A stretch of 64,000 nucleotides of DNA from Anthoceros angustus (taxonomy: Eukaryota; Plantae; Anthocerotophyta): contig MU008190.1 of assembly GCA_010909165.1 (NCBI GenBank), forward strand, positions 124,001 through 188,000, written 5' to 3'. The notes beneath the pieces are model-generated. The model did not search any database. It was not told the DNA's origin and saw only the letters and a list, made by a program, of their open reading frames with translations. Shown here piece by piece: positions 1 to 64,000 of the stretch. Each line of letters starts with the position of its first letter. Within the stretch, counting starts at the first letter, position 1. Both the position numbers and the translations under genes were made by a program.

Positions 1-1040
1 ACTGGACATTTTCCAGTATGCGGACCTTGACAGCGTCACCTAGTCGAGAATGCGGGAAAATGTTGCGGCGGCCAACAAGGAGGTCCGATCCAAGAACCTG
101 CGGGAGGACCCCAGGAGGTGGACCGTGGAGGTCGTGAGGACAGTCTACAAGAGAAGTGGGAGGAAGTTGTACCGGAGCCCCTGAAGGAGAAGGGGAAGGT
201 GGAAGCGGCCAGGGCGGCCCTCTTGCGACCCGGAACGCAGCGATCATCAAATGGGTGGCTGATGTCGGACCTCCTGGACAGGAGGGTGCGATCAGTGGCG
301 AAGATTATAGTCCACTGGAACATGCTGACCAAGGTGGACCACCTTGGAGACAATTTGCTGGTGTTCCTCCACGACCTCCAGAAAGGGAAACGCGCCGACT
401 GGGGCAGAATAATTTTCGCCCGGATCAACCAGGAGGCTCATGTTTGAGGTCTGACCACCGTCGGCGTTATCGCCGTTTTGATCCATGTGTGGGGGCGCGA
501 ACCTCACGAAGGAGGAGGTGAGGAGGCAGCACTCGGAAAGGGCTGGCGCCCGGGAGGCGGAAGGAAGAGTGCGAGGCGGAGGCCCGTCCGGTCCGGAGCA
601 AGAGGTCGGGAGGAGGAGCGGGAGGATTTCGGACTCCATACATCTAGGCGGACCCCTCGCCACCTAGGGAAGTGTGGGAGGACATCCCGCTTCTCTCCTC
701 ACAGTGCCCCGGGGCCGGCCCAGGCGGCCACGGGGCAGGGAGTTGGCGGTTCCGGCTCGGCGGTCAGCCAACAACGGCAGTGAGCCCGGCGGACTGCGAG
801 GCGGAGGAGGCGGAGGCGGAAGCCAGCCTGACACCGGGGCGCGTGCCTCGCCTGCGGGTGGCAAGAAGCGGAGGAAGGCGTCTGAAGGCGGAAAGGGGCC
901 GCCCAAGGAGGCGGAGGCCAGCGATGGTGTCCTCGGAGGCGGAGGCCCGTCACCTTCCCACGGGAGATGCAAAGGGGCCAGCTCGGACGCCTTCACCACC
1001 TCAGGGCCTCGGAGGAGAGGCGGAGAAGGAGTTAGCGGCC
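1..1040 (+). mobile_element. Decayed retroelement accessory ORF, copy A (frameshifted, GC-rich)
   Basis: Fragments such as TKVDHLGDNLLVFLHDLQKGKRADWGRIIFARINQE are spread over several frames. The region aligns by eye to the reverse complement of ~7690-8696. No RT or integrase motif is seen. Confidence 0.55.
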
Positions 1041-1449
1041 AAGAGGGCCAAGGAAGGCGAGGCTCGGACCCACGGCCTCGGGACACGAGGGTCTGATTAG
1101 GTCCCGGAGAGCATCTTCTCGGGAGAAATAATCTGGTGGTCATAAGCGTACTGACGGTGTCACCCGAGGAGAGTCGAGTCTTGGAGAGGACCCACCAAAA
1201 GGCACTGTCTGAACAAAAAGCTCTTGAGCCGGTCGAAGGTATCACTGTGGAATCTCATCAGGGGGCGGATGAAGGGCATGGAGCGCGGCGATGGTGTCCT
1301 CGGAGGCCGGTGCCACCGGCTGGGAGGCCGAGGCCTAGGCCAGCGTACTCACCATTCAGGCCAACATATAACACCTTGAGCGCCTTACCGGTGGGACAAA
1401 CCTTGTCGATGTTGGCCAACCCTAGTTAACCTAGATCTTGCCGCCAAAA

Positions 1450-1730
1450 GATCCTCTTCCTGTAGAGCCTTTCAATCCCCCACCTGAAAGCGGCGGAGGC
1501 GGGAAGCCACCTCCCTATGGCCCGAAGGACCGCCCCTAGAGCATCGAAGACACCACCTAGGAAGGAAAAGGAAAAGAGTCCAAGCCTCCTCATCCCCGGG
1601 GTCCCGCGCAAGGCGATCCAATGGAAGGCGGTACGCAAGGCGAACATCATCGTGAAGACGCCTCGGGAGCCACCAAAAAAGACGGGGGCTCGGAAAACGA
1701 GTGTGAAACAACGCCAGCATGTGGTTCGAC
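1450..1730 (-). mobile_element. Fragment of an RLE-type (CRE-like) non-LTR retrotransposon ORF, region upstream of RT
   Basis: Translation PLDRLARDPGDEEAWTLFLFLPRWCLRCSRGGPSGHREVASRLRRFQVGD* resembles the recalled 'W..L..LPR..L...RGG......RL..F..G.W' block of CRE-clade elements. A stop codon sits at the expected W. Confidence 0.5.
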
Positions 1731-2329
1731 TACCTCCGAAGCCACTCCTAAGACTCTGGCGGCAGCCCAAGGGAGGCTAGGAAGAGGATTGGGTGTTCTT
1801 GCCGGAAGAAGAATCAAGCACTACAAGCCTCCCAAGTAGTCTTGTCGAAATCCTTGTGCTTGTGCCCAATGTGACATTTCACCCCTTGACCCCAAAGCAA
1901 AGGCGGGAAGCCGGATCGGGCAAGGGGTGTCCTTGATAAAGCCTTGATTGGGTGGCCGCATCATCTTGGGAGCCACAGAAAAGACCTAGAAGACCACAGG
2001 AAAAGATCATGTATAGAAGACTCTTGAGAACACCGCTCACCGCTCCAAAACCCTTGAGAATACCACTCCCTATACACCGCTCCAGCACGGCTCCATAAAC
2101 CTCCTCAGCCAAGTATGAGTAGATAACAATTCCACAATTGATGAGGGAATAATAATCTGCTGAGCGTTATTCTCAAGTGAGAAATCTTCTACACGAGATA
2201 AGAATAATGGAAGTGTTGTGCCAAATTCTCATGTAAAGAAAGTTTGCACAACATTTAATAGTAATATGTTATTCCGAATTCTCCTGTGAAGTGTTTTTCC
2301 ACACTAGTTGATAATAATCTTCAAACATG

Positions 2330-2425
2330 AAGATAAGCAAGGGAGCTGCGTAGCGGCCGAGAGGGATGACATACACCATAGACACCATCAGCTCAAGGCG
2401 GGTTTACCATGTCGCTGCTAGTCGT
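2330..2425. repeat. Dispersed direct repeat, second copy at ~12473-12575
   Basis: gataagcaa.ggag.tgcgtagcgg.cgagagggat.acataca...cacca..agctca.ggcgggtttacc is present in both places. Confidence 0.8.
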
Positions 2426-2804
2426 ACATAGATGAATAGCTGTGGAATGGGTTCTTGCATCCGAAGATGCAAAGAGGCCACATTTACCCTCTATGTCGTT
2501 ATAGTCCTAGGATTCGATCCCAAGGGAATGGTTTTGTGTCAAGATGTTCTAAAACTATGGACTCTAGACTTACCCCGTCGATCACTACCTCCCCCTTATC
2601 CAGCTACCATACCCAAACCCACCACCGTGGAAGACTCGGCCACCGATTGCATTTGGTTCAACCAACGTGGCGGGTCCCACAGCCAGCGCCTCATCGCGGG
2701 TGACTATTTGTCACCGGCTTCTCTGGCGCAGACCTTGGGGGTTATAGACATACACACACCTACATGCGCCCTCACTTCGCTTCCAGGAATTTCCGCGATC
2801 GGAT

Positions 2805-3650
2805 CCTTCCCGGGAGTTATGCACCACGACCTCGAGTGCTGCGGCGCCTCACTCCACCGTTATTTCCCCGCGACGCCACCACTCACTTCCACTCTCCTTA
2901 ATCATTTCGCGATTCTCCCCACACGCACTCACAATCCCTTCATAGACTCATACGCCCTTCGGGGCCTTCCCTTCCTAAATAAATCCTCTCTCCCTCTCCT
3001 CCACGGGCCACCCGGACCCACTTTGGGCCACAGACCCCTCCTTTGGGCCACATAGACCCCTCTTGGGCCACAGACCCCTCTCATGGAATAAAACACGCTG
3101 GTGGCGGTTGGGAAAGAAGATCGGGAAAGAAAACAGGTGGGTGCTTGGTGATTCGCCTTCCGGATCCCGCCTCAGCCTTCCGAGGCAATCCCTACCTCTT
3201 TTCGGCGTCGCCCGGTTCCTTCCGGGAGTTATGCACCACGACCTCGAGTGCTGCGGCGCCTCACTCCACCGCTATTTCCCGCGACTCCACCACTCACTTC
3301 CACTCTCCTTAATCATTTCGCGATTCTCCCCACACGCACTCACAATCCCTTACAGCGCGCACTCATCTGCCCTTTCGGGGGCCTTCCCCTTCCTAAATAA
3401 ATCCTCTCTCCCTCTCCTCACGGGCCACCCAGACCCCACTTTGGGCCACACAGACCCCTCCTTTGGGCCACACAGACCCCTCTTGGGCCACATAGACCCC
3501 CTCTCATGGAATAAAACACGCCTGGTGGCAGCAGTTGGGAAAGAAGATCAGGAAAGAAAACACCGGTCAGTGCTTGGGCGATTCGCCTTCCGGCAGTCCC
3601 GCCTCAGCCTTCCGAGGCAATCCCTACCTCTTTTCCGGCGTGCGCCAGTT
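2805..3650. repeat. Tandem duplication of a ~413-430 bp unit, each unit with three internal TTGGGCCACAGACCCCTC-like copies
   Basis: Shared anchors at 2805/3218 (cctt.cgggagttatgcaccacgacctcgag), 2974/3393 (cctaaataaatcctctctccc) and 3169/3601 (gcctcagccttccgaggcaatccc). Confidence 0.9.
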
Positions 3651-4599
3651 TCCTTCCGTCACCCCCAGGCGTGGAGCTTGGCCACTCCGCTCTCGACCAT
3701 CCAGGGATCTTCCCGGCCTTCTTGTGACGAGAAAGCGGTGCATCGAACGAGTTTGATGTTGATCGGACGTCTCCAACCAACCTCGCGCATAGCTTCAACA
3801 CACGGAAGTTCACACCTGTAATTGTCTGTTAAGAGAGACACTCAAGGGTCTCTTATACATTCAGCTGTGGCTCTCCACAGCTCACTCCTCCCAGTGTCTA
3901 GAAAATATGACCTACTACGACGGGCGCTCCTACCAATTCCGGTAACTACAGCTCCGCAGACCCTCAAAACATCCTATCCTCTAACCCGAAAAGGAACTCT
4001 TGGCTCTGCAATGTGTCGCTCCTCTAAAATTAAGCGGGCGTCCAATTCTTCTTACAACCCTGCGGCGGTGGGGGTTGTGGTAGCGACTTTATTTGTGGCC
4101 GGCCGGTATGACAATCGATGTCGTTGTAGGAAGAGTCCGTTCCCAAGGAATAGCGAGCTCCGTTTGCGGCGTTGGCGATTCTCGTCTTACTGCGTCGTTC
4201 GGTTCAACGCATTCATCGATTCACGTCTAACTACTGCAACAATCACGCGGGCCGGTATGGCCAAGCGTTTAAGGACCCGTTCGGCGTCCGTATCGTTCAC
4301 GTTCGTCACTCACACCTCGTCCGTTCCTCTCTCCACTCACACTACACTTATCGGTCTTAGGGAAAGGCAGCGCGGGTTACGATCCGGACCTCCTCGTCGT
4401 TCCCGGGCCTCTCCGTCCAGACTCTGCCGCCCTCCAGTCCCTCGGCTCACCGTTCGGTCCGTTCTGGCGCGGCTGCGGGCGAGCACGGGTCCCAGTCACC
4501 CTCCTGCACACACCACAACACGTTAGGTCCGTCACGGGACCACGATCAATCTCTCCGGGAGGCATCGCACCTTTCGGTGACTCGGGACTCACGTTAGCA

Positions 4600-7500
4600 G
4601 AAGACACACAAGGTGCAGCGGCATCAACACCAAGAAAGATGATTTATTGAGGCGGTGACCCTCTTATACTACGCCCAAGTCGGCGTCTTTATTACACCCC
4701 TATTACGGTGATGGCCCGGCGGTATACCTAATCGACCGCCTACCATCCTATTCCTCCCCTATCTCCTTCGTCGGTGTGGGAAGGTCCGGGTTCGCCTTGG
4801 GATTGGTGGTCCAATCTCCGTCACGGATTCTGGCGCGCAATCGGATGATCCGTGGCGGGACCCCTCCTCTCCGGAATCATCGGGTTGGGCTCGTGATCGG
4901 CGGCCGTTACCTAACGTCATCCTCCACTGGCCTCCCGTGGGTCCCCTCGGTGGGGCCACTATCTGCTCCCCTAAGCGTAAGTCGAAGGGGCTCCTCCTTC
5001 TTGCAGTCGGACCTCGAGGTCGGTCTCGACTCGGTCTGAACTCCGGTCGGCTTATTTCTGAGTCAGGTCGGTGGGTCGGCCTCGTCTCTGAGGTTCGGAC
5101 CTCGGGGTCACTTGTCTAGTCCGGTCCCCAAGCTCCGGACCCCTTCATGGACCTCGTCTTGCTGGGTCCTCATCCCTACCCAGGCCCTTGTCTTGGGTGG
5201 GTTGGCTCCTCATACTGCCCCTTTGGGCCGTCACCTCCTTCTCCTGGCGGGTTGCGGTGAACTTACCACAGGGTCCGTTCGTCTCGCTCCTCTTGAGGCT
5301 CTTCTCCCCATTGCCGTCGTCTCAAGCAGGGGCCCCTAGAGTCCCTGTCTTTGTCCCCATGCCCTTCTTCCCCTCAGGCCTTCCGGGGGTCCGTCTGGTG
5401 AGGCGGGGAGGCCTCTCAGGGGCGTGGTAATAGGCAAAGTCGAATCCACTTGTTGGATTGCCTCTTCCACGTGTGCGGGCACCCGTCTCCTTCGCCATAG
5501 GTGCTCGGGAGGCGTCTTTGCCCGCTTGTTGGACCACCTCCCGCCGGGTTTGATATGGGCGGGCCCTTTCGAGGCTGCAGTGCCTCGGTCACCTCCATGC
5601 TCTGTTGCTCACTGCTCCAACTCCCCGCTTGCTCCGCCGGCTTACCGGCCATAGCGCGTTCCCCTTCGCCTTCCTCAAGCTGGACGGACTTCTCTTATGC
5701 GCTTCCGTGCTCTCGCCTCTGTCCATTACATTAACTCGCCATCTCCCTCTCAGACGGTCGGGCAACTCTGCCCGGTGCCGCCAGGCCCTTCTCCATCTCG
5801 GCGGCGTCACTGCTCCTGTTCCATCGCCCGTCTCGTCGCCAGGCGGCCGCTCTATTTCCGTTCGCGTTCGCGACCATGTCCTGAGACTACCATTCCTCTC
5901 AATGGTAGTTTGAAGGCTGACTCAAGGTCTCCTTGCGGTCTTCCATCTCCTGCTTCTTTGCTCCACCTCCGGGTGAGTCAGGAGATCCTCCATCTCCTTG
6001 TCGCGAACTTCACAGGCTGGCTGGGTCTTGCTCCGCCGCCTCTGCTCCATCTTGAGGCGGTGGGCGCTCTATCTCCTCGAAGTCTTGGATTCTCGTTGAG
6101 AACCCCTTGCTGCTCAAGCGTCTTGGGTTGTAACTCCAAGGTGTCCTTCATCCTCCGGCTCCTGCGCCTCCCTTCTACCTCCTGCAGTGCGCCACAGGGT
6201 CCCGATTTCCGGGTCTTGGCCTCCGGTGTTCTGCGGCTCGTCGTGCTTGCTCTCTTGCTCGGCCTTGATTGGCCGTGGCTGCGGCCGCCTCCCTCCACCG
6301 GTTCGATCACGCCGATGGTGATCGCGGTCGGCCTGCCGTGGCCGCCTCCTTGGCCACCTTCACAGGCCTCTCGGCTTGGCTCTGGTCTGGTCGCCGCCTC
6401 GCGGTCCGAGCTCCGCTTGCGCCCGGGCCTCTTAGCCTCTGCTGCGCTACCCCCTCTGCACTGCGAGGTCCTCGGCCAGCGCTTGGGCCTCCTTAGCCCG
6501 GTGCTCTCCTCTCTGTCCATTACATTAACTCGCCATCTCCCTCTCAGACGGTCGGGCAACTCTGCGGGCGGGGCTTCGCCGGCCCTTCTCCATCTCGGCG
6601 GCGTCACTGCTCCTGTTCCATCGCCGTCGCTCCGTCCAGCAGGCGGGGCCGCTCTATTTCGTTCGCGACCATATCCTGAGACTACCATTCCTCTCAATGG
6701 TAGTTTGGGCTGCGACTCAAGTCTCCTTGCGGTCTTCCATCTCCACGCTCTTTGCTCCACCTCCGGGTGAGTCAGGAGATCCTCCATCTCCTTCGCGAAC
6801 TTCACAGGCTGGGCGGTCGCGCTTGCTCCGCCTCACTCCATCTTGAGGCGGTGGGCGCTCTATCTCCTCGAAGTCTTGGATTCTCTGTTGAGAACCCCTT
6901 GCTTGCTCAAGCGTCTTGGGTTGTAACTCCAAGGTGTCCTTCTTGTCCTCCGGCTCCTGCCGCCTCCCTTCTACCTCCTGCAGTGCGCCAGGGTCCCGAT
7001 TTCCGGGTCTTGGCCTCCGGTGTTCTGCGGCTCGTCGTGCTTGCTCTCTTCTTGCACACTCGGCCGTGGCTAGCCCCGCCTCCCTCCCGGTTCGATCAGC
7101 CGATGGTGATCGCGGTCGGCCTCGTGGCTTCGCCTCCTTGGCCACCTTCACAGCCTCTCCGGCTTGGCTCTGGTCTGGTCGCCGCCTCGCGGTCCGCGCT
7201 CTTCGCCGGGCCTCTTCCGCCTCTGCTGCGCTACCCCCTCTGCTGCGGTCCTCGGCGCTTGGGCCTCCTTAGCTGTTGCTCCTCCGGTGAAGGAATTTAG
7301 TCCGGTCCTTGCGGATGGACGGACTTCCCTCTCGGCCTCCGGCGTTTCCCTTCCTCAATCGGCCGAGCTTGGCCTTCCTTCTGCCTCCTGGGCCCCTCAA
7401 GCTGCTCACGGAGGAGTACCATGCGCCTCGGGTGGCTTCTACCTCAGGTCTTCTCGGCCATCCATGAGACCCCAAAGCATACCGTCCATGGCGGTGGCAG

Positions 7501-9030
7501 GACCGCCGTGTTTCTTCCACGGCCGCCGATGAGGCTCCCACAAAGTCCGTAGTGGGGCGGCATTTCCCAGTCCGAGGACCTCCATACGCGTCGGAGTAAG
7601 TCGGTGGGTTCTCGGACCTAATCGGGACCCTTAGGTCTGAGTCTTGGCTCGGGCTTCACCCTCCTTGGCCCTTTTGGCGCGAGCTCCTTCTCCGCCCTTT
7701 TTCTCACAGGGCTCGGAGGAGGTGAGGGGTCGGGAGCAAGCCCTTTTGCCCCTTCACATCGGGGCAGGCGGCTCGGGTGGTGCTGCCCGGTGTCCTCCTG
7801 CTCACAGGCGGCGTCCCTTCGCCCTCCTTACACTTCCTCACTTCTTGCCACTCAGGTAGGCGGGGTAAGTCTTGGCACCGTCGAGGTCTTGCGTTGGTAA
7901 ACCATCTTGCGTCTCTTGGTTCCCTCTGGTCGGCGGGGCTCCTCGTGGTTGTGGTGGTGGCGGGGCTATTGGGTCGGGGCCGCCTCTGCTGCTGGCTCGG
8001 TTGGGGCACGGAGGAGGAGGCGGGGATTTCCTCCATACTTCCACAGGTGGTGAGGGGTCCGTTCGGACGTATGGAGTCGAATTCCCTCGATCGTCCTCCT
8101 CCGGGTCCGTTTGGCCTTGAGTCGGCCTCCCACCTCGGGCGCCCTTGCAGCTCCACTTGGCGGGGCCTCAGTCCTTTCCGGGCGCCGCTCAAGCTCTCCC
8201 TCCTTGAGGCTCGAAATGTCCCCATACATGGATCGGTATGGGGCCCAGATGGCGAGGCTTCTCGGTCCACAGCTTGCGGGCCTCTGGCCCAGGCGAAGAT
8301 AATCCTTCCCAGTCCGCCCTCTTCCCCATGGCGCATGCGAGAATACCAGCGAGTTATCACCAAGGTGATCCACCTTGGTGGCGAGTTCAATGGACAATGA
8401 TCCGGGCTACCGCCCTTACTCATTGTCAGCGGGTCGGATATCAACCGGCCGTTGGTGGTCCTCTGCGTCGAGCCTCGGCGCCGCTTGCGGCCCTATCTTC
8501 CCCTTCGCCTTGAGGGCTCGGCACCACACCCCTTCTTCCTCCTTTGGGCGGTTGTAGGCGCCCTCGGGACCTCAAGGTCCATCGCCTCGGGTCCTCCGGA
8601 GGTTCTTGGACCGCACCTCCTTGTTGACCGCCGCCAACATCTTGGCGAACTCCGGACAGGTGGTCGAGCGTCGGACCATGGAACACATCCAGTGCCACTC
8701 CTCCACTAATTCTCCGCTTCCTCCGGCCCAAAGTCCGGATAGCGCGGGTCACAATGTTGCGCTCCACGAGGTTCCATGGCTCCCAAACTTCCATGAGCTT
8801 TTGGGTGCCATCGCCTTTCTCCCTTGTGGCTGGCGGCCGGAGTTCAGCACGATCGCCCTCCTCGCCCGCGTTCGCTTCTCCAACCCCGGCGGTGAACTAC
8901 GCTCGAAGGTGCTTGGGCGCTCAAGAGATAGCGCCCGGGTTGCGGGGCCGAGAGGGGTGTCTGCCGTGACCTTCCCCTTGACGCGCCTTGGAGTAACGGC
9001 CCCAGGCGGGAAGGCGCCTCTTCCACAGCC
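4600..9030 (-). mobile_element. Decayed retroelement segment with a long minus-strand accessory ORF: copy B of the 1-1040 family plus coiled-coil repeats
   Basis: Homology to 1-1040 at 7690-8696; charged E/R/K-rich frameshifted ORFs at 5978-6805 and 6717-7151; no introns or host-gene motifs. Confidence 0.5.
5700..7290. repeat. Imperfect tandem duplication, period ~795 bp
   Basis: ctgtccattacattaactcgccatctccctctcagacggtcgggcaactctgc at ~5720 and ~6514; gagactaccattcctctcaatggtagttt at ~5883 and ~6678; ctccacctccgggtgagtcaggagatcc at ~5961 and ~6755. Confidence 0.9.
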
Positions 9031-9779
9031 GTAGCGCGGTGCATGCCGACCTTACGCCTCCTTACTGCGGCCTTACGCGCGCGTACTACGGCCTTCGCCG
9101 CGCGGTCAGGCGTGAACCTGCGGCCCCAGCTCGGTCTGGCGGTGCATGCCGACCTCCACTCGGGGCCGTCCGTGGCGCCGCCTGTCGTCCTCACGGCTCA
9201 ACTTCTAAGTTACTTTCCTGGCGTACTTATCACCTTGGACTGGGTGGGTCCGGACTTATCCGTTACCCGGCGTAGTCCGGTGCACCGCCATAGTAGGTCA
9301 GTCGTTGCCACTCCGGTCGGAGTATACTCCGGTGCGGTCCGGTGCTATCCGTGCTTATTCCTCCCTTTTCCGCCTTATTTTATCCTCCGCTCCTACGAAA
9401 AAAAACAAAACCCTAGTTATTTCTTAACCCCCAAGGGAAGTCCGTAGTCCACAGGGGTTCCCTTCGCTCTCGCTCTCCTGCCACGCCTCTGATCCGAGCG
9501 ATTCTCCCCCAAAACCTCCACCTCGCTGTCACTGCCCGCAGTTTCTTCGCGTCTTCCCATGGGCGTCGAGCGTCTATAGGCCCTATGTTATTCCGCTCTT
9601 CATCATTTGGGCAGCCACCGTGCTCCTCCTCACGCCACAGCCTCGCTTCGCTCATTTCCTCGATCACCACTTGGGGGTAGGCCCCGCTCCCGTTCGGAAG
9701 AACCAGTAGCGCGTGGCGGTCAAGATGTGCGGCCGATATAGTTTACGCCCCTCACTGTCCCAACAACCACATATACATT

Positions 9780-11550
9780 TAGAGTGAGCACCCGCTCACC
9801 ATGCGGCGGCGAGGACATGAGCATCCTCATCCGGGCCCGCTGTCGCTCCGATAGAGGTCCTTACCCTCTCCTCCCGTGGACAATCCTGGGCCGGCTGCTG
9901 CTGGGTTTCCAGGGGATCTGCCGCTCCATCTGCGGTACTCCTGTCGGTGGCTTCCCCCACCTCGGTTCCTTCTTCCGCGACGGTGGCGGTTTAGCCACCG
10001 TGGTGGTTGCTTCCCCTACGGTGGTGGCTTCGGCTACTGCGGTTGCTGTGGCTCTGCCCTTCTTCGGTTTGGTCGCCTCTCTCTTGACTCTGGCCCTAGC
10101 TTCATCTCTCTCTCGCTTGTATCTCTCCGCCAGTTTCTTGAATTTCTCCAGAGGCGCCATTGTTTCCACGCTCCTGGACTCGTGAGACCTCATCTTGAAG
10201 CTCTTCAATTGTAGCATCGCCCCTTGACTGATTTACTAAGGCCTCTGTTGGGTGGACATGGCCCTTAGCGCTCCATGCCTTTACATAGGGCCGCCTCGCA
10301 TTCCGTCTGCGCTCCTCTGCCACCTTGTTCTCGCCTTCTAGGCTCTCCAACTTTCCTTGAGCAACTTTTCTGTTATTGCACACTCGGCCGGTGAGAGCCA
10401 TGGTGCACAGTCGAGGAGATCACCGTCGAGCCATGGCGAAGTCGGGGCTGTAGATTCGAATTGGGCTGCCCGTGCCCATTCCCTCCACAACAATTCTACC
10501 TTGCAGCGGTGTCACCTGTCTCCACTTCAGCCGGTCGGGTTAGTGAAATGTCGCCAAAATGTTCCGGAGCTCCGTCGCGGATTTGGCTATCGAAACTAAC
10601 CCCTCTTCTTCTAGGGGTTGGTTTGCCACTACTTCCTCATCCGCTCCAATCTCTCCTAGCGGCAGCGACTCCTCCCCACCTGAGAGAGGCACAACTTGTC
10701 GTTTCCCTTTTATTTTCTCCTCCTTCACCGCGTTCCTGCTGCTGATTTCGACCTGGTGACCCTAGGTGTAGCTGTGGGTTCCTCTTCTGCTGCGGCTGTC
10801 CTTCCCTTCTTCATGACCCCGTTCGGCCGTCGCGCCCTCACTTCTTGCCCTTGAAACCTCCCCACCTTCATCCGAGATCTTCTAGGGGCGCATTCCCAAG
10901 CTATGGAATTTCCCGGAATCCTCCTTACACTCCTCTTCCTCTACCTTGAGTTCACGGCGGTTTCCGGCTATGAAGGCGGACCGACTTCAACTCCGTTAGA
11001 CACACGGAATGCTTGAATACATGAATTAGAAAAGGTGAAATCAAGGAGGCCGAGGGAAGGGAGACAAATTCGCCCTCTCCTCACAGGCTCTTTCAAGATC
11101 ATCCGCCCCAATCGATTTGTGTACCTTTAACCACCTCATGAAGAAAGACCGAGGAGTGGTGCGCCTATGATCAACTTCGTGCAGGAAACACAAAATCCAC
11201 TTGGCCAATCCCAGTGCGCACACGAGTTGGCGAGTCACCCATCCATTGTTCACCCTCACTTCTCCGGGCTTCATGGCGCGGCTGCGGCTCGGGGTCTTCT
11301 TTCTCGGGGGTCAATTGCAAGCTTCCATCCTCGATGCTTCTCGCCCATACTGCTCGAAAGAGCCCCAAATCCAGTTTTGCGGCCTCTTCCTCGCGTCTCC
11401 CTCTTGCAACTTGGTTCTCAATTGCAGGCGCCTCTTGCACCAATCTTTGGTGTCGTAACACCATTTCTTCTCCATAAATTCCGGACCAGCTCCCAGTGAC
11501 TCTCACCTTCCGATGGTCCATGTTGGGCCTTTGCATGAGTGAGATTTCGG
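9780..11550 (-). mobile_element. Third decayed retroelement-type accessory ORF with a coiled-coil C-terminal part
   Basis: Frameshifted ORFs 11171-11536, 11041-11274, 10102-10401 and 9861-10217 (LEKFKKLAERYKRERDEARARVKRE). Composition resembles the other decayed ORFs. Confidence 0.4.
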
Positions 11551-12940
11551 CCGGCTCATCTCCCTTTCTCCTTGTTTTAAAAGAACTCGACCCACTGCGG
11601 CCAGTCGAGAAAAGGGAACACCACCCTCGCGTCTCCTCCCCCTCGCTGGCGCTCTTGCCTCAGCGCCTCTTTTCCTCCTTGCTGCCATGCCTTTGGTTTC
11701 CTTCCTCCGCCCGCCCGCCCGTTACTGGCCCGGCTCGCCTCCTACACAGAGCGACTCGGCCCAGCGCGGTTGCATCGCGCCCTTCTGCGGCTCCGCTCGG
11801 CGCACGGCACGGAATTCGCGACCTCGCGGTCTTTGGGTGTGTCCGTCTCGATTCTCCGATCGGCGGCCAGCTCATACTAGGGTTGTAAACTCCCCACAGT
11901 GCATGCGTCCGTTCTTGACCACCGTGGTGGGCCGGCTACCTCCCCACTTGATGCAGCGTGGCGGGATGTAGGCACCTAGCATATATAGACACTTTCTTAT
12001 TTCTAAAATTACCAAAACCCAAGGACTCTATTTCCGACCTACCTATCCGGGGTCGAAAACCTAAGGTCCAAAAAAGAAAATTATTATCCCAAGGGCCAAG
12101 GACCATTCTCGTATAAAAGACCTTACCCAGGCGATTCTCAAAGCACTTTGCTATACAAACACTCCCAAAACAAAAAAAATCATTCATCCCGACACTTCAG
12201 AGAGGGGTTAGTGTACATGTGGTCTTCCACAATAGCATACCCAGTATGGCCAATAAGAGCCACGACGACCTCAATAACATGGCGAGAAGAGCCAACAATC
12301 AAGATGAGAGACCTTGTCAGCTCAACTGGTGTGCACTTAGTTAAAAAGTTAAAACCAATGTTCAAAAATGATGCATGCAAGTCATCTACAATAAGAGACC
12401 TTAAGCATGGCAATATACTTCAACATATTGACTGCAAAACCTTCCAACATAGAGAGAGAAAACCTTCAAACGGAGAGATAAGCAAAGGAGTTGCGTAGCG
12501 GTCGAGAGGGATAACATACATCGTATACACCATAAGCTCAGGGCGGGTTTACCTCATCGCCACTGGTCGTAATATGACTAATCAATCAACGGATATAGGT
12601 TCTTGATGCGAGAGTAGGCGAAGAGTATTGTGAATTCTCCCGTGCAATATACTCAACCAAGATATCTTTAGAGATAATGTATGAAGAGCAACTTGATATC
12701 ATACATTAGGTAGCTTGAAAGGCTACAGTGGCCAGCTCGAAGGGCAACGGCGGCAAGCTCGAAGGAGTATATAGAAGTCAAGTTACATGTACCATACTCA
12801 CCACCATTCATATTATGAACACTCGTTCTCATGTGAAAGCTCATAGATAGTCACGCCACACATATTATACCTATTCTACAAAGCGAGGAGATGAGTCTTG
12901 GCGCGGAAAATCAAACATGATACACTTTAGTGGTACATAC

Positions 12941-13128
12941 TGTTAGAAAGTGTAGTGAAAGCGGAAGCTTGCAATTAAGAGAAAATGAATTAAGGGTCAC
13001 AAGGCCATAAGGCATGAGTGCTTAAATACTAGGGAAAGTGGCTCTTCGCTAGTGACTCTTCACGAACCCTATGGCCTAGATAAAGTAGGACACTAAATAA
13101 TATTAACGCTTACTAATTATTTCTAACA
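12941..13128 (-). repeat. 3' LTR of the outer element (188 bp)
   Basis: tgttagaaag...ttctaaca; about 5 substitutions and 1 indel versus 22330-22518, counted by eye. Confidence 0.95.
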
Positions 13129-13198
13129 CCTCTTAAACTTAATACCCTATTTAGGATAATTGATCCGGGGACGAGGGGACTAGCGGGCTGCCAGGCGA

Positions 13199-14697
13199 TT
13201 AGGTGAAGCTCTGAGCTTGATCCGCCTGTAGGCTGGCATGCGTGGTGTCTGGCCGGGATATCCGCCGGAGGACGAGTGTTGAGTCCGCCTCTCGGCCGAA
13301 AACGAGGCTCAGGGAGCGAGTGTTGTGCAGTGTGGCGGAGGCAGTGATGTTGAGCTTGTACAGATCCTGGATAGGTAGTCCCTTGAACACACAGGTGTGT
13401 GGGGAGCTACGCCTGTAGAAGCAGCAGTGCTCATGATCCGCTCGCAAGTTGAATTGCTGAAGGCGCATGAGCTGGCTCATGGACATCAAGTTCTTTGCCA
13501 TGGTGGGCACGAAGAGGACGTCTTCCAGCAAAAGATATGAGCCATCATTGAGTTTGAAGGTACAGGTACCTTTGCCTTGTATCTGCAAGCTGGTTCTGCT
13601 CTGCTCGTCGCCTAACATGACCTTGTCACTCCCGGAGGCAAGTGTCAAGGTGGTGAACAGACCTTTGTCCTTGCAGATGTGTGTGGTAGCTCCAGAGTCG
13701 AGGTACCAACAACCGTCGTCGTTGACGGAGCTCGACAGGCAGACCGTGAGTATCTTCACCTGTGCCTTCGATGCGTCGTTGACTGCGACACTTGCAGCCG
13801 GTTTGGGTAGCTTCTGGGGCTCACCCGCCTTTTTCTTACGGCACTCACGTGCCCAGTGTCCAGGTATGCCACGCCAATTGCAATTACCTGGGCGTCTAGT
13901 AGAGGACGTCTCTCCACGCTGACCTGGTGGAGAGGTGCTCCTCGGTCTTCCTTTGTCCTTGGGTGGTTGGCCTCTGCGGAAGTTGGCTGCTAACACCTTA
14001 TCCATCTTGTTCTTAGGAACGCCAGATGAGAAGGCTCGACTTTGCTCCTCCTGGAACAACGCACCGATCACTTCTTCCAAGGTGATGGTCGTTGTTGCAC
14101 CGAGCGATAAGCGATTCGCGGGCGTTCGACTAGTGACAAAGGTTTGGTAGGAGAGAGGAAGGGTTGTGACGAATCACAACATCTACCTCCGACATCTTCT
14201 CTCCGATCAGAGGTGTGGGCTCTAAGGTGTCGAACTTCTTTGGTGTGCCACCTTGTCTCCTTCCTTCATCTTCAAGGCGAAAAACTCTTGTCTAAGCGCA
14301 GTGTCATTAAGTTTTGGACCTTGTATGTCTTCTCCAAGTGGTTCCGGATCTAGTGGCGAGTTGTAGAACTCAGCGTCAGGAGATGCATCGAGTCCGGATG
14401 AGGCGCTACGCTATGGCATTGTCTTGGTCCCACTTGGCAATTTCGGGGTAGGTGCGGGTGTGGGCTGGATCCGGCTTCTTGTATGATCCGTCCGTACCCC
14501 CCTGCCGTGCCGCAAGTGGTCTTCATCCTTACGCGCCAGGTGGGGTAGCCATCTCCTTTGAACCTGTCCGTCTCTCTGAGTTCTGAAGTAACTATAGGTG
14601 AACTCATTGTCGCCAAGTGGACAGGAGGAGGGTGAGGAAGAAGGTTTAAGTTTTGGAAACTGGTGATTAGGCTGTTCAACTGTGCCGCTGTAAGCAT
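13199..14697 (-). pseudogene. Copia gag, zinc knuckle and aspartic protease of the outer element (frameshifted in gag)
   Basis: FKGDGYPTWRVRM (Copia gag N-terminus); degenerate knuckle CNWRGIPGHWAREC; CWYLDSGATTHIC protease; DVLFVPTMAKNLMSMSQL. The frame ends before any integrase. Confidence 0.9.
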
Positions 14698-14848
14698 GAA
14701 AACTTGAGCTAAGTAGGATTACGGCTACGACGTTGTAGCTACCTGATCCCTCTCAAAATGAGTTCAGTGGCATAAGAAACTAATTATGTTTAGAGGGCAG
14801 GAGAAATGGGAGAGTTTTGATGGAGAACGGGAATAACTAGAAAAAATT

Positions 14849-15103
14849 TGAAGGAATAATTATTGTTTATGTGTTGACTCATGCTAGGGTTATGTTACCT
14901 TAGTTTAGTTAACCTATCGATGTGTAAACTAGGTCTAGTCACCTAGTACCCTTTCGGTAGGGTTGTGACTCTTACAGTGGGCGTAACACTTGGTATCTTA
15001 ATTAGGTTGTTTTAAGCATAAGCAAGTTACTCTTTTATTTGATCTTTCAATTCAATCAATAATGTAATTGTGTTTTATTAATTCAATTCACATAAAATCT
15101 TCA
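14849..15103 (+). repeat. 5' LTR of the inner Copia (255 bp)
   Basis: Identical to 21456-21708 except for one indel-like cluster and a 2-bp indel. Confidence 0.95.
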
Positions 15104-16254
15104 TGGTATCGGGCGAGGATAGATGGAGATGCATCTAGTATGCACACAAATTTTCTGCATTAGAAGATGTGCAGAAAGATGTGTTTTATTATTGTTTTGA
15201 ATAATAACATGTTCTTGAAAAGGAACTTTTAAAGAAACATCAAGAAATGAATTTTGTGTTGTTTTCTTTAAAAATCTATACAAATTCTTGCTGCATTAGG
15301 TAGCCATTCTAGCGTGCATTCATTGAATTGCTCCCTTGAGCAATTGCAATGAACATACACTAAACGGTGCCCAATGGGCAAAATTATATATAGAAAAATA
15401 CAAAAGAAATATAAGATGCAGAATTTCTGCACTTATAAAACACAAATCCCTGTTCTGGCACATGGCCAATTTAGATGCGCACCGGGGTCGCAACACCACC
15501 TACTCGTAATCATCCTAGGCAAAATAGGTCAAGAATTGCTGATGGGCACACAATTGCTTCTCAGTTACATTCTGGCATCCTACAATGGAGCCAACAAAAC
15601 CAAAATAGACCTATGCAAATTGCTGATCCGAGAGACATTTAATACTATTGTGGAATTTCTCTATCCTCAAGAGCGAGAATCGGTGTTTACTCTTCCTCCA
15701 AGAAATCCACTAAATTGCTGCGTGTACAAAGAGCTTTTGATGGAAGCAGGCAGCCCGTGGTTTCATCACAACTCAAGCTGCCACAAACACGAGTGTCAGC
15801 ACAATAATTAATCGCATCGAAGCAAATAATAGGATAGTGGACAGACGCTGCACACAAATTAATGGACACTTGTCTACAGCAAGCGTTGACTTACAGGATC
15901 TGAAGGAGCAAGTTGCACACTTGGACTACAAGCTGGTTATGCTGCTGAAGCCCGAGATGCTCAAAAATCCATGTTGAAACACGCTGTAAACACGCAGTAA
16001 GACAAATCGTGAGCGCTTTAGCTCACTTAACTCGTGTCCATCTTGCTCCACGTATGCCTACAATAGGTTCGAGATGAGGAGCTCCAAAATTGCAGCCTAC
16101 GAGGAGGATCTCGGGATCAAAACCGCAACGCCGTAATCAACAAGCGTTATGAGCGGTGTGTCCGATCGGGGCTTTTGGGGATATATTCAATACTGAATTT
16201 GAACGAGGTCGAACAACAAGCCATAAATATGGCAACGCACCTCAACTCCAAACT

Positions 16255-19200
16255 ATGGAGGTAATGAATCCTTCAAGGAGAAGGATCGGTTCAATGGCAA
16301 TGACTTTGACATATGGCGGATCCGGATGGAGGGCGTCCTCGAAATGAGGGCTCTTGAAACATGCAACCGGAAAGGTAGTGAAACCAGACGAGGATCTTGG
16401 AGAAGAAGAATGGTTAGCTAAGGATAGCGGAGCCAAGTACCTCATTCGCGGTGGCACGACAAGAAATGTTGAGGAGGCGGGGTGGAAACTTCAGCCGAAA
16501 TCATGGAATCGTCTAAAGGAACTCTACGCGAACATGGTCGGTCTGATGACTTTAAGAAATTTCGAACTTGAGAATGAAGGATGGGGACTCGGTGGAGAAG
16601 CACGTGAGTACCTTTAGGACCCTAGCCTCCCGGCCTGTGGTGCCTCTAAAGTTGCCATCAAGGATGATGAGATGGTGATGAGGCTCCTTCTTCGCTTCGA
16701 GTCTTGGTCACACGTGACCTCCCACACACCGCAGACAAGCTACATTAGCTAAGAAGCAAGGCATGAGATGCTCGAGACACAAGCTACTGTTAGCTAAGAA
16801 GCAAGGCATGAGATGCGAGATGTCATTCTCACAACTTGTGAGTTCCATGCTGAAGAGGCAAGCGGAACTAATCACAAGAAAGCGAGGAAACAACAGCCAC
16901 ACCTCAAATCAAGGGCGAGGAGGCAAGAAATCCTTCTCCAAAGGAGGTGGTGGAAATCCTTCCAAGGGAGGTAGCTCAGCGGATCCTCATCCGAAGAAGA
17001 CTAAAAGCCGTGCACACGCTGCAAGCTGGACATTGGGAAAAGAGTGTCGCAAAAGCAAGCTGGAATTCCTCAAGGAGGGCACCAGTGACGCCAATGTTGT
17101 GGTAAAGAAGGCTAATACCCCATCAGCTCTTACTTGGGGACTAGGGAGTTTGCTAGTCCATTCTTCCCACTTGCCTTCGCCAAAGCTAATGAAACCAATA
17201 GATGAATGGTATTTAGATACGGTGCTCACACATCGCTTTGATAGAAATGCTTTCAAAACATATAGGTCTTTTCCGGATCGGTATGTTTACCTTGGGGACG
17301 ACAGTCTCTAGTCTCACTGGTCGTGGTACGTTGAGTTGCTAGTTCCTGAGGATCACACTCATGTTGTTAGAAGTCTACTATGTGCGAAATGACTAGAAAC
17401 CTTATTTGATCGAGATTGAATCACGATAACAACACGTTGTTTTCACTAGACATTGTAGAATCATAGATGCTATTGACCCTAGAAAGGTCCTTGCACATGG
17501 GTCTTGGACCACGATCTGCCGTCTCCATTTGCACATGGAGTAGCGAGTCCCACGACACAAGATGTCTCCTTGCATCCGCACAACAAACAAAGTCTAAGTT
17601 GTGGCATGCACGCTTGGGTCACCCTCACATGGCAAAGCTGCAAAAATTGGCTGGTGACGTATCAAGATGGACCTATTGGCCCTTTGATCGCCATACCTTT
17701 ATGTGAGGCTTGTGTGTTGTCGAAGAAACACCAAGCTGCCTTCAAGAACAAAGCACCTCATCGTCGATGATCTCCTTGAGCTTGTACATCGACCTATGTG
17801 GACCCTTATCTCAAGCGTCCATAGGAGGTGGGCGTTATTTTCTAACGTTACGGATGACAAGAGCATTTGTCACCACCTATATCCTCAAGAACAAAAGCGA
17901 ATGTTTCTCCTACTTCAAGGAATACATCAAATTCTGAGCGTTGGACAAAACGACTCAAGACCGAGATCGATAATGGCGGGAATTTACATCTAATGAATTC
18001 CATTACGTAAAGATGAAGGCATTGGGCCAACTCACCGTCGTATACACTCCACAGAGAATGGAGTGGCGGGCGCTTGAACCTCACATTGCGGAGATGGTCT
18101 CCTCATTGTTACATGATGCTCATTTGCCACTACCTCTGAGAGGCTTTGATGACTTCAACTTTTCTACCGAATGTTACCCACCACCGCAGCTTGAAGGCAA
18201 AACTCCTTATGAGGCTTTTACGGTGAAGCCCTCTATTCAACACTTGAGGACCTTGGTGTCATATGCCTTCATCCCTAAGCGAAGCGATAAGTCGGATAAG
18301 TCATGTGCTTATCTTTGGATCTGAGAGGGATTAAAGCTTACAAGCTATATGATGTCCCTACCAATAGAGTCATCTATGCTGAGTGTTACATTTGATGAAA
18401 CAAGTACTTGGGCGTCGGTGGGAGCACACCATGTTCCCACACGAAGATAGTGAGGAAACCTTTGAACTCTCTCACTATGACTGACGGATCATGGCACTCT
18501 TGCTCATACTCCACTGTTGAGGAACATGCTCCTGCAGGAGGGGCAATCAGCGATGTTAGGAGAAGAACAACACTCGACATTCAACGAAATGCCACGCGGA
18601 TCTACGGATCACATTCCTCAACCGGTATAGCGATGATGCAACAACGATCGATCGAGGATGCTCGAGGAATTAGAGGAAGTTAATGATGTACTTCCTGCTG
18701 ATGAGCCAGAGCCTACTCGACGTTACCCTACACGTGAACGTCGACCTCCTGACTACTATCATGCACCCGACTTCAGGATTACCTCTTCTCATGTGAAGGC
18801 TTATGCTGCCACAGCATTAGATCCCATAGAGCCACAGTCTTATGAGGAAGCCCTCAGCAGGCCTGATCACAAGGAATGGAGAAAGGCAATCCAGTCAGAA
18901 TATGATTCTCTTATCGAGAATGGAACTTGGGAACTAGCAAAGTTGCCCAAGGCGTAAAACTGTCATGTAAATGGGTCTTTAAATTGAAGGTCAAGGCGGA
19001 TGGATCGTTTGATAGATACAAGGCCGATTGGTTGCTAGAGGTTTCACACAAATTCCGAGTTTAGATTACCTCGAAACCTTTGCTCCCCGTCAAGCTTGCT
19101 ACTTTTACCATGTGTGCGATTGTCACCGACAAGGACTACGATGAGGATGTTTGATGTGAAGACGGCTTTCTTGCATGGAATCCTTGATACGAGATCTACA

Positions 19201-20344
19201 TGCACACCACAGTTATGAGGTTAACGGCAAGGAGGATTATGCTTGCAAACTAATTAAGTGCCTCTATGGACTTAAGCGATTGCAATGAAATGGAATCGCC
19301 TGGACAAGGAGTTGCGAGCTCTAGGTTTTACAAAAAGTAAGGCCTGACTTATACGTATACATCAAGAATGATAATGTCTTAGCCATTTGTTATGTCGATG
19401 ACCTCATCCTTGCAAGCAACACTGGACTTTATCTCTTCGATCACGAATCTGTTGGCACAAAAATTCAAGATGTCAGACCTTGGACCTTTGCAAAGTTGCT
19501 TAGGAATACACATTCGAAGCAGAAAAAGGATCCTTACCATGACTCGATATCTCTGGAAAGTGCAGAGCGCTTAGGACTCAAAGATGCCAAACCCGCAACA
19601 CCTCTTCCAAGTGGTCTCAAGTTGAGCAAAGATATGTCGCCCATTACGGTCAGAAGGACGATATGAGAAATGTGCCATACAGGCAAGGTGTGGGCAAACT
19701 CATATATGTTGCCAATACAACACGACCAGAGGTAGCGTACTCGACAAGTGCTCTGTCCCAGTATCTCGAAAACCCTGGGCAGACACATTGGACTTGTGTT
19801 AAGAGGGTTTTTTCCGGTATCTGAAAGGCACACCAAACAGGGGTATTGTGTATACTCACAAAGATGGTGTGGCAGACCTCGACGTGTACACCGATTCGAT
19901 TAGGTGACATAGATACGAGGAGGTCGGTTTGTTATGTGGTGAGCTATCTTTGGAGGACCTATTTGTTGGTCAAGCAAAAAGCAACCAGTTGCACTCTCAA
20001 GCACAGAGGCGGAATACAGAGTACTTACCGCTGCAGCGAAGGAGGTTATTTGGCTAAAACTGCTGTTTTCGGAGCTTGGCATTGAGTTGCTTGCTTGCAC
20101 AAAAATCAGAACCGACAACCAAGGGTCAATTTCGCTAGCTGAAAATCCCGTCTTCCACTCCAGGACAAAGCATGTGGCAGTGGAATACCACTGGATTAGA
20201 GAGCTACTAGTTGCAAGCACAATATCTCTGGAATACATAGCAACACAAGAAAACCCAGCTGACATTTTCACAAAGGCTTTAGCCAGGGATCTACATGAGA
20301 AGCATGTAAAGTTTTTAGGCCTAGGTGACTCCTCGAGTCCCTAG
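16255..20344 (+). pseudogene. gag-pol of the inner Copia (gag, protease, GAG-pre-integrase, integrase, RT, RNase H), multiply frameshifted
   Basis: FNGNDFDIWRIRM; EWYLD; KLWHARLGHP; LCEACVLSK; DLCGP; EPQSYEEAL..EWRKAIQSEYDSLIENGTWEL; YVDD at ~19392; DNQGSISLAENPVFHSRTKHVAVEYHWIRE; QENPADIFTKAL. Domain order PR-IN-RT-RH is the Copia order. Confidence 0.95.
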
Positions 20345-21455
20345 GTAGTAGTGCATAAAGTCAAGTCATTACGGCAGCATTCTAGCTACGGCCGAAAGAA
20401 GAGCATTCGTCGGTGTAGTCGTTGAAGTTTGTCTCATCACGAGACTTCAAAGAATAGGAATCCCCATCGGACTCGATTCTCAGGCCTGGTGACTCTCCTC
20501 CTCATCTTGAAGGATCGGGGCTGCTATAGGAGCGGTGGTTTTCCTCCACTCTCTCCTTGCACGGCACGAAATCCGCTCTTGATTGGAGGCTCGATTCTTC
20601 TTCCAGCGTATGTTGGATCCCGCCAGACGGTGGGAGCTTAGTATAGCATCTCACATGCACAACTTGAAGATTGCAACGAGTATTGAAGCGGGATCTTACT
20701 ATAAGTCTTGACCACATGAAATGGGTAAGCCAGTTCGACCTTGACACGCGTCTCATCACGGCTTTGGTACGCCCACATAAACCACACACCCCTGCTGCGG
20801 ATGCTTGATGGAGCCATAAGAGGCGATCTGTGTCTCCTTGAGCAGTCTGCAGCTTAGGAAAGCTAGGCTCTTCACGAGGTTAGTCTCATTCTCGGAAAAG
20901 CCGAAATCGGGATTAACATGGGCCTTTACTCTTGTCGCTTTGGAGTGCGGATGAGGCGCGTGCACCCCGCCCATGGGCTCACTTGCTTCTGGCGGCTCGC
21001 CTTGCTAGGACCTCCTTGGTGGGGCCTCGCCTTCCACGAGGCGATTACCTTGGTACCCACCTGGAGTGCTCACATCGTGAGGAACCAGCTGTTCTAGTTG
21101 TGGTAAACCCGCCCATGCGGTCCCTAGGCTGATTTCTGCGGCCTGGAGTCTCGGATGCGAGGCGAAGACATGATGCTCCTGCTTCTCGCACTCCTTAGCC
21201 ACAGGACAATGAGAACTACACTCAAGCACAGGGCGTATGCTATTGTTGAGTAAGCAGCGCACCTTGGTGCAGACCACTTCACACTGGGTGTCTCCATGCT
21301 TTTATTCGCCAAGGAGCTGGGGCGTAAGCTCAGTCTATGGTACTCCGCGTGCAGCAACTAGGGCGTAACGAATCTGCCGCCAGACAAACAGACCGTCAAG
21401 GGACAACACAAGGAACCCACGCGAAGAAGGCATAGTCATGATCAACAAGTGGGAG

Positions 21456-21708
21456 TGAAGGAATAATTATTGTTTATGTGTTGACTCATGCTAGGGTTAT
21501 GTTACCTTAGTTTAGTTAACCTATCGATGTGTAAACTAGGTCTAGTCACCTAGTACCCTTTCGGTAGGGTTGTGACTCTTACGAGTAGGGCAACACTTGG
21601 TATCTTAATTAGGTTGTTTTAAGCATAAGCAAGTTACTCTTATTTGATCTTTCAATTCAATCAATAATGTAATTGTGTTTTATTAATTCAATTCACATAA
21701 AATCTTCA
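21456..21708 (+). repeat. 3' LTR of the inner Copia (253 bp)
   Basis: tgaaggaataat...aaatcttca, matching 14849-15103. Confidence 0.95.
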
Positions 21709-22329
21709 AAATTATGCCTAACTCCGTCTAAATCCTGCCCCCCTCCCCTCTCCCGTGCCCGCGTGCCTGGCAGGAAGCTCGTGCAGCGGCGCCACCGCCC
21801 TCGACGCTCCGCTCACTCACCCGGTGGCGCGTGAGGATTGCCGCTCCTCCTCCCTGGAATTGGAGGCCAAATCTCGATTTTCCTGTGCCTGCAACAAGCA
21901 GACGCGCACCAAGATATATAGCTTCAATGCGGCGGAGGGAGGCCTTCAATTCTCGTGCAATTTTGTTGAATTCCAGCCTGCCGATAGAATTCACAGCATC
22001 ATGTTGTCTCGCAGGTGTAATTGGTGGGGGCCGTAGGTCCAAGCTTGCTTGCAGGTCCAATTCAGGGTGCCGGCGGTGGTAGAAATTGTGAAGAAAACTG
22101 TCTCCGCACGCCTGAGGTGGTGGGCCTGAATGCAACGATGGAGCCTCACGGCAGCGGGTGCACAAGGCTATTGTAGGCCCGTGGGTCATTCTCCGTCGAG
22201 GCAGCCATGTGCCTTGGTTTACATGCCACGGCAGCTCTCCATGTTGAGAACTTCTACGATGGGGCTGCCACCGCGGCATCTCCCTTAGACTCCCGGAGGA
22301 TCATAAGCATGGTGTAGGCTCTGATACCA

Positions 22330-22518
22330 TGTCAGAAAGTGTAGCGAAAGCGGAAGCTTGCAATTAAGAGAAAATGAATTAAGGGTCACAAGGCCATAAG
22401 GCATGAGTGTTTAAATACTAGGGAAAGTGGCTCTTCGCTAGTGACTCTTCGCTGAACCCTATGGCCTAGATAAAGTAGGACACTAAATAATATTAACGTT
22501 TACTAATTATTTCTAACA
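22330..22518 (-). repeat. 5' LTR of the outer element (189 bp)
   Basis: tgtcagaaag...ttctaaca, adjacent to the tRNA-iMet PBS. Confidence 0.95.
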
Positions 22519-23951
22519 CATACTTTAATGGTTGAGTAGATACAAAGACACGCAACTACTAGTTAGTTGGGAAAACATACTAAGCATATCATGTATAGGC
22601 ATGTGTGTAAAAGTATTGCCCAAATACAACAAGAATAGTCTCCAAGCTTCACAATGGTTTTGCGTGTTGCTCTCAAAACTCAAAGATGTGCCTCCGAGTT
22701 GTTGAAAAGCGCATTGAGGTGGTGGAGCAGGTAGCCAATTGAAAAACACATTGAGGCAGTGAGGTAGGGAAGCCCCCGTCAATGTCAGCTCGATGGCGCT
22801 GATGTTGAATGGACTGTGGTTGAGGTACCCCAGTGGCCCATTCGCCAAAGGTGTTCTAAGGCCACACACTCGTGTGGCCAGCATCTTAATGAAATGGAGG
22901 CCAAAAGAGCTCTAACCATAAGTAGGCCTTAAGTGCCCCTCGGGCGCAGTGGTTCAAGCAAATAGGATTGTCAAGAGAGGCAAGGTCCCAAAGAGCGTCA
23001 CTGGTCCTCAAGTGCCTTTTGAGTGTAGTGCTCAAGCAAACATGAGTATCTTGTGAACGTTAGGAGAGCCATGACCGCAAAGAGCGCTAGTAGGCCTTGA
23101 GCGCATCTGAGCGCAACAGCTCAAACAAACATGAGCTCATACAAACATGAGCACTATGAGCGCCACGAGAGTCGTGAATGCCAAGAGGGTTAGTAACGCT
23201 AGGAACATTTGAAGTTTCCTTAGGATTCTTTTAGAGAATTCTTTTAAGCTGAACTCGAACCTCCATCATTTGGTTATGAGCTTCACCGCCTTGCCTAGAG
23301 CGACCAGGTTGCCTGGGATGTAGAGACAACATGGCCCGCTCACCTAAATTGCATATAACTATGGGTCTAACCTTGGTATGTTTCAACACACTTGGGTTGT
23401 ATGGAAACAACCTAAGTGTGCTAGAACAAGCGCGTCCTGGCCATACATTAATTTTTACATAGGTACTATTGCACATGGCTATGCGCATCTCTTTTCTCCC
23501 GTCCATGATTTGTGATATGTTTCAATTGGTTGAAAAATGACTGGGGGTTTATATGCATGTTTAGATGTAAGGCTAATTTTCAAAAAATATACACAAACTA
23601 TGTACTATATGTTTTCTATGCTATTATAGATTTAAGAATTGCAAGACATTCGAAGTATTGAAGAAGGTAATGAAGATATTGGGAACATTATAGTCTCCCT
23701 AGTTAATTTGGAGCAAAACTTGGTAAAATATACTTCAATTATATACTTACTTTAAATTTTAACCAGACATTTGGCAAACTTTCCTTAATAAACTTCTTCT
23801 AAATTTTCAAAAGCAAGCATAGTAGGTACTACAGTCCTTGAAAACTCATATGTGTCATCTCTTTTAATTTACCATTATTTATTAATATTTATTTAATTAT
23901 TTAACAGATTATAATATTGTATAATGTATATAAAAATGACACTAATTACAT

Positions 23952-24698
23952 CTAAGAAGTGCATAGCAAAACTTTAGACTCTAATGTAAACTCTGGAGGT
24001 TTATAAAAATTCCAGACTTTAGGAGCATGTGTCCATAATGTAAGAAGAACCACAAACTTTGTAAAAAGAAAATAGAACAAAATGACATACCTGCATTGAG
24101 TCAATGCTTTTTCTAAAGAATCTAACTTTTCAAGTAAATCAAAATTTTCAATATTGGTTGGAAGTTCTGTTTGCGAATGTTTTTTAATTGTTGGTTGTCC
24201 TATGTAAGAAGGTACCACAAAAGTATCTTGCATTCTCTTTAACTCCATAGTAGTCTCCATGTTTTTCAACTTGAGGTCTTCAACTTGACACTTGTAGTTT
24301 TCTAATTCTTCGTAATCATCTTTCGTTTTATGCATTTTTTTATTACATCTGGCTGGTGGAATATACTTGTATCTATCAATTTCACTTTCTTCAAATATCT
24401 GGTTGTTTTTAAGTAGGTGAGCATGTCTCCACATTTCTACTTGACGTGACGATGTACACAAGAAACTAGGGATAGGGAATCCAAACATATAACAGTGGTA
24501 AGATCCTTCATTTTGGAATTCTATAGGAACCCTGTCAGCGTTGTTAGTTCCTTGAATAGCAGGTTTTGTACAATCTTCGAGCACAATAGATGTAGGAGAA
24601 TTAAAACTGAAAAATAAGAAAGAGCCTAGCATAATATATGCACTAAGCACTATAGCTATAGCTAACGTCTCTACTCCTACCATTTCCAAGTCTCTCAC
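23952..24698 (-). CDS. AT-rich ORF or exon of unknown function with a predicted coiled coil
   Basis: 248 open codons in strongly AT-rich DNA; heptad-like stretch YEELENYKCQVEDLKLKNMETTMELKRMQ; candidate splice acceptor (ttttcag, ~24610) and donor (cag|gtatgt, ~24090). Confidence 0.4.
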   Translation of the reverse strand: MRDLEMVGVETLAIAIVLSAYIMLGSFLFFSFNSPTSIVLEDCTKPAIQGTNNADRVPIEFQNEGSYHCYMFGFPIPSFLCTSSRQVEMWRHAHLLKNNQIFEESEIDRYKYIPPARCNKKMHKTKDDYEELENYKCQVEDLKLKNMETTMELKRMQDTFVVPSYIGQPTIKKHSQTELPTNIENFDLLEKLDSLEKALTQCRYVILFYFLFTKFVVLLTLWTHAPKVWNFYKPPEFTLESKVLLCTS

Positions 24699-25210
24699 AA
24701 GTGAGGAGCATGATCAATCAATTTTTGATCCCCTAAAGAAAAGAAATGCGCTGAAAGCTATTGATGCTCCAAGCATGGCAAGCACTAAAGCGCCTTCGAT
24801 CTCCATTTCTTGTGGTCGGTATCATCGCTTTTCCTGAAGACTTGCTCCAAACCCGTGATGCTGGTTGGGTCGGGACGAGGTGAAAAAGGAAGTCTAAGTT
24901 TCGGTGTACGCTTCACTTCACCACTTCACGTAAAGTGTTCATTAGTCTTATAATTTACGGCTGCATATGAAGTGAAGCTTCCTTTAGGGTTCGCAAGCAT
25001 CCAACCACGCCATTTCAGCGTCTGCTCGATGGAGAGGTTAGAGCTCCTTCCCGAGTGTGGGTGGACAGCTGCGGCGGTCATAGATATGTCAGTTGCATTG
25101 CAAGGTATTTGGACGTCTTGCTGGACGCAATCTCGTTTCTTCTGCTTGGACGAAGAACTGGCTCGTCCCCGTGTTCAACTTCTTGTATCAATGGCTGTGG
25201 TGTCTATTAG

Positions 25211-27304
25211 ATGCAGGGTCTCAAACAGTTCGCCAGATTCAGCAGCGGGCCCTGGTGCTCGCGATTGCGGTCGGCTCATCAGGCTACGGCGCACGGTTCA
25301 AATCCGACGTTGAAGGAGGAATTGCGCCGGTTGTTCAAACTGGTCCATCCGGACATGCTCCACAACCTCCCTGCAGAACAGGTTAGTCGTGAAGCCTCTG
25401 CGTGGCCTTTCAAACTTCGGATTTCGGTTTTTCGGAAATTTCGGTTTTCAAACTGAGATTCTGTTTTTATCGTGTTCTCTTAATTATCTTTGATTTGCGC
25501 GTGAGTCCCGTTCGATCATTTGTCTGTGGTCCCCGCCATCTGTGAAGGGTACGCAGGTGATTTTAAGGTCTTGATTTTGGTTCTGAATTAGTTCATGGCC
25601 GTCCAGCTTTGATGATGGAAAATTTCAATCTTGATTGGCTGTCAAAGCAGCCTTGGAAGTTAATACCAAAAATGGCACTGAGAAGCTTAGTCTGCGATGG
25701 CTGGACTGGACATTTGGGTTGTTCGCAAGTGACTGTAGCTTGTGTCTTGTAATTCCTGAAGGCTACGTATTCATCAGTACACTGTCATTAGATTTGTCAA
25801 TGGTCTTCTGCAGTCCCACTGTCTTCTTGTATCTTTGTTTGAACACTGCCGGTGTCCTTCTCTGTTCGTGCAGTAGAGTAACAAGCCACATTGTGCCAAA
25901 CGCTCCTGTGATTAAGATTGATCATGCTTTAGTGGCTACTTGACGTGGCCCTGAAAGTTAATACCAAAAATGGCAATGAGGAGCGGTCTGTTGTTTCAAA
26001 ACGTTGGTATTCCTGTTCTGATTCATTTGCATGCATAGCAGGCAGTCAACCTACGGTCATTCCAGCTACTGCAGGAGTACCTGAATGTGGTAAAGAGTGC
26101 AGATGCCAACTCTAAGAAGTTCGTCTATGACTTTGAGTTCTACATCAGGCGGGATGCTAGTGACAAATCCCTGGAAAAAGTGGAAATCTCTCTTCCTGCG
26201 CCTAAAGTTCGCCAGCGTCCGGAAAGGGGACCGGAGCTGATGCCTGACACCCGTGCAGCAATTGGTCGCCTGCTGTCTGCTTGTGGTCTGTCTTCAGAAG
26301 CCTCTGGTGATCTAACTGGCGGTGAGGAGAAATTTAGCCTTGCTGACTTCTTCCAGCAAGCATCAGAAATACAGAGGGTAAACGAGGCAGCTCTTCTTAG
26401 TTTGGATCAACAAATGATTGTTGTGAGAAATGCCTTGAGGATGGGCCGTGGTGTGACGGCATCATTCAGGTCACCTGTGGCAGAGGCATCCGTCAGGCAG
26501 CAGCTGGAGGCGTTGGAAAAGTTGGCTGCATCGCTGGATATCGCCAAGAACATTGCGATCGCAGGATGTACGGTCATAGTGAGCAAGGGGTATGGTGTGG
26601 ATCTCCTAGGCAATGTGTGGTTGAATTATGAGGACGACAAGGAGTCTTGGTCAAGATTTCTTATGGAGGCTGACCTTATCACAGCGGCACAAAGAAGACT
26701 AAATGCGCGCTCAAGGCGGGTTAAAGAGTTTGAGGTGGCACACTTGATGGAGGTGGAGATGGTTTTCACGCACAGTTCACTTGCTGTTCATCCTGATTAT
26801 TCCTTCTTTCTTCACCGAATGGCTCAGGATGCACTTGCACACGGTGCTGTTGGTGATGGGAAGTTTTCTGAGCTGCCCATTCGAGTTTCGGACTCTCGGA
26901 AAGATATGCCAGACACGGTGTCGGACCCCTTTTCTGTGGATACAAGTATGGGTTACATCTCGGTACCAGTTTGCGAAGGGCTTCTGAATATCTACAGATA
27001 CATCGAGGAGGAAGGTGGAGAGGCTCTTGTTCACAGAAGACGATACAAAGCTGCAGAGAAAAGGCTGGAGGATATGAAGGCACAAGTTAGGAAGGCCTTA
27101 CGGTTGCGAAATTTGGTGTTTGATGTGACGATTGCCAATGAGCAGCACTTGGCAGCGTGTACGAGACTCCTGTATCATGCTCCTCATCTTGCGAAGTACA
27201 CAGAGGGCCTCTCTCTTTCCATCTCAGACGAGTCACGACTCCCTACCCGGGGAGTGAAAGGTGTGGCTTACCTGAAGTGGAACTTCAATATGGCTGATCT
27301 CTGA
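25211..27304 (+). CDS. TCAIM: TCAIM-like mitochondrial protein (DUF4460/DUF4461 type); exons 25211-25381 and 26042-27304
   Basis: LKEELRRLFKLVHPDMLHNLPAEQ|AVNLRSFQLLQEYLN matches the recalled DUF4460 J-domain-like HPD block. The GT-AG intron 25382-26041 keeps the frame, and the N-terminus is Arg/Ser-rich like a presequence. Confidence 0.75.
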
Positions 27305-29343
27305 AGTGTGTCTCCTCCTGACTCGGATGGCACATTCACGTTCGCAACACCAAAATGTGTCAGTATTTCTTGCCGCTGTGGCCTTGAGCTGGTGTCTGGG
27401 ATTTATGATAAGTCTTGGCCTAGATGCTTGGTATCGGGTCATCATGTGCTGTTTGTTGATTTCAATTGTTGGTATGCAGGGATAGGCACTGCGGGCTGCT
27501 CCTGGAGGACTGGGTTCCGAAGGGCAGGGAGGGAAGCCACCAGTTGATGGGGCCAAATGTCATTTCTCAGTAGGAAAAGATTTATTCTTGGATTACGACA
27601 GCTCTGGTCATGTTCTTTCGTACCTGGGTTCAGGAAGCCCCCTCGGAAAGAGAGTGTGGCCATGGGAAGAGAGTTGGAAGCTCAGAGTAGCATGTCGTTC
27701 GGAGGTTGGATGGGATGTCGGATGGGGGCTAACCCCCTCTGGCACCGATGTTATGTTTGTGTGAGGGTTAACATCATTGTTGGTTGTAGAACTGACGTGT
27801 TGAGAGATCCATGTATGACATAGGAGGCAATAACAGTGTGGACAGCAACCCTTTGAGGATGCGTCCCTCTTCTGAAAGGTTTTGGAATGGCTCTATACCG
27901 CTGCTTCTTGTCCCTCTCCGACAGTTGGTAACAATTGTTTCGTGGTCACAGCTTGCCAGCCTAATGCGATGGTCTGGGTGTCTGCTGTTTCAGGCAACGT
28001 CATGATGAAGCGGTTGGGAGGTACACTGTCCGCCTGCCTCTAGCCTCTAGCCTGGCCAAACTGCCGTGAAGTCTGTTGGTGCGTTCATGTGAGGGCTGAG
28101 TGGGCAGATTTGAACAAACACGAACCTGTTACCTCCCCCTCCTCTCCCTCACCTCAGTGTAACCACCAGCATGAGGTTGCTCAGCCCACTTCACCTAACC
28201 GTTCCCCGTGCGCGCTTAACAGGAGACGGGGAAACTCTCTCTGTTCTGTTTGGCGCAGGTTGTCAACCCCCGCCATGTGCAGCGAGCCAACGAGATGCCC
28301 CCAAGTGTGAAGGTCGCGACTAAGTACAGGTACTTATTTTTGCAAAGCCTAGCATCCTAGCAGCCTAGTATAGCAGCAGCTGAGCAGGGTACTTCCACCC
28401 ACCAGCAACTCCTGCGCTAGTGGGAATTGTATTTTGACTCAAACTCTTTGCTGCATGATTGGCTCTCTGGCATGACAATCATTTGCCTTGCTCGCCCTGC
28501 CTTGAGCAGTCTCCCTCTCCCTGGTGCGCCAGCCGCTGCACAGCCACACACAGACAAAGTACTGGCCTGGATCGGCATATGGAGGTACGCACGTCCATCA
28601 AGGACCCCATTTTCCCTCCCTCTCTTCTCCACCCTATTATTACCCGCAGTACGGCCGCCTTTACCCAATGCATGCCTTGTAGCAGGAGGGTAGCAGCTTC
28701 CAAGGCAAAGGCAGCGGCAGCAGGTGCAGCAGGTGCAGCAGGCAGGCTCCATATCCCGCCTCCAGCAGGCTTGCAACAATCCCGGCTGGCTCTCACGTGA
28801 AGGATGAGGACCCCCGTAATGCCCTCCCCAGTGGACATCCCGACCCAGCCTTTCTTGTGAGAGCCTGGGCCTGGGCCCTGCCCCTGCCAGAGATCCATAT
28901 TCCTCCTTCCTTCCTTTCATGAGTGCCGCTGCTGCTGATTGCCTTGCCCAACTGTGCTGCGTCCTTGAAACAGGGCCTCCAAGCGGGGGCAAGGGTCAAC
29001 CTGCAGCTGGTGGGGCCTCTCTCTGGCAGGGCAGCGGCAGGGGCCCCGGCCCAGCCCAGCCCAGCCCGGCCCAGGCCGCCACATTATGGGACTGGCCTCG
29101 AGGCCGGGCCGGGGAGGCACCGGGCCCTGCAACTACTCTGCTCTGCTCTGCGAGGCAACGGAGCGTAAGAAACAAAATCCGCCCATGTTTGGTGCTACAG
29201 CAGCAACAGCCACAGATCCTCCGACATGCCCAACCGAGAACAACAGGAGGGCTATCCCCCGAAACGGAACGAATGAAAGTCACGTTGGGCTGGCCCGCGT
29301 ATCGACGCTGCAACGCTATTTCCTCTTTCCTGGATTTCTGCCC

Positions 29344-29350
29344 TATATAA
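29344..29350 (+). promoter_or_regulatory. Candidate TATA box (TATATAA)
   Basis: ccctatataagtc in GC-rich context; no credible long ORF downstream. Confidence 0.3.
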
Positions 29351-29947
29351 GTCAACCGGAACTGAATAATTTACGGCTCCTCATTAATGGCCGATGACGC
29401 CGTTGCCCAGCCCCCAATCATGGGCCTCCCAACGGAACGGTGGGCTTTGGCAGACTCGCGCTGACCTTGAACCAGGCTTTATTACTCCCGCGGCCGGGGC
29501 CGGAGCCGGGGCCCGGGCCCGGGCCCGGATTCCGTCCCGATTCCCGAATCCCCCGATCCATGCATTCATTCAATTGTCATCCATGGAGTTGTCGATGTCG
29601 CCCCGGGGAGCTTCTTCGAATCCAAAGGCCCTTTCAAAGGGCAGGTTGAAATGAAAGCTCCTCCCGAATTCCCGAATTCGGGAGCACGCGCTGTCTTCTT
29701 CACTCTCCATGTCTCCCTCCCCTCGGGCTGTGCGGCACTGGAACAGAAACAGTGCAGGGAAGGATGGCCAAAACAAGGGCCGTAATGGGTAGACCACCAG
29801 CCTGCTGAAACCAGGGGATATGTCTAGAATATCGGTTCAACAATGCAGGGCTTCGGTGAGCTCGCGCATTCAACTGCCAGCCCTGGCCGTTTCCACGGCA
29901 CAGGCTCACTGCCACATGGATGGACGACGGGTTGATCAGGATCAGGA

Positions 29948-29998
29948 TTAGGGTTAGGGCTAGGGCTAGGGCTAGGGCTAGGGTTTGAGGGTTAAGGG
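29948..29998 (+). repeat. Telomere-like (TTAGGG)2(CTAGGG)4 repeat with degenerate tail; 8 G-tracts
   Basis: ttagggttagggctagggctagggctagggctagggtttgagggttaaggg. Confidence 0.85.
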
Positions 29999-30434
29999 TA
30001 TGGTTACTTACGGTGGGTGCGCTTTGGAAAGTGTGAGGAGGCACGGGGAACGGGATGTGGGAGGGTGGTGGTGGTGGCAGGTGTCCGTCCCCCGGGCCCC
30101 GGCCCCGGCCCACAGTTGTGATGAGCCTGCTGCTGCCTGCTGCAGAGCAGCCAGCTAGAGGGAGCGCCACTGGCAGGGCATCGCACAATATTTAATAACT
30201 GCGGATTTCTGAGAGATTTGAAGCGCAGGCTGGCCTACCAGTTGCAGCCTGCAATCGGCATGCGTTAAAAGGAAAAGCCGACAGCAGTGAGGTCCGTGCA
30301 GGCGGCAGCCAGCAGCAGCAGCAGCGGCAGCAGAAGCAGCTCTCTTATCCGAAGCCATCTGGAGATCCACACGGTACACCCAGCTCAAGTAACGGAACAG
30401 ATCCGGGGCAGCAGGGTGCGGAGGGGGAGAGGGA

Positions 30435-30466
30435 AACGGAGACGGAGACGGAGACGGAGACGGAGA
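30435..30466. repeat. (GAGACG)n microsatellite
   Basis: acggagacggagacggagacggagacggaga. Confidence 0.85.
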
Positions 30467-33340
30467 GTGTGGAATCGGATACGGACGTCACGCCACCCGT
30501 TTCTGTAATGCTCATCGGGATTTGCCCACCTCACGCCCATGTGCCTGCCGTAAGCCCTCTCCAGTTTCCTTCATCACATGTATTCTATCACCCAACAGGG
30601 CAGCCCGGCTGCGTGCAGCAGCGGCACACCAGTTGCGAGAACTGGTACACATCGCAACCGGTACACTCATCAAAAAGATTCCAGGCTCGCTTACCCATCA
30701 TACAGCCCACCACCTGCTTTCGCTAAAAAGAAGTATTTTCTTCAACAAAGGCTGCTGTGCTTCCTGCAGTCTGCAGCCTGCTTCCATGATCCATCGCATG
30801 CCCGCTTCCCAGGAAAAGAGCCTACATAATTTGTTTTCCCATTTGAGCTGGGATCCGTTGCTGCCACTCCTGGCTTGGTCACCAACTTCCCAACTGTCAG
30901 AACAGGACAACAGCTCCTGCTACTCCACAGCCTCCCTACAGCTCGGGACTCACTGAGCAAATCAGGGCTCAGAGTTCAGACCAAGCCAGGTTCAGGCTTA
31001 GGTCAAACACAACGATACAACAACATTCTCACTGGGAAACCGGATCCATCTTGGAGTGTTGGTAAGCAGCAGGCTTAGGGTGGAGGCGGATAAGGTAGAT
31101 CCGCTACTGCCAACAGGGCCAAGGATATGTATGTGAGCAGATCTTAATCAGGGCGAGAAACGCGTTACTCATTACGTATGCGTGGTGTGTGTTGCGACAG
31201 AGTGTGCGTTTTGCTCGTACGTTCGTTTGCTCTGGGGCATCGAAGAATCTGTCTCCGCAGGTTTATGTCACACGGTCTCCAACCAGCTAAACAAGACAAA
31301 ACTCTGCAAAGCTCATGAGCCCTAAGCGGAGATTCCTGCAGCGGCACCATTTACAATACTTAATCCAGCCTTAACTCAGCCCCTGTTGCACGCACGTCAC
31401 TCTGACCTCATCTGCCCAGCCCCGATCTCGGCTTATTAGAGGCTTGTAATCTGGCACACGAGCTTCATAATGCCTGCGCACTGCGCACTGCTCCTGCTGC
31501 TGCTCCTGCAGGAAGTATCATCAGCCTGCACCTACTGATTCGACCTCAAATCATTAGGGCAGGCAAGGGCGCCACACACTTGGGCCTTTTTGCAGCATGT
31601 GGACATGGGCCAGCTGATCAACTCGCTCACTTTACCCACCCACTTGATCCCACCACCACCACCCTTTGCGGTGGAGAGTGGATTCCCAGCCTGCACCAGG
31701 CTAAATAATGAGAGCCGGCCCTTGGTTTCACCCCCCTTCTCATTACATACAGACAGTAATACCATGAAGTTATGAACCCTTTGTACATACATATGTATGT
31801 AGCGGCCAGAACATGAACCTGTCTGCAGCTGCAGCTGGCTGTTGCGTATTCTGCTGCAGTGCAGTTAGTGTTTCTGGAGCATAGCACATGAAAGCCTGTA
31901 CAGACATGCAAAGTGCTTCTCCGTGTGACAGAATGCCCACGCCAGTGCGTACTCACAAACACCACTTTCGGGACCCAACTCCATGGCATGCACCACCAAG
32001 ATGACGTTCACTGCATGCGAATAGAATCTGTTGGCCGCTTTTCAAAGAAACAAAAATAAAGACAAAGGCGTGTACAGCCACTCCACTGCGCTGCCAGGCA
32101 GCACCAAGAGTGCACTTGCTGTACATTGTACCCATGCTCATACATTACAATACACAGGGGCAGGTATTTGTACCGCCCATCATCCTTGTATTCGCATTTG
32201 TTTTAATACCACGGTGACCCCATCTCCTTCCAATGGCCCAACCAGTCAACAAACTTCCCCCACCGGGACACAAAACAATTGCATCCAAGGCCTTACTCGG
32301 ACGCCCAAAACACCAGGAATCAGCTGGCACCCACTTTCATAACCTTCTCATATTCCGATTCCATTAACAATGCTTAGGCCAAATAATGCGACGGATGAGT
32401 TAGGCAATCACAGTCAGGCTGATTGAACCGGGCAACCCCACCAGGGCAACGATGATCGCATGCCTTCCTGCACCAAATACCAAATTGACCTCCACTTACT
32501 CATGTGCAAAACGTTCCACTTTCAACAAAATTGACTCCTAAGCAACCTAACCCGACTGCCGACGGGCCCATCACCCTAAACCCCACATACCTACCAGCCG
32601 CACTACGACAAGCGTGTAGTGCGCGGACTGGTGAAGACAGGTGCAAGCAGAAAGGACTCCCACAAGCACAGTCCACATACGTATCAAACAGCAGTCAATG
32701 AGGAGCAACAAATGATAATTAATCCAGCATGCAATGGATTTATGAGTATTGTATGTAGGTGGGCTGGTCGTGGGACAGTCCCAATTCCTTGCCTCTTTCG
32801 AAGGTGTCCAGAGCACCCAGAATCCCTGCACCTTTCCTCCATATACAATGCATTCACGCTGCACGCAGCGTGGTTCGGAAAGAGAGATCGGCTGGTGGTG
32901 GGCTGTGATGATTCTCCCCTTTCATCGCTTCCCCTGTCCTGTCTTGTGTGGGCATGGTTGGGATCATGGAGAAACCACAGATCTCGGAGATGGGCAAGGC
33001 AAATTCCGACACACTCCTACATACATACCAGTCTACATACCACACTGCATGGATGTGAGGGCTGTGGTGGGGTAGGTGGTAGGCTCATCAGGAGATAAAC
33101 AACATATTAAAGACAATGTCAGAACTCGTTGCCCACGTGACGACATTTGGCACTGACAAATACCGGAATTCGCTTCACCGAAGGCAAGGAGAGTAGGTTG
33201 CCTTGACGTGCGTCAACGGAGGCGTCGGTGGGGCGAGAGAGTGGCGCATTATTCATTATTCCAGGCCCTCTTCCCGATCGCAGATCGCAGATCGCAGGCT
33301 GCAGCCCAGGCTCCAGCCCTAAAACGGGGTGCCAGGCCTG

Positions 33341-33371
33341 GGCCCAGGGCCCAGGGCCCAGGGCCCAGGGC
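33341..33371. repeat. (GGGCCCA)n heptamer repeat
   Basis: ggcccagggcccagggcccagggcccaggg. Confidence 0.85.
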
Positions 33372-33960
33372 GGGGGCCAACATCGTGAGAGGCCCGGGCC
33401 CTGACAGGGGTTGACACCGCCATTTTGCACGCAAAATTAAGAAAAGCGGGCGGCTGCCATGGGAGTCCGGGACATGCATGCCCATGCCCATGGCCTCGCG
33501 CCTCCACCCTCCAGCCTGCTGTGCTCCGCTGCTGCATTCATGGGCGTCGCCGTAAAAGACAAACCCCGCTTTATGGGCGATGGGGCCGGGCCTAAGTCAG
33601 GCTCGGCCCCGGCCTCCAGCGCACTACCCCATGCTGAACTCGGGGCCTGCCAGTTATTAAAGCTCCCCGTTGCAGGTTGCAGGTTGCTGACGGAAAAAGG
33701 AATTTGCGTTTCTGGCTACTGTTGGCTGTAACAGAAAAGCCGTTATATTGACATGCCCACTGGGACCTGCAGCTCATCATTCTCTGCCCTCTCTGTGTGC
33801 CAACCATAGTACGGCCGTGTCAACTCTCTGCCACCCCGTTTCTTAAGAATGTTATTACTTGGTGGTGAACTTGATGGCTGGATTTTTAATTCAGAGACTC
33901 GGAGTAGTAGCCCCCTGGGGCTACCGTAGTAGGGCCTTTTACAACGCGCGGCCTTGTTTG

Positions 33961-34171
33961 CCCATCTCAACAGGGATTCTGTTTTTCGCAACGTGGGATG
34001 GACAGCACCCCAGCCCAAGAGCGATGGCTGTTTTACAACTTGGGTTGGATAACAACCCCATCCCAACAGCGAGGGCTGTTTCACAACAGCAGGGGATGGA
34101 TAACACCTCATCCCAACAGCGAGGGCTGTTTCACAACAGCAGCAGGGGATGGATAACACCCCGTCCCAACA
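33961..34171. repeat. Tandem array of four ~50-bp palindromic units
   Basis: Units start at ~33961, 34010, 34058 and 34108; consensus ccatcccaacagc-gagg-gctgtt-tcac-aacagc-aggggatggataacacc. Confidence 0.85.
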
Positions 34172-34711
34172 CTGATTCGACTCGGGGGAGCTTTATCGTG
34201 GAGTCTCCAAAGACCCACGTCTAGATGTCGCTGATGAAGGGAAAACCCTATCTCGTGTATGTGTAGTAGTAAATGGAGGGTGGCGTGGAGCAAAGCGAGG
34301 GCTGGGTTGCAATGCGGTGCATTAATGGGATATGCAAGGTGTGTGGATCGACACGGCATGGCCATGGCGCGGGCGCCCGGGAGCCGGGAGCCGGCAGCCC
34401 GGAGCAGAGCAAGAGCAATGATGCCATGGGGCTACTCCCCGGCGCCGGATAGGTCCACGAGCTCCTGGTCGCAGGTGGGGCTAGCGCGAGGCGCGTGGGC
34501 GCCGCGCCATTACGCACTTCCACTTCCACTTCCACTTCCAACTCGACGTCACTACATCCTTGATGCAGAGATGCAGATGCACACAAACCACAAACCTCCG
34601 GGAAGTGGAACCATGAGGGGCCGCTGGTCGGAACTCAGAACTCGGAAGTGGCATTCCACAAACCAAGATTTACTCATCCATGTTTTGTATCTGGAGCCCG
34701 GCCGGGCCCGG

Positions 34712-34745
34712 CCTGGCCTGGCCTGGCCTGGCCTGGCCTGGGCCA
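34712..34745. repeat. (GGCCT)n pentamer repeat
   Basis: ggcctggcctggcctggcctggcctgggcc. Confidence 0.85.
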
Positions 34746-35694
34746 TGGACATGAGACCTCTGTGATTGCGCGATGGCGCGAGCTTCTTGGGACACCTCCA
34801 CGTGCATCGCGTTCGATGCGATGCTGCCTGCACATTCTCCGCGCAAGCGCCCGCGTTGGATGTTTTTGTTAGCTGGGAACAAGTTAGTTCACGGTTAACC
34901 GGCGAGGCCAGTTAATTAACTTGAACGCCTAAAAGAACAGCAACAACAGCAGCCAGGAACGACGGAAACGCGGCAGCCGCAGCGGCAGCGGCAGCGGCAG
35001 CCGGTCAGGGTGCGTCAATGATGAGCTCCGTTGCGGGGTGAGGGGAGGTGAGGTGGGGTGGGGTTGCCGACATGACATCACGCCCCAGATTTTGAAACAG
35101 AAGCGGAAGACGGAAGAGGAAGAGGAAGAGGAGAGCATGGGCATGCCCTCCCGGAGCTCCGCTTATTATTCAATTGCGCCACGTCCGCCGGCCCCGTTTC
35201 CTCTCACGCCTCCCACTCACACGCTTCCACCTGGTGTGTGTCCTGCTGCTTCCCTTCCCTTCCGCGTCTCTCTCCTTTTTGCTTTGTGCCTTCCTGCTTG
35301 CTCTCTTCTCTGCCTGCTGCTCTCGCTCTTGCTCTTCCTTCCCCGAGCTCGCCACTGCCATTTCCATTTCCATCGCGCGACCTCGGCACTTCTCGCCTCC
35401 ATTTACGGCGGAGCGGAGATGGTGGAGTCCACGTAGCCCCTCTCTCCCGCGCTCGCTCGCTCCCTTGCTCGCTCACCTTCTTTTGCTTTCGTCGCCTTCC
35501 TGTCCTTGCCTTGCCTTGCCTTGCCTTGCCTTGCCCCGCGCCCCGGCTTCTCTCTTCCTCACCTCACCCTCATCTCGTCTCGTCTCCTCGCCCTTGCTTC
35601 CCCCGCTTTCTCGCGCGCGCGCCCGCACCTGCTTCTTCTTGGCCCAGCCTCCCCGCGTCTTCTTCCTCACCTTCCACCGCCTTCTCCGCCGCCT

Positions 35695-36032
35695 CGCCCC
35701 TCTGTAGCTTCTGCCTCCGCGCCGCTGCGGAATGCGGATGCCGCGCCGCAGCTCGCCGCTCTCGTCATCTTCTTGCGCTTCCTGGTCGGTCGGTAGGTAG
35801 GTAGGTAGCGTGTGTGTTGCTGGGCCTCCCATCCTCACCGGCCTGCGTCTTGTCCACCTCGCCTCCCTCGCCCCTCTGTAGCTTCTGCCTCCGCGCCGCT
35901 GCGGAATGCGGATGCCGCGCCGCAGCTCGCCGCTCTCGTCATCTTCTTGCGCTTCCTGGTCGGTCGGTAGGTAGGTAGGTAGCGTGTGTGTTGCTGGGCC
36001 TCCCATCCTCACCGGCCTGCGTCTTGTCCACC
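35695..36032. repeat. Near-perfect tandem duplication, period 174 bp
   Basis: tctgtagcttctgcctccgcgccgc... starts at 35701 and at 35875; both copies contain (GGTA)n and end in gcgtcttgtccacc. Confidence 0.95.
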
Positions 36033-37762
36033 CTCGCCTCCCCTCGCCTCGCATCGCTTCCGCTTGCTCGCTTGCTCGCTTGCTTGCTGGGTTCCGCGGT
36101 GAGTGAGTCGCTCCTCCTCGCTGCCGTGTGTCTCCTCCTCTTACCGGCTCTTCCTTCCTGGATAGCCCAATTGCTGTCGGCGTGTCTGCCCAACTGCATG
36201 TAACTTTGGATCTTTGCTGTGCTCTTACCTGGGTAGCTAATTGCACAAACCTCTCCAAGCTTCCCTCTCCCGGCTCTGCTCGCCTGTCCTGTCCGCATCC
36301 CGTTCTACCTCGTGCTTTTCTCAGCTGGTTGCACCTGACACGTGCACTTGTTCTGTGGCCTCCCGGCCGAGCTGACGAGCAGCAGACTTGGGTTTGAATC
36401 CTTCTCCGTGCGAGAGCTAGGGTGCCCACTTGCAGCCTCAGGACGTCTTGGATTCTCTCTGCTCGCGGATGTTACGTGCGGTGGAGCTCCATGTTAACCT
36501 CGTCTTCTAGAAGCTAGCTGGCCAGGAGAGGCTTGTGGAGCTCGGAAGTTTAATGTGAACACAGCTCTGAAGGAGGACAGTCTTTCCGTGCTCAGACTTC
36601 GTGTTCCTGGTGAGTTGCAGCCGCGGATGACACAGGCTTGCAATGCTGTGCGACCTCAACGTGGTGCGTGCTTTTTGGTAGAAGACGAGAAGCCAACGGA
36701 GCTAAAGCTGGAGCTGCTGTTTGCATGTCAATCACGCTCTAGGTAGATACAGTAGCGTCGAGCAGTATTAGTGGGGAGGTTGAATTTGGGTGATAAGGAA
36801 GGGGTGTGGGCGAGCTCGTCAGGCGGCGGTGATTCATTTTGCGACGGGCTCGCAAGAGTGCGTGCCGGATAATTCTGCGTGAGCCTACTCTCGGAGCATT
36901 TGGATGCCAGTGCTAAGGGAACAGAGGCGGCGGGAATTGTCATCGCATCTCTGGGGGCCGAGGCCGTTCGGCAGCAAGGCGAACGGGAGGTGGCTCCAGT
37001 CAGGCGCGCTGGAGCGAGAACGGCGAAGCTGGACCAGCGACCGGTCGAGCTCGCCGGTCGCGGAGCGCGACGAGCGGCCGCCGGTCGCAGAGCTGCAGCT
37101 CGGGCTGGAGGCGCGGTCGTCCGCCAAGTCCAGCCCGCTGCGCTTCGGCGACTCCCGGGCCGAGCGTACGGGCCCGGTGCCGGGGCGTCCAGCTTCGGGA
37201 GGTCTCGGTGGCGCACGAGGCTTCCAGCCTGGGAGGTGTCGGTCGCCAGCCGCGGGTGTTCGATCAGACCGCCGGTCGCGCCCGCGCCTCTAGCTCCTTC
37301 AGCTACGAGGCGGCCAGGTTCGGCTTCGGGGATGCCCTCTCCAACCCTGGCTCCTCCGAGCCGCGGAGCAGCCGCGGCTTCGGCTTCGGCGAGGCCCGCG
37401 AGCTCAACTTTGTCTCCAAGGCCGCGCAGCAGCAGCAGCAGCCGGGGCCCTTCTCCGAGCCCGGCGCCTTCGGCTCCGAGGCTGCCCCGGACGCCGCGGA
37501 GCGGAGTCGGCGCTGGAGTTGGGCGTCCTTCGAGGCGACTGGCGGGCGGCTACCGGCAGCTCCACTGCCGCCGCCACCGTCGTCCCCGGTCGGCGACCGG
37601 CGGTCGCCGGTGCCGGCGCCGGCCCCAGCGCGGGCGCGGGTAGTTCGCCGTCGAGCGTCGCGGCAGCTCGGGCGAGCAGCAGCAGCGGCGGGCCGGGTGG
37701 CGGTGGTGGCGGTGCCGGAGCTTCGGGCCCCAGCCCGAGGAGGCGATGCGCAGTCGCCTCCC

Positions 37763-38629
37763 ATGAGCTCTGGAGCTCCCTGCGGAGCCTGCAAATTTCT
37801 GCGCAGGAAATGCGTGCGAGGATGCATCTTCGCACCCTATTTCGGTGCCGAGCAGGGCGCCGCGCGCTTCGCTGCTGTGCACAAGATATTCGGGGCCAGC
37901 AATGTTTCCAAGCTGCTGTTGCACATCCCGCTGCCCAAGCGATGCGATGCGGTTCTCACTATCTCCTACGAGGCCCAGGCCCGGATTTCTGATCCTGTGT
38001 ATGGGTGCGTCGCAACCATCTTTGCGCTCCAGCAGCAGGTACCTTGGCCGGCACCCACCGTTTGCCTGGCTCGGTACATTCTTCTGTGAGCTCAGCATTT
38101 GTGTTTGAGATGGACTCGTGAGTTTGGTTTGTGGTTGCTGCAGGTTGCGAGTTTGCAAGCGGAGCTGGCGATGGTGCAGGCGCAGCTGGCGTCGAGGCTG
38201 GCGGCGGCGGCCCTCCAGCAACAGCATGTGCAGCAGCAGCAGCAGCAGCATCACCACCAGCATCAACATCAACATCATTCGGCTACCTCGGCGTACGACA
38301 GCTCGGGGATCTCGATGACCATTCCCAGTCCGAACCAGAATATTATGACGGGGGCTGGGGCCGGCTCGGCAGGCCCATATGGAGGGAGCAGTAGCCGAGT
38401 GAAGGAGGAGGCTAGCTTCCACACCTTCCATTACGATGTGGGTATGGGGCCCGGGGGGTCTTCCATGTCGATCGACTCCGGGGCCAACCAGCATCTGCTG
38501 CATCTGGACGGCTACAACCCAGGTTCGCAGAAGATGACTACCCGGCATCTGCTTGCGGACCACGGCCGAGGCGAGCCCGACATGGGAGAGTTGCAGGCCC
38601 TAGCACATGCCCTGCTCCGCCGCAAGTAG
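37763..38629 (+). CDS. LBD: Class I LOB-domain transcription factor (LBD16/LBD29-type); exons 37763-38038 and 38144-38629; the N-terminus may extend upstream
   Basis: [15 protein letters not shown] (CX2CX6CX3C); [28 protein letters not shown] (GAS block); DPVYGC; zipper LQQQ|[15 protein letters not shown]. The GT-AG intron 38039-38143 is in frame and is followed by a Q/H-rich C-terminus. Confidence 0.95.
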
Positions 38630-39821
38630 CTCCCCGATCACTCAAGGTAATGCAAGGCTTATCAAGCTTGCAGCGTCGCCGCATCCCCTATTGAAAAGTT
38701 CTCACTCTCGTCTGTCTGTCAACCGCAGCAAGCTGGTCTCTCTTGCCCTCGTCACCTAGCTACCTAGCTACTTAGCTGGTTGCATCCATCCTTGGAAGCT
38801 CGTTGCGACCTCCGACAATTCATGTCGCACTTCTAACTACATGTCTTGGATATGGACCAGATTCGGCACTCTTGAGAATCATCTAACCAAATTCGTTTCA
38901 TGAGAGAACCACACCAGGGCTTGGACCACCGGTAGAGGGGGTCCCTTGCTCTGTAGGCTAGGCTACATAGGAGCTTTTTATGCATTCCTAGGCTGTGCTG
39001 CTCAATGATTAGACTACGTCGATTTCATCGTAGGCTGAGTGGTAAGTATGTCATACACACTTGGATCCAAGACCTGCAGGGTGTACTACATACTTATCAC
39101 CTTATAGAACCAAGTCTCAGGAAGTCCAACTGGCGGGCGAGGTTGTACTTGAGGCGCAAGCTAGCTGGGAGCTGTCGATTGCTTTGCTGCACCAATAGCC
39201 CCTTAGATCTGACTCTTGAGTCCGTGGAGTGTGCAACCAGCTTCTGTTCGATCCCTTTGTCATTGAGTGAGACGTCATCATGAATGTGGACTTGCGCGAG
39301 CATTAAATGAGTGGACCATGTCAGTCGCCACCCTCCGCCGGACTGGCCATGTATGTACATACATGAGCAAGCTTGCAGGATGCGTCCCGAAATCCTCTGG
39401 CAGCAGCAGCGATCTTCGGTTGGCAGCGGCCGGCTCCGTAGGAACGTTGCTGTGATCTTTGTACTTCCGGGATATACGAACAAGGCATAGTGGTAGAGGT
39501 AGGTGGGTAGAAGATAAAACCTTTTGAAGACCAACAGTTCTTCGCAACAGAAGAAGTGAGTCGTCTTTCAGCCGGCTAATGCATCTCTTTATCTTTGTTA
39601 TCATATTTACACAACACATGCGCATCAGTTTTCCTTTGTCATAGAAACCCATTGACTAATCTACGTCTGCACCTTCATTCAGCTCCATTCCAACCCAAAA
39701 GACCTGGGTTAGCGGATTATAAGCAACCTTAACAGCTGGGAACATGAAGAAATGCTTTGCACAAGTGAAATCCTCTATGATACAGTTCGATCAAGACCTC
39801 GTAACCACAAAAATATAGGCA

Positions 39822-42037
39822 CTAACCCCTAACTGTCACCACTTGACTGTTTCTACCTCGAACCTCCTGCCCTACAGCAGTTGGGGTTGACCGCCGACTG
39901 TTTGCTAGAAATACTGAGTTGCGTAGGGAAGGAACTTTCGGCTGCCACAGCTTCCACAACCTGTCATGACTCGCTGTAACCAAAAAATCGGCTGTGGGAG
40001 ACCATGCCGCGTCGAACACATGGTCCGTGTGGGAGCTGCACATAGAAATGCTCAATTAGTGTAAACAGCAAAAAATGAGTCAAAATTTTAGAACCCTCAC
40101 CGACACATGCCGGTGTGTCCTTGGAGCGCACACGCAGTCAAATCTGACTTGACTGTAGAGTTTCTGACCTCAAGATGTGCTGACACTCGAAGGTTGATGT
40201 ATCAAACAACCTTACAGTTGTATCTTCGGAGGTCGTCGAAAGCAACCTACCAAATGGCGAGAAAACAACCCGTTTCACTTCACCTGTATGGTCTTGCAAT
40301 ATTGCCAAGGGGTTCCCCATTCGTAAATCCCAGATCCTGCAAGTTTTGTCATCACTTCCTGTTGCCAGGAGAAAGCCCGACTCATCAATGTCGACTCCAA
40401 TCACATCTTCCGAATGACCCAGTAAAGTCTGGACATCCTCTCCTGATCTAGGATCCCAGAGCTTGGCAGTACAGTCAAAAGATGCTGTCGCAATCAAATG
40501 ACCGTGAGGCTGGAAGCAAACTCCATACACTCCATGACAATGACCCTGGATACACAGAAAAGGCATGTCCCGCCGGCGTGAGCAAGCGGTGATCCCAACA
40601 TACATCTGGTTATCAAACACACTTTCCATCTCTACGCTGCAACCCAAGTCTTTTACCTTTAAAGTCGTGATTGAGATTCCCTTTTCGGCATCCCAGATCA
40701 TGCTCGTGTTATCATCGGAGGCCGTGGCAAGCAGATGAGTGCCCTGCTTGAAAGACAGTCCGTTCACCTGCAAGACACCTGGAAGAGTAAGCCGGGTTGG
40801 CTCGTCAAGAAGACATCAGACAAGACTCATTGCTGAGCGTTACCTCATCAGTGTGCCCTTCAAGCACTCGTATGCAATCTGAAGTGTCAGTGTTCCACAG
40901 ACGACAGGTTTGATCGGAGCTGACGGTTCCAACTAGATCCCGTTTGGCAGGAGAGAATTCCACAGCATAAAGCCCTAGCATGTGGCCTGCTAACACTGCT
41001 ACTTGTTCTTCTAGATGCACGTCATAAACTCTGCATAAATGGTCCCAAGAAGCTGTTGCCACTAAATTCCCTGAAGGGTTCACAGCAATCCCATGTACTG
41101 GACCACTGTGCATGGCGAAGGTATGTGCGAGTTCCCACTTGGAAGCACCAAGACGCTCTTCCACTTTAGCAGGTGGTCTTATAGGCGTCCTGCAAGGACT
41201 GTTGTACCCTGCCTCCACATTGCCGATGTTTAGGTCGGAGAAACAAGGAAGGAATCCGGCGGAGTTACAGTCCATTTCTCTCTCAAAAGCTGGGGTTGCA
41301 ACATCCGGACATCCAGCTTCCCGTTCTTGCTCCCACCCTATACGCAAAATGCAGGCACAGGTCATTGAAAGCGCGTGGAAAATTCATTTCTAAACAGGGA
41401 CAGAAAATCGAGCCATACCTCGTGCAGGTGGACGGAACTTCATCCTCAAAGTTTGCTTGAGCACTGCATTTTCGTCGGTAAGAGCTTGCACCTGAGACAG
41501 AAGCTCATGCTGAGATTTCTCAAGCCTAGCAACCTCCACCTTCAGCTTAGCCCTTTCCACCATAACCTGTTGCCATCTTTCCGCAACCTTACCAAGAACG
41601 TACTTAACGTGAACATCTTCGTCGTCGTACCGCCTCTCCCCTCTGTCATTGTTCACAGGTGAAAGCCCGTCGGAACACCTTGCTGCGATCTGCTCCCCAT
41701 TCTCCGCACTCACCACCTCTGCGGCAGAATGATGCTTAACGGCACCAGCAGAATAAGGCTCTCTAATCTGCGCATCCACATTCTGGCCTCCAACTACGCT
41801 CTCCCCACCCTCATCCCGGAATCCGAAGGAAGAAGACTGGACACCGGCATCGTGGTCATAAAGAGGAATCAGCGCAGAGTTCCCCGGCACCGAATTACGA
41901 CAAACAGGACAGGGAGCATCAGTCCGGAACCAGATTGTGGCACAGGCTTGGCAAAACACATGCCCGCAGGGCGTAATACGCGCCTGCGCTGCCTGTCCTA
42001 CAGCGCTCTCAAAACAGATTTTGCAGGTCAGAACCAT
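39822..42037 (-). CDS. RING(C3HC4)-coiled-coil-7xWD40 protein, putative E3 ligase; exons 42037-41419, 41337-40844, 40767-40657, 40545-40169, 40035-39822
   Basis: CKIC...PCGHVFCQAC...CPVC; coiled coil ERAKLKVEVARLEKSQHELLSQVQAL; seven GH...WD-type repeats. Four GT-AG introns (81, 76, 111, 133 bp) join the frames with matching phases. Confidence 0.9.
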
Positions 42038-42744
42038 GTTCGCTTTGCGGTGCCAACATAGACACAACGCAGGCCAGCCCTGAGGGTACCAAGATGCCCA
42101 GACCGGAGCTCCTCCCCTCAGCTTGCCAAGACCTCATCGCGGATCCATGCCCCTCTCTACCTGGACCCAGCGGAAGCGATGGCGCCACTCCAAATCCAAA
42201 TCCAATTGCAAGCGTCTCGAATCCAGCAAGCTCATCCCATCCAGTTCCCCTACCCTCAGCTGACCGCCGTCCGGGCAGAGCGTGCTCAGAAATGAAGTAA
42301 GGAGGCACATGATCAGGAGAGAAGCAGCCTCCTGCCACATGCAACCAGCATATTGGCGCCTTGAGACGCGTTTCACAGCACTGCAAATCGATGGCCTCCT
42401 ACGATCGCCGAGGCCAGGCCGTTGGCAAGAAAGAGGAGCGCGTTGGATTAGGTGCGAAGCGCGCGGCCATCGCCATTGCCATTCCCGTCCCCCAGAAGAT
42501 AGCTGAGCCTGGGGTTGCGTTGCGGCCGAGCCTGATCTCGGTCCCGTTGCCTCTTCGACACTTAAGCTTCAGTTGGCGCGGTGTCGGTGTTTGAATGCAT
42601 ATCGTCCGGGAGCTTTGATGACATGGCGACGACCCAAAACGGCTCTAAAACTTCGTCTTGTGGTTCAAAAATATATACTACATTTCGGCATGTGGCAATA
42701 ATAATTTAGACTACAACAATCACATGACGAGAGGTGGTGCAAGG

Positions 42745-45700
42745 CTACCGGAAGAGCATTTTGAGTTCCTCGATTCTCGCAAACTTCACATCGTGCTGAT
42801 CCGTTAGAGCTCCGGTGATCATGCGCTGCTTTCGAGCCTGTACTTGGAGCATCTTTTCCTCCACAGTGCCCTGCAAGATTTGGGAGAGGTGATGAGATCG
42901 TGACTAGGTGAGAGATCTTACTCGGGGGGCCTTTCAAGGGTTTGAGGGGTACCTTGGCAATGAAGCGCTTCACCACTACAGGTTTTTTCTGTCCTATCCT
43001 ATGTATCCGCATGATTGCTTGGTCTTCGACAGCTGGATTCCACCAAGGATCCTAAATACACGGCCCCACATGAGTAAAGCAATTCAAGGCAGCAATGTTG
43101 CAAATGCTCAGTGGTTTGAACTTCCGGTAGTTACCAGCAGGAAAGCATTGGACGCTGCAGTAAGATTAAGGCCCACGCCTCCAGCCTTCAACGACAGTAG
43201 CATAATCTGAACCCAGGCACAGACAAACATTAGCATTCTGAAGCCACTAGTTATCAGCGGAAGAACAGAGAAATGCACCTAAGGGGGGATACCGTAATCT
43301 GCGGATTATTGTCGAACTGTTCAAGCACAGTTGTTCGCTTGGGCTGAGAGAGAGATCCATCCAGCCGAACAAACTCCATGTTCCTTCTGCATTGTTACAA
43401 GACAAAACTTCTCAGCTGTTACCTGGCTCCTACCAGAGAGAACTTCGCATACATTCGGTAGCATCATGTTTTCTATTGCGGGAGAGACGGGTCACCTTTT
43501 CAGGGGGATTTCCAGAAGGTCAAGGAACGCTGTCCATTGACTGAAGACCACACTCTTCGATCCTTCAAGACGTGCTGTTTCCAGGTGCTGAATCAGAACA
43601 GAAATTTTTGAGGAGTCTACCCAATTTTTCTCGACATCCAGTTGAAATCTGCTGTCACTCGGAGCAGTGATTAAGTCTTGTTTGTTGACTATTGCCCTGC
43701 AAGAAGCAAGTCCAGAACCACGCCAACCATCAGTAAACTGCAAAGCCTCTGCCCAGATAACGCCAGCAGTGAAAGTGACATCCATTGGTAACAAATATCT
43801 CACCTGCAAATCGGACATTTCCCAGACCCAGTGCTGCGCCACGATGCAAACAAGCACTCACGACACATGCGATGGGCGCAAGGAGTGAGCACCGAGTCTT
43901 CCATGGCCTCTAGACAAATTGGGCACTCACTATTTTCGCCCTTCCGAAGATCTGCAACCACCTCCTCCACAAATGCCTTGGTAGGCTTGGTAGGCCTTAA
44001 AGCTCCTGTACTGAATACCGAGTCACCATCTCCATCCAAGAAACGTTTGGCCAATTTGTCCAGATCCGCGAACTCTTCAGTATCACTGCGACTGCAAGCC
44101 AAGTTCACAACATAAAACTCCACAATAGAAACCATGGTGTCCAACATCAAGCTTTGACACAGCAAAGTATCAGTAAAACACACAGGATGGTACCTCATGA
44201 CAAGAAAAGGATGGTCACAACATTGTCGCATTCGGAGCAAAAGCTCCAGAATTGAAGCGTAGTTGTGAAGCACCTTTCCTTGCTCCACGAATTGGTCAAA
44301 TTTTACCTGCATGAACAACCTGCCAATTTTAGCCCCTGGCGACAGCAGCACATAGGTAAGACCACCGGATTCATGCTAACCTTCGACTTATTATGTACAG
44401 CTTCATAAAAATCCCTCTCTGCTTCTGACAGGTCACAGTAGACGAACTGCATGTCAGCAGGAGGCAACTCGAGGATTGGCCTGGGACACAAGCTTGCCGT
44501 TAGATGAAGGGCAGGAAAACTTCAAACTGTGCCCATCCTGAAGAACACTAACCTTCCGTCTTTGCCTTTGGTGTCTTTAGTTCTCCGAAGCATAAGAGGC
44601 CTTAAGACGTACTGCAGGAGAGCTAAAGCTCGCTCATCACCTTCCTCAAATGGCTTTTGAATGAGTCTGTTCCACCTGTTTCACGAGGGACATTGAATCA
44701 GCATAAATCTACCAATAACATCTAGATGCGCAGCTTTGACAGAAAACAAAATAGGAGACACCTTCTACTTTACCATGCCCAATTGGTCCAAGGCTCAACA
44801 CGGAGAAAATGCAAAAGACTGAAAATATCCTCCAATTTGTTCTGCTCAAAAGAGGCAAAGAAGACTGATTAATCAGTAACAGATCACCATCACAAACTCA
44901 AACGCAAAAGTTTGCACAAGCTAGAAAACCGAACCTGAATAGGTGTCCCAGTAAGACACCAGGAGCGATCTGCAGTTAGAGAAAATATAGCTTGTGCACA
45001 TGAAGAGTTACTGTTCTTTATGGAATGCGCTTCATCCAGAACCACACGGAACCAGTGTACAGATTGGACAGGGCTTCCATCAGGAGATCTCTGTCAAAAA
45101 CTCAAAGGTATCAAAATCACAGGGAGGTCTCGAAACCTGATGGACATTGGCACTGAACTTCATATCCAAGGTTGCAAGAAAATACCGAGTGCTCTGACTG
45201 TAGTGTGCTGTATGTGGTTAACACAATGTCGTACTCCAGAAGGTCCTTTAGCACTCTTCTCCGTTCACCTCCGTAATGTGTATACACTTTCAAATGACCA
45301 GGAGTGACATGTGTTTCAAACTCATTCTGCTCAAAATCAAACCCACAAAACTAATCAATAAGAGTGCTAAGATGCGAACAGATAGCAAATATACCCGGTT
45401 TCGCGTTGCGGACTTGCCTTCCACTGAGCAAGCAGGGACATGGGACATACAATCAAAGTACCCCCACCCTTTTCAGCTCGGTGTCCTGAAGTCGTTGCTC
45501 TGCTTGGTTGAACGTCTGCTCCAGGATCATCAACCTCCTTGGAGTAACCTTCATCATTCAGGCCACCTCGTCCAGGATTGGTGACTATCAGAGAGATGGT
45601 CATCACAGTCTTCCCCAGACCCATAGCGTCTGCAAGAATCTGTTGGACAAGAACCAATGATGTAAGATGGCTGTACTACAACAGGTTCCTGTTGTCCTGC

Positions 45701-47872
45701 AAAGGCTACAGATGAACTGAGCAAATAAAATAACATTTACCCCTCCTTTGGCTGTTTGTTTTGCACTGGGGAAGTCCAGAGTTGCCTCTCCTGTGAAGAC
45801 ATTGAGATAGAATACAGACACTTCCCTGCAGACAACCATCAAACCTTGAGTGTCCTTTCTCATTGTCTGGCAAAGCCTAAAGTATCTTCAAAACGTTAGT
45901 TTCAGGCAGTAAGGAGGAGGAGTCTACTTGTCAGCCAAAGAATAGGATTCCCAACAAGGATGTAATGTCTCTGCAGCCTGCTCAGAAGCGGCTCCAGTCT
46001 CTCTTCTGGTCATCCAACAGAGTGCTTGTTTCTGGTAGGGCCATAGAGAGCACAGCATGGCACTGGAAGGCTCCATCTCCTGCTAACAAGTCAGATGAGA
46101 TACATATGCAGCTTGCTAATGGCCAACAATCTAAAGTGTTGAAGTGCTACATTGCCTGGCAGCAATACATATAACAAACTACATTGCAGTGGAAACAGCA
46201 CCTGCATTTCAGAGTTATCAGTTGAACCAACAAGATCGCTGATTTCATTGTCTGAAATCTCTTCAACTCCACCTTCACTTGCAGGAACACCTGTTGCTAG
46301 CTTGCGCCGTTTTTCTGCAGTTAATGAGCTACTTTCCTGTTCATGAACGCAACAGTGTCATTGTGGGAGCACCGAACGACCATACGCAGATGAAGAAGTG
46401 TGTTGAGACAGGCCAAAAAAAGTACCTGAAGAATTTGCTTATCAGACTCTAGGGAGCGCTTTCGGGATAGCACATCCTGTGGTGTGAATTCTGCCTACCA
46501 GACAGGAACAAGTACTTTCAGACCTTCATATGCCTCTCAGGTACAAAAAAAAGTCAACTCGGGCAAACTAAAACACCCACCTTCTGGGACGGTTTACGCC
46601 CAAGAAATGACAGAAGGGATGGCAGTGGGAGATTCGTTGTTGCTTCAGTGTTGACAGAAATGACATTCCTCCACAAACTATCAAACTTTGAAAAAAAGTT
46701 GCGATTTACGTACACTCTGCAGGAAAAGCACAACAAATGTGAAGAGAGGATGGTTCGGAATGTACTTCCACTCTTGTTAAGGATACAGCCAGAAAATTTA
46801 CCGGATATCAATATAGATAGTGGACATCATTTCCAATAAAGCAGGAGCACTCCTGCACCTTCCCACGAGCTTAACTCTATTCTGATGTACCAAGGGAATG
46901 ACACAGGCTGCCCAATCCCTAGGAAGACGACCAACCTGCAACAGAGAACCACGTGAGCAAGGTCTACGTAACACGCATTCCCAGAAGTTCATATCTGGCC
47001 GAAACTGTTAGACTGACCTCTCCATGAATGGGGGATCCAAAACGTACGATTCCAGCTCCTGCAGATCCCTTTGGTTTACCCCATGGACGTTTTCCGTCAC
47101 TGGAGGCTGTCCAGTTCGGTTTCTTTGGGTACGTAAAGATGATAGGATCTCCTCTCTCCACTCTCATTCCTCTACAAGTAGACATCCCAGCTACCTCTGT
47201 TTGGCCCAGCAACAACCACTCACTTGGGACTTTTTCCAATGGTTGGGACCCCAGGGGTCTTGATTCCAGATCAATCCGCAGTATGCCTTTAGTCAAATTG
47301 GGAATCCCCTTCCGTGAGATTTGAGTGGGAACATTGGTAACACCTGTAACCACCTGCTTCTCCATAAGCTGAACATCCTCAGATTGTTCTGACGAAGGTA
47401 CTTCGTCTTCTGACAATCGGGGAGACACACAAACATCAGGCTCACTGACTGGAGCCACAACCTCAGCAGCCACCACCTCAGGCCTGCTGACTGGAGCCAC
47501 CACCTGAACTGGCCGCGAAGGAACTTGCCCTCTAGCTTGCCCATCCCTGACTACAGGAGGGACCCCAACCTGGGATCCACTGATGGCACTCACTTCAGGC
47601 TTTACAAGCACGTCCCGTTTTAGGCTAGCCGTGTGCGGTATCGGGGCAGGTACCGGTGCCGGTGCTGGTGCTGATGCGAGTGGCGGTCTCTTGACCACAG
47701 GGATTGGTCTGGCAATAGCTTCTCCTTGCGGAGTATCGAAGTATATGTTAATAGCCGACAAGACATTCTCCCTAGCTAAGTAGAGGGAATGAATCATATG
47801 CTTCTCCGAGGCGTCAGGCCCTATCACTGCACGCATCTCCCTCAGAGCATTCTCACGCTCTAATTTAGCCAT
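42745..47872 (-). CDS. RAD5: RAD5-type SNF2 helicase / RING E3 ligase (HIRAN-SNF2_N-RING-helicase C), multi-exon
   Basis: [16 protein letters not shown]|VGRLPRDWA; [20 protein letters not shown]; [16 protein letters not shown]; [26 protein letters not shown]; [17 protein letters not shown]; [10 protein letters not shown]; C-terminus [10 protein letters not shown]. Confidence 0.95.
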
Positions 47873-48180
47873 GTCGCCACTCACGCTACCCACCAAGCAA
47901 CATTACAGTCAGTAGAATTCCAACATCCACCTGGCTTCTTCAAATTCTGCATACGAGCTGGAGCACAACCCATAGCGAGGCGGACGTAGAACTCACCGCA
48001 GATGCAGCTACCCAGAAATCCGTGCCTTCTTGGCAATGCTACCAATCCTCAAGCTCTCATCGCGCGGCTGGAACAAACCAAGAGACAAGCACAAGGGACT
48101 CCACTTTATTGCGCACATTCTGCAGACCGAGACTGGCTATTGTCCAGCTTCAGTCCGATGTCCTGGATTTGCACAGATCT

Positions 48181-48188
48181 AAACCCTA
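48181..48188 (+). promoter_or_regulatory. Telo-box AAACCCTA (second copy at 48471-48478) in the RAD5/rpl5 divergent intergenic region
   Basis: Exact AAACCCTA at 48181 and 48471, upstream of a ribosomal protein gene. Telo-boxes are established elements of plant translation-gene promoters. Confidence 0.55.
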
Positions 48189-48523
48189 GACGCCTTGAAT
48201 ACGCGAAGGCGCCAGATCATATTTGCCAGGAATGAGCGGGAAGTCACTTGAACCTCTCCTGCGAGGTTTCCCACATTATTGCCGCCTTCCTGACTTACGG
48301 ATACTGACTCATGGTTAGTTGCTTACATTTCGGGCACGCAGCAACAGGACGAACGGGAGCGCTTTGAGATGTTTTTCTCTCGAATCAAGCAGCCTTGGAG
48401 CACCTTGCGATTGGAGCTTCGAAGCGAATTCTTCCGTGTGCGTTTTCAGGAACCAACCATCTGACTCTCCAAACCCTAACCTGGCTGAGACGGAGCAGCT
48501 GGGACGCTTCCCAGCTGCCCGGA

Positions 48524-49246
48524 ATGTCGTTTGTGCGATGCGGTTGGGTTGCATCCAGGATGGGGCGGTATCTATTGGATCCTGGGGGCGGGGCATCTGT
48601 GGCTGGCAGATTGCCGTGGTGGAAATCTGGGGCGATCAGGGGGTTTGCGAGCGAGTCTGAGACGGTCCCTGCAGCCGGGACAGTTGCACCAGGAGTTGCG
48701 CTTTTTCCTCCCAACAGATTGCGGTTCCACTATGAAAATGTGCTCAGGAACGACCTGCTGGCGAAATTCGACTACAACAACGTCATGGAGGTCCCTCGGG
48801 TGACGGCAGTGGTGGTGGTGCCAAGGGCTCCTCTGGATTCGGAGAAGGCCGCCCGAGTGGCTTTGGAAGTTGTGTGCGGCCAGAAGTTCCTGCCTATCAA
48901 GAGCAAGGATCCTGCATTGAAGGTTCGGCGGAGCAAGTATGAGCCGAAGAGGAATCTGAGGAAGGTTATCCCTGTGGCTCGCACCACCTTGCGGGGGGAT
49001 CTGATGTACAATTTTCTGGAGAAGCTTGTGTCGGTCACGTCCTTTCACGACTACTCTTCTAACATACAGAATCACTGTGTCCAGCTGAGGTTGGGGTCGC
49101 AATTGCTGCGCTTGTTTCCGGAGATCCTTAACCATATTGAGATGTTTGACCAGATTCGGGGTGTGAATGTGACTGTTGTCACTAGTGCTAGAACACGGGA
49201 GGAGGCTGCCAGTTTGTGGAGTGGCTTTCTGCACAGGGAGAAGTGA
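48524..49246 (+). CDS. rpl5: Nucleus-encoded mitochondrial-type ribosomal protein L5 (uL5m) with an N-terminal targeting extension; intronless
   Basis: LRFHYENVLRNDLLAKFDYNNVMEVP and IRGVNVTVVTSARTREEAASLWSGFL match land-plant mitochondrial Rpl5 ([24 protein letters not shown]...IRGFNVTIVTSA...LWSGFL). A ~65-aa extension contains IRGF-AS, an R-x-F cleavage-like motif. Confidence 0.92.
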   Translation: MSFVRCGWVASRMGRYLLDPGGGASVAGRLPWWKSGAIRGFASESETVPAAGTVAPGVALFPPNRLRFHYENVLRNDLLAKFDYNNVMEVPRVTAVVVVPRAPLDSEKAARVALEVVCGQKFLPIKSKDPALKVRRSKYEPKRNLRKVIPVARTTLRGDLMYNFLEKLVSVTSFHDYSSNIQNHCVQLRLGSQLLRLFPEILNHIEMFDQIRGVNVTVVTSARTREEAASLWSGFLHREK

Positions 49247-50571
49247 CCCGGAGCTCTGCTTCAGTTGGACTGGAGCAAGGGCTTTGTGGCTCCGCCATTT
49301 TGTCTCCTGCCTTGTTGCACTCCGAGAATGGGAGAGGCTGTTAGCAGTGTCAAGAGCATGCAATGCTGTCATTGCTGGGTCAAATGACTGTCTACAATTA
49401 CTTCATGCTTGCTCTCCTTCTCATGGAGCAATTTAGGTCGACGGGCTTTTCAGGAGGTAGGCTACCTAATTCGAGATGCAGGAGGATGGTGGGCCTATCG
49501 TTCTGCAGTTTCACATTCTTCGCACTGCCAGGGGCCATTGTGTCTGAGTGAGGGCTACGTCCTTTCCCTCGTAGGGCTCCGTGTAGGGCTCCGTAGGTCT
49601 TAATTTGGCAAGAACTTTCAAGTTCTCGACCTTGCACTGACTTGGGGCTCTGCAATTCGGACTGTTCACTCTCGGTTAAAGGCTTTTGAAGGTCTCCCAT
49701 TTCCAAAACTGTCTCACGGAACAGTCTTTTGTGCGTCCTTAAATACATCTACCGTCTTCCCTAAAAGAGAACTACATCTAGCGATTCACGGGCCCCAGGA
49801 CACGAGTTCGCGTGGTTCACGAAGGTAACAGCCCAGTTCACGGGTGGCAGCAGCACGCCGGTGCTGGCAGGAAAGTGTTATGAGCAGGACAGTTTCCAAA
49901 CAGGTGCCGTTGCAACTTTCTTCTGCATCAAAATTGTGACCACATACACATGTAGCCTGCTCGATCCGCTGTGAAAAGTTGGCAGGAGACAAGGGTTCCG
50001 TTCAGATACTGTTTAGTTCAGTCAGCTTGCTCTGTAACGGTTCACTGGACCTGACGCTGAACTCATATGGATGTAGTGCGAGCATGCATTATGCGCTGCG
50101 GTCGTCCGCATGTTACTGCAATGCAGCCGGTTCGGGAACTGACAGAGACTGTATGATCCTAGTCATACCGAGTCTGTCTCGGCAGTCTCTTCCACGGAGT
50201 GCACTGGAGATGTGCCTGGAAGAATCGTTCGTCACATCATATCATTCGCAAAAAATGCACATTAAGCTGCAAAGAGTTGGTACTTTAAAAACTCAACTGA
50301 GCTAACAGCAATTCCAAGTTGAGGTCCACCTGAGGGATTTTACACCAAAGCATGCAGCTAGGACGAGGACTGATTGAACCACATTAAGATCTGAGATTTG
50401 TAGCAAAACAGCAGGAAAATCAGGTTGCACTAGCTTAGGTGTTCGCTCGCAACATCATAGCTAGTACAACCTGAACAGCCTACCAGCTTCTACACATGAG
50501 AATAACAGAACAGGAAAGACACCACTGTCTACAAGCAGCCAGTGTCCAGGGCGAGAAATCCCCGAGCCCAT

Positions 50572-52137
50572 TTACCTACTGACTGGCAACTTCGCGTCCT
50601 TCCTGAGTGCGTTAGCTCTCACGAGACTGGCAATGGTGTTGAATGCCAACTTGATGTCATCGATGGGGTTCCCGGGCACGACGGTCTTGTACAGGTAGCT
50701 GTCGAAGGTCATCTTCTGCACATAGTCATCTGCACACATTTCGACAAAGGCCTCCCTAGCAGGGTTGGACCTGTAGAACACTTTCTGAAGAATATCCAGA
50801 ACCTTGTATGTTGGCCAGTAGGTCTTGTCCCACTTGTCAAGGTACACTCGGAGGTCGGCCTCGTTGATCAACCTCTGGCCATTTTCAGAGCCTTGCGCTA
50901 TGGCCTCGGCACACATGCGGCCAGACTTGGCAGCAAAGTAGATGCCCTCACCAGAGCACTTGGTCACATAGCCAGCAGCATCTCCAATGAGAGCGACACG
51001 CCCCTTCACACGGCGTGGCCTAGGGTGCTCGGGAATAGGATGTGCCTCCACTCGGATGATCTTACCCCCGGCGATCTTGTCCTTCGCCCTGTTACGCGTG
51101 GCCGTCTGGTACTTCTTGATGGCAGGCTTGTTGATGACAGTCCCAGTGCCAACAGCAACGTGGTCACACTTCGGAAACACCCAGCCGTAGAAGTCCGGTG
51201 ACACATCGTCGCCCACATACATCTCAGCCAGGTTCTCGTAGTACTCCATCTTATCAGCAGGAATCTTAATCCTCTCCTGAAAGGCAATGGCGTAGTCATA
51301 CTCACCGGCATCGATTTCCTTGGCCACACGACTGTTCGCACCATCAGCCCCGATGACAGCGTCCACCTCCAGGATGCAAGGCTCCCCCTGCTTTCCAGCT
51401 ACTCCATCATACTTGGAGTAATGCAGCCGGTAAGGGCTGATGTCATCCTTCGGCACCTCCATACTCAGGAACAAGCCGTTGATCACATTAGCACCGTACT
51501 TGGCCGCCCGGTCTCTGAGATAGGAGTCCAGCACCTCTCGCCTCACCATGCCGATGTATTCGTTCTCGTTTAAAGTCCTTCCGACATCCACCGCCACATT
51601 CGAAGGCGAGATCATCTTCATCTTGGTCACCTTGCGGTCGATGATTTCCGGCGGCAGGTCGAATTCTGCCACCATGCACAGCGGAATGGCACCTCCACAG
51701 GGCTTGGCATTGTCCAACTTCCGCTCGATAAGGAATGTCTCAATGCCGTTCTTGGCCAGCGTTTCAGCCGCGCAGCCCCCGCCCGGCCCGCCTCCGATCA
51801 CAGCCACGCGCAGCTTCCTCCCATCCAGCTTCTTGCTATTCCTCCCAGCGTACACGGTGAATGTTGTCATCACCCGATCCCCCTCCACGGCCGCACTCCG
51901 CCTCTGCAGACTCTCCACACTCCCGAACACTGAGGCTGCGACGGAGCCAGCGCGGAGGCCATCGAAGCTCCTCAACCTCTGCTTGGAGGAACCGGCATTG
52001 GCCAACTTCCCTGCTTGCGCATGCAGCAGCCCCGGCGCAGCCAGGCACACCTCGCCTCCAGACTTGACACTCCTGGAGGACTCCAATCCCGCAGAGAGCG
52101 CCGTCCCAAGGGAACGCAGAGGAAGGACGGCGGCCAT
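50572..52137 (-). CDS. CHLP: Geranylgeranyl diphosphate reductase, chloroplastic; intronless, 521 aa
   Basis: LRVAVIGGGPGGGCAAETLA FAD site; KPCGGAIPLCM; GEYDYAIAFQER; FYGWVFPKCDHVAVGTG; GDAAGYVTKCSGEGIYFAAKSG; N-terminal transit peptide. Confidence 0.98.
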   Translation of the reverse strand: MAAVLPLRSLGTALSAGLESSRSVKSGGEVCLAAPGLLHAQAGKLANAGSSKQRLRSFDGLRAGSVAASVFGSVESLQRRSAAVEGDRVMTTFTVYAGRNSKKLDGRKLRVAVIGGGPGGGCAAETLAKNGIETFLIERKLDNAKPCGGAIPLCMVAEFDLPPEIIDRKVTKMKMISPSNVAVDVGRTLNENEYIGMVRREVLDSYLRDRAAKYGANVINGLFLSMEVPKDDISPYRLHYSKYDGVAGKQGEPCILEVDAVIGADGANSRVAKEIDAGEYDYAIAFQERIKIPADKMEYYENLAEMYVGDDVSPDFYGWVFPKCDHVAVGTGTVINKPAIKKYQTATRNRAKDKIAGGKIIRVEAHPIPEHPRPRRVKGRVALIGDAAGYVTKCSGEGIYFAAKSGRMCAEAIAQGSENGQRLINEADLRVYLDKWDKTYWPTYKVLDILQKVFYRSNPAREAFVEMCADDYVQKMTFDSYLYKTVVPGNPIDDIKLAFNTIASLVRANALRKDAKLPVSR

Positions 52138-52284
52138 GGCTGCGATCGGAGAGATTCAGCCCGGACGAGGCTCAGGACTGACCCGGAACTGCTGCGAGCG
52201 ACGGGAAATACAGGGACGGTAGGCGAGTGGTACGTAAAGGGTGGAGGGGTTTAGAGGTTTAGAGGAGACGCTATCCGATCGATC

Positions 52285-52292
52285 CCACGTGG
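52285..52292. promoter_or_regulatory. G-box CCACGTGG about 150 bp upstream of the CHLP ATG
   Basis: Exact palindrome upstream of a photosynthesis gene; G-boxes are established bZIP/PIF light-response elements. Confidence 0.55.
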
Positions 52293-52399
52293 CGCCCCCC
52301 GATTGATGCTTCTGGGATATTGCGGCCAAATTCACCCTAGATATTTCGGTTTGAGATCTGCGATAGCAGCATTTGAGAACCACCTTTGTTACAGATGAT

Positions 52400-52526
52400 A
52401 TTTTGGTTCGCTATCCAATATTCGGGGGTCGAGAGCACCACTGAAGAACCACACCATTGTCGACATTTTGGTTCGCTGATGTCATATTCGGGCTCGAGAG
52501 CACCACTCAAGAACAACCCCATTGTC
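52400..52526. repeat. Two ~65-bp tandem units upstream of CHLP
   Basis: attttggttcgct...tattcggg..cgagagcaccact.aagaac...cattgtc at 52400 and 52465. Confidence 0.85.
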
Positions 52527-52878
52527 CATATCAGTGCTTATTTCAAATTCGGGGTAACCTATAGCTGGAGACTTTATTAGATTTGAAGGTGAAAGGAATG
52601 AAGAATCACGGAGAGTTTGTGAGAGACTGTACCTGAATTTTGTGCCGGATACATTCCCTCCTATCTTGGAAGGTAACAGTTGAAAGGCAGCAGATTGGGG
52701 CTGGGAAAACCCATCTACCCCAAGAGAAGGGGGAACAAGCCTTAGGAGGGCACCAAACCATGGGGGACTAACCTCCATAGTTGCCAATCTTGTAACTGTC
52801 TATTGTGCCAAGGATATCAAAATCGGGGATGCAAAAGGGCCTACCCACCACCGGTCAAGAAGAAGCTTCCCTCCTTGG

Positions 52879-52943
52879 CCAACTTCCGCTCGATAAGGAA
52901 TGTCTCAATGCCGTTCTTGGCCAGCGTTTCAGCCGCGCAGCCC
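52879..52943 (-). other. Exact 65-bp copy of CHLP coding sequence 51714-51778
   Basis: ccaacttccgctcgataaggaatgtctcaatgccgttcttggccagcgtttcagccgcgcagccc occurs at both positions. Confidence 0.97.
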
Positions 52944-53470
52944 AATGCCTGCTGCAGAGCGATGGACACCCGTTGCCTGTAAAAAGCCACGATACATGAA
53001 AGAGGGAGGCCAACCCCATTCCTGCGGCTGTGGTACTCCATGGCACAGGTCTTAAGGAACCTAGAAAAGGCCTTGCCCATGGCCCCATGGGTCTGGATGG
53101 CGAGGGGGACGAAGGCGTGCCCCTGCTGCATAGGAGAGTACTTACGAACCTTCGCCGTGGCACATCCCTCCTCCGCCCGCCCCGGAAGGTTAAGGATCAC
53201 ATGCTCCCTAAAGGAATCCCGAGTAGGGTCGGTGACAACCACATCTGCAACCAAAACCTGCCCCTCCCCACCTCTCGCCCTCTTTCTCCCCAGGCCAAAA
53301 AAAGGTCCGCTCGAAGGGAAACTCCGTTAGGCAGAGTGTAAGGGCGCTCCATGTAAGGAAAGAAGCTTCCCTCCTTGGCCAACGAAAACATGACATCGCG
53401 AATAGCATCATGTGTAGCAATATGTTGCCCGTTCGCAGGAAGGCGAGCAAGGTGGGTCGTTAAAGTCAAC
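52944..53470 (-). mobile_element. 3' fragment of an RLE-type (CRE-like) non-LTR retrotransposon: restriction-like endonuclease, copy 1
   Basis: HIATHDAIRDVM...LRADL...VADVVVTDP...AKVRKY...FVPLAIQTHGAMG...FYRQRVSIALQ, the recalled H-D/RxD/D/KxxKY/P..ExxG/QRxSIALQ RLE pattern. Confidence 0.8.
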
Positions 53471-53859
53471 AAATTGATATAGTGAAGCTGAGATTGGAGT
53501 ATATATATGGCTACGTGTTTAGCTAGTGAGTGCTTTTTTGGTCATTTTCATAGCATGGCATAATAGCATCGTGGCAATTTCTTATTATATAGTTACACAG
53601 ATTATAGTTACTAAATCGCATGTTAGAATCTTGACGGGTTCGCAAACCCTGATTTCTGCTGGCTCTAAGCAAGCTGCTCAACGTGCTTGTGGGACGACCA
53701 CACCAAGGGTGTGCGAATGTTTTGAATCATGAGCCGGAGCAAGGCTGAACGTGGCTTGAGGCGAAGTGTGAAGATGGCGGCATGCGGGAAGGAAAATTGG
53801 CATTTAGGGCTGGAAACGACTATTGTTGAAGTCCCACCTTGCAGCGCCGTCCACAGGAG

Positions 53860-54710
53860 AGAACTCCTAGCCTGCAGGGCAATGGACACGCGTTGCCTGA
53901 AAAAAGCCATCACACAAGAAAAGGGGAGACCAACCGCATTCCTGCGGCTGTGGTAGGCTTTAGCACAGGCCTTGACCTGGAGAAATCCTTGCCCATGGCC
54001 CCGTGAGTCTCGATGGCAAGGGGGATGAAGGCGTGGCCCTTCTTACATGGGCGAGTACTTGTGAACCTTTGTTATCGCGCATTTCTCCGCCACCCAACCT
54101 GGAGGGTTGATGATGACGTGCTTGCAGACGGTGTCCCGGGCAAGGTCTGTTACGACCACATTCTGGCGAAACCTGGTCCCCCTTGGCCACCAGGAGAGGC
54201 GAGGGGCTACGGCGGTCTAGCGGGCGAGGCCAAAGGTTAGACCAAACCCAGGCGGAACCTCGCCAGCGATGAAAAAGAAATTGAGACTCGAACTACCTTG
54301 ATGCAAGGTCGCGCTAGAAGCCATGAACCTGCTCCCTTCTCCGAGCAAGAGCGGAGACGAAATCAAGCTGGTCAAGGAATGGAGGAATCAGGCGAGCCGG
54401 TTGCGTGCGTCTGCTTCTCATGGAGGGAGGCCAAAAGCCTTGACCCGTCCATGAGCGAGAACAAATGCGGCATGACCGCCTTAGCTCAGAGGATAGGACA
54501 CCCCTAGCCAATCGTAAGGACAAGCATGCAAGAGGAAGGCGCCCTCCTCCACGCCCGAGACGACGAAGGCCTTCAAGATGCGGTAATCCCTAGGGGATTA
54601 GGAAATGAGAGGCCTGGATTCGGGTTGAGAGGACCAAGCTCAAGCGCCGCGCCAGATGCGTTGCGGCGCACTCCAAGGGGGATGTCGCACGAGGTAAGCA
54701 ATTGCATTCA
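53860..54710 (-). mobile_element. Second, more decayed CRE-like fragment (RLE C-terminus plus upstream region)
   Basis: FFRQRVSIALQ at ~53880-53915; 53880-54070 aligns with 52950-53150. Confidence 0.65.
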
Positions 54711-55039
54711 TGTGAGCACTTCCTCGACAGAAAACCAAGCAAAATATGCAAATATAGGTACAAACCAATTTGTAACACTAGGATCCACTTAGCTATTGCT
54801 AACCATGTTTAATTAACACTAATCAATGCTTAAGCAACATAACCATTTCATGTTAATTAATACTAATTACTCACTTAATGATAAGTAATTAGATTAATTA
54901 ATGCTAGATATAAATGAATTTAACGGAAATCAACAGCACTATCCCTTTTTGGAATAGATGCCAATATAGCAATTGGCACACAGCCGTTGAAAAATTACCA
55001 ATTTAGTAGTTGCCAACATGACGCCTGGTAAAAACCTAC

Positions 55040-55700
55040 CAAATTTGTAGTTTCTCATGGGGTGTAAATGAGCGAGACCTAAATCGAAACCGCTGCTCCG
55101 GATTATGAACTTCGAAATCTTGTTATTCATTCTTCTTGCATGTAACTTTTCATAATCCTATGATCTACGGTTGTTAAGGTTTGTTCAATCAAAATTGATG
55201 TTCTCCTTTATAGAGGGATGGGTATATGCATAAATATTCCGGCGTGTGTTAATGAATTCCTTCTCTATACTTGTTCCCTTCAGGTTTTCCTAGAGGGCAC
55301 GCAAATTACCCAAAGGGCGACACCTAAACCGAAATAGTTCCTCTGCGCCATGAACTTCAAAATCTCATATTCTTGCAAATATCTTTAAATAATCCTCTGA
55401 TCTACGGTTGTTAAGGTTTGTTCAATGAAGATTGATGTTCTCCTTTATAGAGGGATGGGTGTATGCATGTGTATTCCGGCGCGTGTTAACGAATTCATTC
55501 TCTTTACTTGTTCCCTACAGGTTTCCCTAGAGGGCACGTAAATTACCCAAAGGGCGACACCTAAGCCGAAATAGTTCCCCCGGACTATGAATTTGAAAAT
55601 CTCGTTATCCATGCTCCTTGCGAATATCTTTTAATAATCGTGTGATCTACGGTTGTTAAGGTTTGTTCAATGAAGATTGATGTTCCCCTTTATATAAGGA
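55040..55700. repeat. AT-rich tandem array of ~240-bp units (about 3 copies)
   Basis: tgatctacggttgttaaggtttgttcaat at 55161, 55398 and 55643 (periods 237 and 245 bp). Confidence 0.92.
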
Positions 55701-56138
55701 TGTATATTACGCTATAATTTAGCCTACAGTAAACCGCAAACCAAATTACATGAACCATTGCACAGACACAATCTAACGTGGTTCACAGTTTGCATACGTG
55801 GCAAGTGTAATTTAGTTGAAGAACAAGCGATGACTTGAATTGAACGAAATTTCATTCCCTGACAACCTGAATTGAAATAAAACGAGGATATTTAACTAGA
55901 AGTTAAATCAAGGTCAACTTACCTAAGCTTGAAAGGTCTTTCCTATCACTGCGGTAACCTTTTTGCGTTAGAGTTCACCGTCACTATGCTAACCCTTTCG
56001 CATCGGAGCTCACCTCTCAATGGCACGACGCACTAGAACCAGTGTTACTGAGTGGACACACAAGGAATTGTTTGACATATTGTTGGTCGACATGAAGAAG
56101 TCGGTTTTCCATGTTGCACGCTAAACTACAGCCCAACC

Positions 56139-56230
56139 GAACATAAACCACCAGTCCAATGATGTTCCTGAACATAAACCACCATTCCCATGATGTTCCC
56201 GAACATAGACCCCCAATCCAATGTCATTTC
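56139..56230. repeat. Three 31-bp units, the first two closed by GAACAT/ATGTTC inverted ends
   Basis: gaacat at 56139, 56170 and 56201; atgttc at 56162 and 56193. Confidence 0.8.
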
Positions 56231-56272
56231 TAGTTGCTTCTTGTTCATGACTAATACGTTTCACAAGGAAAT

Positions 56273-56415
56273 GCAAGCTACGATTGTTGTTCTAGTAGGT
56301 CAGAGTAATAAGTTTTACATGATTGTTGTTTTAGTGGGCTATGAGTGATACATTTTACTAGGAGATGCAAGCTACGATTATTGTTCTAGTAGATGAGTAA
56401 TAAGTTTTGCATAGG
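56273..56415. repeat. Direct repeat, period 94 bp
   Basis: gcaagctacgatt.ttgttctagtag...gagtaataagtttt.cat at 56273 and 56367. Confidence 0.75.
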
Positions 56416-56962
56416 GAAGCTGATCCATTGCTGTTTAGTGGGCTGGGTGGTAAATTTTACAAGATAATATTGAACATTATCAGACAATACTATAATATAG
56501 CTGCTTTTAGGCCCTAACACAATGTTGAACAAGTTTAAACAAATTTATGGACGTCCACCATTGTTATGTAAAATGGATTATCTTCATTCTTCCCTTTCTT
56601 TATATTTCTATTACATTTCTCTAATCTTTATAAATACAGCATGATTGCACAAAAATTGAAGTCTACGAAGATCTTAATTCCCAAGGTAACAACTCAATAT
56701 TTCAGATCCTCACTTTTGCAGTACCTATTACATTTGAATGTACTGAGGCATGCAAAATAAAGACCTGTCGTGAGCAAGGGTCGCTATGACGAAGACCTAC
56801 CAAGGCCAAAGCTCGAGCCAAGAACAGGAGGTATCAGCAGGGGAGGCAGGAACTAAGAAAAGGGTGTGCTACTCGTAAGCCGGTGCGAGACTTCACGACA
56901 TCATAGACCATTTGCTAGTTCTCCTCTCTTACGCAGAGGCCACATAATGTACATCAGCTGCG

Positions 56963-59954
56963 CTACAGTTTCCTTGTAGGAATTAGCTTGGCAGCGGAAC
57001 CGGACATCCCACCCCTCGGTGGCACTGGTGGAGTTAGTGAAGGCCTAGCTGAATGAACAGCGTCGCTGGGCCTCACCTCACCGTTGGGGACCCGGGATGA
57101 CCCAAACTGAAATTCAGCAAACCGTATTCGGTCTGCGTACACTTGCGTACGGGCTCTTTCAACCTCAGTGCGCTCTTTTTCCAGTAAGAGTTCCAGCTCG
57201 TCGAAATGTTCTAACTTCGCCTGAATTTTCTTCAGCTGCAGCATGCAAAGATCTGTTCAATACCACAACAACTCCTCCTGTACAAGCATCAAATGGGAAA
57301 CACCACAATGGTATAGGAATTTGGACCTGAGTGTCAATCAGGTCTGATATAGTCGATTCCATCTCTCTTTCTTCTTGATCTGCCAGCAGTCGTGCATTCG
57401 CAGCAGCTCCTGCAAGAGCAGTTGTGATGCCAACTCGATATGATACAGCTGAAAGTGACTTGCTATGGAGGCCGGGATTTTCTGTGACGTCTTGGCCGTC
57501 TACTGATGGTTTGTCGCCATGTTGACCTGCAAAGCAATCCCTCTTCGATGTTTAATTTAAGCACAGAATTCTGCAGCTGCAACTCCTTCAAAGAAATGCA
57601 CAGGAATCATGTTCTGACATCTACTATGGGTATACAGACACTTGTCACTCAGTAGTCCCATGTCCCTGGTTTCTAATCCGGAAGAAGACATTAAGGCAGA
57701 ATTTATCACCTTGAGTTGCCAAATCCTCCTTCCGTCTGGAATCCAAATCTCCTACTTCCTTGGAACTGCAAGAATACCGGCAGTTCCCCATCAGATGTGA
57801 CTGAGCCCTGCTACGTGACCACACTTGTCAAACCATGGCACATGATGCGAACCATAGCCCATACCTGTTCCCATTTGCTTGGCCTGAGAGGGCATCAGAT
57901 GAATGAGATGCTAGCAAAGGAAATGGCATCATTCCAGCCTCCTCTTCCGTGATAGCTGCAACTGCTGCCTGAGCTGCAGCTGCACCTACGCGCGGTCCCA
58001 CCATTGAACATAAGAAAGCTACCTAGCAAAAACACAGCCCATCAAGTCCATTAGATCATCCTGCAAACAGAGAATCACACTTGGATGACGAATTTTGAGC
58101 AGGCAGCTACATTTCTCACCTGTGCAATGAGGGGATTACTGGCATCTAGAAGCGGATGGACAAGATCTTCTGATGGATCTGCTTTTGGTTGAGAGGACAT
58201 ATTATCACTGGGAATTAGGTCATCTTGGAAGGGTGCTTTCCCGTCACTTGATTTCACAGATTTCTGTTCTCTTGACTTTGCGTTTGATGCTGGACTTGTA
58301 GCCTTCACAAGGTTATCGGTTTTGACTTGCAAGGCATCCCCAAACGTGTCAAAATCACCCAGAAGACGATCGCCAAAGGGCAGCCGGATAAAATGTGACA
58401 CACAGTCTGCTTTGGTCTTGGTACCAACATAATCACTAACCCGGTTCCAATTATCACCATGGCGCATAACACCCTCCAGGAGGAGAAGTGTCTCTTGCTG
58501 AGTCCACTCTTCCTTGGCCAGCCCTCCATCTGCGTCAGCTGTTATCTGTGTGAAGTCCTTGGCTGACATGCTAGCACCAAATTTTTCTGCTTTAAAGCAG
58601 CTTGGGCACATAACAAAGCCGGTCTGCACCCACGCAACCTCTAGTAAGAGACCAGCCTCAGACCAAACAATAACAATGCCGGTAGGGCAAACGAAATCTA
58701 GTGTGCAGGCAGCCAGATTTGAAACCCGCACAGCCTGACGAGAGAGAACCAACCACCAACATAGTGCAGAGTGACTTCGAGAAGCTTAAGCTACCTGCCC
58801 CTGCCGTTGGTACCGGTCCTTGGAGCAGTCGACTTTGCAGAAGGTACAGAAGTACTTTGGAGGTGCTCTGTCGGCTCCTGCAGAACCAAGAATGTCCTTG
58901 TGTGAGGCTAAGCTCGGGTACGAGTGACTCCCAGAACCCATCCCAGCATCACCAGGATGCAGCCCCTGCGCTCGAACGTCTGGCTGCACAATTCTCATAC
59001 TAGCTGGACCAGGTTCCACGACAATGGGGACAGCTGGTGGTTTTCTGGAGTCAGCGGAAACCTGGTTATTGATCAGCCCCCAGTGCTCCAGAAAGTCAAA
59101 AACCTTCTGCAGCGTATTCACATCGCCAATCAGCATCCTCCTCACTTCCGTGAAGGTGAGCCTTCTCTGGGTGTTCTCCCTGTACTTGTTGATGATAAAG
59201 TCCCTGTACTCCTTGTATATCTTAGGAGTCCTGGACGCCGACTTGCCATCAAAGAAAATACTCAGCGCTCTCCGCTCCAGGTTATGAATCTTGTTCCAAG
59301 AAAACCAAGCTGCACAAAAAACGCACCGCAATATCAGCCCCCACCCCCTGCTCCAAACCAAGCCACAAATTGCACCAAAAAGGAGACACGAAAGCCACCT
59401 GCATAGCTAGGGATGCGGTACATCTCCCGGTTCAGCGGCTCCGCCTGCGGGGCAGCAGCCTTGGGCGGGGGCACCACGGCAGGAGTGGCCGCCGGCGGTG
59501 GCTCCACGGGCTCATGGGGCGCTTGGCCGGGAGGGGCCGGGGCCGGGGTCCTGGCCGGCGAGATGTCCATGGGAGCTGGCCCGGAATGCGGCACTGCCTT
59601 CCCCGCGTCCGGCGAGGGCGCAACCTTAGCAGGCTCCGCCGGGGGGGGCATAGCGTGCTGCACGTCCTTGCCTCTGTTGCTGGCCTCGCCTTCCAGCACG
59701 GGGGCGGCGTCCGCATTGCCGTTAGCATCGTCGCGGCGCGGCGAGGAGAGGCGCCTCCTCTTGTTGTCGCCCTCGGGCGTCCTCTCCTTCACGGCCGCTG
59801 CAGGCTCCGTGTTGGCCATGTCGTGATCAATTCCTGTTCCTGCTCCTGCAGCTGCAGCGGAGGAGTGGACGGCCTCCTCCACCTGCTCATCCTCCACCCT
59901 GTCTGGCTTCGATATGGCGAACGCATCTCCTTTCCTGGTCAGCCGAATTTTCAT
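56963..59954 (-). CDS. SWI3: SWI/SNF complex subunit SWI3 (SWI3A/B type: SWIRM, SANT, SWIRM-associated coiled coil), multi-exon; 5' end uncertain
   Basis: YRIPSYA|AWFSWNKIHNLER...RTPKIYKEYRDFIINKYRE...DVNTLQKVFDFLEHWGLIN; SANT WTQQETLLLLEGVMRHGDNWNRVSDYVGTKTKADCVSHFIRLP; C-terminal QLKKIQAKLEHFDELE. Confidence 0.95.
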
Positions 59955-60437
59955 TCCTGCTCATCAGCAGCTAGGTCGATAAGTGTAGGTACTGGAGCGC
60001 GCAGTACAACGTAAACAGCCGGCTCAAACCCTCCCCCGGCCGATGTCCCTTTACTAAACCCCCGGCCGGCCTCTCCACTTCTTGGGAGCAAGAGCGATGC
60101 AACATCAGCATACATATGTAGAATGTAGACCACCTCCACATAGCATAACCCACCTTATTTGTCCGCGCTTCTCAACCTTCCTTCCTCTTTCTGCCCTCCT
60201 CTTCATCTCGATGTCGATCGCCCTATATTGTATGCCCACGTATGTATGGGAGATTATATTAGGGCATTTAAACCTCTGATTTTTTTAAAAATAAAATCGT
60301 AAAAATATTTTATATTATATGCATAAGACATCATAACATACATTGGGTAGAATGGCTTATGTACACCTTTCTTCAACCAATTTATGGCTCTAGAGGTTCT
60401 ATTCCATGGTAGTTTTTTCATCCTTAGAGGACATAAA

Positions 60438-60520
60438 TACAGTTGTTGTTATTGTTGGTCTAAGGCACGGATTTAGGTTCCAATTTGAAAGGACGTGGGT
60501 TCAAATTCCACTGAAAGGGT
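60438..60520 (+). pseudogene. Degenerate tRNA-Leu(TAG) pseudogene or tRNA-derived SINE head
   Basis: tggtctaaggcac-ggatttaggttcca-atttgaaaggacgtgggttcaaattccac aligns to plant tRNA-Leu(TAG) TGGTCTAAGGCGCCAGATTTAGGCTCTGGTCCGAAAGGGCGTGGGTTCAAATCCCAC. Anticodon TAG is at 60474-60476; the A-box and acceptor stem are broken. Confidence 0.75.
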
Positions 60521-61094
60521 GTGAGTTCGGTTAGAAAGATATTTCAAAAGTTGTTTATGTAGGGCTCCAAGTAAGTGTAGGTGGGACTGTACAGAGCCTA
60601 GACGCTTGCGTTAAGTTCTACCCATGTCCACAAACATATCGACATGAGGGCGCGTTCGCGTCCTACTTGCTAATTCTTTGTTCAAACTTGCATGAAATGT
60701 TTCCAATCCATGGGTGTAACATCTCTCTGCTCGCCCGTGTTCATTTTTCTACACAATCACTACTTTCTTAATGGTCACCATGATGCCTATACCTCCTTCA
60801 CCTCGAGTGTTTCTTTATGGTGTTGGTATGTGTCTTTGGATTTGTTCATGCCCTAAACTAGGAGCAAGACCTGCCATCCTCACACAAGGAAGCTTGTGAA
60901 AGTTTGAATGGCCATAACCACCACCTCACACCCCTAATGTTGGCAAAGGTGAGCTCGTCTTGAAGAGGAGGTGAAGGACATGTCACCTCCATTTCAATCA
61001 AAGCATGTCACCTCCTTGATTTGATGCATGTTTTGATTTGATTTGATTTTCATAATTTGATGAAGGCTCATATATTTTTAGATGCAATTCCAAG

Positions 61095-61133
61095 TGTGTG
61101 GAGGGTATTTTCCAAAAAAATACCCTCCACACA
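61095..61133. repeat. Perfect 17-bp inverted repeat with 5-nt loop
   Basis: tgtgtggagggtatttt-ccaaa-aaaataccctccacaca. Confidence 0.95.
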
Positions 61134-62379
61134 TCGTGGTCATTTAGGGGTTAGCCGGCAGTGTTGAGACTCATTTCGAAGGCACAAGGGGCGCTCAAAG
61201 GAAACTGACGGTCCAAAACAATGGGAACGGGAATACAGGTCCAAGTCCCCCACTTCCCCTCCCTACTAATTTGTGCCACTGCGTATCCCTTCATCGTACC
61301 GGCATTGTAGGTGGCCACAGAGGTAGCCTTGCACACAGGTCCATGTACCAAGCACTTCCACAAACTACGATAGCCCTGCATTGCTGCATTCTGTCTCCAA
61401 CACCATGATGGTCTGCTGTGCAGGGTCATACCTCTTCACGACAATCACAAGTTGCATACCCCGGGACTCAGCCAAAACCATGAAACCAGAATTGCATACC
61501 GCCACCTCTTTCGGTTCGTGGACATCCTGCTCCACCTGGCAAACGCATTCCCAAGTCTAAGCTTGAACTCAACCCTCTCCACAAGCTCCGCGCGCACATC
61601 TTCCAGGCTCCCGAATTGTCAGCATTGGCTTCTGCTCAAAACCGCAGAAAACTACGGACGTGGTTCCTTCAAGGTTCCCTAGGGTTGATTTTGATTTAGG
61701 GCATAGGCTTGCTGCAAAAGTCAAGATGGGATGCACATCCTTCATCCTTCATTTTGAAGAGTAATGGTTTCGGCATTGCTTGGCTTTTGGGATGCTTTCT
61801 CATGGACCCCTAGCCAGAACAACTAGGTATGTACCTGTCCGCCACTGATGAAGAGTCCGTATCAGCCCACAAGCTCTGACCCGTTTGTTTCCTCGCGTTG
61901 ATTCGTTCCCCTATGGCCTGCACTTTTTGTGCCTGCTCCCACATCCGGGGATCGGTGTACAATTAATTACATACGCTGTTACATAATACAATTAATTACA
62001 TACAATATTACAAACAATGTTGGGCATCCACACATGCTGCAGCATCTGTCTTGTCTAGTTTCAGTGTCTGGTCAAAGCATGGCGTCCCACCCCCGACGTC
62101 AAGTCCGTGATGGGAGCTTCCAGCTTGAAGGCCTAGGGCTTGTTTAGCGTTTGTTCTAAAGTATGTCTGAGCAGATCCCATGCATCGTTTATCTTTTATA
62201 GGATATGCCCGCTGGCAGGGGATGGGGCTTCACGCTCTTTCCAGCTATCCATATCACTACACCCAATTTAATAACAATTGCGTGCCCCCTGCATGCATGT
62301 GCAGGTGCGGGCATTCCGGCTTTGAAGCTGGGGAAAGTAGCTTTATGCACAAATCAGAGAACGCGGATATTTGACTGAC

Positions 62380-63360
62380 GCGCATTTAGCCAACAGCTTG
62401 GTAAACAGATATGCCAAGTGTGGCAGCGCTTGGAAGATGCTCAGAGAGTGTTTGATGGTGTTAGTCAAAAAGATGTGGTGACAGCACGGATTCACTGCCC
62501 TAATTGCAGGACAAAGGGAAGGAAGCCCTTCGTCTTTACCGTGTCCATACAAGAAGACGGCATCTCCGTAACCAACTGTGTGACATTTGTGTGCCTCCTG
62601 CAGGCATGTACAAATGTGTGCACCCAAGCTTTGGAAACAGGGAAGCAGCTCCATGTGCAAATTGGATGGAGGACATCAGGTCTGCTTTGTTTGTTGCCCA
62701 TTGCCAGTAATTTTAGGTTCCGCACTGTGTGTAGAAGCTGGCTTGCTCTGATGTCGTCCAGCTCCTTTTTGAGCGGTCGTGCCCAGGTCCATGATCTCTG
62801 CTTACCGGTGGTTTCCAACAAAGAAGAGGTGTAGATTCTCTAGGGCCCTCGGTCTACAAGCTGGACTTGTCCTTCGTCCCTCTGAGTATATCTTGACGGT
62901 CTTTGCAGACAAAGGCTTGATCTGCTGTTGTACCTTCCAGAAACACAACAAGGTGGCGTATGTTTGTAATCCCATTTTGAGGCTTTGGAAAGCATTGCGA
63001 GTTTTCCTTACAGGATGAGCGTATTGGGAGTCGTCTCGGTAAATCAACTCGGGGTTGGATTCCTTCCAGTCATTGTGGTTTGTGAGACGGATGAGGATTG
63101 CACTCATTGGGTGTCCATGTGTACTCCTCGGGCGGACTCGTGGAAAACTTTCCGAGGTGATCCCGGGCTCCCTGTTTGGCGGTTCGTACATAGTTACCGG
63201 TGAGGGTGTCTTTGTATTACGTGGATATTGATGACCAGCAAGTTGTTGTGTACAACCTGCTTGATGGGAAACTTGTAAGGAAGTGTGAGATCATGCTTCC
63301 TCTCAATCTTCTGCCGACGGTTTGGCCAACATGTATGCAAAGTGTGGGACCAGGGTGCCT
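62380..63360 (+). pseudogene. PLS-class PPR gene remnants
   Basis: LANSLVNRYAKCGS / LEDAQRVFDGVSQKDVV (frameshifted), NCVTFVCLLQAC, ALETGKQLHVQI and NMYAKCG; no continuous ORF. Confidence 0.75.
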
Positions 63361-63476
63361 GACCGGAGTACTCACTGCACGGTGTCTGAGTGCATCTTCG
63401 TGTCATCTGCTGGTGGTTTTAACAAGCATTGCCTCGAGGTTCATCGCCGCCCTCTGTCATCAACAACACCTCAGGC

Positions 63477-64000
63477 TCACACACTTTGTGACAACGTCGC
63501 TGCTGAGTCGATTGGATCTGCCGCTGGACTTGAGAAGATGGCCAGGAGATCCGGGTCTGGGGAAGTCTTCACTCTGAGCAACATCTCTTTCACCTTCTTC
63601 AAGGTGGGCCTGTGAGAGGGAGTCTCTTGGGTGCAAATGATGGCTACGCTGAGTGTGGAGGCGATCTCCTGAGCCTCAGGCCCTAAGTATTGCATGGCCG
63701 TGCGCAGCCCGTCCTCCAGCACCACATCGATGCTGTCGCTATTCTTGAGCATGTCCCTCACCCAGTGCACCAGATCCATCCTCCTGAAAGCTGGGATCTG
63801 CAGGCCGCTTGCCCGTCAGAAGTTCCAGCAACACAGTCCCGTAGCTGTAGACATCACTCTTGTCCACCACATTCAGTGTGTAACCACCCACCACCAAGGT
63901 TTTCAAACAACTGGTACTGAAAGCAAGTGTACAGTGTATCATTGGTTTTCCTCAAGGAGGTAGGTGGAACTCACCAGGGGCGATGTAGCTCACAGACGGC
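63477..64000 (-). CDS. 3' end of a receptor-like kinase (LRR-RLK XI-like C-lobe), frameshifted; runs off the window
   Basis: SYIAP|intron; [25 protein letters not shown]; MDLVHWVR; [15 protein letters not shown]. Frame change at ~63780. Confidence 0.75.

Follow-up and report, generated by a model that had tools for sequence, protein, structure and literature searches.

An intronless nuclear gene for a mitochondrial-type ribosomal protein L5 (uL5m) in the hornwort Anthoceros angustus

Moves of organelle genes into the nucleus are long familiar, and grass rpl5 is one case among many. In Arabidopsis uL5m is organelle-encoded. The grass nuclear rpl5 genes (uL5m; P0020-P0036, e.g. Lolium perenne) encode mitochondrial-type L5 proteins to which an N-terminal leader has been added, and the gene described here is of the same kind. 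In mosses and liverworts, such as Andreaea rothii (P0002) and Riccia cavernosa (P0005), rpl5 lies in a mitogenome cluster of the rps3-rpl16-rpl5 type, as at the mitochondrial locus L003 with its AT-rich codons (GC3 around 0.33). Among hornwort mitogenomes, rpl5 is absent in Leiosporoceros, Phaeoceros and Anthoceros angustus and a pseudogene in Nothoceros (PMC6082510, Table 2), in agreement with an earlier note on the present DNA that had pointed to losses of ribosomal protein genes from hornwort mitogenomes. According to a survey, only rpl10 and rps13 of these genes are retained in hornworts (bioRxiv 2022.12.23.521604). With just two ribosomal protein genes left in the organelle, nuclear replacements must exist. 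Our literature search returned no description of a hornwort nuclear rpl5; its coverage was incomplete and such a gene may have been reported.

The DNA analysed here, called the window, is a 64-kb stretch of the Anthoceros angustus genome. ORF calling and translation give, at 48524-49246 on the plus strand, a reading frame that is uninterrupted from ATG to TGA (240 codons plus the stop). We annotate it as the complete intronless coding sequence of nuclear rpl5, encoding a uL5m precursor of 240 aa, on the basis of the ORF itself, the Pfam and NCBIfam L5 models, the match to a solved uL5m and a colinear transcript-like contig. Very probably this is a functional nuclear uL5m gene derived from mitochondrial rpl5, which moved in an ancestor common to this hornwort and at least one distant relative. 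The earlier note, written from the letters of this DNA, had already claimed an intact intronless rpl5 ORF. This claim holds: the frame is open throughout, and a contig of the source organism that is 100% identical to the genome is colinear with it. The part homologous to mitochondrial Rpl5 extends from Leu60 to Lys240 (48701-49243, plus strand), as delimited by alignments with mitochondrial Rpl5 and with the ortholog P0001 presented below.

The C-terminal domain of the L5 family (Pfam Ribosomal_L5_C, PF00673) is recognized at residues 153-235 with 37.4 bits (E 2.8e-9), exceeding the gathering cut-off of 27.8, and the L5 N-domain (PF00281) matches weakly, with 15 bits versus a cut-off of 34.9. 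The NCBIfam model for bacterial L5 (NF000585) aligns with residues 65-233 (E 2.5e-18); its score of 66.4 bits is under the curated equivalog cut-off of 186 bits, which is expected because the protein is a diverged organellar one. When all solved structures are searched with phmmer, the best match is uL5m of the plant mitoribosome, that of Arabidopsis (PDB 6xyw chain Ae; E 5.7e-37, 130.6 bits), window residues 66-239 aligning on residues 4-180 of the 185 in this chain. Unlike the window protein, this best solved relative is without leader. Bacterial L5 proteins score at most 66 bits (E around 1e-17) and chloroplast uL5c at most 58 bits (E 1e-14 to 5e-11), and no cytosolic uL5 was matched among the solved-structure results. 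The sequence match to a solved uL5m settles the fold. The closest named relatives found by word search are the mitochondrially encoded rpl5 products of mosses and liverworts, with 50-54% identity and the C-terminal 75% of the query covered. The same range of identity applies to P0002 and P0005 over the 181-aa homologous part, where 30 columns are invariant in all 8 aligned sequences, including the window protein. The moss and liverwort proteins differ from it in having no leader, with their Met start where the window protein has Leu60, and in having five residues of an internal loop that the window copy lacks.

A maximum-likelihood tree of 40 sequences (LG+C20) places the protein with its ortholog P0001 in a clade with support 100/100 and a stem of 0.7 substitutions per site, compared with terminal branches of 0.01-0.08 for most organelle rpl5 copies. 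Relative to algal mitochondrial rpl5, this clade is inside the land-plant group, as sister to all other land-plant copies (90/87), a placement not to be over-read in its exact position because of the long stem. Such a gene tree had been proposed as a check; together with the word and structure searches it assigns the protein to mitochondrial rpl5 rather than to a plastid or cytosolic L5. Its position inside streptophyte mitochondrial rpl5 and the best match to 6xyw_Ae support the earlier description of the product as a mitochondrial-type Rpl5. A plastid or cytosolic L5 identity is ruled out by the structure-search scores and the tree. Nuclear uL5m of grasses forms a clade in another part of the tree, nested among seed-plant-like mitochondrial rpl5 sequences. 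Constraining all nuclear copies into one clade costs 58.8 log-likelihood units (AU p 6e-7), and a single origin shared with the grass nuclear rpl5 is therefore rejected. The transfer seen in the window is independent of the grass transfer. The two cases resemble each other in that both proteins evolve faster than the organelle copies and in that both leaders end with R-x-F followed by Ser or Ala. The leaders themselves are unrelated in sequence and differ in length, around 90 aa in grasses versus 59 aa here.

Residues at RNA-editing sites had also been proposed for comparison. At seven candidate C-to-U sites in the mitochondrial rpl5 of another lineage, the window protein has the conserved residue in five cases and the unedited residue in none, a result which fits the transfer but does not discriminate because the comparison copy is not a hornwort mitochondrial rpl5. 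The mitochondrial contigs used here, L003 (309-3263) and L005 (223-1292), carry rps3-rpl16-orf48-rpl5, the order on L003 being rps3-rpl16-rpl5. Where Leu and Tyr are conserved, their rpl5 encodes Ser, Pro and His, a pattern that C-to-U editing would be expected to correct; its frame also stays open for 9 codons upstream of the usual Met.

The ortholog P0001 (248 aa, Logan run SRR33208241) was found by word search as a full-length match to the window protein, N-terminus included. On its locus, the 3.96-kb contig L001, rpl5 again lacks introns and has a PPR gene downstream, which makes that copy nuclear as well. In a pairwise alignment the mature parts of the two proteins are 73% identical, the N-terminal extensions 34%. 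Both lack the same five residues of the internal loop. Both also have Leu at the position of the start Met of the mitochondrial copies, which means that the extension comprises 59 aa and was fused directly onto the old start. The Nei-Gojobori omega between the window gene and L001 is 0.11 for the mature part and 0.15 overall, with a dS around 1.6 that is saturated. The gene has been under purifying selection since the transfer. Synteny between the window and L001 was not found: the PPR gene, not CHLP, is downstream on L001, and the 409 upstream bases give no RAD5A signal. Similarly, rpl5 was not found beside CHLP at L002, the CHLP locus of the relative that has P0001.

The 59-aa extension can be divided into two parts. 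Residues 1-41 (48524-48646, plus strand) form a predicted mitochondrial presequence, judged from composition and helical moment, with six R/K and a single acidic residue (Asp); only four of the 41 residues are Ser or Thr. Residues 42-59 (48647-48700, plus strand) constitute a linker which, by alignment, has no counterpart in mitochondrially encoded Rpl5. At the junction, R39-G-F-A-S43 (48638-48652, plus strand) is a candidate cleavage motif for the mitochondrial processing peptidase (MPP). Plant presequences of the -3R class have the motif R-x-F/Y/L|S/A. From this rule, cleavage would take place after Phe41. The motif R-G-F|A-S is identical in P0001 despite the divergence of the leader elsewhere, and the alignment shows R-A-F-S-S at the matching place of Lolium nuclear uL5m, which was transferred independently. 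The earlier note had proposed a new N-terminus of around 65 aa with an R-x-F|AS motif; the extension is real and the motif is present at residues 39-43, and the length has to be corrected to 59 aa. The leader runs into the mature part without an intervening intron, and no donor gene for it is recognisable. Most simply, upstream DNA would have been recruited de novo to form it.

The genomic surroundings of rpl5 are those of a nuclear gene. On one side, 650 nt upstream and head to head with rpl5, there is a spliced RAD5A-like gene with a UBA_RAD5A domain (47016-48300, minus strand; ATG at 47872, first exon above 47997), identified by Pfam and by the splicing of a contig. A 111-nt GT..AG intron in its 5' UTR (47886-47996, minus strand) is removed in the transcript-like contig. 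On the other side, tail to tail with rpl5, the CHLP gene for geranylgeranyl reductase, known from homology and its ORF, is a single exon of 521 codons (50572-52137, minus strand). The CHLP protein is 77-81% identical to moss, liverwort, fern and Selaginella proteins and 84% identical to its nearest relative, which comes from the same run as P0001. A CHLP tree unites these two copies (100/98) and keeps them apart from mosses, liverworts, the lycophyte-fern-seed plant group and zygnematophytes; a hornwort fits this position best, on a single gene and with an unresolved backbone. The flanking ORFs of rpl5 showed no Pfam family and no mitochondrial neighbour genes, and no significant match to mitochondrial rps3 or rpl16 was obtained within the 64-kb window. 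As for codon usage, GC3 in the homologous part of rpl5 is 0.68, close to the 0.71 of the nuclear neighbour CHLP and far from the 0.32-0.34 of mitochondrial rpl5 (L003, L005). Both the location among nuclear genes and the GC-rich, nuclear-style codons noticed earlier are thereby confirmed. On the opposite strand, an antisense ORF of 266 aa crosses rpl5 (48572-49372, minus strand). L001 has only a 95-aa antisense ORF, and the long one, not being conserved there, is probably a by-product of GC-rich coding DNA.

These data bear on whether the locus could be a NUMT, that is, dead mitochondrial DNA in the nucleus with a frame that is open by chance. The gene is intronless, like a raw organelle insert, and the window protein was not found in the protein collection searched and may be unannotated. 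Yet the identity in DNA with the mitochondrial loci L003/L005 is 72% over just 131 nt, with a GC3 of 0.68 rather than their 0.32-0.34 and without mitochondrial genes in the flanks. The low omega with respect to the ortholog, even with a saturated dS, the open frame in both species, the N-terminal extension common to the two orthologs, and the transcript-like contigs of four organisms, with indels outside the coding sequence only, all argue in the same direction. We consider a NUMT hardly credible and reject it on nuclear context, omega and GC3. What had been proposed at first sight, an old functional transfer rather than a NUMT, is in line with these three results and with the transcript-like contigs.

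Transcript-like contigs cover rpl5 in the source organism and in three relatives, whose contigs are 90-95% identical. The runs from which they come are taken as RNA by inference, and the splicing in the source contig points that way. The source contig, X1, is 100% identical to the genome and colinear over 47997-49722, which shows that neither the coding sequence nor the UTRs of rpl5 contain an intron. After 49722 there is a gap in coverage up to CHLP, which is covered from 50279 on at around 14 times the depth of the rpl5 contig in the same run. The 3' UTR is thus annotated to the end of the source contig (49247-49722, plus strand). In the relatives it has a 29-nt indel at 49458; the only other indel is of 1 nt at 48442, in the 5' leader, and none is found in the coding sequence. 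That the locus might be untranscribed, which would have spoken against the proposal, is not what these contigs of four organisms indicate.

Beyond 47997, X1 joins exon 2 of the RAD5A-like gene via the minus-strand GT..AG intron. The RNA over the ORF could then belong to the RAD5A-like gene alone, as a lengthy 5' exon or as antisense transcription upstream of it, rpl5 itself being silent, and because of this junction the source contig does not fix the strand and the transcript ends of rpl5. However, in the three relatives rpl5 forms separate contigs of 1.2-1.35 kb, which extend from around 48300 to around 49680 and are 2-2.5 times as deep as the RAD5A contigs. Overlapping head-to-head transcripts are merged by unstranded assemblers, and since rpl5 is separate in these relatives we read the run-on of X1 as an artefact of this kind. 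As X1 joins the two genes, their divergent transcripts probably have at least one assembler word in common at the 5' ends. Moreover, constraint on the plus-strand frame implies that a plus-strand mRNA is translated, and the antisense ORF is not kept in L001. A silent rpl5 under a RAD5A transcript is therefore very improbable, though marginally less so than a NUMT.

For a transcribed and translated rpl5, the 5' leader is placed at 48300-48523 (plus strand). Its start is approximate: contigs of the relatives begin at 48350 and 48376, and one has 50 more letters upstream. Two upstream ATGs are present in this leader, at 48311 (18 codons) and 48369 (31 codons), within 48311-48464 on the plus strand; they belong to the mRNA only if transcription starts far enough upstream. 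The 18-codon upstream ORF is in frame with the main ORF and closed by TGA, and the 31-codon one is in another frame.

A motif scan of the leader detects a telo-box, AAACCCTA, at 48471-48478 (plus strand), 46-53 nt upstream of the ATG. A second telo-box core lies at 48181-48188 (plus strand), in the interval common to rpl5 and the divergent RAD5A-like gene. In total the window has five cores versus 1.47 expected, the three others being at 9408, 29979 and 34243. The only telo-box of L001 is at nearly the same place, 49-56 nt upstream of the ATG. Two relatives (B and D) have G at 48473, hence the exact motif is not universal. An enrichment of telo-boxes has been reported for nuclear genes that encode mitochondrial or cytosolic ribosomal proteins, and not for those of the chloroplast ribosome (PMC3212954). 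With its telo-box some 50 nt ahead of the ATG, rpl5 may be transcribed in concert with other ribosomal protein genes.

The destination of the protein deserves the same scrutiny. In plants, the leader of an organelle protein often does not point clearly to one compartment, and a protein of mitochondrial origin could now serve the plastid ribosome or, by dual targeting, both organelles. Such retargeting is unlikely here, if less remote than the two alternatives discussed above. The leader ends in R-G-F|A-S, a -3R motif typical of plant mitochondrial presequences that is kept in the ortholog, and is poor in Ser and Thr. The upstream telo-box belongs to the type that marks mitochondrial rather than chloroplast ribosomal protein genes. 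Land plants also have a separate nuclear uL5c of cyanobacterial type (chains of PDB 5mmi and 6eri). We retain a nuclear uL5m gene whose product would serve mitochondria. It would be expressed as an mRNA of around 1.4 kb and translated in the cytosol. The basic 41-residue leader would direct the precursor into mitochondria and be cut off after R-G-F. The mature protein would then join the central protuberance of the mitoribosome, replacing the lost organelle-encoded copy.

The locus is in this sense an example of the replacements that hornworts must have, with an intronless copy in nuclear codon usage, a home-grown leader that carries a conserved processing motif, and a promoter element of ribosomal-protein type. 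It confirms what was expected from the content of hornwort mitogenomes and overturns nothing. Being independent of the grass rpl5 transfer, it provides a clean case in which to compare the ways that targeting and regulation are acquired once an organelle gene has been relocated. We may tentatively go further and propose that the transfer took place in the common ancestor of living hornworts, that the leader was created de novo out of the sequence directly preceding the former start codon (now Leu), with neither an intron nor a donor gene involved, and that the telo-box was recruited early and has been held since; this scenario as a whole is possible, with the odds rather against it. If true, nuclear genes that encode mitochondrial ribosomal proteins would have been under telo-box control as far back as the base of land plants. 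A last observation concerns the ortholog locus. Around 220 nt upstream of the ATG, L001 contains a near-perfect palindrome of around 70 bp (118-190), with GC-rich arms and a short centre, which may be a small inverted-repeat element.
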